IMG/VR virus record: IMGVR_UViG_3300028392_002123
DNA from: a virus
Lineage: Duplodnaviria; Caudoviricetes
Reading direction: 5' to 3' (one strand)
Length of the DNA stretch: 64,000 nt
Shown: positions 1 through 64,000 of the stretch, one piece after another
Layout: each line of letters begins with the position of its first letter
How positions within the stretch are numbered: the first letter of the stretch is position 1
Program-made: the position numbers and the translations under genes
The notes under the pieces: generated by a model
Seen by the model: the letters and a program-made list of their open reading frames with translations, nothing else
What the model was told of the DNA's origin: nothing
Database searches by the model: none

Positions 1-76
1 ATTCCGCTTTTTGACCTAACCAGGTAAAAAACTTTCCATGAGCACGACCAATTGCATTTGCAAATTTAACTATCAT
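1..76 (-). CDS. Partial ORF (MIVKFANAIGRAHGKFFTWLGQKAE...) directly downstream of the tmRNA CCA end; runs off the window
   Basis: AAGGA SD followed by ATG at 76; frame stays open to position 1. Confidence 0.55.
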   Translation of the reverse strand, partial: MIVKFANAIGRAHGKFFTWLGQKAE

Positions 77-90
77 AACAAACTTCCTTA

Positions 91-155
91 TGGTGGACCT
101 GGCGGGAGTCGAACCCGCGTCCAGAATCCTTTTCAATCGACTTCATACAGTCTTA
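91..155 (-). ncRNA. ssrA: tmRNA 3' (acceptor) piece, probably of a permuted two-piece tmRNA
   Basis: Minus strand reads ...TTCTGGACGCGGGTTCGACTCCCGCCAGGTCCACCA: T-arm GCGGG/TTCGACT/CCCGC, GGAC motif, U70 for the G3:U70 Ala identity pair, A73 and encoded CCA. No 5' half lies upstream. Confidence 0.8.
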
Positions 156-161
156 ACTTAC

Positions 162-190
162 ATTATATATTTATTTTGTAGTTTTGTCAA
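162..190 (-). promoter_or_regulatory. Consensus sigma70 promoter for the tmRNA acceptor piece
   Basis: TTGACA (190-185), 17 bp, TATAAT (167-162). Confidence 0.85.
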
Positions 191-1175
191 CAAGATTATC
201 TCGAAATATTTCCCAAGCATGTTCCCATGTCCATCGTTGGCTACCTTGCCAAACTTGTTTTCTATTTAAACCCAAACAACGATGAACCGCTGTTGCAAGA
301 TTGTTGTCCATAAATCCTGTAATACCTTGATCTATGACATCTTCTGGACCTTGACAAGGATACGCGGCCACGGGTGTACCGCAGGCCATTGCTTCGATCA
401 TAACTAGTCCAAATGTTTCCCACTGACTAGGAAATACAAATACATCTGCTAGATTATAGTAATATGCTAGTTCAGCGCCTGTTTTAAATCCTACAAATTC
501 TACCCTAGGATATCGTTTCTTGTATGTGTCTAACATGGGCCCATCGCCGACCATAATTTTCTTGGCTCCAGGGTAGTCCATCTTAAAAAAATCTTCTAAG
601 TTTTTTTCTTTACTAACACGACTAACACAGACCAGAGTAAGACCGGTATTTCTACGTTGTTCTCTTGGATAAAATATTTCTCTGTCGACACCACGTGTCC
701 ACGGAAGTACTTCACCATCAAAGCCATGCGACTTTAACTCTGCGACCATCGAATCTGTAGTTGTTAAAACCTTGCCACTATGTTTATGAAACCAGCGTAC
801 AAATCTCCAAGTAAGTGACTCAGGTATACCAAATAGCTTTCTGAGCCCTTCAGGAAACTTAGTGTGATAAGCGGTATTGTGGCGAATATCGCCCAATGAA
901 AGATATGCTCTAGCCCACAGACCAAGAGGACCTTCTGTGGCGATGTGGATATAATCCGGATTGATCTCCTCAATCTTCTTGCCCAAGTTCCTGGGATAGG
1001 CAATCTTGACTTCGTTGTAGCCAGGGCAACTAATGTAGCGGAACCACCCGGGATGAAGCACCACAACGTTATAACCATCCAAAATCGCACATGTCTCAAT
1101 ATTCTTGTAAGTTGTAACCACGCCATTAATTTGATCCGGTAAGTTATCTGTTATTATCAGTATTGTTTTTGTCAT
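171..1175 (-). CDS. agt: GT4 glycosyltransferase, Agt-like (diacylglycerol glycosyl/glucuronosyltransferase type)
   Basis: ITDN..QINGVVTT, IHIATEGPLG, AYHTKFPE, RGVD, SRVSKEKN, FPSQWETFGLVMIEAMACGTPV; adjacent to plcP-like gene. Confidence 0.75.
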   Translation of the reverse strand: MTKTILIITDNLPDQINGVVTTYKNIETCAILDGYNVVVLHPGWFRYISCPGYNEVKIAYPRNLGKKIEEINPDYIHIATEGPLGLWARAYLSLGDIRHNTAYHTKFPEGLRKLFGIPESLTWRFVRWFHKHSGKVLTTTDSMVAELKSHGFDGEVLPWTRGVDREIFYPREQRRNTGLTLVCVSRVSKEKNLEDFFKMDYPGAKKIMVGDGPMLDTYKKRYPRVEFVGFKTGAELAYYYNLADVFVFPSQWETFGLVMIEAMACGTPVAAYPCQGPEDVIDQGITGFMDNNLATAVHRCLGLNRKQVWQGSQRWTWEHAWEIFRDNLVDKTTK

Positions 1176-1920
1176 TTTCCTGTGTCCATGTAACTATTTC
1201 CCAGCGTCCGTCATGATGCTCTACCAGTGCTGTACATGACTCTACCCAGTCACCGTCATTCATGTATGTGACGCCGTCTATTTGTTTGATTTCAGCATGA
1301 TGTATGTGGCCACATATTACACCATCAAAACCTCGCTTCTTACAATAACCTGCTAGATTATGTTCAAACTTGAACATAAAATCTACAGCCTTTTTTACTC
1401 TGTGCTTAAGGAATTGGCTAAGGCTAAAGTACCCAAAACCAAAACGATGACGTATCCAATTGAATTTACTATTAAGCGATAAAATGATATCATATGCTCG
1501 GTCTCCTAAAAATGCTATCCACGGTGCCAGTCTAGTTATTCCATCAAACAAATCACCATGTGTGACAAGATAATGTTTACCGTCTGCACCTATATGTTCT
1601 ATTTGATTGTGTATTTCAACAAGTCCAAAACTGAAACCATAGGGTATCATCGGACGCAGGAATTCGTCATGATTTCCAGCCACGTATACAACCCTAGTGC
1701 CACGTTTACTATGACCAAGAACCCTACGAACGACATTGGTATGGCTTTGTTTCCATCGCCATTTGTTTTGTTGGATTCTCCAAGCATCTATGATATCTCC
1801 CACAAGGTATAGCGTGTCGCAGGTATTGTGTTTAAGGAAATTATTAAGAGCTTCTGCTTTACAATCTCTGGTACCTAAATGCACATCGGAAATAAAAATA
1901 CTGCGATAAGTCTTTAGCAT
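1144..1920 (-). CDS. plcP: Metallophosphoesterase, PlcP-type phospholipase (LpxH-like family)
   Basis: FISDVHLG, LVGDIID, GNHD (not the GNRD of LpxH), THGD, CGHIH, NDGDWVESCTALVE. Confidence 0.8.
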   Translation of the reverse strand: MLKTYRSIFISDVHLGTRDCKAEALNNFLKHNTCDTLYLVGDIIDAWRIQQNKWRWKQSHTNVVRRVLGHSKRGTRVVYVAGNHDEFLRPMIPYGFSFGLVEIHNQIEHIGADGKHYLVTHGDLFDGITRLAPWIAFLGDRAYDIILSLNSKFNWIRHRFGFGYFSLSQFLKHRVKKAVDFMFKFEHNLAGYCKKRGFDGVICGHIHHAEIKQIDGVTYMNDGDWVESCTALVEHHDGRWEIVTWTQENDKNNTDNNR

Positions 1921-1926
1921 AGCTAG

Positions 1927-1971
1927 TATTTATCGCAGTATCGTTTTTAAAAGATTACAAGTTAATTACAC
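1927..1971 (-). promoter_or_regulatory. Putative Pho box with -10 element, plus late TAAATA motif, upstream of plcP
   Basis: GTGTAAT-TAAC-TTGTAAT (11-bp period, 1971-1954), 11 nt, GATACT (1942-1937); TAAATA at 1932-1927, 6 nt before ATG. Confidence 0.55.
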
Positions 1972-2130
1972 TTAAATCCTTACCACAGTCCATTTAGTTG
2001 TAAATGGTTTACCTTCGGCCTTATGTTTCAGTATCTTTGCAAACTCTTTTTTACGTAGTTTAGCGATGGTTTCTGTATCGTGGTCGAAGCAAGCCTTGTA
2101 CAACTTCTGAATTAACTTTTGTTGTTTCAT
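1972..2130 (-). CDS. 52-aa basic hypothetical protein ([18 protein letters not shown]...), not in the ORF track
   Basis: Strong SD AAGGAGG, TAAATA upstream, open frame to TAA at 1972. Confidence 0.7.
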
Positions 2131-2162
2131 GGTATGCCCCTCCTTGAAAAATATTTATCAAT

Positions 2163-2187
2163 AAAAAAGGGCTTGTTATAAGCCCTT
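2163..2187 (-). terminator. Intrinsic terminator
   Basis: AAGGGCTT-ATAAC-AAGCCCTT followed by a T-tract. Confidence 0.8.
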
Positions 2188-2232
2188 AGTGCTGGTTACG
2201 AGTCTCCAGCGACACCCAATCTTGTGCCCGTG
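2163..2232 (-). ncRNA. Putative ~70-nt structured small RNA or leader of unknown family
   Basis: Intergenic. Tandem hairpins GGCAC/GTGTC and GCTGG/CCAGC followed by a terminator; promoter-like elements directly upstream. Confidence 0.45.
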
Positions 2233-2236
2233 CTTT

Positions 2237-2271
2237 TATTTAAGCCTAAAGGTGTTACAATTATATTACAC
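2237..2271 (-). promoter_or_regulatory. Second putative Pho box upstream of the small RNA
   Basis: GTGTAAT-ATAA-TTGTAAC (2271-2254, 11-bp period), 11 nt, TAAATA (2242-2237); a TATAAT (2265-2260) is also embedded. Confidence 0.5.
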
Positions 2272-2441
2272 TAATTTTTAGTGTCATAGGGTTTTAAAAA
2301 ATCATCATTCATACTATCTTCGTCAAAGTTATCCCAATTATAAGTGGCAACCTTGTATATCCAATAGCCATGTAATCCCACCACTATAATTAGTAACAGT
2401 ATATTACTGAGCACAGGTACGAGTTCTTGTAATTGTACCAT
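2271..2441 (-). CDS. Small single-pass membrane protein
   Basis: Hydrophobic stretch VLSNILLLIIVVGLHGYWIY; start moved to the internal ATG at 2441. Confidence 0.5.
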   Translation of the reverse strand: MVQLQELVPVLSNILLLIIVVGLHGYWIYKVATYNWDNFDEDSMNDDFLKPYDTKN

Positions 2442-2718
2442 CTGGATTTTGTACTTCTGTCCAAGGACTACAGTTTTGACTTTGTCCATAATATGGTGCA
2501 GGTTGTGGCTGCACAATAACAGGTTGTTGCTGTACAACTACTGGAGGCTGATTGCGAGCAATTTCATAACCGATTACACCACCGATAACAGTTGGTGCTA
2601 CCCAAACCCAAGGGTTGGGGCCACTGCGATATTGCCAATGACCATGTCCATGATAATGTTGTGCAAATGCTGGTACTGCGGCACAGACTAACAATAATGT
2701 TGCTAATACTTTTTTCAT
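2404..2718 (-). CDS. Secreted Pro/Gln-rich hypothetical protein
   Basis: Signal peptide MKKVLATLLLVCAAVPAFA, second hydrophobic segment, PVVVQQQPV repeats. Confidence 0.7.
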   Translation of the reverse strand: MKKVLATLLLVCAAVPAFAQHYHGHGHWQYRSGPNPWVWVAPTVIGGVIGYEIARNQPPVVVQQQPVIVQPQPAPYYGQSQNCSPWTEVQNPDGTITRTRTCAQ

Positions 2719-2719
2719 T

Positions 2720-3373
2720 TTAGTTCTCCATTTCTTTTAACTTACTACGAAATTCATCAGTGAATCTTCCATCTACTCTAAAACTGCATCTAAGTCCTGG
2801 TGCAGATTTGGTTTCATGTGTTTTATAGCTGTTAAAATAATTAACGCAGGAAGCGGGTGTTCCGTTGACATATAATTCTTTTTTGAGCAAAGGATTTGGA
2901 TTTGTTAGCCAAATAAATTCTGGTGTGCTTCTAAATCCTATAGGAGCTCTTGTTAAATCCTGATCCACATGTGGAGGAGTATAACTATTTCCCAGCTGTA
3001 TAAAAACTATTTGTCGGCCGGTGCCTTGAAATATATTCAGATCGGCAATCCAATTGGATACTTCTTTAAAATTTTTCATTGCATCATCTTCCATCCAAAA
3101 ATCTGAATTTCCCAATTGATACCATGCCGAATTCCACTTTGATAAGTCTTTAGGTCTAGTCAATAGTACATCCATGTTACCGATGTCATCTCCTGTGATC
3201 AAAGACTTGTACCATTTAAATTCTTCGGCGGTAGTGAAATCTCTAGGAGTTGCACCATCGTAGCCATAGAATACACTGGCTTTTCTCCTCGACTTAGCAA
3301 TACCTCGATAAAATACGTCCCATGGGAAGGTATTGATGTCAATGATACTGGATAAATCGTAACAGTCTTTCAT
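2720..3373 (-). CDS. Probable 2OG-Fe(II) oxygenase (Asp/Asn beta-hydroxylase-like fold)
   Basis: HxD (PPHVD), distal His (THET) and C-terminal R-x-S-x-R pattern. Confidence 0.5.
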   Translation of the reverse strand: MKDCYDLSSIIDINTFPWDVFYRGIAKSRRKASVFYGYDGATPRDFTTAEEFKWYKSLITGDDIGNMDVLLTRPKDLSKWNSAWYQLGNSDFWMEDDAMKNFKEVSNWIADLNIFQGTGRQIVFIQLGNSYTPPHVDQDLTRAPIGFRSTPEFIWLTNPNPLLKKELYVNGTPASCVNYFNSYKTHETKSAPGLRCSFRVDGRFTDEFRSKLKEMEN

Positions 3374-3380
3374 CTTGTAT

Positions 3381-3536
3381 TTATTTTATAATCTTTAAAA
3401 ATTTTAAAAGATTATAGAATCTAGACTTATACGGATCTGCTAGTACTTGTTCTATATAACTAGGATGATGCGGACATCTTCCCTGCTTATAGTCGCACTC
3501 AGGTGAGTATTGTCTGTGACAATTTTTGCATTGCAT
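3381..3536 (-). CDS. Small Cys/His-rich hypothetical protein
   Basis: MQCKNC...C...CPHH; start moved to 3536. Confidence 0.55.
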   Translation of the reverse strand: MQCKNCHRQYSPECDYKQGRCPHHPSYIEQVLADPYKSRFYNLLKFLKIIK

Positions 3537-4098
3537 TTTTCTTTTCCTCACAGGGTTCGCAAATTGTGCGGACCCATCCGCCACCTCGGCGTTCGCCGGG
3601 GTTACCGCACGATTCGCAAGTACAGCCACTCATAGCTTCTGCCATAGTAACCATTCCTCTAATATAGTCATCACCGCCTGTGTAGTAAAAACGTAGTGTG
3701 CCAAACTTTTCTTTAACTTGGTCCAATGTCACTTGGGGAACAAGTTCTGGAACATCACGCAAAGGATTCTTAATCATTTCTTCGCAACGTTCACGGATGT
3801 AGTCTGCACCGATAGTTGGCTGGTCTGCGTACTCTTTAGCAACCAAATCAGCAAACAATTCTGCATTACCACTCTTGCCAGCTTGTGCCATTTCGTTATA
3901 CTTGACGGCCCAATCACGCTGACGTTCCTTCCAATCGATGTGATGTTGGATATTGCCCATAAGTTGATTAAGGATGTTGTACCAACCATCTCCACATTCA
4001 AAGCCCCAGCACATACAAGTTTCTGTCATAGGCTTGTTGCGATTAACCATCATCTTAGGATACTTTTCACATAGCAATGCGTCTAGTTCTTGTTTCAT
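3499..4098 (-). CDS. Conserved phage hypothetical protein (QVKEKFGTLRFY family, C-terminal Zn ribbon)
   Basis: GDGW and QVKEKFGTLRFY motifs; CESC...CEPC. Confidence 0.75.
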   Translation of the reverse strand: MKQELDALLCEKYPKMMVNRNKPMTETCMCWGFECGDGWYNILNQLMGNIQHHIDWKERQRDWAVKYNEMAQAGKSGNAELFADLVAKEYADQPTIGADYIRERCEEMIKNPLRDVPELVPQVTLDQVKEKFGTLRFYYTGGDDYIRGMVTMAEAMSGCTCESCGNPGERRGGGWVRTICEPCEEKKNAMQKLSQTILT

Positions 4099-4106
4099 AT
4101 CGTTCC

Positions 4107-4301
4107 TTATGTATAATCTCGTAGTACGAAATCAATGGCTTCTATCATTTTAGTGTTATGTTCCACATCTTCAGGATGTAGCCATTCACCTTTTTTAAAA
4201 CCTCTTAATTCTTTTTTTAAGTAATCTTTATAATCATTTAAATTAAGAACTGTTATCTTGTCTGCTGTTTCTTTATCAATTGTTAAATCAAATTTACTCA
4301 T
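4107..4301 (-). CDS. Hypothetical protein
   Basis: AAGGA SD, operon context. Confidence 0.6.
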   Translation of the reverse strand: MSKFDLTIDKETADKITVLNLNDYKDYLKKELRGFKKGEWLHPEDVEHNTKMIEAIDFVLRDYT

Positions 4302-4852
4302 AGTGTCTCCGTGTCAAATGGCCATTTATTAGCTTTATTTTCTTCATGCCATTTTTTTATTTCTACAGCAATTTCTTCTTTGGTACGTAGTTTTACATTT
4401 TCTTCAATGACGGTACCATCATCTTCGCATAAGCTAACTTGGTACGGTGCATCAATAACAAGATAGTCATCTTCAACTTGCCAATCGTGACTGCCATCAA
4501 ACAACCATGCCGCGCCGCCACGCTCATCGTCGTCGTTGGGATCGCCTTCTATATAGCATATTTTAATGTGTTCTTGTTCTTCTTCTGAAATATCATCACT
4601 AAACTCAAACCAGCAGGCGTGTTGGTCGTCTAGTTCAGCACCCCATCCGCAGTCCATTTTAGCATGAGCTTGGATATCCCCTTCAATGGGCAAGTTACAT
4701 GCCATGTCTTCTTCAACAAACCCTTGCCCCCAGCGATAGTGATCGTCAACGTTGAACCAGCTGATAGAACCGTCTGCATTGTCACGATACATTTCAACGT
4801 GCCAGCAAATGCTCTTTTTATGTAAGGGTTTGATTAGGTATACTTTAGACAT
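4298..4852 (-). CDS. Acidic hypothetical protein
   Basis: ORF track; overlap-coupled to neighbours. Confidence 0.7.
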   Translation of the reverse strand: MSKVYLIKPLHKKSICWHVEMYRDNADGSISWFNVDDHYRWGQGFVEEDMACNLPIEGDIQAHAKMDCGWGAELDDQHACWFEFSDDISEEEQEHIKICYIEGDPNDDDERGGAAWLFDGSHDWQVEDDYLVIDAPYQVSLCEDDGTVIEENVKLRTKEEIAVEIKKWHEENKANKWPFDTETL

Positions 4853-5355
4853 TATTCTTCTACAAAGTTAATTACATTGCCATCTTCATCTGCACATATA
4901 ATACGTACAGTTTCGCCTGCTTCGTTTTTGATTTCAATTGGTCCCCAAATCCACCATTCGGTTTCATCGTTGTACCAGGAATCATCTTCACGATCTTCTA
5001 ATTCATAGATGCTATTTTCATCAATAAACTCTTGAATCTCTTCTTCCTCTTCTTCTGTAAGATCTTCAAATTCTACATCATACCAGCAACCACCGTCGAA
5101 CATTTCAACAAGTTCAACACTTTCAATATTGTTAACTTCGCAGTCTAGCATATTGATACTGTCTTTACGACCATCACCGCCGGGTACTTCTGTAAACTCA
5201 AATTCTGGCGGATTGTCGTCTGTAGTTTCTACAGTCCATTCGCCATAACGATAACCGTTAGTGACTGTGATTCGACCATCGCCTTCTCGTCGAACCCAGT
5301 GTTCAACTTCTTGGCAAGATTTTTTGTGATAAGTGCTAACAGTCCACTGTGCCAT
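4852..5355 (-). CDS. Acidic hypothetical protein, probable distant paralogue of 4298-4852
   Basis: Similar N-terminus (HKKS), acidic core and W-rich segment. Confidence 0.7.
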   Translation of the reverse strand: MAQWTVSTYHKKSCQEVEHWVRREGDGRITVTNGYRYGEWTVETTDDNPPEFEFTEVPGGDGRKDSINMLDCEVNNIESVELVEMFDGGCWYDVEFEDLTEEEEEEIQEFIDENSIYELEDREDDSWYNDETEWWIWGPIEIKNEAGETVRIICADEDGNVINFVEE

Positions 5356-5365
5356 ATATTTCCTT

Positions 5366-5539
5366 TCAGTTATCTATAATAGGCTTACATTTATAATCTT
5401 TATCACATTCTTCAAATGAACCATCTTGTGTATTCATACGAACTATGCGATCTTCTACTACACCAAATGTGTATTTGGCATTGTTAACTGCGGGCATTGT
5501 TACTTGATAAACCAATATCAAAATCATTATTATTTCCAT
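5366..5539 (-). CDS. 57-aa hypothetical protein (MEIIMILILVYQ...), not in the ORF track
   Basis: AGGAG SD; open frame read manually. Confidence 0.55.
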   Translation of the reverse strand: MEIIMILILVYQVTMPAVNNAKYTFGVVEDRIVRMNTQDGSFEECDKDYKCKPIIDN

Positions 5540-5550
5540 TACTATCTCCT

Positions 5551-5573
5551 AAAAATGAGGAATAAGGTTCCTC
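5551..5573 (-). terminator. Possible intrinsic terminator
   Basis: GAGGAA-CCTTA-TTCCTC followed by ATTTTT. Confidence 0.5.
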
Positions 5574-5618
5574 TAATTTAGTTAGTGTAATATATGCCAT
5601 CAGCTATAATATTTTAGT

Positions 5619-5885
5619 TTAACTATTTTCTTTTTTCTTACGTTTTGGTTTAACTTCTGCGCTTGCAGGAATCTTACTTTCCGCTTTTAGTATAGCATCT
5701 CGTACGTCTCTTGTCAATGCTTCATCATCCCATTCTAATTTAGTAGAACCGTCAGCAAATGTGGTCACAGTTAAGTGACTACCTTTTACTACTTTTGGTT
5801 CGTTTGGAAATACCAACTTGGCGCTGCCAATAGTGCCAGGCATTTCTAGTGTAGTGTTTTCGGATTTCTTTTTACGTGTTGCCAT
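5619..5885 (-). CDS. Basic-tailed hypothetical protein
   Basis: AGGAG SD; ORF track. Confidence 0.7.
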   Translation of the reverse strand: MATRKKKSENTTLEMPGTIGSAKLVFPNEPKVVKGSHLTVTTFADGSTKLEWDDEALTRDVRDAILKAESKIPASAEVKPKRKKKENS

Positions 5886-6051
5886 TTTTGTCTCCTAAAG
5901 GTGTTACTGGACGATTAACGCAGAACTCACATGTTGGATCATCGCATTTAGATTCTAACCACTTATTACAAGTGGTACAATAGTATGCATCGTACTCTTC
6001 CGAGTACGATTTTTTATTTTCACATTCGCAGTAATTTGGATTTAAGTCCAT
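5872..6051 (-). CDS. 59-aa Cys-rich, probably metal-binding protein, not in the ORF track
   Basis: MDLNPNYCECENKKSYSEEYDAYYCTTCNKWLESKCDDPTCEFCVNRP...; fills the gap between two ORFs. Confidence 0.6.
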   Translation of the reverse strand: MDLNPNYCECENKKSYSEEYDAYYCTTCNKWLESKCDDPTCEFCVNRPVTPLGDKNGNT

Positions 6052-6878
6052 AGGCTTTGTCTAATTTTGATAAGACGAATCATCATTTCTTCGTCTTCCT
6101 TTTCGTAAGCCGCTTCAATCTTTTGAAGTAGCTTGTGAGCGTTGTCGCTGGCCTTTTTAAGCACTGGATCTTTATCTACACTAAAACTTAGACGTCCACC
6201 GTTAGCCGCACGACTTGCTTCACAGGCCGCAGTCCACCCACTTGCTTCGTATGGGTCTGGACGGTTGCGATAGGTCACGGTCCACCAGTTGTACAGCTCA
6301 ATAATTTCCTTGGCAGATTTAGCTTGCCAAGTAGGTTCTCCAAAACCTTTACTGCCTGGTTCTGCCCCCATATCTTCACCTATAGTGAGACTACTGGCCC
6401 ACTTTAGATACTCCATACCTGCTTCTGGGCACCGCCAAGTTCTCCAGCGCAACCATCCACTACGGTACCATGGCACATCAAACTTGGTTTTAGCTTCGTC
6501 ACTCCACATACAGTGATGCCAGGCTTGCTCTATTTCAACAAAGTCTTGAAGCTCGTTAAATAGGCATGGCAGGAATCTATTCCCAACATCGCTCCAAGAG
6601 CCAGGGCGAATATCGCGAACATGAGCGGTAAGACTATGACTGCGACTGACCCAACGATTATTAATATAATATCTAACATCATTTAATTTATCCGGTATGT
6701 AATAAACAACTTTTTGAATGTAGTCTAAACCTTCTTCGGCCAACCACCAACGAATGGGGTATGCGGCTTTAGCACGATCTTCCCATTCATGCCATTCCTC
6801 GCTGGTACCTGCTTTGAGTTTAGTGGTCCCGCGAATCCAATCTGCAAATTTACTACATGTCCAATAGTGATTTCTCAT
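6042..6878 (-). CDS. Conserved phage hypothetical protein (Trp-rich)
   Basis: 278-aa ORF with AAGGAG SD. Confidence 0.75.
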   Translation of the reverse strand: MRNHYWTCSKFADWIRGTTKLKAGTSEEWHEWEDRAKAAYPIRWWLAEEGLDYIQKVVYYIPDKLNDVRYYINNRWVSRSHSLTAHVRDIRPGSWSDVGNRFLPCLFNELQDFVEIEQAWHHCMWSDEAKTKFDVPWYRSGWLRWRTWRCPEAGMEYLKWASSLTIGEDMGAEPGSKGFGEPTWQAKSAKEIIELYNWWTVTYRNRPDPYEASGWTAACEASRAANGGRLSFSVDKDPVLKKASDNAHKLLQKIEAAYEKEDEEMMIRLIKIRQSLWT

Positions 6879-7222
6879 ATCGCTCCTTTTCTTAATCTGT
6901 GTATAAATTTAGCTTCTAAAATTAGTCTTGCCGCTTCGGGATCGCGCATCATATCATCCCAGTCATCTAATGTACTAACCATCTTGGCAAATTCCGGTTC
7001 AGCAATATCCATGGTAAGCATAGTTACATGACTTCGTTCCATGTATCTATCAAAATCTATATAACTAGTCTCGTCCCATATGTCCCGTGAATGTGTGGGT
7101 AAATGCCGCACTCTTTCTTCTATTCTTGTTTTAATATTACTAATTTGATATCGATCCGCGACTCTGCGAGCTTGATCCATATTGATATTTGACTGTGTTA
7201 CCATGTTTTTTGTTATTGCCAT
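6875..7222 (-). CDS. Hypothetical protein
   Basis: ORF track, operon context. Confidence 0.6.
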   Translation of the reverse strand: MAITKNMVTQSNINMDQARRVADRYQISNIKTRIEERVRHLPTHSRDIWDETSYIDFDRYMERSHVTMLTMDIAEPEFAKMVSTLDDWDDMMRDPEAARLILEAKFIHRLRKGAI

Positions 7223-7950
7223 AACAGTTTTTTTATTCCATGTAAATTTTTGTAAGTCACAATCTCTTCAGGCATGGACATTACACTATCTTTTATTATA
7301 CGCTCTTTTTCTTTAGTGTCAATATATTCTTTATAAGGAATTACTATTGTTTTAATCAAAAATACACTGGTCAATCCAAGTTCGATGGTATCAAAAGTTT
7401 GGTACTCATATCTAAAATATAAATCATCGATGCTGTTTGGAGTAGGAGTTAGATAACTGGGATGGTTGCTTAATTTTGGATTGGCTGTAATCGTCCAAAC
7501 TGTGCGGCACCAAGGGCCGGCGCCGCTGGCCATAATATCTGCAATACGATTGCTTGCGGCACGTAACTCATCGCCCCGGGCCACAGGACGATGTATTTCT
7601 TCCAGAGTCATCATTAACTTGCTGGCAGGATCCCATCCACTGGGAAATGCTACAAATAAACTTTGTAGTCTGCCTTTGTGCATGATAACAACATCTTCTT
7701 CTAAATGGAATCCTAGTTCTAAAATATTGTTTGTTTGAAATCCCAGTCGATTTGCTGTTTTGCTTACTATGTTATCTGCATAAGCTTCATCACTGCTGGC
7801 CCAAAGTCCATGGGGCTGTTTAATAGATTTAAACTCGTCGTACTTGGCATCGATGTATCGATGATCGGGTATTTTGCTGTACAACGGCCCTGTTAGTTTT
7901 CTAAAATTTGGGCGAGTTGTGTACGGTTTATCTTCAACTACGAATTCCAT
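7213..7950 (-). CDS. DUF3445 / heme-dependent oxidative N-demethylase alpha-subunit-like protein
   Basis: EEDVVIM, VAFPSGWDP..K....L.EIH.PV, R..WTI, R.EYQT motifs. Confidence 0.7.
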   Translation of the reverse strand: MEFVVEDKPYTTRPNFRKLTGPLYSKIPDHRYIDAKYDEFKSIKQPHGLWASSDEAYADNIVSKTANRLGFQTNNILELGFHLEEDVVIMHKGRLQSLFVAFPSGWDPASKLMMTLEEIHRPVARGDELRAASNRIADIMASGAGPWCRTVWTITANPKLSNHPSYLTPTPNSIDDLYFRYEYQTFDTIELGLTSVFLIKTIVIPYKEYIDTKEKERIIKDSVMSMPEEIVTYKNLHGIKKLLWQ

Positions 7951-8273
7951 TATAGTTCGATTGATATGTTAGTAACGTTTTTAACGATAAAACTGCGCCA
8001 ACCTTCTGCGTTTAAATCGTATACAGAAATAACGGAATCATTTTCTTTTTTAGTTTTTGTACTTTCTTTAATTGGCACAGGAGGTAGTAGCTCTGGTTGT
8101 AGTGTACATTTCATCACACGCTGTTCACCATCTTTTTTATTAAATGTCACAGTCATTGGACCAATTTTAAGATGGCCCACCAACCATGTGCGAAATGTTT
8201 CCCACTCTTTGTCAGACCAAGTTGCCGCAGGTGCTGTTGTTTCTATAATATGTTCTGTCATTTTACCCACCAA
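7950..8273 (-). CDS. Conserved T4-like hypothetical protein (SH3/WYL-like beta fold)
   Basis: VTFNKKDGEQRVMKCTL...VYDL..EGWRSF motif. Confidence 0.6.
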   Translation of the reverse strand: MVGKMTEHIIETTAPAATWSDKEWETFRTWLVGHLKIGPMTVTFNKKDGEQRVMKCTLQPELLPPVPIKESTKTKKENDSVISVYDLNAEGWRSFIVKNVTNISIEL

Positions 8274-8785
8274 TCTTCATAAGGGAATTCAACCCATACA
8301 TCATTTTCTGCTTTGTTGATTTCCATACCAACAAAGTCCATTTTAACATTACATTTACTTGCAAGATTATCTACTATAGATGCAAATTTTACATTGTGAT
8401 TCCAAATTTCATCATTCCATTGCTTGTCATTGGGGAAACAACCACTGCGCCAATCTTCCATGATCCAATTAAATGTAGCACCAGTATCATTGATATCATC
8501 GACAATAAGAATTTTTTTGCGGCCGTTACCAGATGACATAGGATCATAGCCAAATGCATCTTCAGCCATGCCAAGATTACTGACTAGTTCTCCGCTGTCA
8601 CGAAGGCTAACATCCAGAGATTTCATAGGCACATTAAGCCATTGACTGATCATTACTGCTGGCAACAATCCGCCGCGAGTGATGCCCACAATATAGTCCG
8701 GCCGCCAGTTACTAAGCATAATATTTCGGCAAATACCGGATACTAGTAATTTGTAGTCATTATAATTAATGGCCAGCTTGTTCAT
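8258..8785 (-). CDS. Type I phosphoribosyltransferase (Gpt-like)
   Basis: IVGITRGGLLPA, PRPP loop ILIVDDINDTGAT, WVEFPYE. Confidence 0.85.
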   Translation of the reverse strand: MNKLAINYNDYKLLVSGICRNIMLSNWRPDYIVGITRGGLLPAVMISQWLNVPMKSLDVSLRDSGELVSNLGMAEDAFGYDPMSSGNGRKKILIVDDINDTGATFNWIMEDWRSGCFPNDKQWNDEIWNHNVKFASIVDNLASKCNVKMDFVGMEINKAENDVWVEFPYEDWWVK

Positions 8786-9248
8786 ATTTTTCCTTTAAAT
8801 ACTGCTCGTTGTGTACCCATCTTTGATTTTCTTGATGCCCTACTAAAAATCCCCATTCACGCACTTGTGGACCGGGTACAAACATAGTCCATGCAGTTAC
8901 ATCAGGATGTAATTCAATACGATGAAAAGACTTAGGAGAGCAGAACCGAAAATGGCCAGGTCCACGCCAATATCGAGTCTCACCAATCTTCCAACCTTGT
9001 GCATTAAAACTCGGAACGTATTCATAGTATCCGCCTTTCAAAATTAGTGTAGCATAAGGCCATGGATGATCATGAACCTCATCTGGATCACTTTTTAAGA
9101 ACTTATGAATAAAGACATTAAATGGAAACCATTTACGATCTTTTAAAAATACATAATAACGTTCTAGATATGGTTCGTTTGATTCACGATCCAAAATAAT
9201 ACGTTTGCGATCAACCTTTTCCAAAAATTTGGTAATTAATTTAAGCAA
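8766..9248 (-). CDS. Cupin-fold protein
   Basis: HDHPW...LILKGGYYE...FHRIEL metal-binding pattern; TTG start with GGAG SD. Confidence 0.65.
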   Translation of the reverse strand: MLKLITKFLEKVDRKRIILDRESNEPYLERYYVFLKDRKWFPFNVFIHKFLKSDPDEVHDHPWPYATLILKGGYYEYVPSFNAQGWKIGETRYWRGPGHFRFCSPKSFHRIELHPDVTAWTMFVPGPQVREWGFLVGHQENQRWVHNEQYLKEKYEQAGH

Positions 9249-9268
9249 AATAATCTCCTATATCAAAT

Positions 9269-9297
9269 ATTATACAGGATCTATAATTTTATGTCAA
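9269..9297 (-). promoter_or_regulatory. Consensus sigma70 promoter for the downstream accessory operon
   Basis: TTGACA (9297-9292), 17 bp, TATAAT (9274-9269). Confidence 0.85.
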
Positions 9298-9313
9298 ATT
9301 AGATTTTACCGAA

Positions 9314-12127
9314 TTAACTGCCGAGACCTTTGGATTTTAAGAAATCTTTAAACACCGGACTATCGTAGCTATTGATATAATCAGGGCCGGCATTTGTCAT
9401 TCCTGTGAAATTTTTGCCTGCAGAGTATTCATTTATTAATTGAAGTTTTTGATCTGTGGGTAGTTGATTGTATGCATTTAACGTTGGATTAGTTTGTTCA
9501 ATGGTATATTGCTGTGATGTTTGGAATGTTGTTCCATTGATATTCCATGTTCTGGCAACACCATTTCCTTCGGCAATTGGTTGATTTTCAACAGCAGTAG
9601 GTTGATAACTGTTTAAGTTAACCAATGTATATATGCCTGGAGTAAATTCTGTATAGGTATAATCCTTGCCAGAAACAGCGCCAACTCTTGGCATCCATGA
9701 GCCATTAGACTGTTGCACAAACAAGTTTGGATCTGGGTCGCCGAGTATGTTAGATCCTCCGCCACCTGGCCCTGCAACAAATCCACTGCCTGCCATTGGC
9801 GGTGCTACTTTTGGTTTAGCAGTGACAGTTAGATTGAAAGTTAGAACTACTGTGTCTTCTTCTAGTGCATCCATTACTGATATAACATAAGGTGTTGATG
9901 CTTTTGCCGCCGGCGCTGTACCTGTAATGTATCCAGTTTCACTGTTAAGAGTTAATCCAGACGGTAGATCAGGACTAACTGTAAAAGAATACGGATCAAG
10001 TCCGCCTGCTGGTGTTACTGGCATTGAATTTACTGAACTACCTTCTTGCACTGATAAATTTGGTATACTAACTCTAGCAGACAAAGGAACTTCAGTGAAT
10101 TCTTCTTTAAACGTCATAGTACTTTCGTAGGAAGCAGATCCTTGTATAAATTTACTATAAGAACTTTTTAGCACAGGATTGGCCAAATCTGTTATATCAA
10201 TGTCATAGTATTCCATGTACCTGCCATTGGTGTAACTGTCGGGACGCTGTGAAGTTAGATAGAATCTTATTGTAGTATTATCTAACAATATAAATTCCAT
10301 TTCATCGTTATATACATTTGGTGTCGTAAGAAACTGTCTATAAGAATATTGTACTTTGTAAGGTAATTTAGTATCTGTGGTTATAACTACAGGAGCATCG
10401 AATACTAAAGAAGAATACTTTGTTCCGAACTGCAATACAATCTTAGTTAAACTAACGCCTGTTAATTCATTGACATATAAGTTATGTGAGTAAGTTGAAT
10501 TTCCTAATGTTGTTTTTGTTTTTAATATTTTATCTGTTGGGTCCGAACTATCTGCATCTTTGATATAAGCGTAACTGTTATCTTTTTTTGGATTGTATCT
10601 AATATCTAAATTTTTATCAGCATGTTGCCCGGTACCTCCAATGGTATGTAAATTTAAAGTATAAATTCTATTCCACTTCTTTTTAAGGGTACTAGTATCT
10701 GTTGTTGCTTGTTCATGCATAAACAGTACTGCTTTATTTACAATGTCCGATAAGTTGTAACTTCTTTCACTGGCTGGGATAGATGTTTTACCAGACACAT
10801 TAACTGGAATAGTTGTTCCATTGTCAAAGGACAATGTTAAATTATTCGGTGTTGTTGGATTTTCTATTAACACAGACCAATCAAGCTCGCCTTGTTTTAG
10901 GCCTGTTGATATTTCTATAACTTCATAACCTGCAGGGCCTTGAAATCCAAATTCAATTCCATCGGACCATGCATTAGTATTGTTCATCACTGACATTCTT
11001 GTATTAGATAGATTAATTTTAAATCTATAAGCAAGGCCTCTTTCTATGTCAATGGAATTTACTAGATCTAACTGTTTAGTATCTGTATTATATTTAGAAG
11101 CTACTACTGTGCCACTGGAATCTGTGATAACAAAATCATAGAAAGAATTATCCGGCACTGGCAATTGATGTAAACCAAAAGGTCTGTCACTGTTATCTGT
11201 TGCTGGATTAGTATCCCAACCTGCGTAATCTATATTTCCCGATACTGGTGCAAATTTTATTCCTACTTCATCGCCACAGTAATTTAATACTGCCTGTCTT
11301 TTATAGAGAATAGGGGTGTTATCGTTGACATTGAGTAATGCTAATGTATCACTGGGTACCAATGATTTAATTGCATTAGGATGCTGAATACCTTTGTTGT
11401 CTACTACTTTATAATCTGCACCTTTGCTATGTACAGCTTTTAATATATCAGCACGTTGTTTTGCCAATTTTATTCCAAAAGGATCTGACAAGTTTGTTTT
11501 AAGACGATTTAGTTCTCCTTTTAATCGTCTCTCCTGCATTTTAAGATTATTTTCAAATTGATTGGAAATTGTTTTTAAACCTGCAGGATCATTGGCCGCA
11601 CGATTTAATGCGTTTTTTAATTGTCTTAGTGCTCCTGGCATAGAATCATAATTAACTCCAAATCCTCCAGGGCCGCCACCGAAACACATTTTAGGATTTG
11701 TTACTTTACCTAATGCATTTAAGATGTTCATACCTTGACCAAATAGCTGAGCATTGACCATGGGCATTATGTCGGGTATCTGTGGAGGGCGAATTGGACT
11801 AGGACATAGTCCGCCAAGGCTGAAAACTGTGCCTATACCTCCTAGTGCAGAGTTAACAGATTTTAATATATCGTCGTAGCCTACTGCGCCTTTAAAATCG
11901 TTGAGGCCGCCTTTTAAGTCTAATAAACCTTGTTTAAGATTATCCAGACCAAAACCCGATGCATCTTTGACTAAGTCGCTGATTGCAAGGTCAAGACAAA
12001 ATAGTCGTCCATTAAACAGGTTACGCAATCGTCCTGCTAATAACGCACATATTAAATCTTTTTCGTTTTTAGGTAAAGCAGGGTTTACTGCTATTTTTGT
12101 ATATTTGCTGAAATCTTCTAAGGCCAT
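9314..12127 (-). CDS. Large virion (tail/baseplate-associated) protein with a putative Ig-like domain
   Basis: 937 aa; PAGGLDPYSFTVSPDLPSGLTLNSETGYITGT (He_PIG-type); late motif TAAATA 5 nt before ATG. Confidence 0.6.
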   Translation of the reverse strand: MALEDFSKYTKIAVNPALPKNEKDLICALLAGRLRNLFNGRLFCLDLAISDLVKDASGFGLDNLKQGLLDLKGGLNDFKGAVGYDDILKSVNSALGGIGTVFSLGGLCPSPIRPPQIPDIMPMVNAQLFGQGMNILNALGKVTNPKMCFGGGPGGFGVNYDSMPGALRQLKNALNRAANDPAGLKTISNQFENNLKMQERRLKGELNRLKTNLSDPFGIKLAKQRADILKAVHSKGADYKVVDNKGIQHPNAIKSLVPSDTLALLNVNDNTPILYKRQAVLNYCGDEVGIKFAPVSGNIDYAGWDTNPATDNSDRPFGLHQLPVPDNSFYDFVITDSSGTVVASKYNTDTKQLDLVNSIDIERGLAYRFKINLSNTRMSVMNNTNAWSDGIEFGFQGPAGYEVIEISTGLKQGELDWSVLIENPTTPNNLTLSFDNGTTIPVNVSGKTSIPASERSYNLSDIVNKAVLFMHEQATTDTSTLKKKWNRIYTLNLHTIGGTGQHADKNLDIRYNPKKDNSYAYIKDADSSDPTDKILKTKTTLGNSTYSHNLYVNELTGVSLTKIVLQFGTKYSSLVFDAPVVITTDTKLPYKVQYSYRQFLTTPNVYNDEMEFILLDNTTIRFYLTSQRPDSYTNGRYMEYYDIDITDLANPVLKSSYSKFIQGSASYESTMTFKEEFTEVPLSARVSIPNLSVQEGSSVNSMPVTPAGGLDPYSFTVSPDLPSGLTLNSETGYITGTAPAAKASTPYVISVMDALEEDTVVLTFNLTVTAKPKVAPPMAGSGFVAGPGGGGSNILGDPDPNLFVQQSNGSWMPRVGAVSGKDYTYTEFTPGIYTLVNLNSYQPTAVENQPIAEGNGVARTWNINGTTFQTSQQYTIEQTNPTLNAYNQLPTDQKLQLINEYSAGKNFTGMTNAGPDYINSYDSPVFKDFLKSKGLGS

Positions 12128-12147
12128 ACCAGTATTTATCTAGTATG

Positions 12148-13158
12148 TTAACAGTCTAATCTAACAACCTTAGAGATACCGCCTCTACTAGGAGTCCATC
12201 CTGTGGGCCATGACACAGTAACATCACCGTCGTGATCTGGGTCTCTAACCGGGGGATCTGCATTTTTTCCAGGGCTTTGATTTCCGCCTACAAATGTATA
12301 TTTTCCACCAGTGGCAGTATAACAGAAATTAACGTGTCCCGATCCCCATAATACTAAGTCGCCGGGTTTCATTTCGCTGACAGCCACAGTTTTATAATTA
12401 GAGTCAACCGAACCGCTGCCTAATTTATTTGCTAGATTACTAGCGCCAGCATCTCGTACCCATTTCATTCCGCTTTGTTTCATTGCAAAACAAGCAAAGC
12501 CTGCACACCAAGGAACTTGATCATTTGTAAAACCTAAACCAATATTTTTCCACATATTAACAATATTAGGATTACTAGTTTTGCCACCTTGTCCGGTTTC
12601 ACGCCATGCACCTGTTTTTGCTTCTTGTAAACACTGGCCTAGGAATCCTAATACATTTGGTTTACCTGCATCACATTTAGTTTCTGGTTGATCTTCTATT
12701 GGTGGAGCTTCAGATACTCCTGGATTGGAAGGAGCTGTACCTGCTTGTTCGTTTTGTTGTCGAGTAGGCGCTGGACTAGTTCTTATATAAGGCTGATCAT
12801 CTCTTGCTAATGGTGTATCGGGTCTAGAGAATAAATTGCTAGGCACAACAACTATAGTAGATTGTATTGTAGATGCTATAGCCCCGGGCTCATTAATGTA
12901 AACATTAGGACTGCCTATTGCTCTAGGATGACCGCAGGTATCTTCATCGCCTGTTTTATTAACAGGTATAAAATTAATATATACCGTAGTGCTACCGTTG
13001 GCTGTTAATGGACTACTATGCGGCGGTAGTCCATGTCCTTCTACAGGACTGCCATCGACACTGACTAATAAATTATTAGCATACACAGTTTGCTGAACAA
13101 CTTCGATGATCGGAGCTTCATCGGAGTTGGGATCGGTCAATCTGTGTACTTGTGGCAT
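12148..13158 (-). CDS. PAAR-like spike domain fused to a TIGR02594/CHAP-like peptidoglycan hydrolase domain
   Basis: N-terminus HRLTD...H...H...GSTTVYIN...GDEDTCGH...GSPNVY; C-terminus VPWCAGF...PGDLVLW..GHVNF...GGNQS. Confidence 0.75.
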   Translation of the reverse strand: MPQVHRLTDPNSDEAPIIEVVQQTVYANNLLVSVDGSPVEGHGLPPHSSPLTANGSTTVYINFIPVNKTGDEDTCGHPRAIGSPNVYINEPGAIASTIQSTIVVVPSNLFSRPDTPLARDDQPYIRTSPAPTRQQNEQAGTAPSNPGVSEAPPIEDQPETKCDAGKPNVLGFLGQCLQEAKTGAWRETGQGGKTSNPNIVNMWKNIGLGFTNDQVPWCAGFACFAMKQSGMKWVRDAGASNLANKLGSGSVDSNYKTVAVSEMKPGDLVLWGSGHVNFCYTATGGKYTFVGGNQSPGKNADPPVRDPDHDGDVTVSWPTGWTPSRGGISKVVRLDC

Positions 13159-13161
13159 ATC

Positions 13162-13467
13162 TTAGAGTATAATACCTGAATTTCTTACTGGTATAATTCC
13201 TGTAGTTTGCTGTAGGTAAGCATCAGCAACTTGTTGTGTCGTTGATGCAATACAAACGATATGAGCATTTTTAAATGCAACTTCTAATTCTGGATTAGCA
13301 GTCATTAAAAATGGTACCATGCCCAGGCCTTGTTGACTTGCGGCTAAGATAACCGGATATCCGATAGTTAACTCTTCAGCTGTTTGACCTGTAACTTTGC
13401 CAACAACTTCGTCGCCGCTGGTTGTTTTAAAACTAACCACTTGTCCAATTTTATTTTCTTTTAACAT
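13162..13467 (-). CDS. Conserved phage protein, probable Sm-like fold
   Basis: VVSFKTTSGDEVVGKV...Y..QTTGII pattern. Confidence 0.55.
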   Translation of the reverse strand: MLKENKIGQVVSFKTTSGDEVVGKVTGQTAEELTIGYPVILAASQQGLGMVPFLMTANPELEVAFKNAHIVCIASTTQQVADAYLQQTTGIIPVRNSGIIL

Positions 13468-13472
13468 ATAAT

Positions 13473-13709
13473 TTACTTTTTAAGCCACGCAACAAGATCA
13501 GTATATCCACCAATGGATTGATCGTCGATAAAAATTTGCGGTACTGTACGTGGCGTAACACCGATACGAGTTGTCAGTTCTTCTAACAACTGAGTTCTTG
13601 TATTATCATCGATAAAGTGTTCTGTGTATTCCCATCCTTCGCGATTGAACAATGCTTTTGCTTGTACGCAATATGGACAGTTATCTTTTGTATAAATTTC
13701 TACTTTCAT
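13473..13709 (-). CDS. nrdC: Glutaredoxin (RNR reductant)
   Basis: CPYC active site, TVPQIFI, IGGY. Confidence 0.92.
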   Translation of the reverse strand: MKVEIYTKDNCPYCVQAKALFNREGWEYTEHFIDDNTRTQLLEELTTRIGVTPRTVPQIFIDDQSIGGYTDLVAWLKK

Positions 13710-13717
13710 TTTCTTCC

Positions 13718-14149
13718 TTAAATTTGTTCGTATGTTTGAGCAAAGATATCTTTCTTTACAACACCATAATCATTGGGTCCATGACGCACAATATAATCAT
13801 TACCTGTGGTATAATTTAATGGCTCTCCCCAACTTGTATTTACAACACCATTATGATCTGCTAATTTAGCAACCTTCATAATTTTTTTAGGAGTCGCTGT
13901 ATTGTCTCTGTTGTCATCATATAGTTCATTAAACTTTGCCGGAGGAATTGGATATTGTTCTCCTTTTGGCCCAGTAATAATGTAGTAGCCTGCTTGATAG
14001 TTTACAGGGCCTTCTAATGTTTCAATGCTTCCGGGTTCGATGGCTTTTAGATAACGAACCGGCGTTGCTTTTTTAGCGACCCGAACGCTTGCTTGGTCAA
14101 ACCAAGAATCGTTGATAGCCGGTGTAGATGTTACTTCGTTGATTTTCAT
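13718..14149 (-). CDS. PGDYG-family protein
   Basis: Duplicated ETLEG...GYYIITGPKGEQYPI and TSWGE...GNDYIV..GPNDYGVVKKDIFAQTYE. Confidence 0.7.
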   Translation of the reverse strand: MKINEVTSTPAINDSWFDQASVRVAKKATPVRYLKAIEPGSIETLEGPVNYQAGYYIITGPKGEQYPIPPAKFNELYDDNRDNTATPKKIMKVAKLADHNGVVNTSWGEPLNYTTGNDYIVRHGPNDYGVVKKDIFAQTYEQI

Positions 14150-14157
14150 TTTTATCC

Positions 14158-15258
14158 TTATAGTGAAGGTAATGCGTCGTAGTCAATGCCTTCGCCCATA
14201 ACACCGATAACATAATTAGTTGATTCACTTTCTTGTAATGCTGTTTGTTTCTTACTAGTATCAACGTGTTTGTTAAACCACGGGATCGGAGTTGACTTGG
14301 GGGCAGTATTAAGATATTTAATACCTATATCCTTTAGCGCGGCCACAGCAGTGAAATCAACAAATTCTCGAAGAATGTTAGCGTTTAATCCAATCACTGG
14401 ACCTTTCTTGAACAAATAGTCTGCCCATTCTTTTTCTTCACGGATAACATCCATGTACAATTGATATACTTCTTGTTCGCATTCTTGTTTAGCTTGAGCA
14501 AATCTCGAATCTTCTTTGACTACTTGATTAATCAAATAAGCCGTCCAACCTTTGTGTAATAATTCGTCTTGTAGGATCAATGAAATGATATTGCCATTGC
14601 CGATAAAGATTTTATTCTCCACCATGGCCAAACTTGTAGCAAAGCTGACCATAAAGCGGAAAGCTTCAAGTGCATAACTTGCGTGTAAGGCCATCCATAC
14701 TGCCTTAATGTGTTCTTTTTCAGTCACTGCTTCGCCAAGTTCTTTGCGGCAGTTGATAACATGTAGCTTGTCATAGTAGTTGCCTACCGAGCTGGCCATG
14801 TCAACAATTTCACTAGTATCGTGGATAGTGTTAAACACATCTTTGGGCACGTTATAGATGTTACGAATAATATGACTATAACTCTTACTGTGGATGTTAG
14901 TTTCGAAGAATCCCCAGTTATACATTAAAGCTTCAACTTCTGGTAAGCTACAAACAGGTGTGAATACCTGTGTTGGGCCACGTCCTTGCAAACTATCCAA
15001 TGCTGTTTGACGTAATAAGTTGCTAGTGAAGATATGCTTGACAGCATCGCTGGCATCCTTAAAGTCATTGGCATCTTTGGTTAAACTGATTTCTTCTGGT
15101 TGCCAAAAGAAACCACGTGCTGTTGCTTCAAAGTCTGCAATCTTTTTATACTTAACTTCTTCAAAACGTTGAATGGTAACTGGGCCTGCTGGATCTAGGA
15201 ACATCTTACGACCGAGATAGTTTGTTTTAGTGTTTAAATTATATTGTTCTTTACTCAT
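14158..15258 (-). CDS. nrdB: Ribonucleotide reductase class Ia beta subunit
   Basis: FFWQPEEI, ETNIHSKSY, EAFRF, DELLH di-iron ligands. Confidence 0.95.
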   Translation of the reverse strand: MSKEQYNLNTKTNYLGRKMFLDPAGPVTIQRFEEVKYKKIADFEATARGFFWQPEEISLTKDANDFKDASDAVKHIFTSNLLRQTALDSLQGRGPTQVFTPVCSLPEVEALMYNWGFFETNIHSKSYSHIIRNIYNVPKDVFNTIHDTSEIVDMASSVGNYYDKLHVINCRKELGEAVTEKEHIKAVWMALHASYALEAFRFMVSFATSLAMVENKIFIGNGNIISLILQDELLHKGWTAYLINQVVKEDSRFAQAKQECEQEVYQLYMDVIREEKEWADYLFKKGPVIGLNANILREFVDFTAVAALKDIGIKYLNTAPKSTPIPWFNKHVDTSKKQTALQESESTNYVIGVMGEGIDYDALPSL

Positions 15259-15261
15259 ATG

Positions 15262-15453
15262 TTACCAATGTCTTATAGTATTTGCTATAATAAAAAAGCA
15301 GGTTATAATATGTACTATAACCCAAAAGGTTTTTAAAAATAGTGCTACTCTTGCTTCGCGCAAGGTTAGTATGGGTACATCGGGTCTATCATGATCTGAT
15401 TCTCCCATTAAATGTCCGGTGGCACGAGCCCATATACGTTCTATACTGTTCAT
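15262..15453 (-). CDS. Small membrane protein
   Basis: C-terminal hydrophobic helix; lies between nrdA and nrdB. Confidence 0.65.
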   Translation of the reverse strand: MNSIERIWARATGHLMGESDHDRPDVPILTLREARVALFLKTFWVIVHIITCFFIIANTIRHW

Positions 15454-15464
15454 CGTTGTTGCCT

Positions 15465-17795
15465 TTAAAGCTTACATGCTTCGCAGTCGTCATCTTCAAC
15501 TTGATTAAAGTTTAGCATAACCACGTTGCCGCCGTCAACCTGTTCTTCGACAGCTTTACTACCTGCTTTGTTAATCAAACTGTAGTAGAATGTTTTTAGC
15601 CCCCACATGTGTGCCTGCATCAAGTTCTTAGCAATCAGTGTGGTTGGAACTTTACGATCTGGAAAATGTGCTGGATTATAGAATGTATTTGTACTAATTG
15701 ATTGATCAACGTAGGCGGCAAGAACACTGGCAGTTTTTAAATATCCGTCACAATCTCGTTGTTCCCACATTAGCTGATACTTGTTCTTCAACTTATGATA
15801 TTCAGGAACAACTTGTGTGAAGCTACCTGCCTTGCTTTCTTTAGTGCTGATCAAACTCATAGGTAACTCAATTCCATTAGTGCTGTTTATAACAACACTT
15901 GAACTTTCTACCGGGGCAATGGCCATTAATGTCGCATTGCGTACACCGTACTGTTTCATATTAACTCGTAGTGTTTCCCAGTCAAGTTCCGGAGTAAAAT
16001 CTGCAAGTTCATTTACACCATTAGCACGTAGTTCCCACGGGAACGTGCCTTGACCATACCGTGTTTTTTCACTGTGTAAACAAGCACCACGTTCTTTAGC
16101 TAGTTCTACTGTGGCTTCTGTTAGGTAGTATGCCTGATGTTCCATCCAGGATTTAACATCTTGTAGTGCATCTTTCTCTCCGTAACGTAGGCCACGCTTG
16201 GCATGCCAGTAGGCTAGATTAGTAACACCAATACCTAATGGCTGTATCTCGTCATTGCTTAGTTTGCTTTGTATACTTAAAAAATCTTGGTAGTCAAGTA
16301 TGTTGCATAGACTACGCTGTAGAATACGGCAAGCACGGCGCATGTCTTCTGGATTACGGAATGCTCCCCAGTTAATCGAGCCGAGTGTGCAAAGAGCAAT
16401 GCGGCCATCAGCATCGTCAAGACGCTTAAAAGATTTAGTAGGTAATAGTATTTCACAGCATAAGTTACTTTGATAAATTGTATGGTACTCTGGGTCAAAC
16501 GGGCCTTGGTTCATTACGTTGTCAATGAACACTAGATAGATACGTCCTGTATCAGTGCGCTCTTTTAAGATGCCTGACTTGAATACTTCTTCGGCACTCA
16601 TGGTCTTTTTACGAAGGCCTGATTGTTTTTCGTATTTTACATACAGCTCTTCGAATAGGGCTGTGTCTTTATAAAATGCTTCGTACAAGTCAGGCACTTG
16701 GTTAGGGTCGAAGAATGTTATGTTTTCTTTGTTTTTGAATCGTCTCCAGAAAAATGCGGAAAGAACAACCCCATAGTCCATGTGCCTGACACGGGTTTCT
16801 TCTGTTCCTTGATTGTTCTTGAGTACAATAAGGTCGTCAAATTGATGATGCCAGATTGGATAAAAAACAGTAGCTGACGCATTGCGAATACCTCCTTGAG
16901 AACATGAGCGCAGGTCACCAAACCATTTCTTTAAAAATGGTATCATACCTGTGTGCATGATTTCGCCGCCCCTAATGGGACTTCCTAATGGACGTAGTCG
17001 CCCAATTTCTAAACCTATACCAGCACGTTTACTGGCATACTTGGCCATCATTTCACCGCTGGCAAAAATACTGTCAAGATCGTCATCACTACGAATAAGA
17101 ACGCAACTACTAAACTGTTTAGTAGGAGTACCCAAGCCAGCTAATACCGGAGTAGCAAGAGTAAACAAACCATCGCTGGCTGCATTGTAGTATTCCTTGA
17201 TATATTTTATACGAGCTGTGTTTGGCTCCTCTCGGTGAAATACAGTGGCGGCCGACACCATATATCTAACCTGTGGAGTTTCGTAAATTTCTTTTGTACT
17301 GCGATTACGGACCAGATATTTTTCAATTAGCTGTTCAATGGCCGCATAACCATATTGTTCATCTTTTTCATGATCAATGAAGTCTTCCATCTTATCCCAA
17401 TCGGCTTCACTGTACCATTCTAATAATTCTTTTGTATAGAGACCAGTCTCCACATTTTTCTTTACAATATCATAAAGGCGAGGAGGTTCATATTGTCCAT
17501 ATACATCTTTACGCAACATACTCAATCGTTGCTTACCTGCAACATATTGATAGTTAACGTGGCCTACATCTGGATTTTGTTCAACGTCGATAAGGTCAAC
17601 GATAGCACGTAGGGTAATACCGTCAATTTCTTCTGTGCTAATGCCGTCATAAAAATGTAGTTGAGCTTTAATCTCAATCATACTTTGACTAACATCTGCA
17701 ATGCCCTGACATACTTTTGCTACTTGGGCTTGCCATTTTTCGATCATCAATGGTTCAATTGAACCGCTTCTTTTTAATACTGTAATTTGTGTCAT
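15465..17795 (-). CDS. nrdA: Ribonucleotide reductase class Ia alpha subunit
   Basis: N-terminal ATP cone, SSCVL, QSNLCCEI, ALCTL, LKTFYY, C-terminal CEAC; no intein or intron. Confidence 0.96.
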   Translation of the reverse strand: MTQITVLKRSGSIEPLMIEKWQAQVAKVCQGIADVSQSMIEIKAQLHFYDGISTEEIDGITLRAIVDLIDVEQNPDVGHVNYQYVAGKQRLSMLRKDVYGQYEPPRLYDIVKKNVETGLYTKELLEWYSEADWDKMEDFIDHEKDEQYGYAAIEQLIEKYLVRNRSTKEIYETPQVRYMVSAATVFHREEPNTARIKYIKEYYNAASDGLFTLATPVLAGLGTPTKQFSSCVLIRSDDDLDSIFASGEMMAKYASKRAGIGLEIGRLRPLGSPIRGGEIMHTGMIPFLKKWFGDLRSCSQGGIRNASATVFYPIWHHQFDDLIVLKNNQGTEETRVRHMDYGVVLSAFFWRRFKNKENITFFDPNQVPDLYEAFYKDTALFEELYVKYEKQSGLRKKTMSAEEVFKSGILKERTDTGRIYLVFIDNVMNQGPFDPEYHTIYQSNLCCEILLPTKSFKRLDDADGRIALCTLGSINWGAFRNPEDMRRACRILQRSLCNILDYQDFLSIQSKLSNDEIQPLGIGVTNLAYWHAKRGLRYGEKDALQDVKSWMEHQAYYLTEATVELAKERGACLHSEKTRYGQGTFPWELRANGVNELADFTPELDWETLRVNMKQYGVRNATLMAIAPVESSSVVINSTNGIELPMSLISTKESKAGSFTQVVPEYHKLKNKYQLMWEQRDCDGYLKTASVLAAYVDQSISTNTFYNPAHFPDRKVPTTLIAKNLMQAHMWGLKTFYYSLINKAGSKAVEEQVDGGNVVMLNFNQVEDDDCEACKL

Positions 17796-17854
17796 TGTTT
17801 ATTTGCCTTACTTTTTCTATGTGTTCTATTTAACTATCTAGTCAGGCAGTTTTC

Positions 17855-18310
17855 TTATAGTTTAATATGCTTCAATTCTTCACGCTTGACCGTGTTTAAC
17901 AACTCATAATCGGCGTTTTCGGTGTTTACTAAAATTGTCATTGTATAATTTAACATTATACTATCATTGACAACTGTAATCAAGTGTACATCTTGTTCTG
18001 AGCGATTATTTATTAGCCATATCTCGCATTTCAAATCGGGAAATATGCTCCAAATAGTATACGCTTGGCCTAGTGCAATGGCACTACGACAAAAATGACC
18101 TTTGTTAATCATGTCCCATGGAGTAGGCCACGATTCGGGTTTATAGGGATCTATAGTTTTCCTGACCCACGGAGCGTAGGTCCACCAATTTGCAATGGTG
18201 TTTAATGAAGAGTTTATATCTTCAGGAGATTGAAAGGATTTCCTTAATTCTCTCCAAGCTAAAATCTTTTCGGTAGTACTACCATACCAATGAGTTAGAC
18301 TGTGTTCCAA
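17855..18310 (-). CDS. Conserved hypothetical protein
   Basis: ORF track; coupled to the upstream virion gene. Confidence 0.65.
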   Translation of the reverse strand: MEHSLTHWYGSTTEKILAWRELRKSFQSPEDINSSLNTIANWWTYAPWVRKTIDPYKPESWPTPWDMINKGHFCRSAIALGQAYTIWSIFPDLKCEIWLINNRSEQDVHLITVVNDSIMLNYTMTILVNTENADYELLNTVKREELKHIKL

Positions 18311-18972
18311 AGTTCTATGTTATAAAATAAATTTGCTGATCCGACTTCGTTTTTGTAAGTGATAAAAAATCTGCCGTTTTCTATTTGTCCATTAAAATAA
18401 ATGTAATTGTGTGTCGAAACATCTTTTACAAAAATTTCTGTGCCGTTTGTGATAATATATAATTCGCCAATGGCAAAATTATTATCGACTTTATAGCTGT
18501 ATGTTAGCTTGGCAGAGTTGTAAGTTAACAAGTCCCAGCTTATACTAGTTTTAGCAAAGTTAGCACCGGTTGTATTTAAAAGTTCTACTTCTTTTTCTCT
18601 AAAATTTCTTTGTATTTGAATTTCGGAATTATAAGAAACTGTGATAACAGCTTGGTCTGCTGGAGCACGATCGAATACTATACTAGTGCCGTCAATCTGG
18701 AAATAAAAATTACCAGGTCCTGGGCCAGAAGATACTCCATAAATTGATTCAACACCATCTACTAAAATTCTAACTTGCCCTGGAATAATAACTGCGTCTC
18801 TTAATAGAAAAGATCTAGTTACTCCATCGGCGTTAAATGTTGCATTGGCATTGCCAATAAACAAACGATTAACATCTGTGGCATAGCCAAGTTCACCGTT
18901 GTCTAATATAGGTAGGTCATCAAGCTGGCCGCGTCTTACTTGTATCTTGGCAATTACTGTATCTGTAGTCAT
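18295..18972 (-). CDS. Virion structural protein with an Mtd-N/tail-fibre-type N-terminal domain
   Basis: KIQVRRG...L..GELGYATD..RLFIGN; TAAATA 5 nt before ATG. Confidence 0.65.
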   Translation of the reverse strand: MTTDTVIAKIQVRRGQLDDLPILDNGELGYATDVNRLFIGNANATFNADGVTRSFLLRDAVIIPGQVRILVDGVESIYGVSSGPGPGNFYFQIDGTSIVFDRAPADQAVITVSYNSEIQIQRNFREKEVELLNTTGANFAKTSISWDLLTYNSAKLTYSYKVDNNFAIGELYIITNGTEIFVKDVSTHNYIYFNGQIENGRFFITYKNEVGSANLFYNIELWNTV

Positions 18973-18980
18973 ACAAATAT

Positions 18981-19649
18981 TTATCCGTTTTTGTAATATT
19001 GATCAACACGCACAGCCCACTTTTCTGCATAACTATCAAACTCATTACCTTCAATAACAAAGCTTTGAAGTTTAGCATCGCGGTCTACAATATTAACTAC
19101 TGCTTTTTTGATATTTGTATCAAACATTTGATTGTGTGCCAGAGCATAAGCACAACATTGTATAAAGTAATCTTCGATCCATTCTTTCTTTTTAGTTTTT
19201 TTAGTTGTTTTATGGTCAATGATTGCAGGGGTTCCTTTGTGTACGCCCACCATGTCTGTTGTACCGGCATACAGTTCAGGGTAGTACAGGCCTGCTTCAA
19301 TGCCCCATACTTCGTCAATGTCACAGAACGCATCTCTAATCATAGTATCGGCCATAGCTGTGGCCATGATTTGAACTTGATTATTTCCTTTTGGTCTGTC
19401 AATGCCTAGAACATAGTTTTCTAAATGCTTGTGCATCAGTGTGCCAAGTCCTGCGCTTTCAGTACTGATGCGAGTAGCTTCGGCATCGCCTACTCGCTTG
19501 CGCCATTCAATTAAAAATGTTTTATCTTTAGTTTTGTCTAGGATTGTTGTTACACTAGGTACTGCGCCAGAAGGGGTAGAATATAATCTACTGCCGCCGC
19601 GTTCTTCTCTAGTTAATGGTTTGTATTCGAATTTTGAGTTTAATAGCAT
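18981..19649 (-). CDS. PD-(D/E)XK exonuclease (lambda-exo/Cas4-like phage nuclease)
   Basis: PSVTTIL, GTLMH, YAGTTD, IIDHKT, Q..AY motifs. Confidence 0.85.
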   Translation of the reverse strand: MLLNSKFEYKPLTREERGGSRLYSTPSGAVPSVTTILDKTKDKTFLIEWRKRVGDAEATRISTESAGLGTLMHKHLENYVLGIDRPKGNNQVQIMATAMADTMIRDAFCDIDEVWGIEAGLYYPELYAGTTDMVGVHKGTPAIIDHKTTKKTKKKEWIEDYFIQCCAYALAHNQMFDTNIKKAVVNIVDRDAKLQSFVIEGNEFDSYAEKWAVRVDQYYKNG

Positions 19650-19655
19650 GTTACA

Positions 19656-19684
19656 ATTATAACAGGCTTTATAAGATTAATCAA
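19656..19684 (-). promoter_or_regulatory. sigma70 promoter 6 nt before the exonuclease ATG (probably leaderless)
   Basis: TTGATT, 17 bp, TATAAT. Confidence 0.65.
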
Positions 19685-19693
19685 TGTATTTGA

Positions 19694-20041
19694 TTACCAA
19701 AGAACTTGCCACATAAATGTATCGCCGGTCAGCGAATTTGTTTTTCGATCTATTGTATAGCCCAGGTCTGTAAAATATTGAATGACTGCACCCATTTGTG
19801 CATCTTTAGATCTACTGGATGTTATTCCTTGCCAAACTTTAAAATATTCTCTTGAGATAGCCAATGTAGTATTATTTGTTGTGTCAGTCATAGTAGTTCC
19901 AATAACTTCGATTTGATACTGGCCGTTGGCAATTGCTGTTAACACAGCAAACTCTATGTTTCTAACTTCGTTGAATATAATTATATCATTTTGTGCTTTG
20001 GCACGTGCCTGTGTAGCAGTCAACATCACTGATATGGTCAT
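19694..20041 (-). CDS. Hypothetical, probably virion-associated protein
   Basis: Last gene of a late-motif operon. Confidence 0.65.
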   Translation of the reverse strand: MTISVMLTATQARAKAQNDIIIFNEVRNIEFAVLTAIANGQYQIEVIGTTMTDTTNNTTLAISREYFKVWQGITSSRSKDAQMGAVIQYFTDLGYTIDRKTNSLTGDTFMWQVLW

Positions 20042-20355
20042 TGTTTTAATCCTTTAAGTGCTGTGGCCACTGCTGTCTTTGTCATAGCTTGATCTGATTT
20101 TTCTTTATTTTTAACTAACTGCGGTTTTTCAAATTCAATATCTGTGTCTGTGATATTACCTACTAGACCTTTAAAGGACTGTCGATTATTACTTAATACT
20201 GTTCGTATCATATCCACATCAACTTCGCCATTAAATTCATTGGCTAGTTGTTCTAGACTAACAGAATCTGCTCCTTCGGCCTTGGCGCGGACAAGCAGAT
20301 CCCTGATAATATCTAACATTTGTCCGTTAGAAGAAACAAATTCAAACAGTCTCAT
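20038..20355 (-). CDS. Hypothetical, probably head-internal protein
   Basis: MRLFEF N-terminus. Confidence 0.65.
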   Translation of the reverse strand: MRLFEFVSSNGQMLDIIRDLLVRAKAEGADSVSLEQLANEFNGEVDVDMIRTVLSNNRQSFKGLVGNITDTDIEFEKPQLVKNKEKSDQAMTKTAVATALKGLKQ

Positions 20356-21035
20356 TATTTTAGTTCTCTACCAGTTGGTTCTTCTTCTGGGCCCATGCCT
20401 GCATCAGCATTAGCAAAGTCATTGACTTCTGGCTCTAATGATGGTTCCATGCCTGGTTGTTCTCCGCCCATGTCTCCCATACCAGTTGATTCACCGCTTA
20501 GTACACTGATAGCATTACTCAATGCATCTTTGGCAGCTTTAACTTGATCTAATAAAGTGCCAAGTGCGCTGTCAACGCCCTGCGAGAATTGTTCGCCTTG
20601 CTCTTGGCTAAATGTTACTTTGATTTTTTCTTCTAAAGACATTAAATCGTCGGTTTGCATTTCGGCAACATCTTCTGCCATTTTTTGCAATTGGTTAACC
20701 ATATCTTTAGCAACTAAAATTAATTCTGCTTGTGCAAGATCGCTGTCATTTTCGGACTCATTAACTCTACGTCTTGTTCTGCTAGGTGCTATTTCACTTA
20801 ACATTGTACGTAATGCTTCGATGATCATCGAATTCTTTACATAGCTAGGGTTATGTTCGAAGTTAGCAACTTTAGAGCTAAGACTAGAGTTTTCTTCTTG
20901 AAGCTTGGTAATCAAGCCATGTATTTTAACTCTATCTCCGGTAGAAGCTAATTTAATGCCATATTGGCTGTTTAGGAAGCTTTCCACTACCTTTTTCTTT
21001 CTACGGGTTGGGTCAAAAATTTCTGAGGTGTTCAT
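20355..21035 (-). CDS. Coiled-coil acidic protein, possible prohead core/scaffold
   Basis: Helical, acidic C-terminal tail; TAAATA and SD upstream. Confidence 0.6.
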   Translation of the reverse strand: MNTSEIFDPTRRKKKVVESFLNSQYGIKLASTGDRVKIHGLITKLQEENSSLSSKVANFEHNPSYVKNSMIIEALRTMLSEIAPSRTRRRVNESENDSDLAQAELILVAKDMVNQLQKMAEDVAEMQTDDLMSLEEKIKVTFSQEQGEQFSQGVDSALGTLLDQVKAAKDALSNAISVLSGESTGMGDMGGEQPGMEPSLEPEVNDFANADAGMGPEEEPTGRELK

Positions 21036-21057
21036 ATTAAAATTCCTTTAAGTATAT

Positions 21058-21561
21058 TTAGCAATAAAGTTTGAATAATTGCTGTTTAATTTCAGCTAGT
21101 CGATATAGTTTATCGTCAAGTCTATATTGGATTGTTGTTTTTTTATCTATATCAATGTCTTGTTTTATCTTAAGTTTATAGAAATGAATATCGGACAAAC
21201 ATCTAAAATATGCTTGATCTGTACTCTGCAACATTTTAAGCTTGGTTAGATTCGAGTCTCGATTTTTTATTAATAAACTAATAATACTGATTGCTGTTTG
21301 TAATCTGGCCAGGCTTTTGTAAACAATTTCATCAGAATAAGTGTCTACAATATCGTAGTCAGCTTTATCATTGGGTACTAACAACCAGCGTTTATTTACT
21401 AGTAGTCCCATGGGAGTTTCTTCAGCGGAACTTAGAATTCCGTATAAACTTTTTGGTGTCGAATCAGCTACTAAATTAGATAAACTGTTGACTAAATTAG
21501 GCAACTTACCTACGTTGAAGTTGGTAATAGACTTTTTCTTGGGCATCTTGCGCTCTTTCAA
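21058..21561 (-). CDS. Hypothetical protein (start uncertain)
   Basis: ORF track. Confidence 0.6.
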   Translation of the reverse strand: MKERKMPKKKSITNFNVGKLPNLVNSLSNLVADSTPKSLYGILSSAEETPMGLLVNKRWLLVPNDKADYDIVDTYSDEIVYKSLARLQTAISIISLLIKNRDSNLTKLKMLQSTDQAYFRCLSDIHFYKLKIKQDIDIDKKTTIQYRLDDKLYRLAEIKQQLFKLYC

Positions 21562-21718
21562 TTAAACCTCTGCTGGTTAATTCCTCAGCTATATATGCTC
21601 CACGCTCTGTTAAATCATCGTGTTGCAATATATTGTGTTCTTTGATTAGTCTAATTAGATCTAATTGTTCATTGGTAAGTACTGTTTGTAGGCCGTTGGC
21701 CATTTCGGCAAATTTCAT
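21506..21718 (-). CDS. Small hypothetical protein
   Basis: ATGA overlap with the upstream gene; start moved to MKFAEM. Confidence 0.6.
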   Translation of the reverse strand: MKFAEMANGLQTVLTNEQLDLIRLIKEHNILQHDDLTERGAYIAEELTSRGLIERAQDAQEKVYYQLQRR

Positions 21719-22119
21719 TTTATTTTTCTCCATGAATTATTTGCCACTGGACTTACCTTGCCTATGTCTGTGCGTTCTTGACTGCCTTTTTTAGTGACTT
21801 GAATGCTTTTTACGCCCATCAATTTGTCGGCCGCTTTGATTTGATCAAACTCTGCATCGGAATAACTGACCATTCCGATATTTTCTGCCCATACACTTTC
21901 TTGCTCAAAGCCATCATCACTGCCATCTCGTTGTGCGGCCGCGGCGGCTAAAGCTATGCCATATCTCATTTGCATATAAGTGTCGGTATTTCTTAACTCT
22001 GGTTCAATGACTGCACCAGGTATAGATTCATCAGGCGTACCATATCTAACTTGGCCGAAATCTTTAAGATGGCCAGCAAATCCTGTGTATGCCTCATTGA
22101 TGATGTCTTTTATTTTCAT
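21715..22119 (-). CDS. Hypothetical, probably head-internal protein
   Basis: MKIKDIINE N-terminus. Confidence 0.65.
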   Translation of the reverse strand: MKIKDIINEAYTGFAGHLKDFGQVRYGTPDESIPGAVIEPELRNTDTYMQMRYGIALAAAAAQRDGSDDGFEQESVWAENIGMVSYSDAEFDQIKAADKLMGVKSIQVTKKGSQERTDIGKVSPVANNSWRKIK

Positions 22120-22586
22120 CTGTTAGAAATTCTCTGTAATAGACTTTTTATTTGATTGACTTCAGCACCATGCCCGGATTTTTGAGCTGTGTCTAAGTCA
22201 GTTTGTAGTTCTTCATCATTGTCTAAATCACCTGTGTTGCTTTGTTGACCTGTGGTTGTTGGACTTGGTTTTTGTGTGCCAATGGGCGGTGCAGGTTTAA
22301 ACATGCTGGTTGTTTTTGGTGCTGTTGGTACGGTAGAAAATTCATTGGTTATTGATTCTTCTTGAGGTTCTTCTGTACCCTGTGTATCGTTTGCCGTTGA
22401 AGTAAATCGATCATCGTACTTGGATAATATTTGTTTTGCGGCGGCATTGTCGCCTTTGCCCACAAAACTGACAAGATCTAATACCTCACTGAATTTTAAT
22501 TCTTTGGCAATATTAGATATTTCTGCATCACTAAGTGATCCTGTGTCATCTAAAAATTTAATTACACTTGATAAGTTTTTGTCCAT
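22116..22586 (-). CDS. Hypothetical protein with a low-complexity linker
   Basis: ORF track. Confidence 0.65.
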   Translation of the reverse strand: MDKNLSSVIKFLDDTGSLSDAEISNIAKELKFSEVLDLVSFVGKGDNAAAKQILSKYDDRFTSTANDTQGTEEPQEESITNEFSTVPTAPKTTSMFKPAPPIGTQKPSPTTTGQQSNTGDLDNDEELQTDLDTAQKSGHGAEVNQIKSLLQRISNR

Positions 22587-22589
22587 ATA

Positions 22590-22868
22590 CTACCTTGCAT
22601 TTACTGCTTTGTTTAATCTTTGTAATCGTTTACTTAAAGGATTAGTTTTCTTTGTCCTGCGACTTTTTCTTACTATCTTTGCATTGAAACGTTTTCTAAT
22701 TCGTTTCATTAAAAATCTTTTCTTTACGTTAATAGCTTTACTACATGCACCTACATTTGCTACTGTACGTCCTTTTTTTCTGCCGCTGGTGCAACGTATC
22801 ATGCGCTTGAGTTTTTTACCTCTCTTGGCCCATACACGTTTGGCTTCAACAACAATTTCTTCTTCCAT
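22590..22868 (-). CDS. Very basic small protein with an acidic leader (possible DNA-condensing core protein)
   Basis: MEEEIVVE followed by a K/R-rich body. Confidence 0.6.
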   Translation of the reverse strand: MEEEIVVEAKRVWAKRGKKLKRMIRCTSGRKKGRTVANVGACSKAINVKKRFLMKRIRKRFNAKIVRKSRRTKKTNPLSKRLQRLNKAVNAR

Positions 22869-23164
22869 TATCCGTGCTTAGTTAAAATAAAGGCCAATGC
22901 ACTTATTAATGCGGCAATGATCGTACCACTGGCAGCAATCAAAGCTTTGAATCTGATATCTCCGCTATTCTGAATGAGACTTTTAATTTCATTCATGTCT
23001 TCTGCTTGTTTTATTTTGAGGCTAGAAATTTCATCGACGACACGATCTAATCTAGCTTCTAAGACATCAAATTTATCTTCCAATCTCCTATACCTTTCAG
23101 CACATAAAGTGACATGAGTTTCTAAATTATCTTTCTCGATATCGTAAATTGCATTATCTGACAC
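22868..23164 (-). CDS. Coiled-coil protein with a C-terminal transmembrane helix
   Basis: GTG start with AAAGGA SD; heptads then ALIAASGTIIAALISALAFIL. Confidence 0.65.
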   Translation of the reverse strand: MSDNAIYDIEKDNLETHVTLCAERYRRLEDKFDVLEARLDRVVDEISSLKIKQAEDMNEIKSLIQNSGDIRFKALIAASGTIIAALISALAFILTKHG

Positions 23165-23262
23165 GGTGGCTTTCCTTTCAATGTATAAAGCACTTATTAG
23201 TTTATAGTTGCCAAAGTTAGAGCCATAGTGTAAACCAGAATATTAATTATATTTATCAAATA

Positions 23263-23715
23263 TCACAAAGTATCGTTGCGTAAGAAATAAGTATTTTTTT
23301 GATTAGGGGTGCTAGTTTCAAAAACATCAGTGTCAAAAACTGCTGTTTCATCTAAATCAGTGTATGCAGGTAAGCCGTCAATATCTCGAATTAAGTTTGC
23401 TACCGTGATTGTTCCTATACGTTCACTGGCAAATCGTAAAATCCATAAATTATGGTTACCGGTAAAATCTGTTCCGAAATCAAATTCGCTGACATTTACT
23501 GCTGTTAATTTTTCCACACTGGTTAATACCGGTTGGCTACCTAGACTAATAGCCTGCATTAATGCATTTAAGTTTTGTGCTTGCTCATAAAGTTTAGTCG
23601 TTGTAGGATCGTATACACCAGTGTCGGTGATATCGATTAATGTATAGCAGGTAAAGTATTCAATGTCACCGCTGACATTCTCAGCGGTGCGCTGTGTTGC
23701 ATTCATCTTTTGCAT
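23263..23715 (-). CDS. Late hypothetical (virion) protein
   Basis: TAAATA and AGGAG upstream. Confidence 0.7.
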   Translation of the reverse strand: MQKMNATQRTAENVSGDIEYFTCYTLIDITDTGVYDPTTTKLYEQAQNLNALMQAISLGSQPVLTSVEKLTAVNVSEFDFGTDFTGNHNLWILRFASERIGTITVANLIRDIDGLPAYTDLDETAVFDTDVFETSTPNQKNTYFLRNDTL

Positions 23716-23754
23716 AAAATTCTCCTATACTATATTTATAATACGAGAGTATAA

Positions 23755-23787
23755 AAAGAAAAACCGCACATCTTACGATAGTGCGGC
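23755..23787 (-). terminator. Intrinsic terminator after the 83-aa gene
   Basis: CCGCAC-TATCGTAAGAT-GTGCGG followed by TTTTTCTTTTT. Confidence 0.7.
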
Positions 23788-23809
23788 TTCCCATCCCGAA
23801 AAGGTTTAA

Positions 23810-24061
23810 TTAAAACGCTAAGTCGCTAGTAGTAAAACCAGCTAAATCGCCTACGTCTTTACCTTCAATGATCATGTTAACAGTATCGCTGACACCGGCT
23901 GTGAAAGTGCCGATAGCTGTAACTGTAGAAGTCATTTGAATTGCTTGAACTAAAGTATTTAATTCTGCTTGAGTTGCATTTGTCTTAGCAAATGTCTTAA
24001 CGAAAATGTCGCGACCAATTGCTGAGAATGGTTTTGCGTATCCTGATGGTGTTAAAGCCAT
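23810..24061 (-). CDS. 83-aa probably abundant virion protein (decoration-like)
   Basis: Own late motif, AGGAG SD, own terminator, codon bias toward GCT/ACT/TTC. Confidence 0.65.
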   Translation of the reverse strand: MALTPSGYAKPFSAIGRDIFVKTFAKTNATQAELNTLVQAIQMTSTVTAIGTFTAGVSDTVNMIIEGKDVGDLAGFTTSDLAF

Positions 24062-24137
24062 GTTATTTCTCCTAAATATTATTTCGAAAACTTAGTTTTC
24101 TTAAGTTTATTTATCATCTGTAACAATATCTACGCAA

Positions 24138-24896
24138 TTATCGATGGTTACGCGGACCTGTTAAATGATATCCTGCATGGTATCCAGCAATAAGGCCTGC
24201 GGCAGGTAAAGCGCCTGCAACGGCACTGGCAAATGCGCTCTTATAACCTAAATTAGTTAATTCTGCATCAATGCCGCCGCTCATTATATAGCCCTTGGTT
24301 TTACCCATGTCTTCTAAAAACACAGACAATTCACTACGTTTAGCTGTACGCTTATAAAACTGTAGCATTCTAGTTACTAATATTTGTTTTTGCATGGAAT
24401 TTAGGCCTTCCCAATCCTGTGCTAGTCTACGCATACTTTTAAGTTTACTGTCTTTGATTACTAGTTGACGCTCTAATCGTAGTAGCAAGGTTGCGGCGTC
24501 GTCTCTTCTAAGCTGATGATCTCCCAACAATTCTAAATAGCGTTTAATTGTAGGTAAATTGAATCGTAGTTTGCTGGCTAATATTTCGTCGGCATCTGGG
24601 TTTTGCCCAATGCTTTGCCCAAAGTATCCTTTGGGGTCTGCTAGTATGTTAAGGCTAACATATAGATCAGTGCCGCTGAGTCTAGGTCTTGTAAAGTTTC
24701 TATAACTTATTGTTTTTTCTGCATAATTAGCACTAACAGGTGCTGTTTCATATTCATGACTTAATATATACAAACTCAGCATGTCCACAAATGCAAAATC
24801 TGCAACCTTGCGTAGATCCAAAGATCTACGTCCGGCTGTACTTCTATACTGTCTGCTTTCTATTAGTAGATCGCTTTGTTCAAAATCATCTAGCAT
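24138..24896 (-). CDS. Conserved late hypothetical protein
   Basis: Start moved to MLDDFEQ, which overlaps the upstream stop. Confidence 0.7.
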   Translation of the reverse strand: MLDDFEQSDLLIESRQYRSTAGRRSLDLRKVADFAFVDMLSLYILSHEYETAPVSANYAEKTISYRNFTRPRLSGTDLYVSLNILADPKGYFGQSIGQNPDADEILASKLRFNLPTIKRYLELLGDHQLRRDDAATLLLRLERQLVIKDSKLKSMRRLAQDWEGLNSMQKQILVTRMLQFYKRTAKRSELSVFLEDMGKTKGYIMSGGIDAELTNLGYKSAFASAVAGALPAAGLIAGYHAGYHLTGPRNHR

Positions 24897-25137
24897 TTTT
24901 GGCTTCCTTAATTTGTTTAATACCGCGTCTAAATTTAGAATCATCGCCTGTTTTTAAACTGTTAAACAAACGTTTCAAGAGATCGTCACTTTCTTCTACA
25001 GTGAAGTTTTCTCTAATATATTCCACCAAATATTTGGTACCAGCAATAATGTTGATTGCCTTGTTTTCAATAAAATGCTCTTTGTCCTTGGACGGGACAA
25101 TGCTATTGATTTCTTCTAATAGAGATTTATAAGCCAT
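24886..25137 (-). CDS. Small helical hypothetical protein
   Basis: TAAATA and AAGGA upstream. Confidence 0.7.
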   Translation of the reverse strand: MAYKSLLEEINSIVPSKDKEHFIENKAINIIAGTKYLVEYIRENFTVEESDDLLKRLFNSLKTGDDSKFRRGIKQIKEAKNAR

Positions 25138-25152
25138 GTATTTTCCTTAAAA

Positions 25153-25172
25153 TTATTTATCCGGATAAATAA
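25153..25172. promoter_or_regulatory. Perfect 20-bp palindrome forming back-to-back divergent late motifs
   Basis: TTATTTATCCGGATAAATAA between divergent genes. Confidence 0.75.
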
Positions 25173-25191
25173 ATTAACGAGGAGCCAATTA

Positions 25192-25635
25192 ATGGATAAT
25201 AACACACACGTAAGATTTGACATGGGTCATGTCATGAATAGACTTAGATCTATAGCCGAAGACGAAGCCGCTGAACCAACTAGTCAAATCAATGATGATA
25301 ATTTTACCACAGTTATGTCTAGATTGGCCAGTATTAAAGGTGCGTTACCGGATGATAAATTTTCTGCTATGAGAGCCGGTGTTCGTAGTTTATATATGAA
25401 TCAACGACCTAATCCCGCTCAGTTAATGGCATTGACAAATTTACTAGAAATTGTATTGCGTTATGTAGCAGAAGACAATTCACTATTCCAGCGTCTAAAA
25501 AGCGATTTAAATGCAGGTTCAAAGCCTGAGCCAAATGCTGGTCCAACTGCTCAACCAAAAGAGCCCGCCGCTGAACCAGAATCCGGTGAACCAGAGAATA
25601 ATCAAACTGCGCCTGCTATGCGCGGTTTAAAATAA
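25192..25635 (+). CDS. Isolated plus-strand late hypothetical protein
   Basis: TAAATA and GAGGAG upstream; Pro/Glu-rich C-terminus. Confidence 0.75.
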   Translation: MDNNTHVRFDMGHVMNRLRSIAEDEAAEPTSQINDDNFTTVMSRLASIKGALPDDKFSAMRAGVRSLYMNQRPNPAQLMALTNLLEIVLRYVAEDNSLFQRLKSDLNAGSKPEPNAGPTAQPKEPAAEPESGEPENNQTAPAMRGLK

Positions 25636-27081
25636 TCAACTCTTTTTTAACAAATCTTTAATTCTATTATTAGAGTCCATTGTTCGTATACCAACACTGG
25701 GCTCTTGTTTTTTATCTAAACTCCAACCTTCTTTGGGCTGTGCTTTTTCCCATGTTCCTGATTTTGGCGGACTACTATCTTGTTGTGTTGCCTTACGCTG
25801 TAAATTATTATATAGAACATTAGCAGTAGTAGGTGCTTCTGCGCTATTTTCATCTAAGTCTGTGATACGCAGACTTGTTGTATTAAACTCCAATTCAATC
25901 TTAGTACCAACTGCACTTGAGCTACGTGTTTTCATAAACTGCAACTGTACTCGTTGACGTTCGCGCATTGTAATACTATTAAAAATACCGATGACGTTGT
26001 CAGCTGTTTGAATCTTAGACAGGCCGCCACTAATATGGCTATGATCAAACTCTACACTTTCAACGGCTCCGCGATTCAACTGTGACGCAGTACAGAACAA
26101 GTATCTATCCTGTACTGCCATTGCTCGCAATTCTTCCGAAACATACTTGTCTTTAATAAAAGTATTCTCTGCAGATATCTTTACAGATACCGGTGACATT
26201 AAATCTAAGTAGTCTACAACAACAAAGTCAATTTTTCTATTGAGCTGAATCTGAAATTCTTTAATCCAAGATTTTAAATCGTTGACAGTAATGCCTGCTG
26301 TAAGTTGCACAATCTGTAACTTACCTGCTTTCTTACCTTTCATTTTAATATTAAGGTCCACATCATCGATGTTCTTATAAATGTCTTTGGTAGCAATGCC
26401 CATAAGCATGGCATCCATACGCATACTACACAGACCTTCACTGAGTTCAAGACTAAAGTAAACTCCGTTAAGTCCTTGCAGACTCCAATTCAGTGCCAAG
26501 TTCTGCAAGAACAAACTCTTACCTGCACCAGAACCGCCAGCAAAGATGTTCAGTTCACCTCTGTTAAATCCACCATACAACTTTTCGTCAATGGTCTTCC
26601 AGCCTGTGCTAGTACCACCATTTTGATTCTTGAGTAACATTAGTCGACCCATGGGGTCTGCGTAATAGTCTGTGCCAAAGCTCTTTGGCAAGCCAATGTT
26701 ACTGGCATCTTTAATTAGTTTTTCAACTTCACCGTAACGCTGTTTGTCTAATAAGTCTGCACTTTTAAGAATAGCTTTTTCTAATGCTTTGTGTCTGGCA
26801 AATTGTTCAAACTCTGTTAAAAACCAATCCTTGTGTGCTTGTGCCTCACTTGGAATTAATTTAAGATCTGTGTCCGTGATTGCCTTAACTTGGTCCACGC
26901 TAGGACAATCGCTGTACTTGCCAGCATATTCTTTGATAAATTTTGCTGTGTCTTGTAGACTACGAGAAAAATGTGTGTCGTCTAAAACGTTTTGACAACG
27001 GCTCAGCAGTTCTTTGTCGCTGATTAAAAATTCTAAAAATAGCTTTTGTAGATCTGCACTATATTCTTTTACTTCTTCACT
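25636..27081 (-). CDS. Replicative DNA helicase (DnaB/T4 gp41-like)
   Basis: Walker A GGSGAGKS, SLELSE, VVVDYLDL, TASQLNR, MKTR; probable start MSEEVK. Confidence 0.92.
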   Translation of the reverse strand, partial: SEEVKEYSADLQKLFLEFLISDKELLSRCQNVLDDTHFSRSLQDTAKFIKEYAGKYSDCPSVDQVKAITDTDLKLIPSEAQAHKDWFLTEFEQFARHKALEKAILKSADLLDKQRYGEVEKLIKDASNIGLPKSFGTDYYADPMGRLMLLKNQNGGTSTGWKTIDEKLYGGFNRGELNIFAGGSGAGKSLFLQNLALNWSLQGLNGVYFSLELSEGLCSMRMDAMLMGIATKDIYKNIDDVDLNIKMKGKKAGKLQIVQLTAGITVNDLKSWIKEFQIQLNRKIDFVVVDYLDLMSPVSVKISAENTFIKDKYVSEELRAMAVQDRYLFCTASQLNRGAVESVEFDHSHISGGLSKIQTADNVIGIFNSITMRERQRVQLQFMKTRSSSAVGTKIELEFNTTSLRITDLDENSAEAPTTANVLYNNLQRKATQQDSSPPKSGTWEKAQPKEGWSLDKKQEPSVGIRTMDSNNRIKDLLKKS

Positions 27082-27286
27082 CATTATCGTTACCCCAACG
27101 CAATGCCGCAATCATTGCGTGTTCCTTTTCTTTAAATTTAAAAATCATGTATTCATGACTTAGCTCGGTTATATAGTTGTCACCGGGTGCGCCATAATTT
27201 TCCAACATCCATATACAGACATTGTTCCACCAAGCAGATGTGTCTTGTCCTAAATCCCAATTTTTTCTCACGCAATAATTATACAC
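27077..27286 (-). CDS. Small hypothetical protein
   Basis: Coupled between primase and helicase. Confidence 0.6.
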   Translation of the reverse strand: MYNYCVRKNWDLGQDTSAWWNNVCIWMLENYGAPGDNYITELSHEYMIFKFKEKEHAMIAALRWGNDNE

Positions 27287-28256
27287 CTAGTTTCCTTGCT
27301 AATAGTCTAATTTTTGTTGGGCTGTGTTCGGCCGCTTGTAGTATACTATGTACAGTAAATGTTCTGCCATATTTTTTAACAGCATCTCCCACATCTTTGC
27401 AATCTTCCCAGTCTGGGAAACTTACATTCCAACCATAGTCTGCGGCCTGTTCTGCTAGTAAGCGGCCTGCTCGATCTCTATCTGGGATCACTATAGGTTC
27501 TATATTTAAGTCCTCTATCAACTGAATTTGTTTGTCGTTGATATTATTACTACCAATTGCAAGTCCGCTGGTCAACAATGCATCAAACTCTCCTTCACAG
27601 ACAATAACATACTGACGTTGTTCTCGTTGTGCATCCAACCCATAGACATAGTTTACAGGACTTTTCTTTTTATACTTGCCGTATTTTTTCTCTTCTTCTG
27701 CGGTGCCAATGAATCTGCCTGTGTAACCTACAAGTTTATTTTCATAGGTAAAAGGCAAAATAATCCGACGATGCATGGACATGATCTCACTGTCTGTTTC
27801 AAACCATGTTGCAAGTTCTAGCAGTTGTCTGCTTTCTAGATAAGAAATTTTAATTGGATCTTCAAGTACTTTAATATCAAACTCAAAGTCGTAGTTTGGC
27901 CAGTTCGGAACATACGCAGGTTCTGGTTCCCGTCGTTTAATTGTTTCAACATCGGCTTGACTAAGTATTTCTAAATTTAGACGCTGAACTTCTGCTTCAT
28001 CAAAGCCAAAAGTTTTAAGAAGCTTTCTCATCTTAAAACTTAATGTCCAGCCTGGACTCCATCCAGTTTTATAATGACAATTAAAACATTGATAGCCTAC
28101 ACTACCATCAGGACTGTATATCAGACCGCCACGATGTTTTGTGTCTGGTCTACTCTGTCCGTTGACAACGCACATTGGACAATTGAACGATACCCACCCA
28201 TTAGGTGCCGTTCTTCCGTTTACTCTACTTCTTAATAATGTTTGTAAGGCCATCAT
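27279..28256 (-). CDS. DNA primase (T4 gp61-like)
   Basis: Zn finger CPMC...CFNCH; GYTGR; TOPRIM CEGEFDA and PDRD. Confidence 0.9.
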   Translation of the reverse strand: MMALQTLLRSRVNGRTAPNGWVSFNCPMCVVNGQSRPDTKHRGGLIYSPDGSVGYQCFNCHYKTGWSPGWTLSFKMRKLLKTFGFDEAEVQRLNLEILSQADVETIKRREPEPAYVPNWPNYDFEFDIKVLEDPIKISYLESRQLLELATWFETDSEIMSMHRRIILPFTYENKLVGYTGRFIGTAEEEKKYGKYKKKSPVNYVYGLDAQREQRQYVIVCEGEFDALLTSGLAIGSNNINDKQIQLIEDLNIEPIVIPDRDRAGRLLAEQAADYGWNVSFPDWEDCKDVGDAVKKYGRTFTVHSILQAAEHSPTKIRLLARKLGV

Positions 28257-28268
28257 GACCCTACAATT

Positions 28269-29057
28269 TTAGCTTCTGTATAGTACTTTGTCAACTGTTC
28301 CGGTGTTATTAGCCGCCGGAGTATACTGAGCAATTATCCAACGGAAACTTCCATTAAAATTAAATCCCTGTACGTGATTTACGCCATCAAATGTGATCAC
28401 CGAACTGCCATTTTGATCAAATGCAATGGGAGAATAATTAATACTAGATGCAGTATAATCCAATGTGCCTCTAACAGAAAATTCGCCTTTAAAATTTGTA
28501 GTCACTACTTGGATCGTGTGATTTACGCTGGAATCATTTCTTAAAATATTGCTGGGTATTGGTTGGCTTACAAAATAATTTGAAACAGGAGTGAATCTAA
28601 CCAGAGTACTAGGAGTAAACATAGGATATGCGCCGTCGACTAATTCAATTTCTAAAGCGGCAGAACGATTGCTACTAGTATATAATGCTTGAGCCAAGCC
28701 GTCTTTGCTAAACAATACTGCACTCATTTGATAAATGCCAGGATCTAAATCAATCAAATCATTGGCAAATATAACAATTTCAAAGATTCCGTTTTCTGCC
28801 TTGACTAATTCGGCTCTACGTTGAACTAGCAATTTACCAGTTCTGATCTGCATGATATTAATCATAACAGCCTTGCCCAAAAGGCTCACAGGTTTTCTGT
28901 CTTGATTTTTAACTTCGAAACCAAGTACATTATCTGTGCCTTTGTAAATGGTTTTTCTTAACGTGTTTAATGGCATATTAGTTGTTCCGCTGTAACCGCT
29001 GGCTTCTATTAGAATAGTGCGCTGTGGGTATGATAGTAATTGTATTGTGTCGCTCAT
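28269..29057 (-). CDS. Virion structural protein (BppU/baseplate upper protein-like)
   Basis: YKGTDNVLGFEVKNQDRKPVSL...LDPGIY beta-sandwich pattern; TAAATA 5 nt before ATG. Confidence 0.6.
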   Translation of the reverse strand: MSDTIQLLSYPQRTILIEASGYSGTTNMPLNTLRKTIYKGTDNVLGFEVKNQDRKPVSLLGKAVMINIMQIRTGKLLVQRRAELVKAENGIFEIVIFANDLIDLDPGIYQMSAVLFSKDGLAQALYTSSNRSAALEIELVDGAYPMFTPSTLVRFTPVSNYFVSQPIPSNILRNDSSVNHTIQVVTTNFKGEFSVRGTLDYTASSINYSPIAFDQNGSSVITFDGVNHVQGFNFNGSFRWIIAQYTPAANNTGTVDKVLYRS

Positions 29058-29109
29058 ATCTATATTTATATTTTTTGATTTGATTTGATTTATGGGCTAA
29101 ATAAGTCAG

Positions 29110-29478
29110 ATGGCTACATTTGACGAAATAATAGAAAAATTCCCGTTTTTAAGTTTATGCAAACAGGGCGATGATGAATTAATCGGGATCATCCAAAACT
29201 ATACTAATTCTGTGGTAAGTATCTATGTCTATAACTACATACGAACCGTTGAGGAAAAACAAGAATTCCTAGAGCTAGGAGAAGAATGGTGGTGGGGTAG
29301 TAATCGTATATTACCCATCAATCTAGTTGTCGGTCCAAAATTTAAAAAGTACAGTTCATATCTAAGAACGTATAATGTCAAAGATTTCGAAATTATCCAA
29401 GGTACGCCCGTTAGTCTCCAAAATATTATCACAAAACGCATCAAACGTAGGCAAATACAACTAGTTCAAAAATTTTAA
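29110..29478 (+). CDS. Conserved hypothetical protein
   Basis: TAAATA 6 nt before ATG; WWW.SNR.LPI motif. Confidence 0.75.
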   Translation: MATFDEIIEKFPFLSLCKQGDDELIGIIQNYTNSVVSIYVYNYIRTVEEKQEFLELGEEWWWGSNRILPINLVVGPKFKKYSSYLRTYNVKDFEIIQGTPVSLQNIITKRIKRRQIQLVQKF

Positions 29479-29487
29479 GCTAAGTAC

Positions 29488-30201
29488 GTGATGACAGAAC
29501 TAATTTATACCCTTGTTGTAACACATATCACTATTGTTTCAGTTACACTATTTTTGCATCGTAGTCAAGCACACAAAGCAGTAACATTCCATCCCATTTT
29601 ATCACATTTTTTCAGAGCCTGGCTATGGTTGACCACAGGTATGATCACTAAACAATGGGTTTCAATACATCGCAAACATCATAGGTTCAGTGATGTTGAT
29701 GGTGATCCACATAGTCCCATTGTTCATGGCATTAGAAATATATTCTTTCGAGGAGTATATTATTACTATCTAGAAGCTAAAAATCCGTCTACAGTTTTGC
29801 AATACGGTAAAGGTACACCCAGCGACTGGATTGAAAAAAAATTATACACTCCATATAACCATTATGGAATTTTAATCATGCTGGCTATCAATGTACTGTT
29901 ATTTGGTTGGTGGGGACTGCTCATATGGATAACACAGATGCTGTGGATTCCATTCTGGGCGGCCAGCGTTATTAATGGACTGGGACATTGGTTTGGTTAT
30001 CGCAATGGTGAAACCAGAGACTCTAGTAAAAATATTGTTCCTATTGCTCTGTGGATAGGCGGCGAAGAACTGCACAACAATCATCATCTAGCACCAGCTA
30101 GTGCTAAATTTAGTCGTCGTTGGTTTGAGCTTGATATAGGTTGGATCTATATAAAATTATTTAATTTTTTAAGACTTGCCACTATCAATACCGTAAACTA
30201 A
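29488..30201 (+). CDS. Membrane fatty acid desaturase (delta-9/DesA-like)
   Basis: Three His boxes HRSQAH, HRKHH, HNNHH; TM segments; WFELDIGW. Confidence 0.9.
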   Translation: MMTELIYTLVVTHITIVSVTLFLHRSQAHKAVTFHPILSHFFRAWLWLTTGMITKQWVSIHRKHHRFSDVDGDPHSPIVHGIRNIFFRGVYYYYLEAKNPSTVLQYGKGTPSDWIEKKLYTPYNHYGILIMLAINVLLFGWWGLLIWITQMLWIPFWAASVINGLGHWFGYRNGETRDSSKNIVPIALWIGGEELHNNHHLAPASAKFSRRWFELDIGWIYIKLFNFLRLATINTVN

Positions 30202-30750
30202 AAGATTCATCTGTAACATAATAGCCGTGGCATAGCCGATGGCATGGCTACGCTTAAAACTATAAGAATCATCTGTCTTAACCCATACTTCTTTTTCTAT
30301 CTCCGGCCAAGTTTTATAAATTAAGTGTCTCTTACCTGGACGTATAACTGCCAAGACAGCGGCCAGTTGTTCTACACTACGTGGCTTTAACTTTTTAACA
30401 ATGTCTGCATGATTGTGTATGTGGAATAACTCTTTGATAACATCTTCGTGTTCAAGTAATTCCCAAACTGGTTCTTTTTCCAGTAACAGATCTATTTGAG
30501 CATTGTCGGTGAACTGACTATAGATGCCCACGTTCAACAAGTCTATTTTAAACCAGCCTTGTTCTTCGGCAGTCTTATAGTCTAACGTGGCTAAGCCAGT
30601 AAAAGGATTTACAGGAACATTATGAAAATAAACTCCTGTGTTATGTTTACGCTGTGTTGCTCCATCTTTTTGCATGGCCGGAACACAAGAAAACAATTTT
30701 AAAACTTGTTCTCTGTCTGCGAAATCAATGTCGACGTCTGTGGTTACCAC
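30169..30750 (-). CDS. dnaE: Miniature DNA polymerase III alpha (DnaE)-like catalytic-core protein
   Basis: TDVDIDF, RKHNTGVYF, GWFKIDLL, AVIRPG, YSFKRSHA motifs in only 193 aa. Confidence 0.8.
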   Translation of the reverse strand: MVTTDVDIDFADREQVLKLFSCVPAMQKDGATQRKHNTGVYFHNVPVNPFTGLATLDYKTAEEQGWFKIDLLNVGIYSQFTDNAQIDLLLEKEPVWELLEHEDVIKELFHIHNHADIVKKLKPRSVEQLAAVLAVIRPGKRHLIYKTWPEIEKEVWVKTDDSYSFKRSHAIGYATAIMLQMNLLVYGIDSGKS

Positions 30751-31537
30751 GATCTTCCTTTTCTAATATGTTATTATACATTAGTTCTTCTACTTTTGCC
30801 AAACGAATTTTCTTATTTTTTGAACCTAGTATAACCAATGTGTATACCTGATCTTTATTTTCCACTGTCATGGCCACACACCAGCCAGCGGCATTGGTCA
30901 GTCCTGTCTTACTTGCAACAACACTACGAAACTCACTGAGTATTGATTTATTGGTATTAACCAATGTAACTGTTTTAATCTTGTTTTTATATTTGACATC
31001 AAATGATTGTTCCTGTGTGGTTGTTAATTTGGCAATCATATTATATTTTGTTGCTTCTTTCATCATTATTGCAACTTCTTCAGCTGTGCTTGTATTAAAA
31101 ACACTAAGACCTGAAGGATCCATGAATCTCGTATTAACCATGCCAAGATCTTTGGCTTTTTGATTCATTGCTCGTAGAAAACCTTCTCGACCTCCGGGAT
31201 AATCAGATGCTATTGTTTCAGCAGATGCATTGTCACTGCGAATAAGCATAGCAGACAATACATCCAATCTCGTGTTCTCTTTTGAAGGTAATTGACTACG
31301 CAGTTTGTCGTACATGGATAATTTCTTATCCATGTCCAAACTATAGTCTAAGGCAACCATGGCAGTCATTAACTTGCTGATACTGGCAATAGATCTAACT
31401 TCTTTGGAGTTGTCGCCTATCATTACTAGATTAGCTGTTTGATTATATAAAAAAATTGATGGATGTCCCTGTGGAGCTGACTTGGCAAACACCGTGTTAA
31501 GAAACAAAAAAGATACTAGTAAAATTATGTTTTTCAT
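30725..31537 (-). CDS. Peptidase S11 D-Ala-D-Ala endo/carboxypeptidase (PBP7/PbpG-like), exported
   Basis: Signal peptide; SxxK (IASISK), SxN (SDN), KTG (KTGLTNAAG). Confidence 0.9.
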   Translation of the reverse strand: MKNIILLVSFLFLNTVFAKSAPQGHPSIFLYNQTANLVMIGDNSKEVRSIASISKLMTAMVALDYSLDMDKKLSMYDKLRSQLPSKENTRLDVLSAMLIRSDNASAETIASDYPGGREGFLRAMNQKAKDLGMVNTRFMDPSGLSVFNTSTAEEVAIMMKEATKYNMIAKLTTTQEQSFDVKYKNKIKTVTLVNTNKSILSEFRSVVASKTGLTNAAGWCVAMTVENKDQVYTLVILGSKNKKIRLAKVEELMYNNILEKEDRGNHRRRH

Positions 31538-31548
31538 TTAGTTTACTT

Positions 31549-31734
31549 TTAGTTAACGTGTTCTACAAATCTATTTAAAAATGCTTCTACTAGACAAGAG
31601 TACACGGTATTATCTGATAGTCGAGTATAATAGATAAACTGACCAGCTTCGGTTTCTTGTAAATCAGTGACTTTAAATCTGTCAGAATTTGAACTGGTCC
31701 AGATTGAATTTATAGAAGGTACTTTTTTATTCAT
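31549..31734 (-). CDS. Small hypothetical protein
   Basis: ORF track, coupled. Confidence 0.55.
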   Translation of the reverse strand: MNKKVPSINSIWTSSNSDRFKVTDLQETEAGQFIYYTRLSDNTVYSCLVEAFLNRFVEHVN

Positions 31735-31960
31735 AGGCTTTTCTTAAAGCCTGTCCGGCTTTATTTTCTATATTTACTACTTTTTGTTCTAGCTTTGCAA
31801 TTTTTGATACTAATCTACTATACGCTTCGGCTGTGGGTACTACTGCTCGTTGGCCGTTTACTACTACTTCCATTAGATCGACACTCAGCGTTTTCAATGA
31901 GTTTTCTTGAATATTTTTGTTGAGTAATGCAGGTACTTGACGTTCAGAGTATTGTTTCAT
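31727..31960 (-). CDS. Small coiled-coil hypothetical protein
   Basis: ORF track, coupled. Confidence 0.6.
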   Translation of the reverse strand: MKQYSERQVPALLNKNIQENSLKTLSVDLMEVVVNGQRAVVPTAEAYSRLVSKIAKLEQKVVNIENKAGQALRKAYE

Positions 31961-32637
31961 TTTATTTCCGCTTGATTAAAAACATCTTGTATCCAAGATG
32001 CGTCTTGTGCATGACGTTTGACACGCACTCTCCAAGAAGTAGGTTCTATATAATCAACAAGTTCTTTGACTAATGTCTCATCTAACCTGTCAATCAATCT
32101 ACTTCCTTGATCTGTGGCAAAGGTACACCATGGACTTATACGACCCATCTTAATGTCTCGTACAGCCACTAAGGTCGGTACCTCTTGAAAATAATTTTGC
32201 CAATTACAGTTACAACTTTCGGCCCAATCTTTCATATGTAAAATACTACGTTCGGTTGCTCTATCAACTGATTCGTGTTTCAACATATTTTTAATATATT
32301 CTTCGTAGACAAAATCCTTGCACCAGTCCGACATCTTAACACTATTCATGACAATAAACTTTAAGAAATCTTCTGGTGGCTTAATGTTTAGATCTATAAT
32401 ACGTTTTGCCAGTTTCATGAAACCACCAAAATATCTAGTGGCCGCGAAATCATCATATGGTTTGTCTTTTTTAACATTGGCCATGCTCAAGCGTCTATAC
32501 TCTAACCATAGTTGGTATGCTATACGATTTTGTTTATCGTCTTTGGCCGAATGTCTACGCTTCTGTTCACACATGTGAGACATCAGTGTGGATTCTTTGG
32601 CAAAGGCTTTGTTACAATATTTGCAATTATAGCTCAT
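31957..32637 (-). CDS. C2H2 zinc-finger-containing conserved protein in the replication operon
   Basis: YNCKYCNKAF..ESTLMSHMC. Confidence 0.7.
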   Translation of the reverse strand: MSYNCKYCNKAFAKESTLMSHMCEQKRRHSAKDDKQNRIAYQLWLEYRRLSMANVKKDKPYDDFAATRYFGGFMKLAKRIIDLNIKPPEDFLKFIVMNSVKMSDWCKDFVYEEYIKNMLKHESVDRATERSILHMKDWAESCNCNWQNYFQEVPTLVAVRDIKMGRISPWCTFATDQGSRLIDRLDETLVKELVDYIEPTSWRVRVKRHAQDASWIQDVFNQAEIK

Positions 32638-33112
32638 TGGCAGCGGTGATAATGTCTTTGTCTTTAATATGAAACTGTTCTAGCATATTGCGAGCAGATT
32701 CTTTGTTCATGTTTGATATCCAGATATCTAGTTCTTGATCATCCAGATGAGGATATAAATCTTTTAACCAAGTTTTAAAAGCATTTTGTTTTTTCTTCTT
32801 ACCTTTGCCGGGTGCAACATAGGGATGCTTCATACTACGTCCAACACCTACAATGGTCATTAACTTCCAAATCATTTCAGGATCTTTTATATCGCTGTAA
32901 TTAACATTGACTAATTCATTGGTCATTATTAAGTAATGTTCGATTATTTCTTGACTGGGGCTTTCTGCACTACTTAGATATCGCTGAACTAACCATGGAC
33001 TAAATCCTTTACGTTCATCAGCAGATAGATTTTCGTAAAAATCTTTTTGTCGTGTGTCTATAGCGGGTAATACACGCTTAAACATATCAAGCATTGGTTG
33101 TTTGGTTGCCAT
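32627..33112 (-). CDS. Probable clamp-loader small subunit (T4 gp62-like)
   Basis: FSPWLVQRYLS...N.....P....KL...GKKK pattern and size; replication context. Confidence 0.5.
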   Translation of the reverse strand: MATKQPMLDMFKRVLPAIDTRQKDFYENLSADERKGFSPWLVQRYLSSAESPSQEIIEHYLIMTNELVNVNYSDIKDPEMIWKLMTIVGVGRSMKHPYVAPGKGKKKKQNAFKTWLKDLYPHLDDQELDIWISNMNKESARNMLEQFHIKDKDIITAANEL

Positions 33113-33123
33113 GTAATATTATA

Positions 33124-33624
33124 TTAATATATTTTAGAAATGTCTAGGACTTCTGGAAGTTTGTTTGTTTCTTTGACAAAATAAGCACACACTGGCTTTT
33201 CTCCAGCAGTCAGTGGTACTGCTAAGATATGTCCATATTTAAGTTTTGGTGTAAACCATCTAACATCTTGGAACACATTAATAATTTCAATAGGCCTAAA
33301 TTCAATTCTAAAACTGCTAATAGGATTAAACACAAAGGCACTAAATCCTCTATCATTGATATGCATAATGGGCAACACTTCAGGATCGCCATGGTCCGAC
33401 TCTCCTATTACCACGTGCCAATCTAAAGGAACTTGAATAACATTTTCTCCGATTTTCAATACTGCGGCAGGTGCATGAAAAGTTTCCATAAAAATCAAAG
33501 GCACAAAATGATAGTCAACGTTTTTAGGATCGCTCCAATCTAATACCCCGTACCGCAAGTCCTCGATTTCATCCGGCAGTTGATTCAATTCAAATGCTGT
33601 GTTATCTACTGTTAATATATTCAT
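33124..33624 (-). CDS. Conserved hypothetical protein with a HINT-like beta pattern
   Basis: See findings; coupled to uvsW. Confidence 0.6.
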   Translation of the reverse strand: MNILTVDNTAFELNQLPDEIEDLRYGVLDWSDPKNVDYHFVPLIFMETFHAPAAVLKIGENVIQVPLDWHVVIGESDHGDPEVLPIMHINDRGFSAFVFNPISSFRIEFRPIEIINVFQDVRWFTPKLKYGHILAVPLTAGEKPVCAYFVKETNKLPEVLDISKIY

Positions 33625-33626
33625 TA

Positions 33627-35081
33627 TTAATATTTTACTTTCTCGATACTAAAAGGATACTTGGCATCCTGATAATATTTTTTACGCACCGTCAGATGCT
33701 TTTTACTAAACTTTGCACTGGATGTTAAGTCCCAGATGTTTACATGGTCCTTATCTTGAGCTCGTCTAATACCCCGTCCAATGCTTTGGATAACTCTAGT
33801 AAAGCTTTTTCCGGGCTCCAGAAGAACCAAATTAAAAATACGAGGAATATTAATACCCACAGCGGCCACACCATAAGTCGCCACAATAATCTTTTTATCC
33901 GATACGCTAATCTCATCGTAATGATCTTTCCTGTCTGTTGATTTCATTGATCCGCTGACAAATACACTTTTGTCGCCTAAACGTTCGCAGATCATTTCCC
34001 CGCATTTAACTCTATCAACTAATACCAATGTGTTTCCACTTTCACTTAATCGTTCGATAAAGTTACTGATGAAATCAACACGACGAGTATTGGTTGTTAA
34101 GTATGTAAGTTCTTCCTGGTATGTATTATATTCTACAGTATCTTGTAGTTGTATAACATTAACGTGACAATCTGCCAGCACACCGATGTCTTGAAGATCA
34201 CTGGCGGCTATTTTATTTACCACATTTCCTATGCAAGCCACTAACCCAATTTGCTCAAAATCTTCTTTAGGTATAGTTCCTGTTAGTCCCCAACGGATAG
34301 GCACATTGGCAAATGCACCACTGAGCAATGCTTTTAATACATCTGCTTTGGCTTGGTGAACTTCGTCTACAATAACTGCTATCACACCATCTGCAAATTC
34401 TTCTAGACTCATGGGACTTTCTCCGTCTTTGAATCTCTTTTGTAAACTGTTAAGACTTTGCCATGTACAAATTGTATGAGTCTTATTAAGATCTTTCCTA
34501 TCGCCAAAGTATACGCCTACATCTAAATCCAAATTCTTATAGTCCGATTCTGTTTGTCTAACCAAATCTTTATTAGGCACAATAACAATACTACGGCCAT
34601 ATGGTTCTACGCATTTACTCATTGTAGCAGTCATCAACGTTTTACCTGCGCCTGTGGCAATCTCTTGCACACATTGTAAGTTAGTCAAGAACTGATTGAT
34701 AGCATTTACTTGATAATCTCTTAGCTCAATGGGTTCGCCTTCTTTTGGATGCCCTTTGGGCCAAACATGCTGACTATGTGTAGTTTCGCACACTTCCGGA
34801 AAAGCAAAGTTATGCATGGGTCGTTGATCATCAATGTCAATTTGATAACCATCATCTACCAAATGAGGTAAAATTCTATCTAGCAGATTAAAATAAGAAG
34901 CGCCAGCCAAACTAAAATAACTTACACAACCATCCCATCGACCTAATTTATATGCCGGAACATGATAGGCATAAGGCATAAAATATTTTAGTTCTTTTTC
35001 TATCTTGCGTCTTGTGCTAACTTCCAAGCCACTTACTTTAATATTGACTTCGTCTTTAATATGTATTGTACATGATGTCAT
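33627..35081 (-). CDS. uvsW: SF2 DNA helicase UvsW
   Basis: ATGAGKT, DEVH, GLTGT, QSIGRGIR; start moved to MTSC, 6 nt after TATAAT (35093-35088). Confidence 0.92.
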   Translation of the reverse strand: MTSCTIHIKDEVNIKVSGLEVSTRRKIEKELKYFMPYAYHVPAYKLGRWDGCVSYFSLAGASYFNLLDRILPHLVDDGYQIDIDDQRPMHNFAFPEVCETTHSQHVWPKGHPKEGEPIELRDYQVNAINQFLTNLQCVQEIATGAGKTLMTATMSKCVEPYGRSIVIVPNKDLVRQTESDYKNLDLDVGVYFGDRKDLNKTHTICTWQSLNSLQKRFKDGESPMSLEEFADGVIAVIVDEVHQAKADVLKALLSGAFANVPIRWGLTGTIPKEDFEQIGLVACIGNVVNKIAASDLQDIGVLADCHVNVIQLQDTVEYNTYQEELTYLTTNTRRVDFISNFIERLSESGNTLVLVDRVKCGEMICERLGDKSVFVSGSMKSTDRKDHYDEISVSDKKIIVATYGVAAVGINIPRIFNLVLLEPGKSFTRVIQSIGRGIRRAQDKDHVNIWDLTSSAKFSKKHLTVRKKYYQDAKYPFSIEKVKY

Positions 35082-35105
35082 AGAACAATTATAGCATATA
35101 CAGCC

Positions 35106-35132
35106 ACAAAAAAGCAACCTTAAAGGTTGCTT
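35106..35132 (-). terminator. Intrinsic terminator closing the upstream cassette; overlaps the uvsW -35 region
   Basis: AAGCAACCT-TTA-AGGTTGCTT followed by TTTT. Confidence 0.75.
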
Positions 35133-35148
35133 AATTTGTTCATTTTAA

Positions 35149-35574
35149 TTAAATTTCTTCTGCAGGTCTATTGTCTTCATACCATAACGCAAGATCTTCG
35201 CACAGTGGCATGGTCAACGGAAGAAATTTTTTCGGTACATCAATGAATTTAATAAAATGTTCTTCCCTAAGTTCAGTAATATACTCTAGTAATTCTTCTA
35301 AGGTTACATTACATATCCATTCGCTGAGTCCTGCTTCTGCACTTGAGATTTTATCTTTGAAGAAACGTTTAAATGCTTTTTCAGCTAGTCGAATTTGATT
35401 TTCGTCTCCAACCCATACTAGCATAAAACTTTCTTCCCATACGGGTCCTACAGCATTTTGATATGTAGCAAGTCGCGAACGAGCAGTGGCTAATTGTGCA
35501 ATGCCTACTTTGAAATGTTTAGGATCGGTGACTCCCGGACACTTCTTAAAGTAAAGAATATAGTCTTTGATCAT
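35149..35574 (-). CDS. T5orf172/GIY-YIG-superfamily nuclease-like protein
   Basis: Y...FKVG...RL.TYQ...E..F...F...EW pattern. Confidence 0.55.
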   Translation of the reverse strand: MIKDYILYFKKCPGVTDPKHFKVGIAQLATARSRLATYQNAVGPVWEESFMLVWVGDENQIRLAEKAFKRFFKDKISSAEAGLSEWICNVTLEELLEYITELREEHFIKFIDVPKKFLPLTMPLCEDLALWYEDNRPAEEI

Positions 35575-36677
35575 TTTACAGGATAGGTAGCTTCGGGCTG
35601 AGCAAGTTTGAATCCGCCTTTGCCATGTTTATTGTAGGTGAGGATTAAACCACTGGTAACAACTTCCGGGTGACCAGCTAGCGAACCAAATTGTTGAATG
35701 AATTGAGCTTTAAAACCAGTTTGTTCGTCATGCACGACTTCAGCAGGTCCGTACTTCTTCTTAAGGATAGTACCAAGCTCGTCGTCAAATGCTGTTGGTA
35801 ACAATACACCTGTTTGCATTTCCGTATGTTGATACAGTCGTGCCATGCTGAACATAACAATGGGTTGAATAATTTCTTTAGGCCAAGTAGCACGGCAGAA
35901 ACGCAATGCTCGAGCAAGATAGATACCTTTAATACCTGAACTAGATTGTACAAGACCGTATGCACCATATAAATGGTTGATGTGACTAATGTCTCCGGCT
36001 TTTGAACTTGCTTTACGTACACGAACGTTGTTGGCATCACAGATGTTTTGGATAACAACTGGCTCAGCGTGGCCGCAGTCAACGCCGATCATATGTGCGT
36101 CATACAAACTTAATTCACGTTTGCCACTCTTGTTAATAGTAATCATACTATTGCCAGCATGACTAATCAAAATCTTTGTTGCTTCTTCCACAGAATGTGT
36201 GTCGTCAATTTGTGCTTCTGTATACCAGCAAGGCATATGAGTCCATCCTTGACGTTCACAAACTCGTGTGGTGTGATGGCCGTCCCAGAACAAATATTTG
36301 CCTGACACCGGATCTTTAATAGCACAGGGCACAATAATAGTCTCTGCTTTAAACAATGACTCAATCTTGGCAATATGATTTGGCATAACGTCACGCTGGA
36401 AACGTGGGTTAATGGCAATATCGTCCATAGACACCCATGCAAACTTAGGAACATTAAGTAACTGCGGGTCAATAGACAATCTAGGAATAAGTGAAGGTCC
36501 AAGTACGGCCGCTACAGCTTCGCCAATGGCTTTATTTGGAATAATGCCGTTAGGAAAGTTTTCCGCCATTGTACGAAGATCGATATACGAATCTTCCATT
36601 TCAAACCTAGTAGCAAACTGTGCCAAATATTTGGCAATACGCTGTTCTTTAAGTTTGGTCTTAGATAGTGAAGCCAT
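35571..36677 (-). CDS. ParB/Srx-like (DGQHR/DUF6551-type) domain protein
   Basis: INPRFQRD...YLFWDGHHT motif. Confidence 0.65.
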   Translation of the reverse strand: MASLSKTKLKEQRIAKYLAQFATRFEMEDSYIDLRTMAENFPNGIIPNKAIGEAVAAVLGPSLIPRLSIDPQLLNVPKFAWVSMDDIAINPRFQRDVMPNHIAKIESLFKAETIIVPCAIKDPVSGKYLFWDGHHTTRVCERQGWTHMPCWYTEAQIDDTHSVEEATKILISHAGNSMITINKSGKRELSLYDAHMIGVDCGHAEPVVIQNICDANNVRVRKASSKAGDISHINHLYGAYGLVQSSSGIKGIYLARALRFCRATWPKEIIQPIVMFSMARLYQHTEMQTGVLLPTAFDDELGTILKKKYGPAEVVHDEQTGFKAQFIQQFGSLAGHPEVVTSGLILTYNKHGKGGFKLAQPEATYPVK

Positions 36678-36712
36678 GTTGTTTTCCTTCTGTTATTAAC
36701 AGTTCTAAATAA

Positions 36713-37501
36713 TTAGTTTAATGTTCTTTTGAAAAATTCGTTGGTGCGTTTTTCTGCCAAAGCTTCTGCATCCATGTTGTATCGAATTTGCCACCGACCA
36801 ATAGCTGTAAAATTCGACTGTGCATCCCATGCATGGGTGGCATCTTTATACAAGAACATTTCGTAGTTTGGTCGATCTTTGTAACGCAAACAAGCGGCTG
36901 GCGGTGTCCACACATCAGCTTCGCCCATATGAACCATAGTAGGAATCAGTGGACGGCCTGTACTGTGTCTAATATAACCTTCATCACAATTAGGATAGTA
37001 AGCAACCGCAGAACTAATTAACTTACTGGCTTCTTCGTCATTGGCCAGTGCCATTGCCACACTTCCACCATGGCTGTAACCAATGAAAGAAATCTTTCCT
37101 TTGTGCCAAGGTTGTTGCTGAATCCATTGAGCAATTTGTTTAGCATCTTCAATGCGAAGATAAGGAGGAACTGCATTGGCACCTGCTCCGCGGTCGCCTG
37201 TACACACTTCATCATATTTCCAACCACGTGGAGTAAATGCATCATATAGCACAACATTATAGTTATCTGTTTGCGCTATAGCATTGGCCCGTCGACGATA
37301 TCCGTAGCCTTTGCTGTAAGAAAAACCATCACAGCCATGAGCAAGAATTACTGTGGCAGTAGGTTCTTTAACTCCGTAAGGCCTAATAACTTTATATTCA
37401 TCAGGATTAGTTTTAAGTTGTGCAAAAGCGCATCCGCCTAAATTTCCAATAATGCCTGCAACGGCTAGAACAACAAATATAGATTTAAATTTCATATACA
37501 C
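36713..37501 (-). CDS. Dienelactone-hydrolase-family alpha/beta hydrolase, probable lipoprotein
   Basis: HGCDG, G.SHGG nucleophile elbow, GEADVWT, DATHAWD; N-terminal LGGC lipobox-like motif. Confidence 0.8.
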   Translation of the reverse strand: MYMKFKSIFVVLAVAGIIGNLGGCAFAQLKTNPDEYKVIRPYGVKEPTATVILAHGCDGFSYSKGYGYRRRANAIAQTDNYNVVLYDAFTPRGWKYDEVCTGDRGAGANAVPPYLRIEDAKQIAQWIQQQPWHKGKISFIGYSHGGSVAMALANDEEASKLISSAVAYYPNCDEGYIRHSTGRPLIPTMVHMGEADVWTPPAACLRYKDRPNYEMFLYKDATHAWDAQSNFTAIGRWQIRYNMDAEALAEKRTNEFFKRTLN

Positions 37502-37509
37502 CTTTTGAA

Positions 37510-39588
37510 TTAGAATACACTACGAACCATAACACCAACAGCATTACCTGTTTGACCTGACATACCACCGACGTTAAACTGTCGAGCAAAGTTGATGCCT
37601 GCATAAGTTGTATTGCCAACACTGACATTATAGCCTAACACCAAATCAGTTTGTCTAGTATTGTTGGCAAGATTAACACGTTCTGTGGTTGATGTTGGAC
37701 TAGCTGTTACATTATCATCGGCGCCACTATAAGTGTAGCCTGTAACTGCTGTCACGTCTGCATAACCTCGACGCACAGATACTGGACCTTGTACTGCAAA
37801 AGTTACTTGATCCTTGGTCTTACCGCTGAAGAAGATATCTTTCTTAGCTAGACCAACTTTCCAAGTGTCGCTGATAATAGTTGAACTCAATGCCAGCATA
37901 CTGTCTTGTGCATTACTTGTTCGTGTAATGCCAAGACCATAACTACCAATCAAATCCACACTTCCAGTAATTGGTGTTGAACCGCCCACCATTGCGTATG
38001 TAGTGTTACTATTACCCATGCCTAACAAGCCCGAGCCATAGTTGTTTAAAAAACCATTTTGTTCAGTCATTGCACCTACTTGTAGTTGCAATCTACCATT
38101 GCCATATGCTGTGTCGACTTGACTGGCAAAACCATTTTGACTTTGCATGAAAGTTAATACAGTATCTTTACCATAAGGAACTGCAAATTCTCGATAGTTA
38201 ATAGCATTTATTGCCAAGTAAGGACTGGTATACAAACTGTTAGCGGGATTACTAACGCCCATGGCCTTAGTAAAGTCGGAGGTAAAGTTTCTGTTAATAC
38301 CATCAACTACTTGGACATTGGCTAACACGGTGCTGGATCGCAGAGAGTTAATGCTCAACGAAGCACCTGTGGCAGTTAATGCTGTACCGCCAACTGGTGT
38401 ACCCGAAGTCAGTGCTGCCTTAGAGTATTTGATGTCTGCATAAGGCTGTGTGGCCTTGTCAAAGTTCACCATACCTTTTCCATAGACATTACTGTCACCC
38501 AAAGACGTAGCAGTATTCAAAACAACTTGTACCAACTGACTTGCTTTGAGCTGTGGCCATGCCTGATGCATCAATGCAATACCGCCACTGACTTCTGCGG
38601 CCGCTGGGCTTGTACCACTAACACCGCCAGCACCATTTGTAATATTAGAAGAAATACCTGCTGTGCTACGAGCTTGGTCTGGTACTGCACCCCAGATACT
38701 ACTACCCGGTGCTACAACATAAAAGTCTTTGACATAGTATTTGTCTTGACATACATTGGCAACAATGTTAGAACAGATACTACCAGCTTGGTTGCTACTA
38801 GCATCCATTACCCAACCACCCTTACCATCACCCTTAACATTACCAACAATTAGTACACGACCACCTAACAATAAATTACCATTGGCATCTGTCTGTGTAG
38901 CAAATGCACCTGGAAATTGTGCATAGCCTGTACCGCTGTTGCCTGCGCTGGCAACGATCACTGATGATCTTGTTGCTGTTGCAAATGCGTTAATGTCAGA
39001 AATTTTGTTACCAAAAACACTGGCCATTGCTCCGGTACTGGTGTTTGTATAGCGCGGGTCAGCTCGATAAATTCCAGGAGCCATCATAGTAGTGCCAGCT
39101 TTAAAATTGGCATCATAAGTAGCACCTAGACTCAAATTAATTACTGTGGCACCTTTACTGTCTGCCCAAGTCATTGCCTGCAACACTGATGCCATGCTAA
39201 CACCTGTAGTGGTGCCACCACTACCAACCTGTGCCAATAAAAGTTTGGCATCGGGTGCAACACCAACTGTACCCGAATTGTTAGCAACACCGCCGGCAAT
39301 ACTGGCCATCTCTGTGCCATGCAAGCCCCAATTAGTAACTGTACCTGGATAAAAGTTTTTAGCTTCTAAAAGATTGCCTTTAATGTCTGTGTGATCAAGT
39401 GCAAAGCCTTGGTCAACGACTGCAATAATAGAACCTTTACCTGTGATGCCACGACTCCAAGCGGCAGTGGCACCAATTGTAGTAAGATAAGATGATTTAG
39501 CATTAGCTTCTGCATTGGCTACCTGAGCCTGCACACTTCCTACGAATGATGCTACTGCCAGTGCTGTGAGTGTAAGTTTCAAGTTCAT
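37510..39588 (-). CDS. Subtilase (S8) serine protease with signal peptide and autotransporter-like C-terminal beta domain
   Basis: AVVD, HGTEMA, SAGN, GTSPAA triad motifs; alternating beta strands ending ...VMVRSVF. Confidence 0.85.
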   Translation of the reverse strand: MNLKLTLTALAVASFVGSVQAQVANAEANAKSSYLTTIGATAAWSRGITGKGSIIAVVDQGFALDHTDIKGNLLEAKNFYPGTVTNWGLHGTEMASIAGGVANNSGTVGVAPDAKLLLAQVGSGGTTTGVSMASVLQAMTWADSKGATVINLSLGATYDANFKAGTTMMAPGIYRADPRYTNTSTGAMASVFGNKISDINAFATATRSSVIVASAGNSGTGYAQFPGAFATQTDANGNLLLGGRVLIVGNVKGDGKGGWVMDASSNQAGSICSNIVANVCQDKYYVKDFYVVAPGSSIWGAVPDQARSTAGISSNITNGAGGVSGTSPAAAEVSGGIALMHQAWPQLKASQLVQVVLNTATSLGDSNVYGKGMVNFDKATQPYADIKYSKAALTSGTPVGGTALTATGASLSINSLRSSTVLANVQVVDGINRNFTSDFTKAMGVSNPANSLYTSPYLAINAINYREFAVPYGKDTVLTFMQSQNGFASQVDTAYGNGRLQLQVGAMTEQNGFLNNYGSGLLGMGNSNTTYAMVGGSTPITGSVDLIGSYGLGITRTSNAQDSMLALSSTIISDTWKVGLAKKDIFFSGKTKDQVTFAVQGPVSVRRGYADVTAVTGYTYSGADDNVTASPTSTTERVNLANNTRQTDLVLGYNVSVGNTTYAGINFARQFNVGGMSGQTGNAVGVMVRSVF

Positions 39589-39616
39589 ACAATTCCTTAT
39601 TGCTTAACATGTATGT

Positions 39617-39660
39617 ATTATAACATAAATCCTAATTAACATCAATTAATTGGGATTTAT
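39617..39660 (-). promoter_or_regulatory. Extended -10 sigma70 promoter with the -35 in the loop of a 15-bp inverted repeat
   Basis: TTGATG (39645-39640), 17 bp, TGtTATAAT; arms 39625-39639 and 39646-39660 with one mismatch. Confidence 0.65.
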
Positions 39661-39666
39661 TATTAA

Positions 39667-40746
39667 TTAGCACACTTCTGCACGTTTTAGAATTGTTGTC
39701 TCTGCAAGACGTTTCCAATTGCCTGCGCTCATTTTACGCAGGTCTGCAATCTTCAAAACTGTACGCAATGACAACTCACGCAGACGAGCACGTTGTTCCC
39801 ATACATACTCAACAATTTCATTGGATGCACCATCTTCAAAATCGTAGCTGTCAAGCATACCATCTTGAACGATTTGTTTGATACGCAAGAACTTGTCACG
39901 CTGGGTGTCCATGGTCAAGTCCAAATAGTGGCAACGGCTTTCCAACGCATCCAAGTGGTCTTTCAACTTCTTAGAACGCACATGTTCGAACTTGATGTTG
40001 GTGATAAAAATCACACTACCTTTGAAGTCAAAACGATCTGGCACACCTTCACGACGCAACATGCTAGAATCTGTGTTCCAAGAAATAGTACGTTTCTTAG
40101 AACTGTCCAAGGCCGCTTTCAAAATGTTCAAGCTCAGGTCATCAAGCAAGATGCTGTCACAGTCGTCGAACACCAGTACATTGTTGGCATCACTGAACTG
40201 ATACAATTTGCAGTACAAACCAATAGCACTCATAGCGCCTTTAACAACTTCAAAACGAGCTTTGCGGTTGGCCATCTTGTCAAAGAGCGCGGCCTGTTCC
40301 AACACTCGTTCAACACCAAAGCTCTTACCAACTCCTGGAGGGCCACTGACAATCATTGCACGAACTGCACCTGACGTAGTACCTTCTGCCATTTGATCCA
40401 AGATGTCGAAACGTTCGCGAATACGTTGGATAGCGGCTTCTTCGCTTTCTGCGTACACTTCTGGCTCTTTGGGAGTCATCAACGAAAATACATTGCCGTC
40501 ATCTTTGTTAGCCTGACGACGTTGGCTGTCTGACATGTCTGCTACACTGGTACCTGACATAGTAATATCCTCCATTGTTTTAACTTTAATACGGATAGCT
40601 TTGCCGGGATAACCCAATGAGCCATCATCTTCAACTGTAACAAAATTACCTTTGGTACCTTGCTTAAGGTCTGCTACCAAACGGAATGTTTGATTCTTAA
40701 CTGTAACACCGCGATACTCGCCACGCAAAACTGTAACTTGTGCCAT
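39667..40746 (-). CDS. AAA+ ATPase (conserved early phage protein)
   Basis: GPPGVGKS, VLVFDDCD, sensor ITN, arginine finger ALESR. Confidence 0.85.
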   Translation of the reverse strand: MAQVTVLRGEYRGVTVKNQTFRLVADLKQGTKGNFVTVEDDGSLGYPGKAIRIKVKTMEDITMSGTSVADMSDSQRRQANKDDGNVFSLMTPKEPEVYAESEEAAIQRIRERFDILDQMAEGTTSGAVRAMIVSGPPGVGKSFGVERVLEQAALFDKMANRKARFEVVKGAMSAIGLYCKLYQFSDANNVLVFDDCDSILLDDLSLNILKAALDSSKKRTISWNTDSSMLRREGVPDRFDFKGSVIFITNIKFEHVRSKKLKDHLDALESRCHYLDLTMDTQRDKFLRIKQIVQDGMLDSYDFEDGASNEIVEYVWEQRARLRELSLRTVLKIADLRKMSAGNWKRLAETTILKRAEVC

Positions 40747-40780
40747 TTGCAAAACTCCTGTTTCGTTTAACTATGTAAGT

Positions 40781-40809
40781 ATTATAGCAGGGCTACCAAT
40801 TTCTGTCAA
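40781..40809 (-). promoter_or_regulatory. Early sigma70 promoter
   Basis: TTGACA-GAAATTGGTAGCCCTGC-TATAAT. Confidence 0.9.
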
Positions 40810-40872
40810 TTATTGTTATTTTTGGTTTTTATTGTTATTTGCTAGAAATTGCTTTCCTGCCGCCATACATGT

Positions 40873-40901
40873 ATTATAGCAGGGCCGCCAATTTCTGTCT
40901 A
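40873..40901 (-). promoter_or_regulatory. Tandem early sigma70 promoter, near-duplicate of the previous one
   Basis: TAGACA-GAAATTGGCGGCCCTGC-TATAAT. Confidence 0.8.
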
Positions 40902-40992
40902 TTTTTGGGTATTTAATAAGTTAGTATACACTAACTTAAAATAGCCTGAATTTCTGGGATTTTTGTCAATTTTTGATGAATTTTGACAGTGA

Positions 40993-41012
40993 CAAAAGGG
41001 GCTAGGCCCCTG
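40993..41012 (-). terminator. Intrinsic terminator
   Basis: AGGGGC-CTA-GCCCCT followed by TTT. Confidence 0.7.
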
Positions 41013-41032
41013 TTGTCGTTTACCCTGTCTAA

Positions 41033-41284
41033 TTACTTAGATGCGGCAACAACGTCTTCTGCAGACGTTTCAACTGACTCGGGGAGTACAAACAAATTAG
41101 TTGCACGAACATGGGCAAGAGCCGCGTCCTTGGTCATAGCTTCAGGAAGCTCATACAAGTCCACATCAGTGTGACCATTTTTGATCAACACTTTAACGCG
41201 GGTCATATCGTTTGCGAAACGAACTTTAACCTTGCCATTAAGGTTAGATTTACCGATAACTTTAAAAAGTTTAGAAGTAGCCAT
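41033..41284 (-). CDS. Conserved small phage protein
   Basis: Own promoter TTGACA (41366-41361), 17 bp, TACAAT; AGAGGA SD; terminator. Confidence 0.75.
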   Translation of the reverse strand: MATSKLFKVIGKSNLNGKVKVRFANDMTRVKVLIKNGHTDVDLYELPEAMTKDAALAHVRATNLFVLPESVETSAEDVVAASK

Positions 41285-41349
41285 TTTACATTTTCCTCTG
41301 TGTGTGTAAAAATTGTACAGAACGTCTGTACACCGTTATTGTAGCAAAT

Positions 41350-41517
41350 TCAATCATTTGTGTCAATATCTTTTTTACCAAATTTTTCCAATTTTTTACG
41401 ATTGTACAATTTGGCACTAGGCACTGACTGACTACGGAATTCGCCACTATGGAACAAGAAATCAGCACGGCGCTTGGTGCGTGGCACTTTAACGATGAGC
41501 TTGTTTACTTGTTTCAT
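41350..41517 (-). CDS. 55-aa basic protein resembling ArfA, not in the ORF track
   Basis: LFHSGEFRSQSVPSAKLYNRKK; promoter TTGACA-18-TATAAT at 41568-41539. Confidence 0.55.
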   Translation of the reverse strand: MKQVNKLIVKVPRTKRRADFLFHSGEFRSQSVPSAKLYNRKKLEKFGKKDIDTND

Positions 41518-41564
41518 ATTCTTTTTCCAATAAATGCTATTATAGCATTATTTGGTATTTATTG

Positions 41565-41798
41565 TCAATCAAAATCTTTCTTATTGCCGTTGGCTTCGTT
41601 GTCTCGATAGCCTGCGGTGTATGCTAGAATTTCTTGGACACTCATATCCACCAACTCGATGCGAGTGCTGTTATAACTGTCGCCGGTAAAATAGTGTGGA
41701 TTATATTCACGACCATAGTAGCTGTCTGCTTGGCCGCGATCGTATGGACCACCATGACGTTCATTGTAGTAAACTGATTGTAATTGTTCTACCAACAT
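41565..41798 (-). CDS. Early hypothetical protein (HGGPYDRGQADSYY family)
   Basis: Probable start MLVEQL after AAGGA SD; own promoter at 41852-41824. Confidence 0.7.
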   Translation of the reverse strand: MLVEQLQSVYYNERHGGPYDRGQADSYYGREYNPHYFTGDSYNSTRIELVDMSVQEILAYTAGYRDNEANGNKKDFD

Positions 41799-41832
41799 AT
41801 CTGTTCCTTGTTTTGATATATGTATTATACTG

Positions 41833-41859
41833 CCAAAACCAATTTCAGTCAATTATTGG
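41833..41859. repeat. 27-bp exact direct repeat, copy 1 (contains an early -35 element)
   Basis: CCAAAACCAATTTCAGTCAATTATTGG. Confidence 0.9.
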
Positions 41860-42019
41860 TGAATTCCAACTCTGCCAGGGCTTCTTCAAGAGATTCAAAC
41901 CCCGCGGCATCATATGAGCCATCATAAAGTTTAACATAGAAACGGCCGTTGCCAGGACTGGCTTCTGTGTCAATGCCAACTTCACCGACATCTTTGATAA
42001 TCTTAATAGCAAAGTCCAT
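41849..42019 (-). CDS. 56-aa acidic early protein, not in the ORF track
   Basis: AAGGAG SD; MDFAIKIIKDVGEVGIDTEASPGNGRFYVKLYDGSYDAAGF... Confidence 0.65.
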   Translation of the reverse strand: MDFAIKIIKDVGEVGIDTEASPGNGRFYVKLYDGSYDAAGFESLEEALAELEFTNN

Positions 42020-42028
42020 GACAGCTCC

Positions 42029-42232
42029 TTAGACGTTTGACATTTTCATTATGATAGCCAACTCATCATTCTCCACATAGAAGTCTGTGGTCGGATCGTA
42101 GTAGGCACCTTCTTTTGGATCGTAGTAAAGAACTCGACCATCGTAGTTGAAAGGACCTTCCAAGCCTTTGCGGGCAGTATATTTTTCACGCATATTGTCC
42201 ACAGAATTCATAACACGATAACCCATTGCCAA
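42029..42232 (-). CDS. Early hypothetical protein (YYDPKEGAYYDP family)
   Basis: AAGGAG SD; own promoter at 42281-42253. Confidence 0.75.
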   Translation of the reverse strand: MAMGYRVMNSVDNMREKYTARKGLEGPFNYDGRVLYYDPKEGAYYDPTTDFYVENDELAIIMKMSNV

Positions 42233-42261
42233 CTCCTTGTTTCTAAGTATTAATTATAACA

Positions 42262-42288
42262 CCAAAACCAATTTCAGTCAATTATTGG
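42262..42288. repeat. 27-bp exact direct repeat, copy 2
   Basis: Identical to 41833-41859. Confidence 0.9.
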
Positions 42289-42514
42289 CAAATTTTCCAT
42301 GCTGGAAGAATTTCCACATGCACCAAGTAGAATTATCCATTCCCATTAGAATACCTTCATAGTCAAGGTATGAACAATGTGCCCATTCAGATACTCGCAC
42401 ACCACGCCAATCTACTTCTTTGTTATGGCGAGTAACCTGTGACTTGGCTACGGATTCAGTTTTGTAATACCGTTCTCCTCGGCCGGTTTCTTTGTTATAA
42501 ACTATCCAACCCAT
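42278..42514 (-). CDS. Early hypothetical protein
   Basis: ORF track. Confidence 0.65.
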   Translation of the reverse strand: MGWIVYNKETGRGERYYKTESVAKSQVTRHNKEVDWRGVRVSEWAHCSYLDYEGILMGMDNSTWCMWKFFQHGKFANN

Positions 42515-42515
42515 A

Positions 42516-42782
42516 TCAAACCCTATAAGAGTTATAACTACGAATCTTGCTTCGTTTGTTGGTATAACTTTCTTGAAATTTAATCTTAAAACCTTGAGCC
42601 TGTAAAGTGTTAATCAGTGTGGACAAATCACAGTCTTCTTCCAAAAAGGCATTAGCACCATTTTGATAACTGTAAGGAGTGATCTTGTCAGCAATACCAA
42701 GTTTAACCAAGCGAGCTTTAGGGAAACGGGCCCAAGCATGACCAGAGTCGCCGAATACTTTAATTTTGATTTCTTTGGACAT
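42516..42782 (-). CDS. Early hypothetical protein (D.GHAW...LEEDCD family)
   Basis: AGGAG SD; promoter TTGACA-17-TATAAT at 42842-42814. Confidence 0.75.
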   Translation of the reverse strand: MSKEIKIKVFGDSGHAWARFPKARLVKLGIADKITPYSYQNGANAFLEEDCDLSTLINTLQAQGFKIKFQESYTNKRSKIRSYNSYRV

Positions 42783-42877
42783 ATCAACTCCTGTTTTGTT
42801 ACACTATGCCATTATTATAGCGCAGGAGTGAATTTCTGTCAAATTTTGGTGATTATTGGAAAAGTAATACTTTGGTT

Positions 42878-43210
42878 TTAAGCAACATTCCAGCCAACAT
42901 CTTGCTCGTATTCGATGCTTTCATTGCCGTCGTATTCGTTGATTCTGAAACGAGTTCCTTCTGGCATCCATTCGATTTCTAAGTCTTCAACTCCACCGCA
43001 GTATGTGTCGGGGTACATTTCTTCAACGTAACTAATAATCAATTCTTTCTCGCCGGTTTCAACATAGTGAACTATTCTAGGATCATAGACCAAGTCAATG
43101 TTGTTGTGCCAACTAAACCAGCCGGCGCCATATCCAGGACTATAAAGTACTGCTACTTTTCCATCTCGTATTACTTTATCCAAGAGTTGTATCCTCCATA
43201 CCTGCAACAC
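42878..43210 (-). CDS. Conserved phage hypothetical protein (SPGYGAGW family); start uncertain
   Basis: VLYSPGYGAGW...EYDGNE. Confidence 0.7.
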   Translation of the reverse strand: MLQVWRIQLLDKVIRDGKVAVLYSPGYGAGWFSWHNNIDLVYDPRIVHYVETGEKELIISYVEEMYPDTYCGGVEDLEIEWMPEGTRFRINEYDGNESIEYEQDVGWNVA

Positions 43211-43637
43211 GCAATTTGGTAATGTTGTTGATTTGAAATTGTTTACTATCTACTGCTTTCATGAGACCCAGGAATTTGTTTCTTATCATGGCAAACTCAT
43301 TGATTAATAATTGCCACTGTACAACTTCGGCATCACCGTCTACATATTTTTCAGCGTCTCTACTAGTCAACGCTCTATTATAATTTTCAGTGTACTTTCG
43401 AAATACTTCACTACGTTTTTTACGCAATTGAATATTGAGCCACTCTAAGGTGGCTTCAATTTCTTGTAGCTGATTAAACCTATGTTCAACTACGCCTGGC
43501 ATAAGGCGGCTATTCATTTCTAGATTGCCCTTAAGGCTTACTTCCTTTCGGGCTTCTAGTAATTGCTGTTCATACCAAACGATTGAATCAGGTAACCTGG
43601 ACAAGTCTGCTGTGACAATCCTGTACCAATCGCTCAT
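43176..43637 (-). CDS. uvsY: Recombination mediator UvsY
   Basis: Helical; RALTSRDAEKYVDGD...KFLG..K..DSK; next to uvsX. Confidence 0.8.
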   Translation of the reverse strand: MSDWYRIVTADLSRLPDSIVWYEQQLLEARKEVSLKGNLEMNSRLMPGVVEHRFNQLQEIEATLEWLNIQLRKKRSEVFRKYTENYNRALTSRDAEKYVDGDAEVVQWQLLINEFAMIRNKFLGLMKAVDSKQFQINNITKLRVAGMEDTTLG

Positions 43638-43900
43638 TCGTCGTAGTCGCTGTCGTAGTTATCTTCACTGTAATCATCTTCATCGTCGACAATATCGTCG
43701 ACAACATACAAATCTTTGATCACAGCATCTAATACACTATCATTGCCTAATAGTTCTTCGCTGACACTATCCATCTCATAATGATTTTCCAGTGTGCGTA
43801 GCAAAGTACTAGCGGCTTCATAGCGTTCTTTTTTGTCAACATAGGTCTTAATACTAGACCATACATCAACAATAAGATTTACTTCATCATCATGCAACAT
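43634..43900 (-). CDS. Acidic hypothetical protein
   Basis: Lies between uvsX and uvsY. Confidence 0.7.
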   Translation of the reverse strand: MLHDDEVNLIVDVWSSIKTYVDKKERYEAASTLLRTLENHYEMDSVSEELLGNDSVLDAVIKDLYVVDDIVDDEDDYSEDNYDSDYDE

Positions 43901-44957
43901 CTACACTCTCCTCAACTTCGGTTGCTGTATTTACATCTGCTGTCAAATCTCTCAGCATGATGTCTGCCATAACTTTGTCCAACAGTTCGTTGGTCCATCC
44001 TTTACGCATGGCCTTCATAATTTCGCCGTCTTTGGTTGTATAAATGTAACTGTTACCTTCACGTTTCAACGATCCACGTTCTTCTAACAAGTCAAATAAG
44101 CCGCTATAAGGACTCATACCTGTTGCATAAGGAATCTGTACATGAACTGATTCAAAAGGTTTAGCATACCGAGTTTTCATAATTTTACAACTAGCACGAA
44201 TACCGTTAACTGTTGTAGTCTTGTTACCTTCTTCGTCAAGTTTAAGTTTTAACTTACGCATAGCAACAACAATACTACTTGCATAGATAAAGCCCTGGCC
44301 ACCGCTGATCTTGTCGTCTGGATCAAACATGTCTTGACTTGCATAAGTGTGATTTGTACAAACCATACCAATGTTTAAGTTACCAAACATGTTAACACAA
44401 TTACGAACTAGTGCTGTAAGTGCTTTAGGCTTACGGCCCATGTCACCTTTTAAGTCTCCTGCTTCAAACTGATTAACGTCTGTGGGAGTTAACAACATAC
44501 CCAAACTATCTACGATAAACAAGACCTTAGGACGATCGTCTTCGTTCATTGCTCGGTAGTCCGAGACAAACTTTGTAATAGTCTTGGCCACATCATCAAT
44601 CATGGCCATGTTTAGTTTAAGCAATTTGTCTTGGCTAGTATCAACACCCAAGGCGTGTAGCCACGCTTCGTCCAGTGCGTTTTCTGTGTCAATGAGCACA
44701 ACATAAATGCCCTGTTCCTGTGCATGACGAACTAGGTTGCCCGAGCAGATATAACTTTTGCCTGCGCCAGATTCTCCAGCAAACACAGTGACCTTGCCCA
44801 TGGGTACGCCTTTGAAAAAGTCGCCGCTGATCAAATAGTTTAGTGTATAGTTGCCTGTTGAGATCCAGTCTGTGGGATCGTTAAAACCAATACTAAGGCC
44901 TTCAATGCTCTTAGTGATTTCTTTTCTAAATTTACTTACGTCAAATGGTTTTGTCAT
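43890..44957 (-). CDS. uvsX: RecA-like recombinase UvsX
   Basis: GESGAGKS, LIDTENA, IVDSLG, DMGRK, NHTY, SGG.G..YASS. Confidence 0.95.
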   Translation of the reverse strand: MTKPFDVSKFRKEITKSIEGLSIGFNDPTDWISTGNYTLNYLISGDFFKGVPMGKVTVFAGESGAGKSYICSGNLVRHAQEQGIYVVLIDTENALDEAWLHALGVDTSQDKLLKLNMAMIDDVAKTITKFVSDYRAMNEDDRPKVLFIVDSLGMLLTPTDVNQFEAGDLKGDMGRKPKALTALVRNCVNMFGNLNIGMVCTNHTYASQDMFDPDDKISGGQGFIYASSIVVAMRKLKLKLDEEGNKTTTVNGIRASCKIMKTRYAKPFESVHVQIPYATGMSPYSGLFDLLEERGSLKREGNSYIYTTKDGEIMKAMRKGWTNELLDKVMADIMLRDLTADVNTATEVEESVDVA

Positions 44958-44967
44958 TGTATATCCT

Positions 44968-45180
44968 TTAAACGTCTAAGTCCATCTCGCCGGCTTCCTT
45001 GACTAATGCAAGGACTTCATCTAGTGTATTGCACAAGATTTTAGCGTTGACATAGTCGCCTTTTTTATTGCGACCACCTGCTTCTACCATAAAGCCGTTG
45101 TCATAGCGATTGATAGTGAATGATTCATTTACTTTTGTTAACTTGTCACCAAGTTTGTTTACTTGTTTAGCTGTTGCCAT
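44968..45180 (-). CDS. Conserved small hypothetical protein
   Basis: AAAAGGAAG SD. Confidence 0.7.
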   Translation of the reverse strand: MATAKQVNKLGDKLTKVNESFTINRYDNGFMVEAGGRNKKGDYVNAKILCNTLDEVLALVKEAGEMDLDV

Positions 45181-45436
45181 GTTGTTCTTCCTTTTGTTCT
45201 ATTTTATATACTTCCAGCATCCTTGTCAATGGTTCCATTCGTTCTTGAAAAACTTCAGGCGAACCATCTGCGGCACGTTTCATATCCCAATCAGATGGAA
45301 AGTGCCTACCAATGCTATAGGCTTCACGCCTAACTGCCTTGGAGATTCTAGGATACTTTTTAGTATCATGAGCAAGTTCTTGTAAAAACTTTCCTGCCCA
45401 TATTACAGCACGATATCTTTCGTCTGGTAGTGTCAT
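45167..45436 (-). CDS. Conserved hypothetical protein (MTLPDERYRA family)
   Basis: Probable start MTLPDE. Confidence 0.65.
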   Translation of the reverse strand: MTLPDERYRAVIWAGKFLQELAHDTKKYPRISKAVRREAYSIGRHFPSDWDMKRAADGSPEVFQERMEPLTRMLEVYKIEQKEEQHGNS

Positions 45437-45480
45437 TGGATATTCCCTACTTTTTGATAATAATCTTTTTTTAAGCATAG

Positions 45481-45533
45481 AAAACTTGGGCGTACAATAA
45501 CCATTGACCGGTTAATTATTGCAGAGGCCCAAG
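45481..45533 (-). terminator. Long stem-loop/terminator downstream of gene 32
   Basis: CTTGGGC...CAATAAT...GTTATTG...GCCCAAG followed by TTTT. Confidence 0.6.
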
Positions 45534-45539
45534 CCTTGT

Positions 45540-46523
45540 TTATTGCTTGCGATTGCGAATCATTGAAAGAATGTCTTCAACATTCTTTTTCGGAGCAGGA
45601 GTGCTACCGCCATCAAATGGTGACTCATCATCTTCTGCAACCACAGTAGGTTTGGCCGCTGGAGCAGAACGACTTACCACTGGAGCAGGAGTATCGTCGC
45701 TGTCAGCAGTAGGTGCAGTATTGTTACCAAAACTTACACCTGCTGGTTTGAAGTATTGACCCCAGCGTTGTGGGTCATATAGTTCTCCGTCTACACTGGC
45801 CTTAAACATATCATAAATGACATCAACTTCTTCTTTAGTTGGTTTCTTAGGCATAAAGTCATTCAAATTAAACAAACCAAATTGTTCAATTGATGCACGT
45901 TCAACTTCATTCAAACCACGTTCGCGACGTGCAAAGTTAGAAGTTGTGTAGTCTGCGTACTGACCTTTTGTAGTCTTTGTTAGTCGGAAGTCTGTGCCGT
46001 TTTCAATGTCAGTGAATAGGCTTTCCATTTCTGGATCCATCAATGCCGCTTTAACAATGTTAAAGATGCTGGGATTCAAGATGAATCGACGAATTGGATT
46101 TTCCGGAGTGTTTTCTTCTTGGAGCTTGGTATCAATTACAAAGCCTTGGAAAATATAAGATTTCTTTTTCCAGTATTTGCGACCTAGGTCTTCCAAAGAT
46201 TTGTCTTTGAACCAAGGACGAATTTCTGCGTGGATAGGACAAGTTTCTTTCCACATTTCCATGCAAGGGACTGTAACAGTTACACGTTTGCTTTCATCGC
46301 CGCCTTTAACGCCGGCAAATTCCAAGCGAATCATTTGGCGTTCACGCCATGGGAAAGTGTTTGTGTCGTCTGCGTCTGGAAGGAAACGAAGAGTTGTTGT
46401 TGAATTTTCTGGGATATTCCAGAATGGGAAGATAGCGTTGTCGCCGCCACCTTGTTTGTTACCGCTGGTACGGTTATCTTGCTCAAGTAGTCTTGCGCGA
46501 ATTTCTGCTAATGTTGTAGCCAT
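45540..46523 (-). CDS. Single-stranded DNA-binding protein (T4 gp32-like)
   Basis: LRFLP, CPI, YW.K, F...DF.L.K, YADYTTS.F, acidic C-terminal tail; start MATTL after AAAGGA. Confidence 0.9.
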   Translation of the reverse strand: MATTLAEIRARLLEQDNRTSGNKQGGGDNAIFPFWNIPENSTTTLRFLPDADDTNTFPWRERQMIRLEFAGVKGGDESKRVTVTVPCMEMWKETCPIHAEIRPWFKDKSLEDLGRKYWKKKSYIFQGFVIDTKLQEENTPENPIRRFILNPSIFNIVKAALMDPEMESLFTDIENGTDFRLTKTTKGQYADYTTSNFARRERGLNEVERASIEQFGLFNLNDFMPKKPTKEEVDVIYDMFKASVDGELYDPQRWGQYFKPAGVSFGNNTAPTADSDDTPAPVVSRSAPAAKPTVVAEDDESPFDGGSTPAPKKNVEDILSMIRNRKQ

Positions 46524-46637
46524 AGTTTTTTCCTTTAAAAAATGCCAGGGTTTAACCAATTTAGTTGCCTGGAACACTAGATACTCTCATCTAGTGAACG
46601 TAGTATAACAGACTATTGCCTGCTACACAAGTATTTA
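46524..46637 (-). promoter_or_regulatory. gp32 leader: extended -10 promoter, late motif and two hairpins
   Basis: TTGTGT-17-TGtTATACT (46630-46602); TAAATA at 46637-46632; CACTAGAT/ATCTAGTG and CCAGG/CCTGG stems. Confidence 0.6.
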
Positions 46638-46653
46638 TTTTGCCAATCAGTTT

Positions 46654-47916
46654 TTATTGTAAGACTTGTTTTACCGAATATTTATTGAACGCCGATTCCA
46701 AAATTTTGGTTGAAGATAAACTTGCCATTACACTCTTCAAACTAGCTTCGGCAACTGCGGCCTTACCAATAATGCTTCTAGTTAGGTTTTCTACTTGACT
46801 AGCATCTAATAGACCTTCCTGAACATATTGGTTAACTGCGGTGATGTTGTTTTTCAACTCTTCATCTTCCAACACTGGCAATACCATGTTGATTAATTCG
46901 GTGGTACTTACTGTTGGACTTTCATAGACCATAACGTCTAACAATTCTGTGTCTGGTAACGAACTAACTGCAATACTTTCTGCCATTTCGACTCGTTGTT
47001 GCAATGTGTTAAAACTTTCTTGAGCGGCTTGACGCTGATTGTATGCCTTGATGTAACCACCTAATTTAGGCAATATATCTTGTATGCTTTCATCAAATAC
47101 ATTCTTTGTCAAACGTTCTTTTAGTGATTCAACTTCCGAAGCGTCATCTTCATAAACATCTTTACGTAGCGTATCTGGATTGTATCTGTTTAACACAGAT
47201 TTGATTTCATCTAAACGATTCTTAACCACAGATCCAATATCGCCTGCTTGTTCTTGTAGGCCGTTGCTTTTGATATAACTAGCAACTTTTAACAAGCGTT
47301 CGCGTTCTTCGCTCAAACTAACAATTTTACTGCCTAGTTCATCGTAGGGAGTTCCGCCTTCTGCCACGTGCTGTGTCATTGTGCGAGCGGCTAGTAGATG
47401 TTTAAAAGGATATTTAAAACGTTCACCTTGACTGTTTTCAATAAACAAGGCCTTGATATGGCGACTACGACTACCACGAATTTCTTCGTTAACTGGGGTA
47501 TTGTGTCGTATAATTAATTTTGCACCTTCTGTTTGCTGATAGCTAGTTTTTACACTACCCATTGCGGCACTCAAAGATTCTGCCATTAAATTTTTTGGCT
47601 CAATGTCCTTATTACTGTAAGGCATAACATCCACTCCTAAAATATATTTTTTTGCTATTCCGTTATCTCTGTCCTTTAAAGTATTAACAAATTTATCAAC
47701 TAAACCCTTATTAGAACTGGGACCAAATTTAACCTGAATAGTATTAGCTTCTTCATCTATAGAAACCAACATTTTATTATTTTTACTATAAAATTTTCTA
47801 CCATCTTCTGCGTTCAAAGTGCGCTTTCCGGTGTCGTCAAAAACCTGTAGATTATTACCAGTTCCTACTAACTGATTGAAAAGCTCGCCCGCAACTGTAT
47901 TGTAATTTATAGCCAT
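46654..47916 (-). CDS. Conserved late hypothetical protein downstream of the terminase
   Basis: Start moved to MAINY, 4 nt after TAAATA. Confidence 0.75.
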   Translation of the reverse strand: MAINYNTVAGELFNQLVGTGNNLQVFDDTGKRTLNAEDGRKFYSKNNKMLVSIDEEANTIQVKFGPSSNKGLVDKFVNTLKDRDNGIAKKYILGVDVMPYSNKDIEPKNLMAESLSAAMGSVKTSYQQTEGAKLIIRHNTPVNEEIRGSRSRHIKALFIENSQGERFKYPFKHLLAARTMTQHVAEGGTPYDELGSKIVSLSEERERLLKVASYIKSNGLQEQAGDIGSVVKNRLDEIKSVLNRYNPDTLRKDVYEDDASEVESLKERLTKNVFDESIQDILPKLGGYIKAYNQRQAAQESFNTLQQRVEMAESIAVSSLPDTELLDVMVYESPTVSTTELINMVLPVLEDEELKNNITAVNQYVQEGLLDASQVENLTRSIIGKAAVAEASLKSVMASLSSTKILESAFNKYSVKQVLQ

Positions 47917-47938
47917 ACTGTATTTACCAATTTTAGTC

Positions 47939-49471
47939 TTATAATACCCCGATAGGCATGGGGGTAATGAAGTCATCACTGCTTCTTTCTACCAAATAAT
48001 TCCATGTTGCTTCATCATAGCGCATTAAATGCTCTACAATTCTAACGCATAATATTGTTGCCATAACTAGATCGTCTGTTTCGCCTTCCTTGGCAGCAAA
48101 GCTAGGGCCTTTGGCAACAAAAGTTTTTATTTCGGAGATCAAATTTTTACTATAAAGCTTCATTTTATCTGATTCTATGTAATATTTCAACTTGGTACAA
48201 GCTGATAATTTACTCTTGTGTCCGGTGTTAAATCCCTTGCGACTTTTACCAGGTTCGCTTAAAAAGAATCCGGGTATTCTATCTTCGCCATATTCGCTGA
48301 TAGCAACCAATGCGGCTTCGCCAATGGTATTGTTTTCCACGCTCCAATACAGCTTATCGTTTTCAACGCCTGCATCCTTCATCCATTCTGCCATGGCTAT
48401 TAAATTTCTTAGTTGGCCGCGAATGTCTGTTTTATTATGTTGCCACTCTGCTAGTTGTTCAAACTCGGGTAAACTAAAAATTTGAATGGCCGCAAAATCT
48501 CCGCCTGTGCCTAGGCTAGGATCCCATGCCATAACATAAGTTTTTGTTTTATCAATGTCTTTGTATACACGCACCTGTCCTATGCGAGTTATAGGATCAA
48601 TGCCCATTATGTGCTGTAGCTTTAGACTGTTGACCAAGGTTTCGTCAGCAGTAATAAACTTACATTCGTGTTCTCGAAGGAAGCGATCCTCGCCTATCTT
48701 GTTACGTTCTTGATATGCCCAGGTTTCATCTCTGTCAGGATGATCACTCCAAATATACGAAATACTAGCAAAGCCATTGCGTCCTGTTTGTGTTGGGTTA
48801 CCAAACTCGTCTATATTTTTAACTGCTTCATTCCAAATCTGTGCGAACTGATCGTTGTCTTGGTTAGGTGTACTTGTGATAATACATTTACCACCTGTAC
48901 TCAATGTTGGGCTTAGTGCTGTCCAGAATTCTTTGGCGATGCGTGGCGGAACGAACGCAAACTCGTCTAAGTATACCAGTGTAATACTCATACCACGACC
49001 AGTATTTTCTGTTGTTGTAGCACTGACAATGCGACTGCCGTTGTCAAAGTCGATACTGCCCTTGTTATAACTTACTGCGCCAGCTTTGATCCATTCGGGT
49101 AAACTTTCATACATGAAACGCACACGTTGCATAATTTCCTGTGCGCCTGTGTATTTGTGTGCGGCAATAAGAATAGTTGAATCTGGTACAAACATTGCGT
49201 ACCATAACAAGTATCCTGCGGCACAGGTTGATTTACCCATTTGTCTACCCAGCATGTTAATGCTAAAGCGATTATTTTGATAACAGTTAATCAGATCAAT
49301 TTGATACTCATAGAGTTCAAATTTAACACGACCTTTTATAGGGTGCTGAATCCACATATACTCTCTAATAAAGTATATAGGATCAGTAGCGGATTTTACA
49401 ATCTCCGCTATCTGATTTTCTGTATAATTTTCTTTCTTGTAAGGTGATTTTACAAGTACAGTTTCACTCAT
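47939..49471 (-). CDS. terL: Terminase large subunit (T4 gp17-like)
   Basis: GRQMGKS, YLDEFAF, ITSTPN, FLREHEC, WDP..GTGGD, DDLVMA. Confidence 0.95.
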   Translation of the reverse strand: MSETVLVKSPYKKENYTENQIAEIVKSATDPIYFIREYMWIQHPIKGRVKFELYEYQIDLINCYQNNRFSINMLGRQMGKSTCAAGYLLWYAMFVPDSTILIAAHKYTGAQEIMQRVRFMYESLPEWIKAGAVSYNKGSIDFDNGSRIVSATTTENTGRGMSITLVYLDEFAFVPPRIAKEFWTALSPTLSTGGKCIITSTPNQDNDQFAQIWNEAVKNIDEFGNPTQTGRNGFASISYIWSDHPDRDETWAYQERNKIGEDRFLREHECKFITADETLVNSLKLQHIMGIDPITRIGQVRVYKDIDKTKTYVMAWDPSLGTGGDFAAIQIFSLPEFEQLAEWQHNKTDIRGQLRNLIAMAEWMKDAGVENDKLYWSVENNTIGEAALVAISEYGEDRIPGFFLSEPGKSRKGFNTGHKSKLSACTKLKYYIESDKMKLYSKNLISEIKTFVAKGPSFAAKEGETDDLVMATILCVRIVEHLMRYDEATWNYLVERSSDDFITPMPIGVL

Positions 49472-50895
49472 TTATCAGACTTGAATTTACGATATTCTAG
49501 GATCATGTCCAGTGCTTCACGCAATGGATTGTCTCCTTGGCCAGCTGGTTTGTTTAATGCGCTACCGTTTGGTGCACGACCAGTGCCTTTTTGTCCCCAA
49601 TCATAGATATCGCCATGTAAGCGAGGATTAGGTTCGTTAGTCTGTGGAGGTGTGTTACCGAAAGCTTCGTCTGTTTGTTGTTCTTCGCTTTCTTCACCGC
49701 TGGTTGGTTTTTGTGAAACTTGTGCGCCTTTATTAACACCAGCTAGTTTCATGATGTGAATAATTTCATCAGGAACATCTGTTGTCATTTGTAGATTGTT
49801 TTCGCCGTTTCGAATACTTAATGTGTAAGTTGCGGCTGGCTCTTCTGGTTCTGCCATTTGTGCCATTTCTGGCTCGGCTTGCTGTGCGCCAATAGTTGGA
49901 ACTTCTGCTGGCATAGCAGGGTTAATACCCATTTGTGGCTCACCACCTACCACTGTCATAGGGCTCATTTCCATGTCGCCACATTCGTTTACTTTATATT
50001 TTTTGCCACCGACTTCAAATTCCTCTTCCGCCATACCTTGCTGACCTTTTGATTGTTCCCATTGGTCATATACTGTTTCATAGGCACTATATAATGCATC
50101 AATTTCGGGTATGCTAAGATCATACTTGTCAGGGAAATCACCTATTGCTGACATTGCTCGGTCAACAGAATCATTGAATTTATTATTTCTAATTCCGTAT
50201 TTTGCTATATTGTACCAAGCTGTTTTGATAGGATTGCCGTAGTGACCAACCTTTGCCCAGTTGCCTACTTCTCGTAGACCTAAGTCGATTGGTGGATTTT
50301 CACCGGCCATTCTTTCATTATATGCGGCTAATCTTTTAACTTGTTCTTCATGTGAGTCTTCTTCAATCTTTGCTTCCTGGATGCCTGCATATCTACGTAG
50401 TAAACTTAGGGCACTTTCTTTCATTGATTTTTCTTCTTCGTCAGCTTGATCATCATCAAATTCCATGGCTTCTTCGTCACTGGTGTTATAGCTACCATCT
50501 TTGTTAAAACCTTCTTTAACTTCATCACTTGGTTTTTTACCTGTTTGAGGAACGCCTGATTTTTTCTGTAAATCTTTGATTAGCTCTTCGTCATCTTTGT
50601 GACCTAGAGTGTCCAATGCTTTTTTACCAAACTCTTTAACTTTATCCATTACACCTTCTTCAACTTCTTCTTTGCAATCACCTGTGTGTACGTGACCGCA
50701 ATCTGGACATTTTTCACTGTCAGCTTCTTGAATGGCTTGCAGACCTTTTAATACGTTGGCAATATCTTCGTTTTTCTTCTTGCCGTCTTTTTCTTCTGCT
50801 TTTAATTCAGCTTTAAGTAACCAGTCTGGCTTTTTACCATCTTTGTCTTCGGCAACAATGGTGTTTAATTTTTTTAGTATGTCTTCAAAGTTCAT
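49468..50895 (-). CDS. Acidic low-complexity head/prohead protein with many candidate x-x-E cleavage sites
   Basis: Glu-rich; LRRYAG and IMKLAG motifs; located next to the terminase genes. Confidence 0.6.
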   Translation of the reverse strand: MNFEDILKKLNTIVAEDKDGKKPDWLLKAELKAEEKDGKKKNEDIANVLKGLQAIQEADSEKCPDCGHVHTGDCKEEVEEGVMDKVKEFGKKALDTLGHKDDEELIKDLQKKSGVPQTGKKPSDEVKEGFNKDGSYNTSDEEAMEFDDDQADEEEKSMKESALSLLRRYAGIQEAKIEEDSHEEQVKRLAAYNERMAGENPPIDLGLREVGNWAKVGHYGNPIKTAWYNIAKYGIRNNKFNDSVDRAMSAIGDFPDKYDLSIPEIDALYSAYETVYDQWEQSKGQQGMAEEEFEVGGKKYKVNECGDMEMSPMTVVGGEPQMGINPAMPAEVPTIGAQQAEPEMAQMAEPEEPAATYTLSIRNGENNLQMTTDVPDEIIHIMKLAGVNKGAQVSQKPTSGEESEEQQTDEAFGNTPPQTNEPNPRLHGDIYDWGQKGTGRAPNGSALNKPAGQGDNPLREALDMILEYRKFKSDK

Positions 50896-50897
50896 AA

Positions 50898-51533
50898 TTA
50901 TTTCCTTGCAAACGATGGTTGCTTACCTGGCTTACCGGACTTAGTCAATGGGCTTGTTTCATTTTCCTTGGGCTGATCGCCGATCTGAGGTTCACTAACA
51001 GGCACGTCGGGGTCTGCTATTTTGGGTAAATCTTTACGTCTTTCATCAGATAATTTTTTTAATTCTTTTAAAAGACCAGTATTGAATTTGTCGCCGTAAA
51101 CTTCATCTGCTGTGGTTTTACTTCCTTCGCTCTTGTCGTAATCTGTACCGATGATTGCTTGCTTGTCCTGTTTGTTCAATGAGTTTTTAGCAATATCGTC
51201 TTGTGTTTCGCGTGGATCTGTTGAATGGCGTACAACAACATAACGTTCTGTACAATTTAATAACTTAGAGATTTCTATTTTAAGAACTTCGTTACTAACA
51301 GGCAGGCCTGCAACAAAATCAATAATCTGGACTTCAGCTGAATCTAAGTCTGGAAAATCTAAGGGTGATTTTTGTAGTATTAGTTTGTGCGGTGCTGTTA
51401 TGCGCTCTGCGTCATACTTTTCTAAGTGTTTTTCAATCTTATCAATTTGCTCATCCGTGACAGGACAGGCCAGTTTGATTCTGATTTCATGCTTAGTTCT
51501 AAGTTGTTCTATGTATTCAAATAGAGTTGCCAT
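50898..51533 (-). CDS. Conserved late hypothetical protein
   Basis: TAAATA and GGAG upstream. Confidence 0.7.
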   Translation of the reverse strand: MATLFEYIEQLRTKHEIRIKLACPVTDEQIDKIEKHLEKYDAERITAPHKLILQKSPLDFPDLDSAEVQIIDFVAGLPVSNEVLKIEISKLLNCTERYVVVRHSTDPRETQDDIAKNSLNKQDKQAIIGTDYDKSEGSKTTADEVYGDKFNTGLLKELKKLSDERRKDLPKIADPDVPVSEPQIGDQPKENETSPLTKSGKPGKQPSFARK

Positions 51534-51550
51534 CTGTATTCTCCGATACT

Positions 51551-52063
51551 TTATTTATCATTCTTTTTTAAGTTCTGGTTAATGAGATTTAATATCGCAT
51601 TACGATCCGTGGTAAGTTCTGTGGATGCATCACCAGCTGGTTCAGCATCTTTCATGCTGTTTGCCAGTCTAGCGGCCTGTAATTGCAAGCTGACCATCTT
51701 CAATTTCTTTTCCAATTTGGCAGTTTTAGCTGTGATAGCATTGGACATCATTCCGCTGGCAACTTCAAAAATTTTACCTGCATTTCTATCATCGACGTTA
51801 AAACCTAGATCCATTAAACGATCATAGCTTTCCATGGCTTTTTGTGCATAGTCGTCTAGATCGTTGTCTTCTGTGTCTAAGCCTTTGACCTGCGGTAATG
51901 CCTGATCAATTCGCTGTGCCACAGTTAATTGTTCTTTGATAGAACTTTGTAAGTCAACTATCTGGGCAGTATTTACTATTGGTAGTTGATTTTCACTTGT
52001 AGACTCTGATCTGTCGGTTTCCAAGGATTCTATGTTAAAAAAATCTTCTAGTTTTTTAGTCAT
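51551..52063 (-). CDS. terS: Probable terminase small subunit (gp16-like)
   Basis: Helical; FEVASGM...A...K.....K coiled coil; position in the packaging region. Confidence 0.6.
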   Translation of the reverse strand: MTKKLEDFFNIESLETDRSESTSENQLPIVNTAQIVDLQSSIKEQLTVAQRIDQALPQVKGLDTEDNDLDDYAQKAMESYDRLMDLGFNVDDRNAGKIFEVASGMMSNAITAKTAKLEKKLKMVSLQLQAARLANSMKDAEPAGDASTELTTDRNAILNLINQNLKKNDK

Positions 52064-52527
52064 CTTGTTCTTGTCCTTTTAGCTCGGGGTTTAGATTTTG
52101 GTTGCCAATTGTTGTATATATCTTCTTCTGTGAGTATTCTAAATTTCATACCCATACGTTGACAAAAGGCTCTACATGCTTCCCACTTAGCCATATTTAA
52201 CACCACAGCCGCTTTTTCTTGTTGTGTAGTAGCTTCGCCTAATATTGCTTGTTTACGCGGCTTTACTTCGATGACTTCGCTGATTTTATTTCCATTCTTA
52301 TCTTGATAAGTGATTAAGAAGTCCGGAATATAAAATGTATTTCTGCCATCAAAAGGATTTCTATAAGGAACACGCAGACATTCACTGCCCCATCCTATAA
52401 CGGCAGGATGGTTATCACAGAATCGCATTACAGTTAATTCCCAGCCACTGCGATATTTAGGTGTTCCTTTACCTATGTACTTTTGAGGATTCTGTGGCGT
52501 AAATGCGCCTTGTAAATAGTTAGGCAT
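52060..52527 (-). CDS. Head completion nuclease (T4 gp4/TnsA-like)
   Basis: G.F.P.NP.KY.G, YRSGWE, YIPDF, EVKP, KWEA, F.ILTE. Confidence 0.88.
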   Translation of the reverse strand: MPNYLQGAFTPQNPQKYIGKGTPKYRSGWELTVMRFCDNHPAVIGWGSECLRVPYRNPFDGRNTFYIPDFLITYQDKNGNKISEVIEVKPRKQAILGEATTQQEKAAVVLNMAKWEACRAFCQRMGMKFRILTEEDIYNNWQPKSKPRAKRTRTR

Positions 52528-52811
52528 TATACTATCTGCGATTTAATTACAGGCGGAACATTGTTTATATCAATATAACCTATTTGACTGCTATTTGTAC
52601 GAGTGCTGTTTAATGCTCGATAAATGTTAGTGTCAAATCTAATGCCGTTGGTAGAAACATTCTTTAGTAACTCGTCGGTTGATACGCCTGTGTCATGACT
52701 AATAGTCAGTATCATTTTAGCTAAAGCCTTGGCTGCTGTTGTACTAACATTTTTTCCCAGTAACTTTCCATAGACAACATCAAACAATGTTGTTTCAATT
52801 GCATTACTCAT
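52527..52811 (-). CDS. Hypothetical protein
   Basis: Coupled in the tail operon. Confidence 0.65.
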   Translation of the reverse strand: MSNAIETTLFDVVYGKLLGKNVSTTAAKALAKMILTISHDTGVSTDELLKNVSTNGIRFDTNIYRALNSTRTNSSQIGYIDINNVPPVIKSQIV

Positions 52812-53418
52812 TTGTTGCTCCTGTAACAGGATTTTCTACAGAATAAGTGATAGCTTCGAATCTAACAGAAATAGTCCATGTAACTGCTTCGCTGGCAGCA
52901 TAATCTAAATTGTCATGCTGTACATCAACAATCTTTGGACGCCATAGTGTAATTGTACTTGTGTTATCTCTGTAAAATTTCACAATTTCTATTTTTTCAA
53001 AAACTGTGTCACCCATGTCTGGACGAATTTTAAGACCAAATCCATCCAGGCCTGTTCGCATAGTTTTCATACTTGTGGCTACTTGAATCGGGTCAAAGTT
53101 TGAACTAACGTCGTTGAGATATGTTGTTAAGAATGATTGAAATTTATTGTCTGTTGTATCGTTAAAAGCAATAGTAATAGGATCAAATTGAACCTTGGTA
53201 GGAACTAACTGTCTTACGTTCCAAGAATTAATTACTTCTGTTTCTATGTTATAACGTGGTAGTTCAATGGTCCTTAGGGCCTTGACTGTCATTTTAGATT
53301 GTTCTTGTAATGTTGTGTTAGATTTAGAATAGAAAGTAACATCAAATAGGTACTTCGGGCGAATCAATTGTTCGCCCGGAGACCCCGACCATTCCATTGC
53401 TTGGGTTATAGCGGCCAT
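52804..53418 (-). CDS. Tail tube-like / tube initiator protein
   Basis: ELPRY.I.T...N.WN...P.K..FDPITI.F.D...LDYA.SE....TI...FE. Confidence 0.75.
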   Translation of the reverse strand: MAAITQAMEWSGSPGEQLIRPKYLFDVTFYSKSNTTLQEQSKMTVKALRTIELPRYNIETEVINSWNVRQLVPTKVQFDPITIAFNDTTDNKFQSFLTTYLNDVSSNFDPIQVATSMKTMRTGLDGFGLKIRPDMGDTVFEKIEIVKFYRDNTSTITLWRPKIVDVQHDNLDYAASEAVTWTISVRFEAITYSVENPVTGATNE

Positions 53419-53428
53419 AGGCTACCTA

Positions 53429-54058
53429 TTAACCTCTTAGTGCGTTAGAACCTAGACCTGATAATATTGGCGATGGGCCTAATACTCCATTAGTTAAAGC
53501 GCCTTGCTCAAATTCGCTAGGTTGTTCAACATTATGAATATCTGCAGAATCAAAACGTATCTGTAAAGTTACTTGCATTACATCACTGGTAGCATAGTTG
53601 TTTTCGCCATAGTTAACGTTTTGAATGAAACAACCATTCAAACTCCATGTTTCAATAACTGTAGCAGGTTGTGCGCCATCTAACTGCTCTACTAAAATAC
53701 CAAACTTGTATTGACTTGCAGTAGCCGGAGCACTTTGTAAACCATGATTCAATTGTTTTTGTAATTGTGAAGACACGTGTCTATGTACATTATTATTGAT
53801 ATCATCTCTTAATGTAATAGTTATCGGCTCCCATGTGTGTTTACCAGCCACATAAGCGCGGCTGTTGTATGCATCGATGGTTATTTCGTCATGTGTTAAA
53901 CTTGGACGAGTCACGCTGACTACGTTCTGTGTGAAGTCTGAACTACTAGTATCTGCGCCAAATTGTATCATTTTGACACGGAATCTGTACTGTAGTTTCG
54001 GCATCACAATAGTTGAACCTGTATCAGTTGGAACGCCAAATTGTGTTAAATCTGCCAT
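53429..54058 (-). CDS. Tail tube protein (gp19-like)
   Basis: PKLQYRFRV, VTRPSL, AGK.TWEPITITLRDD, W.L.GCF...YGE..Y. Confidence 0.9.
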   Translation of the reverse strand: MADLTQFGVPTDTGSTIVMPKLQYRFRVKMIQFGADTSSSDFTQNVVSVTRPSLTHDEITIDAYNSRAYVAGKHTWEPITITLRDDINNNVHRHVSSQLQKQLNHGLQSAPATASQYKFGILVEQLDGAQPATVIETWSLNGCFIQNVNYGENNYATSDVMQVTLQIRFDSADIHNVEQPSEFEQGALTNGVLGPSPILSGLGSNALRG

Positions 54059-54091
54059 GTATTTTCTCCTTGGTCTATTGTTATTTAGCTA

Positions 54092-56491
54092 TTATTTGGT
54101 CGTTCCTAATTCGCCGGTATTAACCACGCGGATTGGAATATAGATAAATTCAGCGGCTTTAGTTGGTTCAATAGCAACATCAATCCATAATTCGTTTTTA
54201 TCTATTTTAGCTGGTGTGTTGTTTGTTTCATCACAAACAACGATAAAGTCATATATGGCTCTCTTGGCCAACATATCTGATAAGAATGCGTCAAACACAG
54301 ATTTAGCGTTAGTGCGTGTGATCTTATCGTTGGGTTCGAAAATAAACGGACGAGCTAATGGATCGAAACGTTCACGTAAGTAAGCCAATAAGCGACCTAC
54401 GTTAATTCTGTCCAATGCTGTAGAAGCGTATTGTAAAGTTTTCTGACCGAATACATATAAGCCTTGTCCAGGGAAGTTAGCCAATGGGTTAAGTCTGTTT
54501 GCATACAATGTATCACGTTGACCACCTGTTAATGCTACTGGAATAAATTCGCCGTCCATGTTAACATAGCCCACGTTCGAAGCATTAGTAATAACACCGC
54601 GTGTTAAACCTGCAGGTGCAAACCATGGATAACTAACTTGGTCATTGTATGCCATTGTTCTTAGTACAACATGACTTGCTGGAACAACTACATCATTGCC
54701 CATTAAATCTGTTGTGATTGCGCTTGGGTAGTAAGCGGCACAAGTACTTTCGGCACTGATTAAACCATCTTCGCCGTTTGAGCCAGCATTAACACCTGTT
54801 GCCCAATCAATGATTTCTTGACCAGCTGGTGCTAAACGTAATGGAGTATCAATGATGATAAACGCTGTTTCTTTACGGTCAACGTTTAATGTTACCATTT
54901 CGTCTGTTAACTCTGGATAACCAGGAGCGGCAATCAATGTAAAATATACTGTTTCTTCACGGATCTTTGTGTTGTTAGTCACAGCGGCCTGCATAGCTTT
55001 AACTACTGCACGACGTTGTGCTTTGCGTAACATATAAGGTTGGCCAGCTTTAGGACCTGCATCATAGTTACCACTGTATGAATGCCATTTACCAGTCATA
55101 GCATCGTATTGTTTGACGTTGCCAGTGCTTACCATAGTGTTCCATAATAGCATATCTTCCGGATGGAATGCTGGATCTGGTGCTTCCATATCGATGGCTG
55201 TTGCGCCGCCGCCATTAGACGTATCACCTGCTGTTGCTGTTAAATCAGCAAAGATTACACCATTAGGTGTAGATTGATCAGCTGTGTCTCGCTCGACCCA
55301 AACTGAACCACTGTAAACAAATATTCTTGGATAATTTTCTAAGTCACTGGTATCAACCCAAACATCATTGGTGTTAGGAGATACAGGTGCGCTGGAATCA
55401 ACTGTTACATTAGTAGTAACTGGTTGCCATTTACCGTTGGCCTTTTTATACAAGTCAACTGTTAGGTTTGAGTTATACCATAGTGCGCCATCTACTGGTG
55501 CTCCAACTGGTGCAGTATAATGTGCTTCATAGGAATTAGAACTGGCTAGATCAGTCCATGCTGTTCCGTTATAGATTTTTAATTCAAATGCTACAAGGCC
55601 ACCGCCTGCAACTTTTACATACATGTCGCCGTTGTTTAATGAAGCGCCGTAGCCAGTTGTTGCATGGGCATCATCTTGATATTGTGGCATATCTTGTGCG
55701 ATCCACTGACGTGTTGTTGAATTATATTTCTTAACAACAACTTTCAATCCGTGATTTGGAGTTGTTGTTTGAATCCATACATCACCGGTGTTGCCTATTG
55801 CTGGTACTGTTGTACCTAGTTTATAGTGTGGTTGTGCATAAACAGCAATACCCAATGATGTGTTTACTGCAACCCATGTGCCAGCTGTTTTTCTATATAG
55901 TGTATTAGGAGGATTGCCACCACCTGCATACAAAGATACAGCGTAGTTACCGTTGGCGCCAAAACTATCTAATGGCTTTTTAATACCGTCTACTTGTGCT
56001 TGACTTGGAATTAATACAGTTTTAGTAGCCCATACTGTGCCATTCCATTCTTTTACACCCCATACTGTGTCAGCTAGATCTAACCAGTATGTTCCGTTAG
56101 TTGGTGCGCCAGCTGGTTCGTGTGTAGATGATTCAAGTTGACTTAAATCAACATCTGCACGTAGAACATAAGCACGATTTGCAAGACCTAAGAAACTGTA
56201 AGCGGCCATTAAACCGTATTCGTTTACTTCTGATCCGTGTACCGGAGTTCCGTCTACTACAGTAAACATCGGCGCTCCGAATTTTTCAATTAGTTCACGC
56301 TGACTAGTTAACAAATATGGTTTATTTGCATTGGAAGGCATTGTGCCTTCAGCATAGCCACTGCCACTAACATTTGGTTTGTTTGATTCAGTTGCTAAGA
56401 TAATTAATGGGACTGTTCCTTGGGAACCGGATCCATATGCGCTTTCGTCGATTACGCTGACTGCTACGCCTGGGGATACTAAATTGGCCAT
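54092..56491 (-). CDS. Contractile tail sheath protein (gp18-like) with a large insertion domain
   Basis: LVSPGV.VS..DES, WFAPAGLTRG, LYANRLNP, FGQKT, DRINV.RL, FIFEPND, P.KA.EFIYIP. Confidence 0.95.
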   Translation of the reverse strand: MANLVSPGVAVSVIDESAYGSGSQGTVPLIILATESNKPNVSGSGYAEGTMPSNANKPYLLTSQRELIEKFGAPMFTVVDGTPVHGSEVNEYGLMAAYSFLGLANRAYVLRADVDLSQLESSTHEPAGAPTNGTYWLDLADTVWGVKEWNGTVWATKTVLIPSQAQVDGIKKPLDSFGANGNYAVSLYAGGGNPPNTLYRKTAGTWVAVNTSLGIAVYAQPHYKLGTTVPAIGNTGDVWIQTTTPNHGLKVVVKKYNSTTRQWIAQDMPQYQDDAHATTGYGASLNNGDMYVKVAGGGLVAFELKIYNGTAWTDLASSNSYEAHYTAPVGAPVDGALWYNSNLTVDLYKKANGKWQPVTTNVTVDSSAPVSPNTNDVWVDTSDLENYPRIFVYSGSVWVERDTADQSTPNGVIFADLTATAGDTSNGGGATAIDMEAPDPAFHPEDMLLWNTMVSTGNVKQYDAMTGKWHSYSGNYDAGPKAGQPYMLRKAQRRAVVKAMQAAVTNNTKIREETVYFTLIAAPGYPELTDEMVTLNVDRKETAFIIIDTPLRLAPAGQEIIDWATGVNAGSNGEDGLISAESTCAAYYPSAITTDLMGNDVVVPASHVVLRTMAYNDQVSYPWFAPAGLTRGVITNASNVGYVNMDGEFIPVALTGGQRDTLYANRLNPLANFPGQGLYVFGQKTLQYASTALDRINVGRLLAYLRERFDPLARPFIFEPNDKITRTNAKSVFDAFLSDMLAKRAIYDFIVVCDETNNTPAKIDKNELWIDVAIEPTKAAEFIYIPIRVVNTGELGTTK

Positions 56492-56503
56492 TGTTATTCT
56501 CCT

Positions 56504-56533
56504 TAATTGGTTAAGTATATTTACCAATTAGAG
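56504..56533 (-). promoter_or_regulatory. Late motif within a hairpin abutting the sheath RBS
   Basis: TAATTGGT/ACCAATTA stem around TAAATA (56523-56518). Confidence 0.55.
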
Positions 56534-56558
56534 TTGAAATAGGGCTATTTAGCGAAAA

Positions 56559-57206
56559 TCAAGAAATCAACGAATCAGGATGCACCAGTTTTTCTACTTG
56601 GGAAAACAAATTATCTAAAGTACCATTATTGTCAATTACATGATCAAATGCTGTTCCTACCCATGCTGTTTCACTGGCATGTATTTTAAGTTTTTCTAAC
56701 TTACTGTTGCCCAGGGCCCAGCCGAGGTGTCTATCACCTTTGTTGGCATTTACTGCATCTTCATACCACTCAGGTTCTGCGCCGCGTACTACACGAATAA
56801 CAATGCCTCCTGCATTTTTAATTGATTTGATTTCATTGGGAAAACGACAGTCTGATATTACAATGTCGTCTCGACTGTTACGCAGTTTATTTTCTAAACT
56901 GGCAATCCAAATGTCATCATTGAACCCTCGACGACAAACTTCTGTGCCCCAGTATTGTAAGACCCAACGCGGAGTTAAATGAGGCATGTTTAGTCGTTCT
57001 GCCCACCATGGATCTACTTGTTCGCGCCATTCACGTGCTTGTTTAGTGCGACCTTCTAGTAATTCTCGGTCCCAACCAAATACCGCGGCTACAGCATCTT
57101 TTAATGTGTTGGCAAAACTTTCGCGCCTAAATTCATGACTGTTAACAAGATAGTCTGCTATAGTGTCTTTGCCACTGCCGATAAATCCACAAATACCAAT
57201 GATCAT
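56559..57206 (-). CDS. Deoxynucleoside monophosphate kinase (T4 gp1-like)
   Basis: IIGICGFIGSGKDT, FA..LK, PR..LQ..GTE, ISDCRF.NE, H.SE. Confidence 0.92.
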   Translation of the reverse strand: MIIGICGFIGSGKDTIADYLVNSHEFRRESFANTLKDAVAAVFGWDRELLEGRTKQAREWREQVDPWWAERLNMPHLTPRWVLQYWGTEVCRRGFNDDIWIASLENKLRNSRDDIVISDCRFPNEIKSIKNAGGIVIRVVRGAEPEWYEDAVNANKGDRHLGWALGNSKLEKLKIHASETAWVGTAFDHVIDNNGTLDNLFSQVEKLVHPDSLIS

Positions 57207-57691
57207 TTTAATGTTTCCTCTAACCATAGTTTACATTCAGGCCATTCTTTATACTGGTGGCAGATACCACCGGCCTCCGTCCATTGCTGATAATTAGACA
57301 GTCTATCGTCTATTAAAATATCTCCGGGCTGACAACGATATGCCTTATCCTTGCTATAAGGACCAAAGAATACAGGAACTCCGGGAAAGTAAAAGTTTGC
57401 CCAATGTACTTTGTCTTGGAATGCCCAAGGACAGTCGTTGCCATTTGGTACTGCTGTTAAAAAAGCAACAAATACATTTTCGTGTGTTTTTTGATAATTA
57501 AGAATCCATTCGACTAGTTCGTTGCCGCCTCGTCGAACTTCTAAATGCCTATATATTCTACCAGCTTTTCTTAGTTCCTGCCATTTTTCATCAGGAACTC
57601 TTTCCAGTCTTTCATCCCAGTCGCCGATAATCTTTTTAGCGGCAGATTTCCAATCGGCCACGACTTCATCCATGTCAATGTAAATATTCAT
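57203..57691 (-). CDS. 5'(3')-deoxyribonucleotidase (HAD, NT5C-like)
   Basis: YIDMDEVVAD, FLTA, K..W, ILIDD..N...W...GG. Confidence 0.85.
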   Translation of the reverse strand: MNIYIDMDEVVADWKSAAKKIIGDWDERLERVPDEKWQELRKAGRIYRHLEVRRGGNELVEWILNYQKTHENVFVAFLTAVPNGNDCPWAFQDKVHWANFYFPGVPVFFGPYSKDKAYRCQPGDILIDDRLSNYQQWTEAGGICHQYKEWPECKLWLEETLK

Positions 57692-57697
57692 ACTAGT

Positions 57698-57726
57698 AGT
57701 ATATAGTCGTGTAATCTACTTGTAAA
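57698..57726 (-). promoter_or_regulatory. sigma70 promoter 6 nt before ATG (probably leaderless)
   Basis: TTTACA, 17 bp, TATACT. Confidence 0.65.
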
Positions 57727-57734
57727 GAGATTTT

Positions 57735-58025
57735 TTATTTTTTAGGCTCGGGATTTTCACCAGTTAGCATTGGTCTGGCAAACCATAATTTAAACCATTC
57801 ATCAGTGCCAGGTTTAATGTCGTGCTTTTTTTGATACTCACCTTTTTCGGTGCCAATAGATCCATCAATCGGACTATCTCCAGATCGTTCCATTAGACCT
57901 AAAGTATCTATTCCTGCGAGTTTTTTTATTCTGGCTAGTTCACTTGGATCAACATAAGCATCAGGAATAGTAGGATCGTCACCACTGGTGCGAAAAGTTT
58001 CGCTGGTAATTCTATGCTGTTTCAT
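57735..58025 (-). CDS. Conserved small protein (I.PGT.EWF.LWF family)
   Basis: LARIKKLAG motif; coupled to gp13. Confidence 0.7.
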   Translation of the reverse strand: MKQHRITSETFRTSGDDPTIPDAYVDPSELARIKKLAGIDTLGLMERSGDSPIDGSIGTEKGEYQKKHDIKPGTDEWFKLWFARPMLTGENPEPKK

Positions 58026-58765
58026 CCGATGATAAATCCTACTGGGGTAGATCCATCAACATAAGTTCTTAGATCTTCTTCTAGTTTATCCATTTCAGCT
58101 TGAGCTTCGTTCTTTAAGTTATCACCGTTCAAACTTGTTCCGCCTTGCGGACCAGCAATAGTACTAAATTTACTACGTGCTTCTCCTAGGTAAAATTTGG
58201 CCTGAGCAAATGCATAGTCTTTGATCCAAACACCTGCATACACATCATTCATGATATCATCATCGGCACGTTCGATATCGCACCATAGCCACACTTCGTC
58301 ATCGGCATTAAATTTTCTATGAATAAACAATGTCTTGTCTGTTCTGTTCCATGTAAATGTAACGTATGCTCCGAACATACGAGCAATTAGTGCTCGTCTA
58401 TCTGCATACATTTCGTAGTTGACAAGATTCTGTCCCATGCCGCCACCTTGTAACATTAGGTTACTCAAATAAACAGCATTAAATGGTTCGAAGTCTACGC
58501 CTGTGCCACTGCTTAAACTTCCTTGGAATCGTTTGATAACTTCGCGTACATTAACAACATTGCCGGGGATTTGATAAGTTTGTTGGTATGTAAAAATTTC
58601 TAAAGGAATAAATGTTTCAAGTACAGCATTGGTTGCTCGTTGACGATACTTTCTAAGGGCTCTAGTCATGGCTAATTCATAGTGGCCTAAATCTAGCTCG
58701 ACATCTACCATGCCGCCGCCCAGTCTTAGTTCTATTTCTTTAATTAATTCGTCTTTTACACTCAT
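58022..58765 (-). CDS. Neck protein (T4 gp13-like adaptor)
   Basis: LRLG...VDVEL, W.KDY..A..K..LGE.RSKF..I.GPQGG.SLNG..L. Confidence 0.85.
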   Translation of the reverse strand: MSVKDELIKEIELRLGGGMVDVELDLGHYELAMTRALRKYRQRATNAVLETFIPLEIFTYQQTYQIPGNVVNVREVIKRFQGSLSSGTGVDFEPFNAVYLSNLMLQGGGMGQNLVNYEMYADRRALIARMFGAYVTFTWNRTDKTLFIHRKFNADDEVWLWCDIERADDDIMNDVYAGVWIKDYAFAQAKFYLGEARSKFSTIAGPQGGTSLNGDNLKNEAQAEMDKLEEDLRTYVDGSTPVGFIIG

Positions 58766-58769
58766 GGAA

Positions 58770-58800
58770 AATCTCCTACTAGTATATTTAGCAGGAGATT
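58770..58800 (-). promoter_or_regulatory. RBS-occluding hairpin with the late motif in its loop
   Basis: AATCTCCT / AGGAGATT 8-bp stem; loop contains TAAATA; 3' arm is the gp13 SD. Confidence 0.75.
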
Positions 58801-58805
58801 GAAGT

Positions 58806-60182
58806 TTAATTTAAAGGAATTTTGATACTACATTTACTGGTGTTAAACAAAGGATCTGTCATGTCACGCTCACAGCCTGCTACAAAAGGCACTAAGTTAA
58901 GTTTATCTTTTGTCAGTTTTAACTGTGGACTAATAGCGCCTTCGCTCATTCCCAAATCTCGATCCAAGGAATAGATCTGTGTTACTGCCAAAGTTACGGC
59001 ATCAATCTTCTTAACAGTCATTACTCCGGGCCAGTTACCACCACTGTGGTCAACATAAAAACTGCCGTCTTTATAAAGAATATCTAAAGGGCTTGCTTGA
59101 TAGCCTACTTGTAATGGAAGATATGTGGGAGCGACTGAGCTAAAATTTCCATTACCCGGATTTTTATACCATGCTACTTTGTCGCCAACTGCAACCAAAT
59201 CAATGCGTCCATTTTCTGTGGGTATTAAGTATGTCCAGTATACGTGAATCGATGACCCAACATCTGTGACCATACTAGCTGGCATCCTGGTATAATCTTT
59301 TGTAAAAGTACCATCGCCATTGCCCATTAAGAAATAAGGACGATAGTCTTCGGAGGGATTTGTATTACCCCAGCTGGCATTTACTGTGGCTACGTCTGCT
59401 TTACCGTCACCATTAATATCTGCTGTACTGGCATGATGCCCGTAAATTTTACCAGGAACTACGATTCGTTTGTATGTGCCGTCAACTTGACTTAAAAAGA
59501 CTATCTGATCATCGAACATGATATTTCGCCAAGTACTGGGAAATATTTGATCAATTGACTGTCCTGTAATTGTATCGCCTGCACCAAAACTATAATCAAT
59601 GCCATGACAGCTTACAAACAGGTCAGGTTTAGAATCATTGTTAAAGTCGGCTACGGCTGTATAACTATGACTTACACAAGTATAACGATCGCTTTCATTG
59701 GGCAACAATGTCGATGTTTTATCAACCCACTTGCCGTTTATAAATTTAGCAAAGTATACTTTATTTGGAGCATCTACAATTGGTTTATTTTTCAAATAAC
59801 TATCATGAACTCCTGTTCGACGCCATGTTGTTAAAAAGGCGCTGTAAGTACCGTCTTGGAAAAAGTCTCCGAACGCCAAACTCCTATCATTGACCACACC
59901 TCCATTGCAACCAGTTGTGTTGCAGCCTGCAGATTTTTCTGCATCACTAAAGATCCAACCATTAGCGTCCCTTAGCAGTCTAAACGAAGGCAATTGCACA
60001 CTATCAGTGATAATCAAATTTTTATTATTATAAGAAGTCAGCGATACACTTAGTTTATTGTTACTAGGCGGATTACTAGTAGTATTTACATTATCCGATG
60101 GAGCAGTAATACCACCGCCTCCGCCTCCGCCACAGCCGGTAAGAGCCGTGGTAATAGCTACCAACAGTAACAATTTATTCAT
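58806..60182 (-). CDS. FG-GAP/VCBS-repeat lipoprotein
   Basis: MNKLLLLVAITTALTGC lipobox and poly-Gly; ADFNNDSKPDL, ADINGDGKADV repeats; start moved to 60182. Confidence 0.8.
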   Translation of the reverse strand: MNKLLLLVAITTALTGCGGGGGGGITAPSDNVNTTSNPPSNNKLSVSLTSYNNKNLIITDSVQLPSFRLLRDANGWIFSDAEKSAGCNTTGCNGGVVNDRSLAFGDFFQDGTYSAFLTTWRRTGVHDSYLKNKPIVDAPNKVYFAKFINGKWVDKTSTLLPNESDRYTCVSHSYTAVADFNNDSKPDLFVSCHGIDYSFGAGDTITGQSIDQIFPSTWRNIMFDDQIVFLSQVDGTYKRIVVPGKIYGHHASTADINGDGKADVATVNASWGNTNPSEDYRPYFLMGNGDGTFTKDYTRMPASMVTDVGSSIHVYWTYLIPTENGRIDLVAVGDKVAWYKNPGNGNFSSVAPTYLPLQVGYQASPLDILYKDGSFYVDHSGGNWPGVMTVKKIDAVTLAVTQIYSLDRDLGMSEGAISPQLKLTKDKLNLVPFVAGCERDMTDPLFNTSKCSIKIPLN

Positions 60183-60192
60183 TTTAAACCTT

Positions 60193-61398
60193 TTACTTGT
60201 ATGCTTTGAGCAATACAATGTCTGCGTTAATACGACCGTTAAGTTTAGTTTCTGTGGCTCGAACACCTTTAAACCATTTCTTTGCGGCGGGCTTACCATT
60301 GCTGGATAATTCCTTTAGTTGATCTGCAGGTTTGCGTAGAGTTTTTTGCACACTGGCCGCGGCATCAAATCCTGTGATCGTTTTACCTTTGACTGCTAAA
60401 GTACCAGCATATTGATCCACAATGTAGATGCCTAGTTTTCTATTCTTTGTGTTATAAACCCAAAGTTCTTGAGCACTAAGAATTTGTGTAGGTTCCACAC
60501 TTTTGAGTTTAAGGTCAGCAAACTCTTTAAGATACACTAACTTACTAACAATCTTCTCAGGCGGAACAGCCTTTTTCTTACGAGGTGTTTTACTGGCTTT
60601 TTTAACAATGTTATAACTGTTGGCATCTGCCAAGGCCTGTTGCCACCATTTAATAATGGCATTCAATTGGCGCTTGCCCAAGTGCTTGTATGCTTCCAGC
60701 AATTGGCTATCTTTTGTAGTAAGAATTTCTTCGTACTCATCGATTCTACGCTCGAAGAAACTTTGAGTAGATTTCAGTTGAGCAGGTTGAATATTAAATT
60801 GTACAAACAAATCAACTAGTTTCGGATCACCTTTGAAATCATTGGCAGTGATAAAGTCATCAAAACGACCTTCAACTTCTCCTAGACATTCGCTCATTTT
60901 TTCATTGAGACGATCTTGGATGTTAGGAGCCTTGGCTTTAACTTCGACTTTTTCTTTTACTTCAGGTTTTAGATTTTTTAATTGTTTTTCAGCGACCTTA
61001 AGATGTTTAATCAAAGTACGCAGACTGCCAAAGCGTAGTTTCAATCCAACACGAGCGGCTCGAAATGCAAAGCCAGCAGTACTGCCTGGCCAAGCTTCAC
61101 CTCGTTTAATTGCTTCTGCTAGGGCCGCACGTCGAGGATTACGAATCAGGAATTGATGCACCCACTCTGCACTCTTTTTGGCATCCTGTGTATAACTGTA
61201 CCAATTTAATGTTTTTAACAGTTGAGTTTGATACTCGCTGTTAGTCCAAGCATCTTGTTCTTCCACAGAAGGATAACGGGGTTCATCGCCTACATACTTA
61301 CTGTCAGCGTCCCTGTACATCAAGGGCTTTGCAGGATCGGCAAAGCGCCATGCAATTTTTGTATCAGTGTTTTTAACAGCCGGTTTTCGAATAGCCAT
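60193..61398 (-). CDS. Conserved hypothetical protein of large T4-like phages
   Basis: C-terminus LWVYNTKNRKL...KTLRKP...LNGRIN; consensus promoter at 61445-61417. Confidence 0.75.
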   Translation of the reverse strand: MAIRKPAVKNTDTKIAWRFADPAKPLMYRDADSKYVGDEPRYPSVEEQDAWTNSEYQTQLLKTLNWYSYTQDAKKSAEWVHQFLIRNPRRAALAEAIKRGEAWPGSTAGFAFRAARVGLKLRFGSLRTLIKHLKVAEKQLKNLKPEVKEKVEVKAKAPNIQDRLNEKMSECLGEVEGRFDDFITANDFKGDPKLVDLFVQFNIQPAQLKSTQSFFERRIDEYEEILTTKDSQLLEAYKHLGKRQLNAIIKWWQQALADANSYNIVKKASKTPRKKKAVPPEKIVSKLVYLKEFADLKLKSVEPTQILSAQELWVYNTKNRKLGIYIVDQYAGTLAVKGKTITGFDAAASVQKTLRKPADQLKELSSNGKPAAKKWFKGVRATETKLNGRINADIVLLKAYK

Positions 61399-61447
61399 AT
61401 ATCCTCCAAAAAATTAATTATAGCAGAATGTTAGTTATTTGTCAATT

Positions 61448-61876
61448 TCACTGATTTACGACAGCCCACAGTTTATTGGCCAAAACCATTTGCTGACTCC
61501 ATGCTTGGATTTCCCAAGGACGGTTATAATAACTTGCAACAACCTTTTTTCCCAACCAAAAAGGTGTTTCCTTGCCTCTGATATATTTCCATTGCAGTTT
61601 ACCCGAAGCCAATTGCTTGATATGCACCATTTCGTGGGCCAGGGTTTCCACCATTTTTTCTATGTCTAAACGACTGTCTAAAATTACTACTAAAGTATTA
61701 TCAGGCAACTTGCTAGCCATACCCCTAGCACCTTCTTCTGCGATCAAATTTTTCTTGGTAGAAATTAGTAGTTTATGCTTAAATTTTTCAAGTTTAAGTT
61801 CTTTGATAAACAAAGCAGTCGCGGCTTCTAAGAAGGCACGTTTGCCACTGTTGCGTAGGAGTATTTCTGTGTTCAT
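61448..61876 (-). CDS. Zincin-like metallopeptidase (HExxH)
   Basis: TLAHEMVH..Q...PWEIQA; promoter TTGACA-17-TATAAT at 61911-61883. Confidence 0.75.
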   Translation of the reverse strand: MNTEILLRNSGKRAFLEAATALFIKELKLEKFKHKLLISTKKNLIAEEGARGMASKLPDNTLVVILDSRLDIEKMVETLAHEMVHIKQLASGKLQWKYIRGKETPFWLGKKVVASYYNRPWEIQAWSQQMVLANKLWAVVNQ

Positions 61877-61947
61877 GTGTTAATTATACAATAAACGGGA
61901 TTTACTGTCAATTTTTTGATTTAAGTTTTTCAGGTAAATAGTAGACT

Positions 61948-62982
61948 ATGCCAAGATTAAGCCTGTGGAAAAAAGAAAAAACCAATGATTTTCACTTCAT
62001 GGATAAAATTATCCGTGAACAATTTCTAGTGGGAGGAACCGGTGTCCTTGTCCACAAATATGTACAGCCTGCCGATCAGGGTGCTAGTAACGATCCTACT
62101 AGACCTAACTATCGTGCAGATGATATTTTAAATGAAACAAAAATTCAAGATTTGTTGTTCTTAGAAAATAGAGACAGAATATATGACCCAGATGTATATG
62201 AGCTCATGGGCGTGTACAACGTAGGAGATCAAGATTTTGACTTAACACAATTCGGTTTATTCCTGTCAGCTGACACAATTTTTATTAGTTTTCATATCAA
62301 TGACATGGTTGATAGAATAGGCCGTAAGTTAATGGCCGGTGATGTTATCGAACTACCCCATGTTAGAGACGATTTATTATTGGATCAAAGTAAACCAGCA
62401 GTAAACAAATTTTATGTAGTACAGGATGCTAGTCGTGCCGCAGAAGGTTTTAGTCAAACATGGTACCCACATATTTGGCGTATTAAAGCAAGCCCTATGA
62501 CCGATGCACAAGAATACAGAGATATACTACAACAAAATGCCGAGGAAGGTTCTGGTGTGGACACACTAAAAGATGCACTAAGCACTTATCAACGAGAATT
62601 AGAAATCAGCAACGCTATCATTGCCGCTGGTGAAAAAGAAGTTCCGAAATACGAGCAGAATACCAGTAACTTAGTCAATGATACTACAAAACAATATCAG
62701 TATGATCATGGCGAGCAAGTTGATCAAGGAAATAGTTTCCCTATAAATCCACACGATGGTGATTTCTTTATTCGAACAGACTACATGCCAAATGCCATGT
62801 TTGTTTATCGAGGAACAAGATGGCAACGTGTATCTGAGTTTAATGATACAACTACTATGAGAGACAGAGTGTTTAACGCTGGTCAGTTTATTAACAATAC
62901 TGCTACCACTGTTGTGGGCAATAAAGAAATACCAATAAGACAACCATTGAGTCAAGTGATCAAACCTAAGGCAGATATTTAA
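61948..62982 (+). CDS. Neck protein (T4 gp14-like)
   Basis: DLLFLENRDR.Y, TQFGLFL.ADT.F, L..GDVIELPH; TAAATA 7 nt before ATG. Confidence 0.8.
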   Translation: MPRLSLWKKEKTNDFHFMDKIIREQFLVGGTGVLVHKYVQPADQGASNDPTRPNYRADDILNETKIQDLLFLENRDRIYDPDVYELMGVYNVGDQDFDLTQFGLFLSADTIFISFHINDMVDRIGRKLMAGDVIELPHVRDDLLLDQSKPAVNKFYVVQDASRAAEGFSQTWYPHIWRIKASPMTDAQEYRDILQQNAEEGSGVDTLKDALSTYQRELEISNAIIAAGEKEVPKYEQNTSNLVNDTTKQYQYDHGEQVDQGNSFPINPHDGDFFIRTDYMPNAMFVYRGTRWQRVSEFNDTTTMRDRVFNAGQFINNTATTVVGNKEIPIRQPLSQVIKPKADI

Positions 62983-62984
62983 TT

Positions 62985-64000
62985 ATGCAATTTTTTTACG
63001 ATGAACAAATACGAAGATACTTAACTCAGTTTATGAGACTCATGGGAGAGTTTTCTGTAAAGACTGGTAAAGATAGAAACGGTCAAGAAAGTTATATTCA
63101 AGTGCCAGTACGTTATGGCGACATCAATCGTATGGCCGCACACATAATGAAAAATCAAAGTGAGAACATGATTAATACTGTTCCATTTATCAGTGTGTAT
63201 GTCACTGACTTGACTATCAATGCTGAACGAAGAAACAATCCCACGCACGTAGATAAAGTGCAAGTTTTTGAAAAAAAATATGATTACGCTACAGGACAAT
63301 ATATAGACGGAGAGATAGGAAATACTTATAGTATAGAACGTTATATGCCGGTACCCTACGACCTAACTGTTCAAGTTGATATATGGACCAGTAACACAGA
63401 TCAAAAATTACAAATATTAGAGCAGTTGTTAGTTTTGTTTAACCCTAGTATCAACTTGCAGGTCAATGATAATCCATTTGATTGGACTGGTTTAACTTAT
63501 ACAGAACTAATCAACGTTGTATGGAGTGTTCGTCAAGTTCCGCAAGGCACAGATGATATCATCGATGTGGCCGCACTAAATTTTACTATTCCTATTTTTA
63601 TTAATCCTCCGGCCAAGGTAAAACGACAAACACTTATTCATACTATTATGAATGAAATTAAACGAGCACAGGATAAAAATCCCTTAGATTGGAATCCTGC
63701 CGATCCTGTACCAAATAAACAATGGGTTATAGTAGGCTTTGAAGATTTACAATTACAAGTTAGAATCGACGGAGATTATGCTTTGCTGTTAAACAGACAA
63801 GGCACAGCAACATTTGACGACGGCAGTCCTTTAGGTTGGGAGGAAGCCCTTAAACCTTATGGACAATATCGTCCTGGTATAAGTCAAATGCGTCTACGTC
63901 GCGGCGATGATCCTGCTAATAGTGGCAGTGATATTATTGCTACACTAGGTGACATTAGCCCTGTGCAGATGAATAAAATTTTTATAAACATAGACGAAAG
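62985..64000 (+). CDS. Tail terminator/sheath stabiliser (T4 gp15-like), partial; absent from the ORF track because it has no stop in the window
   Basis: MQFFYDEQIRRYLTQF...VPVRYG...PVPYDLTVQVDIWT.N.DQKLQILEQ...LFNP. Confidence 0.85.
   Translation, partial: MQFFYDEQIRRYLTQFMRLMGEFSVKTGKDRNGQESYIQVPVRYGDINRMAAHIMKNQSENMINTVPFISVYVTDLTINAERRNNPTHVDKVQVFEKKYDYATGQYIDGEIGNTYSIERYMPVPYDLTVQVDIWTSNTDQKLQILEQLLVLFNPSINLQVNDNPFDWTGLTYTELINVVWSVRQVPQGTDDIIDVAALNFTIPIFINPPAKVKRQTLIHTIMNEIKRAQDKNPLDWNPADPVPNKQWVIVGFEDLQLQVRIDGDYALLLNRQGTATFDDGSPLGWEEALKPYGQYRPGISQMRLRRGDDPANSGSDIIATLGDISPVQMNKIFINIDE

Follow-up and report, generated by a model that had tools for sequence, protein, structure and literature searches.

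We asked what a tmRNA-like 3′ end is doing at the very edge of a 64,000-nt stretch of phage DNA (hereafter the window, by which the whole analyzed stretch is meant). This 3′ end begins ∼10 nt downstream of a perfect TTGACA-17-TATAAT promoter on the minus strand, and fewer than 100 nt remain between it and position 1. A sequence-only reading of the window had offered two answers: that the phage carries a permuted tmRNA with a coding piece situated past the edge of the window, or that it expresses a stand-alone acceptor piece that could pair with, or compete for, host tmRNA/SmpB. With a probability that we put at nearly nine in ten, window 91-157 on the minus strand is the acceptor piece of a permuted tmRNA with its coding piece beyond the window edge; we hold with the same confidence that it is an acceptor piece of the betaproteobacterial two-piece type and that the phage is an uncultured freshwater giant T4-like phage.

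A tmRNA-like acceptor end follows a promoter at the window edge

The features of the locus are collected in Table 1. A T-arm, an acceptor 3′ strand, a discriminator, and CCA were all found within 128-91 on the minus strand behind the promoter, just where the sequence-only reading had placed them. At an E-value threshold, the Rfam models matching the window were RF00023 (42.8 bits, E 2e-15) and RF04321, tmRNA_permuted (32.8 bits, the match being cut off by the window edge). Neither match reached the Rfam gathering score of 47, nothing was returned at gathering thresholds, and ARAGORN called no tmRNA in the window, as would be expected with only half a gene present. U97 is placed to pair with G3 in the acceptor stem, the G partner lying beyond the window edge. 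The 5′ strand GGGCCTG was indeed missing from positions 1-90, as had been noted, and the search for this motif or a coding piece elsewhere in the 64-kb window gave chance-level matches only. A megablast search of window 1-6000 against 50,697 phage records returned no match. Contigs from RNA runs that aligned to window 1-600 covered mainly 80-134, a stretch common to all tmRNAs, and gave no specific expression signal.

Table 1. Features of the locus, in window coordinates
Feature	Position	Strand	Details
Intervening sequence (spacer), first 90 of 219 nt	1-90	-	100% identical to L120, L121, L202, and L203
63-codon ORF, first 25 codons in the window	1-76	-	SD AAGGAAG 89-83; ATG 76-74; runs off the edge
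Probable acceptor piece of a circularly permuted tmRNA	91-157	-	Rfam; identity to L083/L035; covariation in 75 distinct family members
Acceptor 3′ strand CAGGUCC	101-95	-	followed by discriminator A94 and CCA 93-91
T-arm	118-102	-	stem GCGGG 118-114, loop UUCGACU 113-107, stem CCCGC 106-102; preceded by GGAC
P2a strand GAUUCUG	128-122	-	5′ part of the acceptor piece
P2b strand GACUGU	152-147	-	5′ part of the acceptor piece
Sigma-70-type (T4 early-like) promoter	162-190	-	-35 TTGACA 190-185; 17-nt spacer; -10 TATAAT 167-162
Family 4 glycosyltransferase gene (upstream neighbor)	171-1175	-	Pfam Glycos_transf_1, E 3e-23; not part of the tmRNA

Chance does not account for the promoter. The window contains 14 near-consensus promoters (at most one mismatch), all on the minus (coding) strand, compared with 1.2 expected from shuffles, indicating that the phage uses such promoters systematically. 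A promoter was found at the equivalent place in the homologous loci L083, L155, L203, L227, and L230; that of L083 differs from the window's by a single base change, in the -10 element. The predicted transcript start lies at ∼154-157 on the minus strand. The glycosyltransferase gene ends upstream of the acceptor piece, in line with the earlier reading: its stop codon (173-171) falls inside the promoter spacer, so that the promoter overlaps the 3′ end of the gene. The placement of the locus is syntenic, since in L155 the promoter and the acceptor 5′ part of the window recur directly after a glycosyltransferase homolog.

Elsewhere in the window, five or six near-consensus promoters that share a common spacer motif (GAAATTGG...) are crowded within 2 kb (40781-42842, minus strand). 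This cluster looks like a repeated early-promoter cassette ahead of small ORFs.

Homologous loci carry complete permuted tmRNA genes

At least 119 IMG/VR contigs share with the window an exact 32-mer that covers the T-arm and acceptor end, and ARAGORN, which had been proposed as a check and was silent on the window itself, called a permuted tmRNA (tmRNA*) in 115 of the loci fetched with this 32-mer. Counted from the start of the gene, the acceptor end of the called loci lies at ∼60 nt and the tag frame at 180-440 nt. Many of the loci on which ARAGORN was silent have the 32-mer within ∼300 nt of the locus end, several of them within ∼100 nt, as is the case for the window.

Two loci, L083 and L035, have acceptor pieces identical to that of the window from the transcript start through CCA, and both are complete permuted tmRNA genes with the tag ANDSQFALAA. 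L083 scored 113.6 bits on RF04321 and 119.8 bits on the beta_tmRNA model RF01850 (gathering score, 84), and L035 scored 109.1 and 103.5 bits, respectively; over the complete homologs, the scores ranged from 77 to 124 bits for RF04321 and from 104 to 120 bits for RF01850. When the acceptor piece of the window was cofolded with the coding piece of L083, P1, the T-arm, and a GACUGU/ACAGUC helix were predicted to form. A consensus fold of 75 distinct tRNA-like domains, each made up of the coding-piece 5′ end and the acceptor piece, comprised P1 with an invariant G3.U pair (75/75 members), the T-arm, and two inter-piece helices, P2a and P2b. Both inter-piece helices covaried with compensatory pairs; at one P2a pair, for example, UA was found in 33 members, CG in 31, and GC in 6. 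The window strands GAUUCUG and GACUGU fit the coding type of L083 and L227.

Five large related contigs were also compared with the permuted-tmRNA model, and each of them matched it, four with 99-140 bits (above the cut-off) and one with 25.5 bits at a contig end. Since none of these five contigs encodes SmpB, the phage tmRNA presumably depends on host SmpB. Among 185,579 representative cellular genomes, the 32-mer matched only standard one-piece tmRNAs and no permuted tmRNA; the matches fell in Bacteroidota, Opitutaceae, and Geobacteraceae MAGs and gave no clue to the host.

Several variants of the gene were observed among the homologs. Tandem permuted tmRNA genes are present in L202 (= L225; 1-660, minus strand) and also in L222 and L224; in L202/L225, the second acceptor piece directly follows the first coding piece, and the contig again ends at GATGGG. 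A non-canonical T-loop, GGCAGUG, on a GCGGG or CCGGG stem replaces UUCGANU in L216-L221 (∼3207-3270), in the second copy of L202, and in L224, and such genes were missed by ARAGORN, although a coding piece comes next and contains a tag frame. In L155 (3835-4722), the T-loop is interrupted by an ORF whose opening residues resemble, by eye, a GIY-YIG homing endonuclease; a second acceptor piece in L155 has a different, compensating acceptor stem (GGGGGAG/CUCCUCC) and is followed by its own coding piece. Among cultured phages, the L083 acceptor piece matched the records H16-H32 (Stenotrophomonas phages Mendera, Moby, Yut2, and others) at ∼79% over 73-77 nt. The matched site is labeled ssrA, tmRNA, or tRNA-Leu in some records and carries no annotation in others, suggesting that these phages have acceptor-first tmRNA genes that are inconsistently annotated.

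The spacer leads into a coding piece in other contigs

The first 90 nt of the spacer are all that the window holds, and two contigs identical to it over this stretch, L120 and L121, end 2-23 nt beyond the position of the window's edge, whereas L202 and L203 read through. The exact 63-aa product of the spacer ORF is on record in 12 contigs; in nine of those 12 contigs compared, the whole 219-nt spacer is 99.5-100% identical. In all 10 contigs read, the spacer leads into a coding piece, which starts with GGGCCTG in each case except L231 (AGGCCTG), and a tag frame and a terminator follow wherever the contig is long enough.

The sequence-only reading had called for an extension of the contig past position 1. 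In the freshwater run X1, a 243-nt unitig matched window 1-107 with zero differences and extended 136 nt past position 1. Its length corresponds to 17 nt of the acceptor piece (107-91), the 219-nt spacer, and the 7 nt of GGGCCTG. By this reckoning, the unitig ends on one side at a polymorphic T-loop base and on the other just after GGGCCTG, which is the predicted position. Its depth was 177, compared with 4.8 for the glycosyltransferase flank, indicating that the spacer is common to many genotypes in the sample. The complete homologs, the passage from spacer to coding piece in other contigs, and the X1 unitig together support the view that the window carries a permuted tmRNA with its coding piece beyond the edge.

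The window contig breaks in a shared spacer. Three assemblies break here because the spacer is shared by many genotypes, and because assemblies break inside such genes, ARAGORN and Rfam at default thresholds see nothing.

A further assembly breaking in a permuted tmRNA gene was seen in the relative G003, an IMG/VR contig of 367,104 nt rated 100% complete, which ends exactly inside the acceptor stem of its permuted tmRNA (L236, 1630-1761). The missing acceptor part was not found at the other end of the G003 contig, and no circular closure was shown for it.

Acceptor and coding pieces covary across an identical spacer

Among contigs with the identical spacer, three types can be told apart by an acceptor 5′ part and a coding piece that vary together. 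In type A, CAUUCUG occurs with CAGGGUG and AGUUG with CAACU; in type B, represented by L227, GAUUCUG occurs with CAGGGUC and ACUGU with ACAGU; and in type C, represented by L230, GAUUCAAG occurs with UUGGGUC and GCUGU with ACAGC. The window is itself a mosaic, in which an L083-type acceptor is joined to an L203-type spacer. Its acceptor is of type B, and from the pairing strands a B-type coding piece is predicted to follow.

Such a mosaic could also mean that the window holds a mismatched or decaying copy, or a chimeric contig end, that yields little or no working tmRNA, a second gene elsewhere doing the job. Besides the joining of an L083-type acceptor 5′ part to an L203-type spacer, two observations are in keeping with this explanation: L229 has an A-type acceptor and the shared spacer followed by a C-type coding piece with an unfit P2a strand (1746-2181), and L216-L221 retain a remnant of the acceptor 5′ part upstream of the ORF. 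The L229 arrangement arose either during assembly, as a chimera across the shared 243 nt, or in nature, as a mismatched recombinant. Against a mismatched copy in the window, acceptor and coding types match across the identical spacer in eight of the nine contigs that read through it (A-A in six, B-B in L227, and C-C in L230), and the window has an intact promoter and acceptor piece, identical to the ones in complete genes. We therefore consider a defective or chimeric copy improbable and retain the reading of the window as part of a permuted tmRNA gene whose two pieces match.

The spacer contains a small protein gene

The SD of the 63-codon ORF starts 2 nt after CCA. The product of this ORF has homologs in 14 clusters that share 78-92% identity, are all 63-65 aa long, and have invariant NPWW, EHIAGP, and TGH motifs. 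In comparison with the L216 homolog, 31 codons differ only synonymously and five non-synonymously, the differences by codon position numbering 5, 6, and 34. Judged from these sequence comparisons, the ORF is a real gene; searches of Pfam and PHROGs with the 63-aa protein found no family, and these databases assign no function to it. In L216-L221, the 63-aa homolog lies upstream of the acceptor piece and not in the spacer.

Spacers of the family were surveyed more widely. The 88 distinct spacers are variable, measuring 53-273 nt, and an ATG ORF covers at least 70% of the spacer in 29 of them (about a third). Of the 22 spacers that are at least 115 nt long, 18 have such an ORF. The ORFs start 6-14 nt after CCA, mostly behind an SD such as TAAGGAG that directly follows CCA, and the length of most of them was matched by at most ∼2% of 500 shuffles.

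In loci read by eye, a TGA (or TAA) recurs a few nucleotides before the GGG of the coding piece (for example, L123 16020-16035), and TGATGGGCCTG precedes the coding piece in L083, L123, and L202. The TGA ahead of GGG may be the stop codon of some spacer ORFs; if so, the mRNA left after RNase P cleavage would end 1 nt past the stop. The window-type 63-codon ORF stops 20 nt before the TGA that precedes GGG.

Since the same 219-nt spacer is found in three co-varying tmRNA backbones, it seems to have spread by recombination in invariant flanks, which would be the T-arm and acceptor end on one side and GGGCCUG on the other. Whether the spacer is a mobile protein-coding cassette that spreads in this way between the tmRNA genes of co-occurring phages, with the pre-tmRNA serving also as its messenger, is in our judgment an evenly balanced question. 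In such a case, the very cuts by which the tmRNA matures would also set free the messenger of the cassette gene.

The locus belongs to a T4-like giant phage and is unlikely to be an integration site

The window encodes a T4-type large terminase, a tail sheath protein, gp15, UvsX/RecA, a gp32-like protein, both RNR subunits, and a DnaB-type helicase. Among cultured phages, the giant Pseudomonas phage PA5oct group (53%) and giant phages of Sinorhizobium and Agrobacterium have the closest terminases. Relatives were also traced through the glycosyltransferase; these are freshwater IMG/VR contigs measuring up to 524 kb. Genes for a D-Ala-D-Ala carboxypeptidase (30725-31537, minus strand; Peptidase_S11, E 6e-37) and a 692-aa subtilase (37510-39588, minus strand; Peptidase_S8, E 7e-32) sit among the replication and structural genes.

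The other answer offered by the sequence-only reading was that the window expresses a stand-alone acceptor piece, a small, CCA-ended, tag-less RNA that would compete with host tmRNA for SmpB, AlaRS, or EF-Tu. In its favor, the window shows no coding piece, and a tag-less tmRNA-like RNA of mycobacteriophage DS6A that inhibits host tmRNA is described in the 2025 tmRNA database paper (PMC11915505). Without its 5′ partner, however, a free 3′ acceptor strand has nothing to form an acceptor stem with. Moreover, every homolog with the same acceptor piece or spacer has a coding piece, and the X1 unitig ends on GGGCCTG at the predicted distance. A stand-alone piece is thus not needed to explain the locus, and we regard it as highly improbable.

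The remaining possibility, an attP or integration remnant in which a copy of the 3′ end of host ssrA was used or left by a site-specific integrase, draws on the facts that tmRNA 3′ ends are common integration sites, that the fragment alone resembles one, and that the same 32-mer ends standard tmRNAs in some of the bacterial MAGs mentioned above, but it is very unlikely, the least probable of these explanations, because the genome is that of a T4-like giant phage, no integrase domain was detected in the 30 window ORFs scanned (both neighbors of the fragment, where an integrase had been named as the sign of such an origin, included), the fragment has its own conserved promoter, its homologs continue into a spacer and a coding piece, and its 5′ part, unlike an att site, covaries with the coding piece. 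The account that follows takes the locus to be the acceptor half of a permuted tmRNA gene.

A model for expression of the permuted tmRNA

From the homologous loci and from what is known of tmRNA, we infer the coding piece of the window's gene, its processing, and its function as follows. The sigma-70-like early promoter would start transcription 3-6 nt before the acceptor piece, so that the 5′ end of the acceptor piece is probably the end of the primary transcript. The transcript would comprise the acceptor piece (∼65 nt, with its CCA end), then the 219-nt intervening sequence with its SD-led 63-codon gene, and, reached ∼130 nt beyond window position 1, the coding piece with the 5′ strand GGGCCUG, the P2 strands, pseudoknots, a tag frame that probably ends in ALAA, and a terminator. 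The spacer would be excised by tRNA-processing enzymes, with RNase P acting at GGG and 3′ trimming at CCA, and the two pieces would then pair via P1 (with its G3.U), P2a, and P2b. Charged with alanine, the tmRNA would work with host SmpB in rescuing stalled ribosomes during infection.

Comparison with known two-piece tmRNAs

Two-piece tmRNAs of aquatic T4-like phages, namely the OM43 phage Melnitz and pelagimyophages, have been published (Buchholz et al. 2022, PMC9004378); in the same study, 18,146 phage genomes yielded 53 two-piece tmRNAs, of which 50 were aquatic. The permuted ssrA of these aquatic T4-like myophages resembles the window's locus in lying directly behind a sigma-70-type early promoter and in the lack of an integrase (30 ORFs scanned in the window), and like the homologs of the window's gene it is detected by ARAGORN as permuted. 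The sequence-only reading had thus overstated how unusual the locus is, since phage two-piece tmRNAs behind early promoters were already on record. The Melnitz gene differs in being of the alphaproteobacterial type, with a glutamine riboswitch in its 3′ domain, whereas the window's lineage is, by its scores, of the betaproteobacterial type (RF01850). In further contrast to Melnitz, the window comes from a freshwater giant phage related to PA5oct (53% terminase identity) and has a protein gene in its spacer. Huge phages have also been reported with tmRNAs (PMC7162821).

The betaproteobacterial two-piece tmRNA (RF01850; RF04321), for which PMC9004378 cites Sharkady and Williams 2004, shares with the window's family the order of acceptor piece, intervening sequence, and coding piece, as well as the G3.U pair, the inter-piece P2 pairing, and a tag ending in ALAA. 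Unlike the cellular betaproteobacterial tmRNA, the window's gene is carried by a lytic-type phage, in a family whose spacers of 53-273 nt hold small ORFs in about one-third of cases.

Cargo in the spacer of a permuted gene has a precedent. The 2025 tmRNA database paper describes two kinds of spacer cargo in permuted genes, a tRNA-Ala gene and a repetitive element, each as a unique case (PMC11915505). The window resembles these cases in that its spacer carries cargo, here an SD-led protein gene; a protein gene in a tmRNA spacer is not mentioned in the passages of PMC11915505 retrieved by term search. A full-text literature search for a permuted tmRNA with an intervening sequence and an open reading frame returned nothing relevant. 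The phage two-piece tmRNA gene itself is thus mostly ordinary, and the small protein gene in its spacer is less so; it is the exchangeable protein-coding spacer that may be new.

Implications for phage biology

With this locus, a freshwater giant-phage lineage gains a betaproteobacterial-type two-piece tmRNA whose promoter is mapped. In such a phage, the tmRNA probably helps to keep ribosomes free while host mRNA is degraded. Small genes are frequent in the "throw-away" spacer of these genes, which may pass from one phage to another; if this is true, the precursor of a stable RNA would double as a messenger.

Follow-up and report, generated by a model that had tools for sequence, protein, structure and literature searches.

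A phage-borne plcP–agt-like gene pair behind Pho-box-like repeats: a candidate lipid-renovation module for phosphorus supply

Introduction

Does a phage that encodes a metallophosphoesterase and a glycosyltransferase as overlapping genes carry a lipid-renovation operon, and would such an operon supply it with phosphorus? Phosphorus is often limiting for lake and ocean microbes, a 340-kb phage genome is a large sink for it, and membrane phospholipids are among the main phosphorus pools of the bacterial cell. No description of phage plcP was found in the literature that we searched; surveys of virus genes list the gene as lpxH, under lipopolysaccharide biosynthesis (PMC10653327, PMC9611531), so that its likely role has been overlooked.

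Results

The gene pair is maintained in a large freshwater phage

The source is an uncultured freshwater myophage of ~340.5 kb. We analysed 64 kb of its DNA (hereafter the window), and found the window's glycosyltransferase (GT4) on a 340,548-bp contig. The DNA is that of a phage, the window also encoding a large terminase, a tail sheath, a ribonucleotide reductase and helicases. When the first 6 kb was compared with GenBank phages by megablast, no match was returned, and on this basis the phage belongs to a clade without a close cultured relative. The features considered here are as follows.

171..1175, minus strand: agt-like GT4 gene; predicted diacylglycerol glycosyltransferase, 334 aa
1144..1920, minus strand: plcP; PlcP-family Mn-type metallophosphoesterase, 258 aa (lipid-renovation phospholipase C family)
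1927..1932, minus strand: TAAATA box between the repeats and the plcP ATG (sequence reading)
1943..1971, minus strand: Pho-box-like direct repeats upstream of plcP (sequence reading)
1972..2130, minus strand: conserved 52-aa open reading frame (ORF) of unknown function, between both Pho-box-like sites (ORF list)
2237..2271, minus strand: second Pho-box-like site with TAAATA (sequence reading and motif scan)

The 3′ end of plcP and the start of the GT4 gene overlap by 32 nt (1144–1175). A prior sequence-only reading of this locus had described overlapping genes for a GNHD-type metallophosphoesterase and a GT4, and both ORFs and Pfam matches uphold this. Comparison with relatives gives dN/dS values of 0.03–0.05 for plcP and 0.12–0.20 for the GT4 gene, showing that these are real, maintained genes under strong purifying selection. 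The 52-aa ORF has its own Shine–Dalgarno sequence and TAAATA, and many related loci repeat its C-terminal coding words just 5′ of the promoter of plcP. No phosphatase gene was found adjoining plcP, and dagK is absent from the module. Elsewhere in the window, a fatty-acid desaturase homologue lies at 29488–30201; in relatives such a gene is retained no more than a few kb away from plcP. The tmRNA tag of the phage reads ANDSQFALAA.

The esterase belongs to the PlcP family, not LpxH

The esterase has a Pfam Metallophos match (4.7e-11), its GNHD motif being formed by G82-N83-H84-D85, and no visible signal peptide. The metal-ligand set (D12, H14, D42, N83, H121, H205 and H207) is complete and invariant across a 31-sequence alignment. 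Similarity to characterised PlcPs is strong and full-length: the protein from the P. aeruginosa PA3219 locus, which its neighbours cyaB and a GT1 gene confirm, is 56% identical (E 3e-94), and that from the S. meliloti SMc00171 locus, beside genes for a LuxR-type regulator and an acyl-homoserine-lactone synthase, is 47% identical (E 4e-84); these two PlcPs are just 46% identical to each other (PMC8528852). The literature criterion for PlcP is a BLASTP E<1e-40 to MED193 PlcP; our references were the P. aeruginosa and S. meliloti proteins, and the MED193 sequence was not compared.

LpxH equivalog models score the esterase far below their cut-offs (45.5 bits versus 134 for NF003743; 35.3 versus 190 for TIGR01854). 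Three bacteria have a true LpxH that scores 218–333 bits with the LpxH models, and separate plcP homologues that score 47–57 bits. The aligned K. pneumoniae LpxH has GNRD at the site where the phage esterase has GNHD. In a tree, a long branch with 100% support divides a 113-tip PlcP side, which includes the esterase, from four LpxH sequences. The phage clade is monophyletic (support 99) and falls with the gammaproteobacterial side, that of PA3219 (support 90), SMc00171 lying on the other; the tree was built by quick search, and internal supports of 87–90 are not decisive. A Thioclava homologue (Rhodobacterales plasmid) was tried as an anchor and proved not useful, being 35% identical, placed on a very long branch and without a neighbouring gene for lipid synthesis. 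An AlphaFold2 (AF2) model (pLDDT 89) reveals an LpxH-like core with a helical cap at residues 127–195, its 25 best fold matches in the PDB being LpxH without exception.

The 47–56% identity to the PA3219 and SMc00171 proteins, the tree placement, the sub-cut-off LpxH scores and the separate true LpxH in the same bacteria together place the esterase in the PlcP family and not in LpxH; membership is shown, and the activity expected of the family, Mn-dependent hydrolysis of PC, PE and PG to diacylglycerol, is inferred. The claim that GNHD rather than GNRD separates PlcP from LpxH thus held for this protein, and the outcome that was to refute the plcP assignment, clustering with LpxH, was looked for in scores, separate paralogues and tree and did not occur.

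The glycosyltransferase is an Agt-type GT4 with a phage-specific motif

Pfam assigns Glyco_transf_4 and Glycos_transf_1 domains to the second protein, making it a GT4 (2.8e-23), and it is 40% identical (E 7e-79) to the experimentally proven Agt1 of P. aeruginosa. Across five bacterial genomes its strong matches are only Agt-type (195–260 bits), all other GT4s scoring at most 62; each genome contributes its plcP-adjacent GT4, and one of them also a second copy located elsewhere. Agt-like N-terminal motifs had been claimed for the protein, and alignment supports them: the words ILIITDN..QINGVV, HIATEGPLG and YHTKFPE align with invariant or near-invariant columns of bacterial GT4s that follow plcP. 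In the SAR11 enzyme GTcp, Gly16, Gly82, Gly85, His104, Thr162, Arg163, Arg190, Lys195, Thr257, Phe258, Gly259, Glu264 and Trp320 are required, and mutating them abolishes activity (PMC8231724). All have equivalents here (G18, G82, G85, H104, T160, R161, R186, K191, T254, F255, G256, E261 and W317), numbering having been mapped by motif and not by direct alignment to GTcp.

The Agt signatures GRVAxEKN and FPSxTDTFG are not matched, the phage protein reading SRVSKEKN and FPSQWETFG. The catalytic aspartate (Asp256 in GTcp) is Glu253, and the preceding threonine is Trp252. This is a property of the phage group: FPSxWETFG is present in 29 of 29 phage GT4s, versus FPSxTDTFG in 54 of 59 cellular ones. 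The WE variant restores the general GT4 E-x7-E motif. Since the D256E change lowers GTcp activity by more than 90% (PMC8231724), the donor, and even the acceptor, may differ from those of known Agt enzymes. An AF2 model (pLDDT 91) has lipid-acting GT4s as its nearest reviewed folds (MgtA, SQD2 and monoglucosyl-DAG synthases).

We assign the protein to the Agt group as an atypical member, in a phage subclade that has diverged; the family is shown, substrate and activity are inferred. The activity expected of the group is transfer of Glc, Gal or GlcA from a UDP-sugar to diacylglycerol, which for GTcp, Agt1 and BCAL2365 was examined by lipid mass spectrometry after expression in E. coli. The sequence-only identification of a plcP and agt pair therefore stands as family membership, with a phage-specific change at the catalytic Asp of the GT4, and its other refuting outcome, a non-lipid GT4, was likewise checked and not met (Agt-type-specific matches, 40% identity to Agt1).

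The module is common among freshwater phages

At least 523 IMG/VR contigs carry phage plcP, and the proteins form thousands of clusters at 90% identity. The strategy had been called unusual; the module itself is not rare, being common in a large clade of freshwater phages. Gene order is conserved beyond phages: in the 80 nearest bacterial loci, an Agt-type GT4 directly follows plcP in 54. Across 82 phage loci, the gene after plcP encodes a GT4 in 26 and a GT2 in 50, and in two more a GT4 comes after one intervening gene. Two unrelated transferase families are therefore kept beside plcP, the GT2 that stands in place of GT4 in most relatives being 238 aa. Among isolates, Pelagibacter phage Mosig has a 47% plcP homologue, oriented divergently to an annotated phosphate ABC transporter gene, and plcP is also present in Synechococcus phage S-SRM01.

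Metagenome proteins with 87–92% identity are numerous, and their contexts are phage. Recent capture from a host was considered and rejected, given these close relatives in phage contexts, nearest bacterial proteins of only 51–58% identity, and a phage plcP clade that is not nested in any sampled bacterial class.

Pho-box-like repeats are shared by phage plcP and pstS

The repeats before plcP read GTGTAAT-N4-TTGTAAT-N4-(degenerate TAAAAAC) and begin directly after the stop codon of the 52-aa ORF. The pattern TGTMAY-N5-TGTMAY has only two matches in the 64 kb (versus 0.37 expected), one of which is this site. TAAATA is separated by 10 nt from the third repeat and by 6 nt from the start codon of plcP, with no Shine–Dalgarno sequence in the latter interval, from which we infer a possible leaderless plcP mRNA. 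The second site, 300 bp upstream of the first, is GTGTAAT-N4-TTGTAAC followed by TAAATA at the canonical 11-nt spacing. A match to a looser motif at 57709–57725 (plus strand) was set aside as chance or unexplained, having no TAAATA, failing the stricter pattern and facing the wrong way for its neighbours.

In relatives, TGTAAT/TGTCAY repeats at 11-bp spacing stand at a fixed distance from TAAATA and almost only 5′ of phage plcP and phage pstS. In 819 kb the motif has 44 matches; 28 of them, in 28 related viral loci, fall within 150 nt 5′ of plcP, an enrichment of about 230-fold. Other matches precede phage pstS (398 bits versus a cut-off of 339), and another target is an ORF for an Ala/Val/Glu-rich protein with no known phosphate link. 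Five relatives were also searched over the full length of their records, and a 100%-complete relative of 359.6 kb has only two matches, at plcP and pstS, 173 kb apart. Neither pstS nor a homologue of the Ala/Val/Glu-rich ORF was found in the 64-kb window. The spacing from box to TAAATA in relatives is 11 nt, or 21–22 nt with a third repeat, and that from TAAATA to ATG is 4–7 nt in 38 of 40 upstream regions. In E. coli the Pho box is spaced ~10 nt from the −10 element, which the 11-nt spacing matches. The repeat motif is common to phage plcP and pstS and almost confined to them, and the pairing of Pho-box-like repeats with a fixed distance to TAAATA is new here.

PhoB control of phage plcP is probable, and remains an inference: there are no data on PhoB binding or induction, the core is mostly TGTAAY versus the canonical TGTCAY (some relatives do have the canonical TGTCAC/TGTCAT at this place), and neither the host nor its own PhoB site is known. 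About half of the relatives' plcP upstream regions are without the motif, because plcP there sits inside other operons. TAAATA also precedes many other window genes, many structural ones among them, and resembles the core of a T4-type late promoter, so which form of polymerase reads the Pho-box promoter is ambiguous. A regular-expression search for Pho boxes 5′ of the 80 bacterial plcP loci gave one match, with gene starts unmapped, and we base no conclusion on it; a search of Rfam identified no RNA family in the leader of plcP. In one freshwater metatranscriptome, contigs match parts of both genes at 85–99%; they neither prove transcription nor allow a start site to be located. The repeats shared with phage pstS nonetheless give the phosphate-starvation link a support that the sequence-only reading did not have.

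Discussion

A proposed route from membrane lipid to phage phosphorus

We favour, with moderate confidence, the reading of this locus as a phage-borne PlcP–Agt lipid-renovation operon that acts as a phosphorus-supplying auxiliary module, probably switched by PhoB. Beneath it, both family memberships, the conserved gene order, purifying selection and a motif specific to plcP and pstS are shown; the activities, substrates, PhoB binding, leaderless transcript and phosphorus benefit are inferred. The host's phosphate-starvation regulator PhoB would switch transcription on by binding the 11-bp-spaced TGTAAT/TGTCAY repeats one helical turn 5′ of TAAATA, the pstS promoter of these phages being built alike. 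PlcP, predicted to be a cytoplasmic binuclear-metal phosphoesterase that resembles LpxH and binds lipid through its helical cap, would split host glycerophospholipids into diacylglycerol and a phospho-head group. The translationally coupled Agt-type GT4 would then move sugar from a UDP-sugar onto this diacylglycerol, so that a phosphorus-free glycolipid refills the bilayer while lipid phosphorus passes to the soluble pool and on to phage nucleotide synthesis.

A 340-kb genome needs an estimated ~6.8e5 phosphorus atoms, and an E. coli-sized cell holds an estimated ~2e7 phospholipids. By these figures membrane phosphorus would match that in a few to a few tens of phage genomes, by this rough estimate a meaningful part of the burst of a jumbo phage. 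PlcP yields phospho-head groups, not free phosphate; with such a product and no adjacent phosphatase, release of Pi would rely on host enzymes. The earlier proposal that the phage draws phosphate for DNA synthesis while leaving the bilayer intact accordingly stays an inference. The enzymatic role is inferred; there are no data on activity, lipids or transcripts from any phage copy.

A bolder reading, which can be called possible and no more, is a single joint claim: that jumbo phages of freshwater Proteobacteria run a small phosphate-starvation regulon (pstS; plcP with its glycosyltransferase; the Ala/Val/Glu-rich protein) through borrowed host PhoB, that the plcP message is leaderless and starts from an AUG shortly past TAAATA, and that the WE-type Agt or the GT2 makes a head group unlike host surrogate lipids, giving a virus-specific membrane lipid as lipid phosphorus is surrendered.

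Alternative explanations

The same enzymes could have been selected for a changed envelope and not for phosphorus supply, the gain lying in excluding superinfection, changing how competing phages adsorb, protecting the infected cell from grazers or membrane-active agents, or adjusting the membrane for assembly and lysis of a very large virion. Lipid composition reportedly affects phage attachment and predation in bacteria (PMC9938194, PMC9457565), the desaturase (29488–30201 here, and also near plcP in relatives) suggests a broader membrane-lipid theme, and the phage-specific WE motif could mean a head group unlike the host's. However, a motif shared solely with pstS, a gene of phosphate uptake, points to phosphate economy, and exclusion would not require phosphate-dependent control; we consider this alternative unlikely. 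We hold a role on other substrates to be less likely still. The esterase would then act on a non-phospholipid (lipid A precursors as LpxH does, a nucleotide-sugar, or another pyrophosphate or phosphodiester) and the GT4 on something other than diacylglycerol (an LPS or capsule intermediate, a phage protein or DNA), in surface-glycan remodelling or virion modification. Databases and published virus surveys do call the gene lpxH or LPS biosynthesis, the closest solved folds of the esterase are all LpxH, and the GT4 catalytic motif departs from that of proven Agt. Against this, the LpxH equivalog models are missed by about 90–155 bits, GNHD stands where LpxH has GNRD, and the esterase is 47–56% identical to two experimentally grounded PlcPs; the GT4 retains the diacylglycerol-binding residues of GTcp (H104, T160/R161 and W317), and its strong bacterial matches are all Agt-type, including a plcP-linked gene per genome.

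A further alternative accepts the enzymes as we propose them and questions only the switch: the repeats would be the operator or promoter of a phage regulator for plcP, pstS and the Ala/Val/Glu-rich gene, with expression tied to the infection programme and not to phosphate status. The core TGTAAY is commoner than TGTCAY, its partner TAAATA is a general phage promoter-like box, and the Ala/Val/Glu-rich ORF is a target without a known phosphate link. Yet both annotated targets are classic Pho-regulon functions, and the 7+4 bp tandem geometry, the distance of about one turn to a −10-like box and the exact TGTCAC/TGTCAT variants at these same sites fit PhoB boxes (consensus: PMC8528852), which leaves this explanation improbable beside PhoB control.

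Relation to known systems

We compared the locus with its nearest known counterparts, the proteobacterial PlcP–Agt operons (P. aeruginosa PA3219/PA3218 Agt1, S. meliloti SMc00171, SAR11 HTCC7211 PlcP/GTcp and B. cenocepacia BCAL2364/2365). The two families and their order are the same, plcP first with a GT4 directly after it and translationally coupled, the identities (PlcP 47–56%, Agt1 40%) fall within the range among proven members, and a tandem-repeat box lies upstream, as do the Pho boxes reported there. The phage module differs in being viral, in having WE for TD in the GT4, in lacking dagK, in its mostly TGTAAY box core, in a promoter with TAAATA 4–7 nt from the start codon, and in the replacement of GT4 by GT2 in most relatives. 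With LpxH, the only solved relative, phage PlcP shares its fold, including the helical lipid-binding cap, but it has GNHD and not GNRD, ~19% identity and sub-cut-off scores, and the two are separate paralogues where bacteria have both. The conserved change from Thr-Asp to Trp-Glu offers a natural experiment on the sugar specificity of lipid GT4s.

Like the phosphate auxiliary metabolic genes (AMGs) of cyanophages and pelagiphages (pstS, phoA and phoH), phage plcP is a putative phosphate-scarcity gene behind a box that resembles the host type; unlike PlcP–Agt, those genes boost uptake or scavenge external phosphorus, whereas this pair would mobilise and replace a host membrane store. If this is true, it is a different strategy, in which host membrane phospholipids become virus-usable phosphorus and the membrane is kept, and the presence of plcP in the isolates Mosig and S-SRM01 makes a bench test feasible. 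Host PhoBR reportedly controls cyanophage pstS (Zeng and Chisholm 2012), and the promoter design common to plcP and pstS makes it possible to test directly whether host PhoB also controls genes of phages other than cyanophages. Cyanophages are also reported to encode lipid desaturases (Roitman et al. 2018), which resemble the present module as membrane-lipid AMGs, and our phage too has a fatty-acid desaturase homologue; desaturases act on acyl chains, whereas PlcP–Agt would change head groups and phosphorus content.

The gene pair and the phage that carries it

The window is phage DNA, encoding a large terminase (47939–49471), a tail sheath (54092–56527), a class I ribonucleotide reductase, DnaB-like and other helicases, and virion proteins. 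Its own GT4 protein occurs on a 340,548-bp contig, and the runs containing this stretch are all freshwater or lake metagenomes, except for a few that bear no label beyond 'metagenome' and a marine run with a small share. The pair comprises:

1144–1920, minus strand: plcP, 258 aa; Pfam calcineurin-like metallophosphoesterase
171–1175, minus strand: GT4, 334 aa; Pfam Glyco_transf_4 and Glycos_transf_1

ORFs and Pfam thus uphold the sequence-only reading of overlapping metallophosphoesterase and GT4 glycosyltransferase genes, the overlap being 32 nt. Against relatives, dN/dS is 0.03–0.05 for plcP (synonymous sites saturated) and 0.12–0.20 for GT4. Most relatives' PlcP has 294 aa with a C-terminal tail; the window's lacks this tail, and the GT4 start overlaps there instead. 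Upstream of the module, the minus-strand genes at 2404–2718, 2720–3373, 3499–4098 and 4298–5355 lack matches in Pfam and PHROG, and one of them encodes a 104-aa protein with a signal-peptide-like N terminus and a His/Gln/Pro-rich body.

The esterase belongs to the PlcP family

The esterase is a PlcP family member; its phospholipase activity is inferred. LpxH identity is ruled out by scores far below the NCBIfam LpxH equivalog cut-offs (45.5 and 35.3 bits against 134 and 190), by GNHD in place of GNRD, and by a position on the PlcP side of the tree. Its sole solved relatives by sequence are LpxH enzymes, matching the N-terminal half only (E about 5e-4), with GNHD aligned to their GNRD. At E<1e-30 a library-wide HMMER search returned 945 representative clusters, of which the closest that fall outside the phage clade are 50–55% identical; the best 80 matches in species-representative genomes (50–58%) are nearly all from Alpha-, Beta- or Gammaproteobacteria. 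Three plcP-bearing bacterial genomes carry a separate true LpxH (218–333 bits), and their plcP-like genes, at 47–57 bits, score much as the phage protein does; a fourth genome, from a sphingomonad, has the plcP-like gene only.

Two experimentally grounded PlcP anchors were taken from replicons filed as plasmids in PLSDB. The Pseudomonas aeruginosa record has an esterase gene, an overlapping family-1 glycosyltransferase gene and then cyaB, matching the PA3219–PA3218–PA3217 order (PMC8528852). The 3.72-Mb Sinorhizobium meliloti replicon holds a single homologue, adjoining genes for a LuxR-type regulator and an acyl-homoserine-lactone synthase, which, by gene numbering, we take to be SMc00171. 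The phage esterase is 56% identical to the PA3219-locus protein (E 3e-94) and 47% to that of SMc00171 (E 4e-84); PA3219 and S. meliloti PlcP share 46% (PMC8528852). When a tree of 117 rows was rooted on four LpxH sequences (a quick search, so internal order is provisional), a very long branch with 100% support separated the PlcP side from LpxH. Freshwater-phage esterases form one clade (99) that joins the side with Pseudomonas PlcPs (90), SMc00171 lying on the other. The clustering with LpxH that would have refuted the earlier reading is not seen. The AlphaFold model (pLDDT 89) shows a phosphoesterase sandwich with a helical insertion at residues 127–195, and LpxH, a lipid-binding member of the metallophosphoesterase superfamily, accounts for all 25 of its best PDB matches.

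An Agt-type glycosyltransferase with a divergent motif

Of the 80 nearest bacterial plcP loci, 54 carry, directly after plcP and in the same orientation, a GT4 36–46% identical to the phage enzyme; this is the type-2 plcP–agt arrangement of Sebastian et al. (PMC4796936). Searched against five whole bacterial genomes, the phage GT4 matched the plcP-adjacent GT4 at 195–253 bits in each (one genome has a second Agt-like copy, 260 bits) and all other GT4s at 62 bits or less. It is 40% identical to P. aeruginosa Agt1 over 329 residues (E 7e-79), which yields monoglucosyl-diacylglycerol when expressed in E. coli (PMC8528852). The Agt-like assignment consequently holds for the family, and the window GT4 is of Agt type; diacylglycerol glycosylation is inferred, and the catalytic-Asp motif departs from that of cellular Agt.

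A study of GTcp, the SAR11 Agt-type GT4, gives residues that abolish activity if mutated, with His104, Thr162, Arg163 and Trp320 crucial for diacylglycerol binding (PMC8231724). The phage GT4, equal in length to GTcp, has equivalents of all of them (G18, G82, G85, H104, T160, R161, R186, K191, T254, F255, G256, E261 and W317; numbering mapped by motif, not direct alignment), the exception among functional residues being the catalytic Asp256. FPSxWETFG occurs in 29 of 29 phage GT4s and FPSxTDTFG in 54 of 59 cellular ones, with TE at the motif in one cellular sequence; phage GT4s form one clade, separated from cellular GT4s with support of 100. In GTcp, D256E lowers activity by >90% (PMC8231724). 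Because the phage Glu is accompanied by Trp in place of the neighbouring Thr, and purifying selection has kept it, WE is probably a functional variant, possibly with another sugar donor, rather than a dead enzyme, although there are no activity data. The reviewed proteins closest to the GT4 model (pLDDT 91) are GT4s that act on membrane lipids, namely MgtA, SQD2, two alpha-monoglucosyl-diacylglycerol synthases and PimA/PimB-type mannosyltransferases.

Phage plcP is paired with two unrelated glycosyltransferase families

Protein-cluster searches gave at least 8000 matches for each protein, with many PlcP clusters at 87–92% identity and many GT4 clusters at 77–87%. At least 523 IMG/VR contigs carry a relative, and close homologues lie in phage-like contexts on contigs of 170–513 kb.

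Genes downstream of plcP in 82 phage loci, window included
238-aa GT2: 50 of 82
Agt-type GT4: 26 of 82, including the window
RimK-like ATP-grasp gene, then GT4: 2 of 82

Phage plcP is thus almost always paired with a glycosyltransferase, and since the partners come from two unrelated families, we favour a functional connection by way of an intermediate common to both enzymes. The inserted RimK-like ligase (PF08443, 6.9e-47) lies between plcP and the Agt-type GT4 in related loci L046 (6719–7618) and L080.

Among isolates, Pelagibacter phage Mosig encodes a 47% PlcP homologue, whose divergent neighbour carries the annotation putative phosphate ABC transporter, and Synechococcus phage S-SRM01 encodes one of 37%; the two homologues are labelled UDP-2,3-diacylglucosamine hydrolase or diphosphatase. 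Between the Mosig transporter gene and plcP (L001, 5851–6000) are 11-bp-spaced TTAACA repeats (TTTAACA-aaaa-CTTAACA), possibly a host-adapted counterpart of the freshwater-phage box, and TAAATA lies 5 nt before the plcP ATG.

A second membrane-lipid gene of this phage, a fatty-acid desaturase homologue (29488–30201, plus strand), is 61–68% identical to FA_desaturase genes that relatives L002 and L005 carry no more than a few kb from plcP; no Pho-box-like site precedes the window copy.

A Pho-box-like promoter motif shared with phage pstS

Two sites lie upstream of plcP:

1943–1971, minus strand: first Pho-box-like site
1972–2130, minus strand: 52-aa ORF
2237–2271, minus strand: second Pho-box-like site

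Right after the ORF stop codon the minus strand reads GTGTAAT-taac-TTGTAAT-cttt-TAAAAAC, then ten bases, TAAATA, six bases and the plcP ATG, with no Shine-Dalgarno between TAAATA and ATG. The second site, 300 bp further upstream, reads GTGTAAT-ataa-TTGTAAC, 11 bases, TAAATA. These are the only matches to TGTMAY-N5-TGTMAY in 64 kb (0.37 expected). Related phage loci (819 kb) hold 44 matches, 28 of them ≤150 nt upstream of plcP, a density ~230 times that elsewhere; of the remainder, seven precede phage pstS (398 bits; cut-off 339), four an Ala/Val/Glu-rich ORF of unknown function and one a radical-SAM gene, and at all these sites the second repeat lies exactly 11 nt from TAAATA. Scanned in full, the records of five relatives (together 1.34 Mb) gave 13 matches against 5 for a reversed control pattern; six inspected matches outside plcP and pstS regions had no TAAATA at 11-nt spacing and no gene at promoter distance. 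One 100%-complete relative (359.6 kb) has only two matches, upstream of plcP and of pstS, 173 kb apart.

Some relatives have the canonical enterobacterial form at this position (for example, GTGTCAC-agaa-TTGTCAT; published consensus CTGTCAT-N4-CTGTCAT, quoted in PMC8528852). In PhoB-dependent promoters such as those of E. coli pstS and phoA, direct repeats of 7 bp recur with an 11-bp period, and a -10-like box lies roughly a helical turn away. By analogy the repeat geometry fits such promoters; PhoB binding and induction are inferred. A phosphate-starvation promoter ahead of plcP, of a design shared with phage pstS, is thus a likely addition to the sequence-only reading, its regulator being inferred.

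The Ala/Val/Glu-rich protein (MRFEDLAARL... to ...AEAKVDTLLGK) lies just downstream of plcP–GT, behind the same box-11nt-TAAATA promoter, in four relatives (L039 7706–8653, L032 4880–5524, L041 7990–8643 and L062 3349–4047). It has no Pfam match and no homologue in the window, and could be a third member of a putative phage phosphate regulon. A third exact GTGTAAT-N4-TTGTAA copy in the window (57709–57725, plus strand), intergenic between two minus-strand genes, on the opposite strand and without TAAATA, is unexplained.

A proposed route to membrane phosphorus

We propose that the phage plcP promoter would be switched on by host PhoB when phosphate is scarce; PlcP would cut inner-membrane phospholipids into diacylglycerol and phospho-head groups, and the coupled GT4 would glycosylate the diacylglycerol, so that membrane is retained and lipid phosphorus becomes available to the infected cell. 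A genome of 340,548 bp needs ~6.8e5 P atoms. The ~2e7 phospholipids of an E. coli-sized cell equal roughly 30 such genomes, those of a tenfold smaller lake bacterium a few; by this rough estimate the pool and a jumbo-phage burst are therefore similar in order of magnitude. No phosphatase adjoins plcP, though phosphate release from PlcP products requires one.

Family membership, synteny, selection and a specific regulatory motif are shown, leaving chemistry, regulator and benefit as inferences. The benefit selected might be an envelope change for exclusion or protection rather than phosphorus, and a phage-encoded regulator rather than PhoB might act on the repeats; we consider both unlikely. 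That esterase and GT4 act on a non-lipid substrate is less plausible still, and very unlikely. On balance we lean modestly towards PlcP–Agt phosphorus mining as a whole. The earlier proposal that the phage draws phosphate from host membranes with the bilayer kept remains an inference, to which the shared pstS-type promoter motif is added.

The enzymes and pathway are already known from bacteria. Full-text searches combining plcP with phage, virus or AMG terms turned up no account of virus-encoded PlcP or Agt; phage-encoded copies are absent from a review on lipid renovation and phage therapy, and the Mosig genome announcement is silent on the gene. Two virus surveys place "lpxH" among LPS-biosynthesis AMGs, including in surface ocean water and Lake Baikal (PMC10653327, PMC9611531), probably this PlcP family under its database name. 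What is new is that a virus carries the module, that its Agt has a phage-specific motif, and that plcP and pstS share a promoter design.

TAAATA boxes and candidate RNAs near the module

On the window's coding strand, 23 of 46 TAAATA copies lie ≤54 nt from an ORF start, structural genes among them; the plus strand has 11 copies against these 46 on the minus strand. TAAATA is thus a promoter-like box of general use in this phage, with a likeness to the T4-type late-promoter core, which leaves the polymerase form that uses the composite promoter unsettled. It lies 4–7 nt ahead of the plcP ATG in 38 of the 40 relatives' upstream regions that have it, and this closeness suggests that plcP mRNA may be leaderless or nearly so, an inference from sequence alone. 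Several other minus-strand genes have TAAATA 4–6 nt before ATG (for example, starts 3373, 12127, 18972, 29057 and 47916), leaving no room for a Shine-Dalgarno; a T4-late-like promoter with frequent leaderless or very short-leader mRNAs is suggested.

The second Pho-box-like promoter is followed by ~70 nt (promoter and stretch together 2163–2271, minus strand) without an ORF but with two hairpins (GCTGG..CCAGC at 2191–2210; a GC stem and T-run at 2163–2186; fold z = -2.4). The same hairpin pair lies at the 3' end of pstS or of GT4 in relatives, and the stretch may be a small RNA under phosphate control or what is left of a pstS cassette after its deletion.

Just downstream of GT4, at 1–152 (minus strand, running past the window start), is a tRNA-like 3' end (T-arm, acceptor, CCA). 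It matches the acceptor part of a two-piece, permuted tmRNA, with scores under the gathering threshold for both RF04321 (32.8 bits, truncated where the window ends) and RF00023 (42.8 bits); ARAGORN finds no gene within the window. In four related phages ARAGORN finds complete permuted tmRNAs 1–4 kb upstream of plcP (L002 3587–4020; L010 4755–5299; L065 4916–5288; L022 4682–5094), with tags ANDSQFALAA or ANDEQFALAA, a betaproteobacterial style that offers a host lead. Read depth at window 88–174 is very high in all runs examined.

Follow-up and report, generated by a model that had tools for sequence, protein, structure and literature searches.

A probable C-terminal subunit of a split, minimal C-family DNA polymerase in an uncultured freshwater giant phage

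An open reading frame of 193 codons in a 64-kb stretch of phage DNA (the window in what follows, by which we mean the whole stretch analysed) almost certainly encodes the C-terminal unit of a minimal C-family DNA polymerase, the unit that carries the catalytic aspartates. Our main reading, to which we assign a probability of roughly 0.85, is that this protein (hereafter the C-unit) is the C-terminal subunit of a two-subunit enzyme, which would work as an accessory in a replisome of the T4 type. The reading of such proteins as subunits of a split C-family polymerase is already published. Iyer, Anantharaman, Krishnan, Burroughs and Aravind (2021, Viruses 13:63; PMC7824862) described by computation a “minimal split Pol III alpha” in the jumbo phages of their group 2.2, made of two proteins from distant genes, an N-terminal one that binds the NTP and a C-terminal one that binds Mg2+ and the template. 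The same authors suggested for this enzyme a cooperating part in one-strand synthesis or in repair, and saw in it a model of the ancestral enzyme. What our case has in common with the group 2.2 system is a standalone C-unit and a setting in T4-related jumbo myophages, whose members in our comparison also have a distant N-terminal unit (the N-unit) and, where tested, a family B polymerase; Atu_ph07, a named member of that group, has homologues of both the C-unit (46% identity) and the N-unit. There is no difference in kind: an uncultured freshwater phage adds one more member. What is added here is a residue map onto Escherichia coli DnaE, selection statistics, confident structure models and the size of the family in metagenomes, together with unsplit forms of 375 aa, which the part of Iyer et al. 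(2021) available to us does not mention.

The source of the gene is an uncultured freshwater giant phage, and the sequence around its start reads as follows:

30169..30750, minus strand: probable C-terminal unit of a split minimal Pol III alpha, coded by an uninterrupted open reading frame that starts with GTG and gives 193 aa
30756..30760, minus strand: Shine-Dalgarno sequence AAGGA, 5 nt before the GTG, within the 3′ end of the upstream peptidase gene

By reading of the sequence, the 25 nt upstream of the GTG end in ...GAAAAGGAAGATC, and the start of the gene overlaps the final 26 nt of a gene for an S11 D-Ala-D-Ala carboxypeptidase (30725-31537); at its 3′ end there is a 33-nt overlap with a convergent fatty-acid desaturase gene (29488-30201). 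The JGI gene calls on the same DNA (P0121 and P0122) place the start at Met26 and give a 168-aa product, a version in which the aspartate strand would be lost. Since residues 3-25 are conserved in the alignment of homologues and the ribosome-binding site fits the GTG, the 193-aa form is preferred over a start at the ATG of Met26.

Short length is the one point that would favour a quite different explanation, in which the protein is a fragment of a full-length dnaE, left by a frameshift, by decay or by faulty assembly, or is one half of a split-intein gene. Against it, the flanking open reading frames are the S11 peptidase and the convergent desaturase, with no dnaE pieces, and an independent assembly of 340 kb shows the region unchanged: 20.5 kb around the gene are 100% identical to the 340,358-bp contig Ga0114964_10000001 of JGI metagenome 3300010157, at one end of which the window lies by alignment. 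Thousands of homologues of the same length, under strong purifying selection, also speak against a fragment, to which we attach a next to negligible probability. The frameshifted or misassembled dnaE against which the original prediction had warned is thus excluded by the neighbouring genes and by these homologues.

The motifs that the original prediction had named in the protein are all present and in the claimed order, namely TDVDIDF (residues 4-10), KHNTG (35-39), KIDLL (68-72), IRPG (136-139) and YSFKRSHA (163-170). They map onto E. coli DnaE in this way:

30724..30738, minus strand: DxDxD strand, with D5/D7/D9 equivalent to E. coli DnaE D401/D403/D405 (D5-V-D7-I-D9-F against D401-F-D403-V-D405-F)
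30634..30648, minus strand: K35-H-N-T-G, equivalent to E. coli K510-H-A-G-G by pairwise alignment; the thumb is missing just before it
30541..30549, minus strand: K68-I-D70, equivalent to E. coli K553-F-D555, with the third catalytic aspartate
30334..30342, minus strand: R137-P-G finger motif, equivalent to E. coli RPG 639-641
30244..30255, minus strand: K166-R-S-H169, equivalent to the finger helix of E. coli N757-K-S-H760; DnaE 642-737 is missing before it

The first aspartate of the C-unit sits four residues in from the start of the protein. As the DFDVDF string of E. coli DnaE begins at residue 401, the catalytic pair is D5/D7, and D401, D403 and D555 correspond to D5, D7 and D70; the pair first proposed, D7/D9, was shifted by one aspartate. 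A register with D5 on D403 was rejected, because D401 is then left without an aspartate partner. The spacing between the equivalents of D403 and D555, given before as 61 residues, is 63.

From the DxDxD strand through the NKSH finger helix the C-unit is colinear with DnaE, and its C-terminus falls at about DnaE residue 781-785. The alignment to E. coli DnaE leaves residues 1-398, ~417-497, 642-737 and those beyond ~785 without a counterpart, and it bears out the earlier remark that the PHP, clamp-binding and OB regions are missing. About six residues stand in place of the thumb (417-497) and two in place of 642-737, with the loss of some 96 finger residues. The C-unit shares with the DnaE1 and PolC enzymes of E. 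coli, T. aquaticus, M. tuberculosis and G. kaustophilus (4jom, 3e0d, 5lew and 3f2c) the motifs DxDxD, KH(A/N)xG, K-x-D, RPG and (N/K)KSH, in order. Unlike cellular DnaE, with its 1160 aa, it measures 193 aa (375 with its partner), it has neither the thumb and the 642-737 segment nor the PHP, the clamp-binding motif, the HhH, the OB and the tau-binding parts, and the break in its palm falls after the GS loop and before the DxD strand. The architecture of full-length DnaE or PolC, with PHP, thumb, full fingers, clamp-binding and OB in one chain, is therefore not that of this protein. The GRGS loop (E. coli 361-364), which belongs to the palm and which the original prediction did not mention, is missing from the C-unit as well. 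Because this phosphate-binding part of the palm is missing, the C-unit alone is not a complete catalytic core. The label of “minimal polymerase core” thus stands for the DnaE likeness and the motifs, but not for completeness, the GRGS part of the palm being on a separate protein in relatives.

The likeness to DnaE is confirmed by PHROG, by a profile of the family and by the predicted fold. Pfam gives for the 193-aa protein a sub-threshold match to a finger domain alone. PHROG 11778 (“DNA polymerase”) matches with an E-value of 1.4e-65 over 183 residues (3-185), and a phmmer search against the PDB hits M. tuberculosis DnaE1 three times in colinear order (415-424, 567-664 and 774-787). With a profile of 91 diverse homologues, nine sequences are retrieved from the PDB, all of them Pol III alpha, with E-values from 5.7e-6 to 1.9e-4. 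The alignment of these 91 homologues yielded an AlphaFold2 model of the C-unit with a mean pLDDT of 94.5 and a pTM of 0.87, for which the top ten Foldseek hits are all Pol III alpha. In VIA-align the ten best chains for this model are DnaE or PolC (Z 6.1-9.4), and the next fold follows at Z 3.5. The best of these matches reach Z 8.7-9.4 over 177-190 residues, with 3f2c at Z 9.4 (rmsd 3.8 Å, 188 residues aligned), 3e0d at Z 9.2, 5lew at Z 9.0 and E. coli 4jom, over chain residues 399-781, at Z 8.7.

This is a large family. Homologues of the C-unit, 185-199 aa long, make up ~2398 clusters at 90% identity and 406 clusters at 50%, and are encoded on more than 595 IMG/VR stretches. Across 91 representatives with 30-85% identity, D5, D7, K68, D70 and P138 are invariant (91/91), H36, G39 and R137 are kept in 90/91, and D9 and H169 in 89/91; position 166 is lysine in 84 and arginine in six more, which makes K/R in 90/91. 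The four aspartates D5, D7, D9 and D70 are likewise invariant in 79 coding sequences from IMG/VR, where dN/dS (Nei-Gojobori) ranges from 0.01 to 0.17 in close pairs (dS 0.1-0.4), the median being 0.23 when every pair with dS below 1.5 is counted. The invariant catalytic residues and the low dN/dS indicate an active-site pattern under strong purifying selection and not decay, as the original prediction had argued from the preserved motifs.

The missing part of the palm is found elsewhere in the genomes of relatives. We searched the whole records of seven complete jumbo phages that bear a C-unit (PA5oct, Phosso, Atu_ph07, XacN1, RsoM2USA, Vibrio phage 2.275.O and Turkey3) with PF07733, and all seven have one match above the curated cut-off; the record of Vibrio phage 2.275.O has an extra weak match below it. 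Each of these N-units has an open reading frame of its own (169-182 aa), which shares the strand of the C-unit and lies ~4 kb from it in RsoM2USA, and elsewhere at 15-44 kb and up to more than 180 kb. They all end in ...GxGRGS(S/C)xxS...(E)F(L/F)x, which corresponds to E. coli ...GPGRGSGAGS...FERFLN, about 9 residues before D401, and the N-unit of PA5oct aligns to DnaE 323-392 with an E-value of 3e-8; in this phage the N-unit is gp288 and the C-unit gp220. C-units begin 4-6 residues before the DxD, N-units stop about 9 residues before it, and the break point, inside the Pol-beta-type palm, is identical across the N-unit lineages.

Deposited phage records give a similar picture of co-occurrence. 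The C-unit is present in 96 of them, 95 larger than 280 kb and one exception of 94 kb, and the N-unit in 120. The surplus of N-unit records comes from phages of Bacillus, Listeria, Clostridium and others, with 27-34% identity and, in several cases, an annotation as DnaE or Pol III alpha. Otherwise the tallies of C-unit and N-unit by genus agree: Escherichia 34/34, Pseudomonas 11/11, Klebsiella 11/10, Erwinia 8/8, Xanthomonas 4/4 and Yersinia 4/4. The labels of the deposited proteins are mostly “DNA polymerase III alpha” for the N-unit and “hypothetical protein” for the C-unit. At the level of metagenomes, N-units form ~5542 clusters, all with PF07733.

For the phage studied here, an N-unit was not found within the 64-kb window, either by tblastn with the N-units of PA5oct and Phosso or by a scan for the motif G.G[RK]GS, and the best 120 of the 5542 clusters of N-unit homologues hold no member from the 340,358-bp contig. 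Five IMG/VR relatives gave no N-unit, and for PF07733 only a weak signal in two of them, in each case adjoining the C-unit locus; as large fragments (22-60% complete) these relatives are uninformative on the point.

A polymerase of the C family made from two distant genes has a precedent in cyanobacteria, where protein trans-splicing, at a site within the fingers, unites the two halves of DnaE. The phage units differ from this split-intein DnaE in that they bear no intein-sized extension and break inside the palm. When the sequence ends were compared with DnaE, no intein-sized or additional domain was seen where N-units end and C-units begin, which speaks against the split-intein version of the fragment explanation.

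The tie between the two halves is strengthened by natural fusions. An exhaustive search of the representatives retrieved one protein of 375 aa, which matches the C-unit query over residues 190-372 and is encoded on an ENA scaffold of 2.4 kb. A single open reading frame runs here from an N-unit through an 11-residue linker to a C-unit (...KEFIK-DNKEGIYNIA-DFDID...). Two further fused proteins of 376 aa, 78-81% identical to the first, come from other datasets, so that the fused forms, although rare, are represented by three proteins of 375-376 aa from independent datasets. By the classic fusion argument, these natural fusions suggest that the separate N- and C-unit proteins act as one enzyme. 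The fused form was modelled with AlphaFold2 from a small, correctly registered alignment (A5), after dropping three others (A3, A4 and A6) in which the N- and C-units were superposed wrongly, and the model has a pLDDT of 84.3 and a pTM of 0.81. It superposes on M. tuberculosis DnaE1 with Z 21.8 (rmsd 3.3 Å, 308 residues), on the T. aquaticus ternary complex with Z 20.6 and on PolC with Z 18. In such superpositions of predicted models on DnaE1 and PolC, the C-unit alone reaches a Z of about 9 and the fused form 18-22. In the model the palm and the inner fingers of DnaE are restored by the two halves jointly.

One could still suppose that the 193-aa protein acts alone, be it as a self-sufficient mini-polymerase or in a non-catalytic role, bound to parts of the host or phage replisome, and that the N-terminal protein is functionally unrelated. 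The genes of both units are indeed far apart, and the model of the C-unit folds confidently by itself; but the GS phosphate-binding loop lies in the N-unit, the halves co-occur in all seven genomes with an identical break point, and natural fusions exist, which together make this possibility very improbable. Its non-catalytic version has, in addition, the invariant catalytic aspartates against it. Among the candidate identities of the gene, we have discarded a pseudogene or assembly fragment, a split-intein DnaE and a complete core that stands alone.

The fused model bears also on a third explanation, namely that both halves form a template-independent nucleotidyltransferase, which would tail DNA or RNA ends, or produce a nucleotide signal or decoy in the conflict between phage and host. 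The core has a fold of the Pol-beta type, and transferases of this type such as Cid1, CutA and the poly(A) polymerases align with residues 118-263 of the fused model, across the junction, with Z of about 3; moreover, no domain that binds duplex DNA is left, and the thumb and some of the fingers are gone. However, this Z compares with 21.8 for DnaE, the retained finger elements (RPG and the KRSH helix) are common to DnaE and PolC and nearly invariant, and the gene lies in a replisome module, outside any defence or anti-defence island. We regard a transferase as improbable, and a split polymerase as the better account of the two halves.

The genomic context is that of a T4-related jumbo myophage. 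The window encodes a tail sheath, a large terminase, a gp32-like SSB, UvsX and a weak match to UvsY, together with the large and small subunits of RNR, a DnaB, a DnaG-type primase and a DEAD/ResIII helicase. The genes of the conserved neighbourhood are the following:

29110..29478, plus strand: phrog_11637, convergent neighbour of 122 aa with WWW and KRIKRRQ motifs, function unassigned
31957..32637, minus strand: phrog_11058, conserved upstream gene with an N-terminal C2H2 zinc finger
32627..33112, minus strand: phrog_11758, conserved upstream gene
33627..35117, minus strand: DEAD/ResIII helicase, head of the conserved replication module
27279..28256, minus strand: DnaG-type primase, downstream in the replication module, in the same order in PA5oct and Phosso
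25636..27111, minus strand: DnaB-like replicative helicase

Both PA5oct and Phosso keep the order helicase, phrog_11279, phrog_11758, phrog_11058, C-unit, convergent 120-aa gene, virion protein, primase and DnaB. In PA5oct phrog_11058 stands directly before the C-unit; Phosso has a small gene between them, as well as one gene between the virion protein and the primase. In the phage of the window, the insertions are the peptidase and two small open reading frames upstream of the C-unit, and the desaturase downstream. In PA5oct, Phosso, Atu_ph07, Vibrio 2.275.O and Turkey3 the C-unit faces a homologue of phrog_11637 tail-to-tail, and the fused gene on L106 has one in the same arrangement. Two places upstream of its C-unit, Turkey3 has a gene labelled “sliding-clamp-loader small subunit”, which by its position may be the counterpart of phrog_11758.

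A family B polymerase (PF00136) is present in all five relatives tested; among the larger open reading frames scanned in the 64-kb window there is none. The suggestion that the protein might be one subunit of a split replicase is therefore kept in its first half, a split C-family subunit, by the co-occurrence in seven of seven genomes and the fusions, but the word “replicase” is not, since relatives carry a family B enzyme too. The family B polymerase, clamp loader and T4-type replisome of the relatives, together with the position of the gene between the helicase and the primase-DnaB pair, point to an accessory role. A DnaQ-like exonuclease, as a possible proofreading partner, was not seen among the further open reading frames scanned in the window.

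In the mechanism that we propose, the C-unit would supply the metal-binding strand with D5/D7, the K68/D70 pair and pared-down fingers (RPG and KRSH), and a partner of ~170 aa, encoded elsewhere in the ~340-kb genome, would bring the palm helices ahead of that strand and the GRGS loop for triphosphate binding. The two chains would associate into a single active site of the Pol-beta type, most likely in a non-covalent manner, as no intein is present. The co-occurrence of the N- and C-units and the fusions make such a heterodimer quite likely. That the split enzyme carries out templated DNA synthesis we hold with less assurance, though we lean towards it. It is probably an accessory, non-proofreading polymerase of low processivity in the phage replisome, for which primer extension or hand-off, lagging-strand synthesis and gap filling would be candidate roles. 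With the thumb, ~96 finger residues and every C-terminal domain for duplex binding gone, the enzyme may be unable to hold a primer-template at all, which speaks against this reading. A bolder proposal, for the moment rather doubtful, is that the ~360-residue, two-piece mini Pol III is a self-sufficient, template-dependent polymerase beside the family B enzyme in a T4-type replisome, where it might be the first to extend the products of the primase.

Phage-borne catalytic domains of the C family occur too in the group 3.2 jumbo phages (Bacillus phage G type) and in other phages. The DnaE of the group 3.2 type keeps the PHP and the full architecture and is host-like, and our N-unit query reaches such proteins with 27-34% identity. 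Our search of the literature returned no other paper on the split mini Pol III alpha, nor biochemical, genetic or expression data for any of its members. In a 2026 review on jumbo phages the terms “polymerase III”, “DnaE”, “split” and “family B” do not occur, and the main text of the transcriptome paper on PA5oct has nothing specific on the gene of either unit.

The window, then, brings no new kind of system, but a well-supported member of a known one, with a corrected residue map and with natural fusions that should ease its biochemistry. Split mini Pol III enzymes are abundant in environmental giant phages, with thousands of sequence clusters. Bacterial chromosomes are replicated by C-family polymerases, of which we know of no homologue among the archaeal or eukaryotic replicases, so that the origin of these enzymes is an open question. 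A two-chain form of ~360 residues that keeps every catalytic residue is informative on how little of the 1160-residue enzyme the active site needs. If the more daring proposal of a self-sufficient enzyme of ~360 residues were true, the enzyme would rank as the smallest C-family polymerase that is functional and serve as a living model for the core of the ancestral bacterial replicase, and the natural 375-aa fusion would offer a single-chain form of it ready for biochemistry and structure work.

Natural single-chain forms of the mini Pol III alpha exist, in which the N-unit (the partner with the GRGS loop) and the C-unit (the half bearing the catalytic aspartates) lie on one polypeptide of 375-376 aa (P0294, P0395 and P0396), separated by a linker of 11 residues. 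A gene of this kind is found on an ENA scaffold:

L106:1066-2193, fused N-/C-unit gene

Fused proteins are rare compared with the thousands of split forms, and the portions consulted of the 2021 description (PMC7824862) make no mention of natural N-/C-unit fusions.

In database gene calls of the C-unit family, the start has been placed at an internal Met (affected window region, 30676-30750). Owing to these truncated calls, the DxDxD strand is lost and the catalytic residues are hidden from annotation. For example, the JGI calls P0121 and P0122 are truncated C-unit products of 168 aa, and the RefSeq CDS of Atu_ph07 (NC_042013) begins 66 nt past the start of the match (affected region, L094:1501-1567).

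The C-unit gene has a convergent neighbour:

29110-29478 (+), phrog_11637, a 122-aa protein of unknown function with the motifs EKFPFL, WWW and KRIKRRQ

Both genes are arranged tail-to-tail in all relatives compared (PA5oct, Phosso, Atu_ph07, Vibrio 2.275.O and Turkey3), and the phrog_11637 gene also adjoins the fused gene of L106. Its product could be an accessory factor, or the pairing could reflect a mere conservation of gene order. A second block is common to the window phage, PA5oct and Phosso, between the helicase and the C-unit:

31957-33624 (-), phrog_11279, phrog_11758 and phrog_11058, three genes of unknown function

Among them, phrog_11058 starts with an N-terminal C2H2 zinc finger (CxxC...HxxxC). 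On the other half, a small gene lies directly 3′ of the N-unit gene in PA5oct (L004:1738-2079) and Phosso (L003:1761-2222), and the stretch VAV...N(A/V)(K/R)GD.L..GG common to both products points to conservation of a second neighbour, this one beside the N-unit.

Compared with PA5oct and Phosso, two genes flanking the C-unit gene of the window are insertions, the second encoding a protein with a hydrophobic N-terminal leader:

29488-30201 (+), fatty-acid desaturase, in convergent overlap with the C-unit gene (33 nt)
30725-31537 (-), S11 D-Ala-D-Ala carboxypeptidase, overlapping the start of the C-unit gene (26 nt)

Elsewhere in the window, two ORFs at the contig end (171-1920, -) were judged by eye to be glycosyltransferase-like (334 aa) and LpxH-type metallophosphoesterase-like (258 aa; DVHLG...GNHD), and are probably auxiliary cell-envelope genes. 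Two further genes are:

7213-7950 (-), haem-dependent oxidative N-demethylase alpha-subunit-like protein (PF11927, E 4e-24)
12148-13158 (-), possible tail-spike or lysis component, its PAAR and CHAP matches being weak and below threshold

Regarding the biology of these phages, PA5oct encodes genes of the 7-deazaguanine pathway and its DNA resists several restriction enzymes (PMC12191111); modified G is likely in this phage, itself a carrier of the split mini Pol III.
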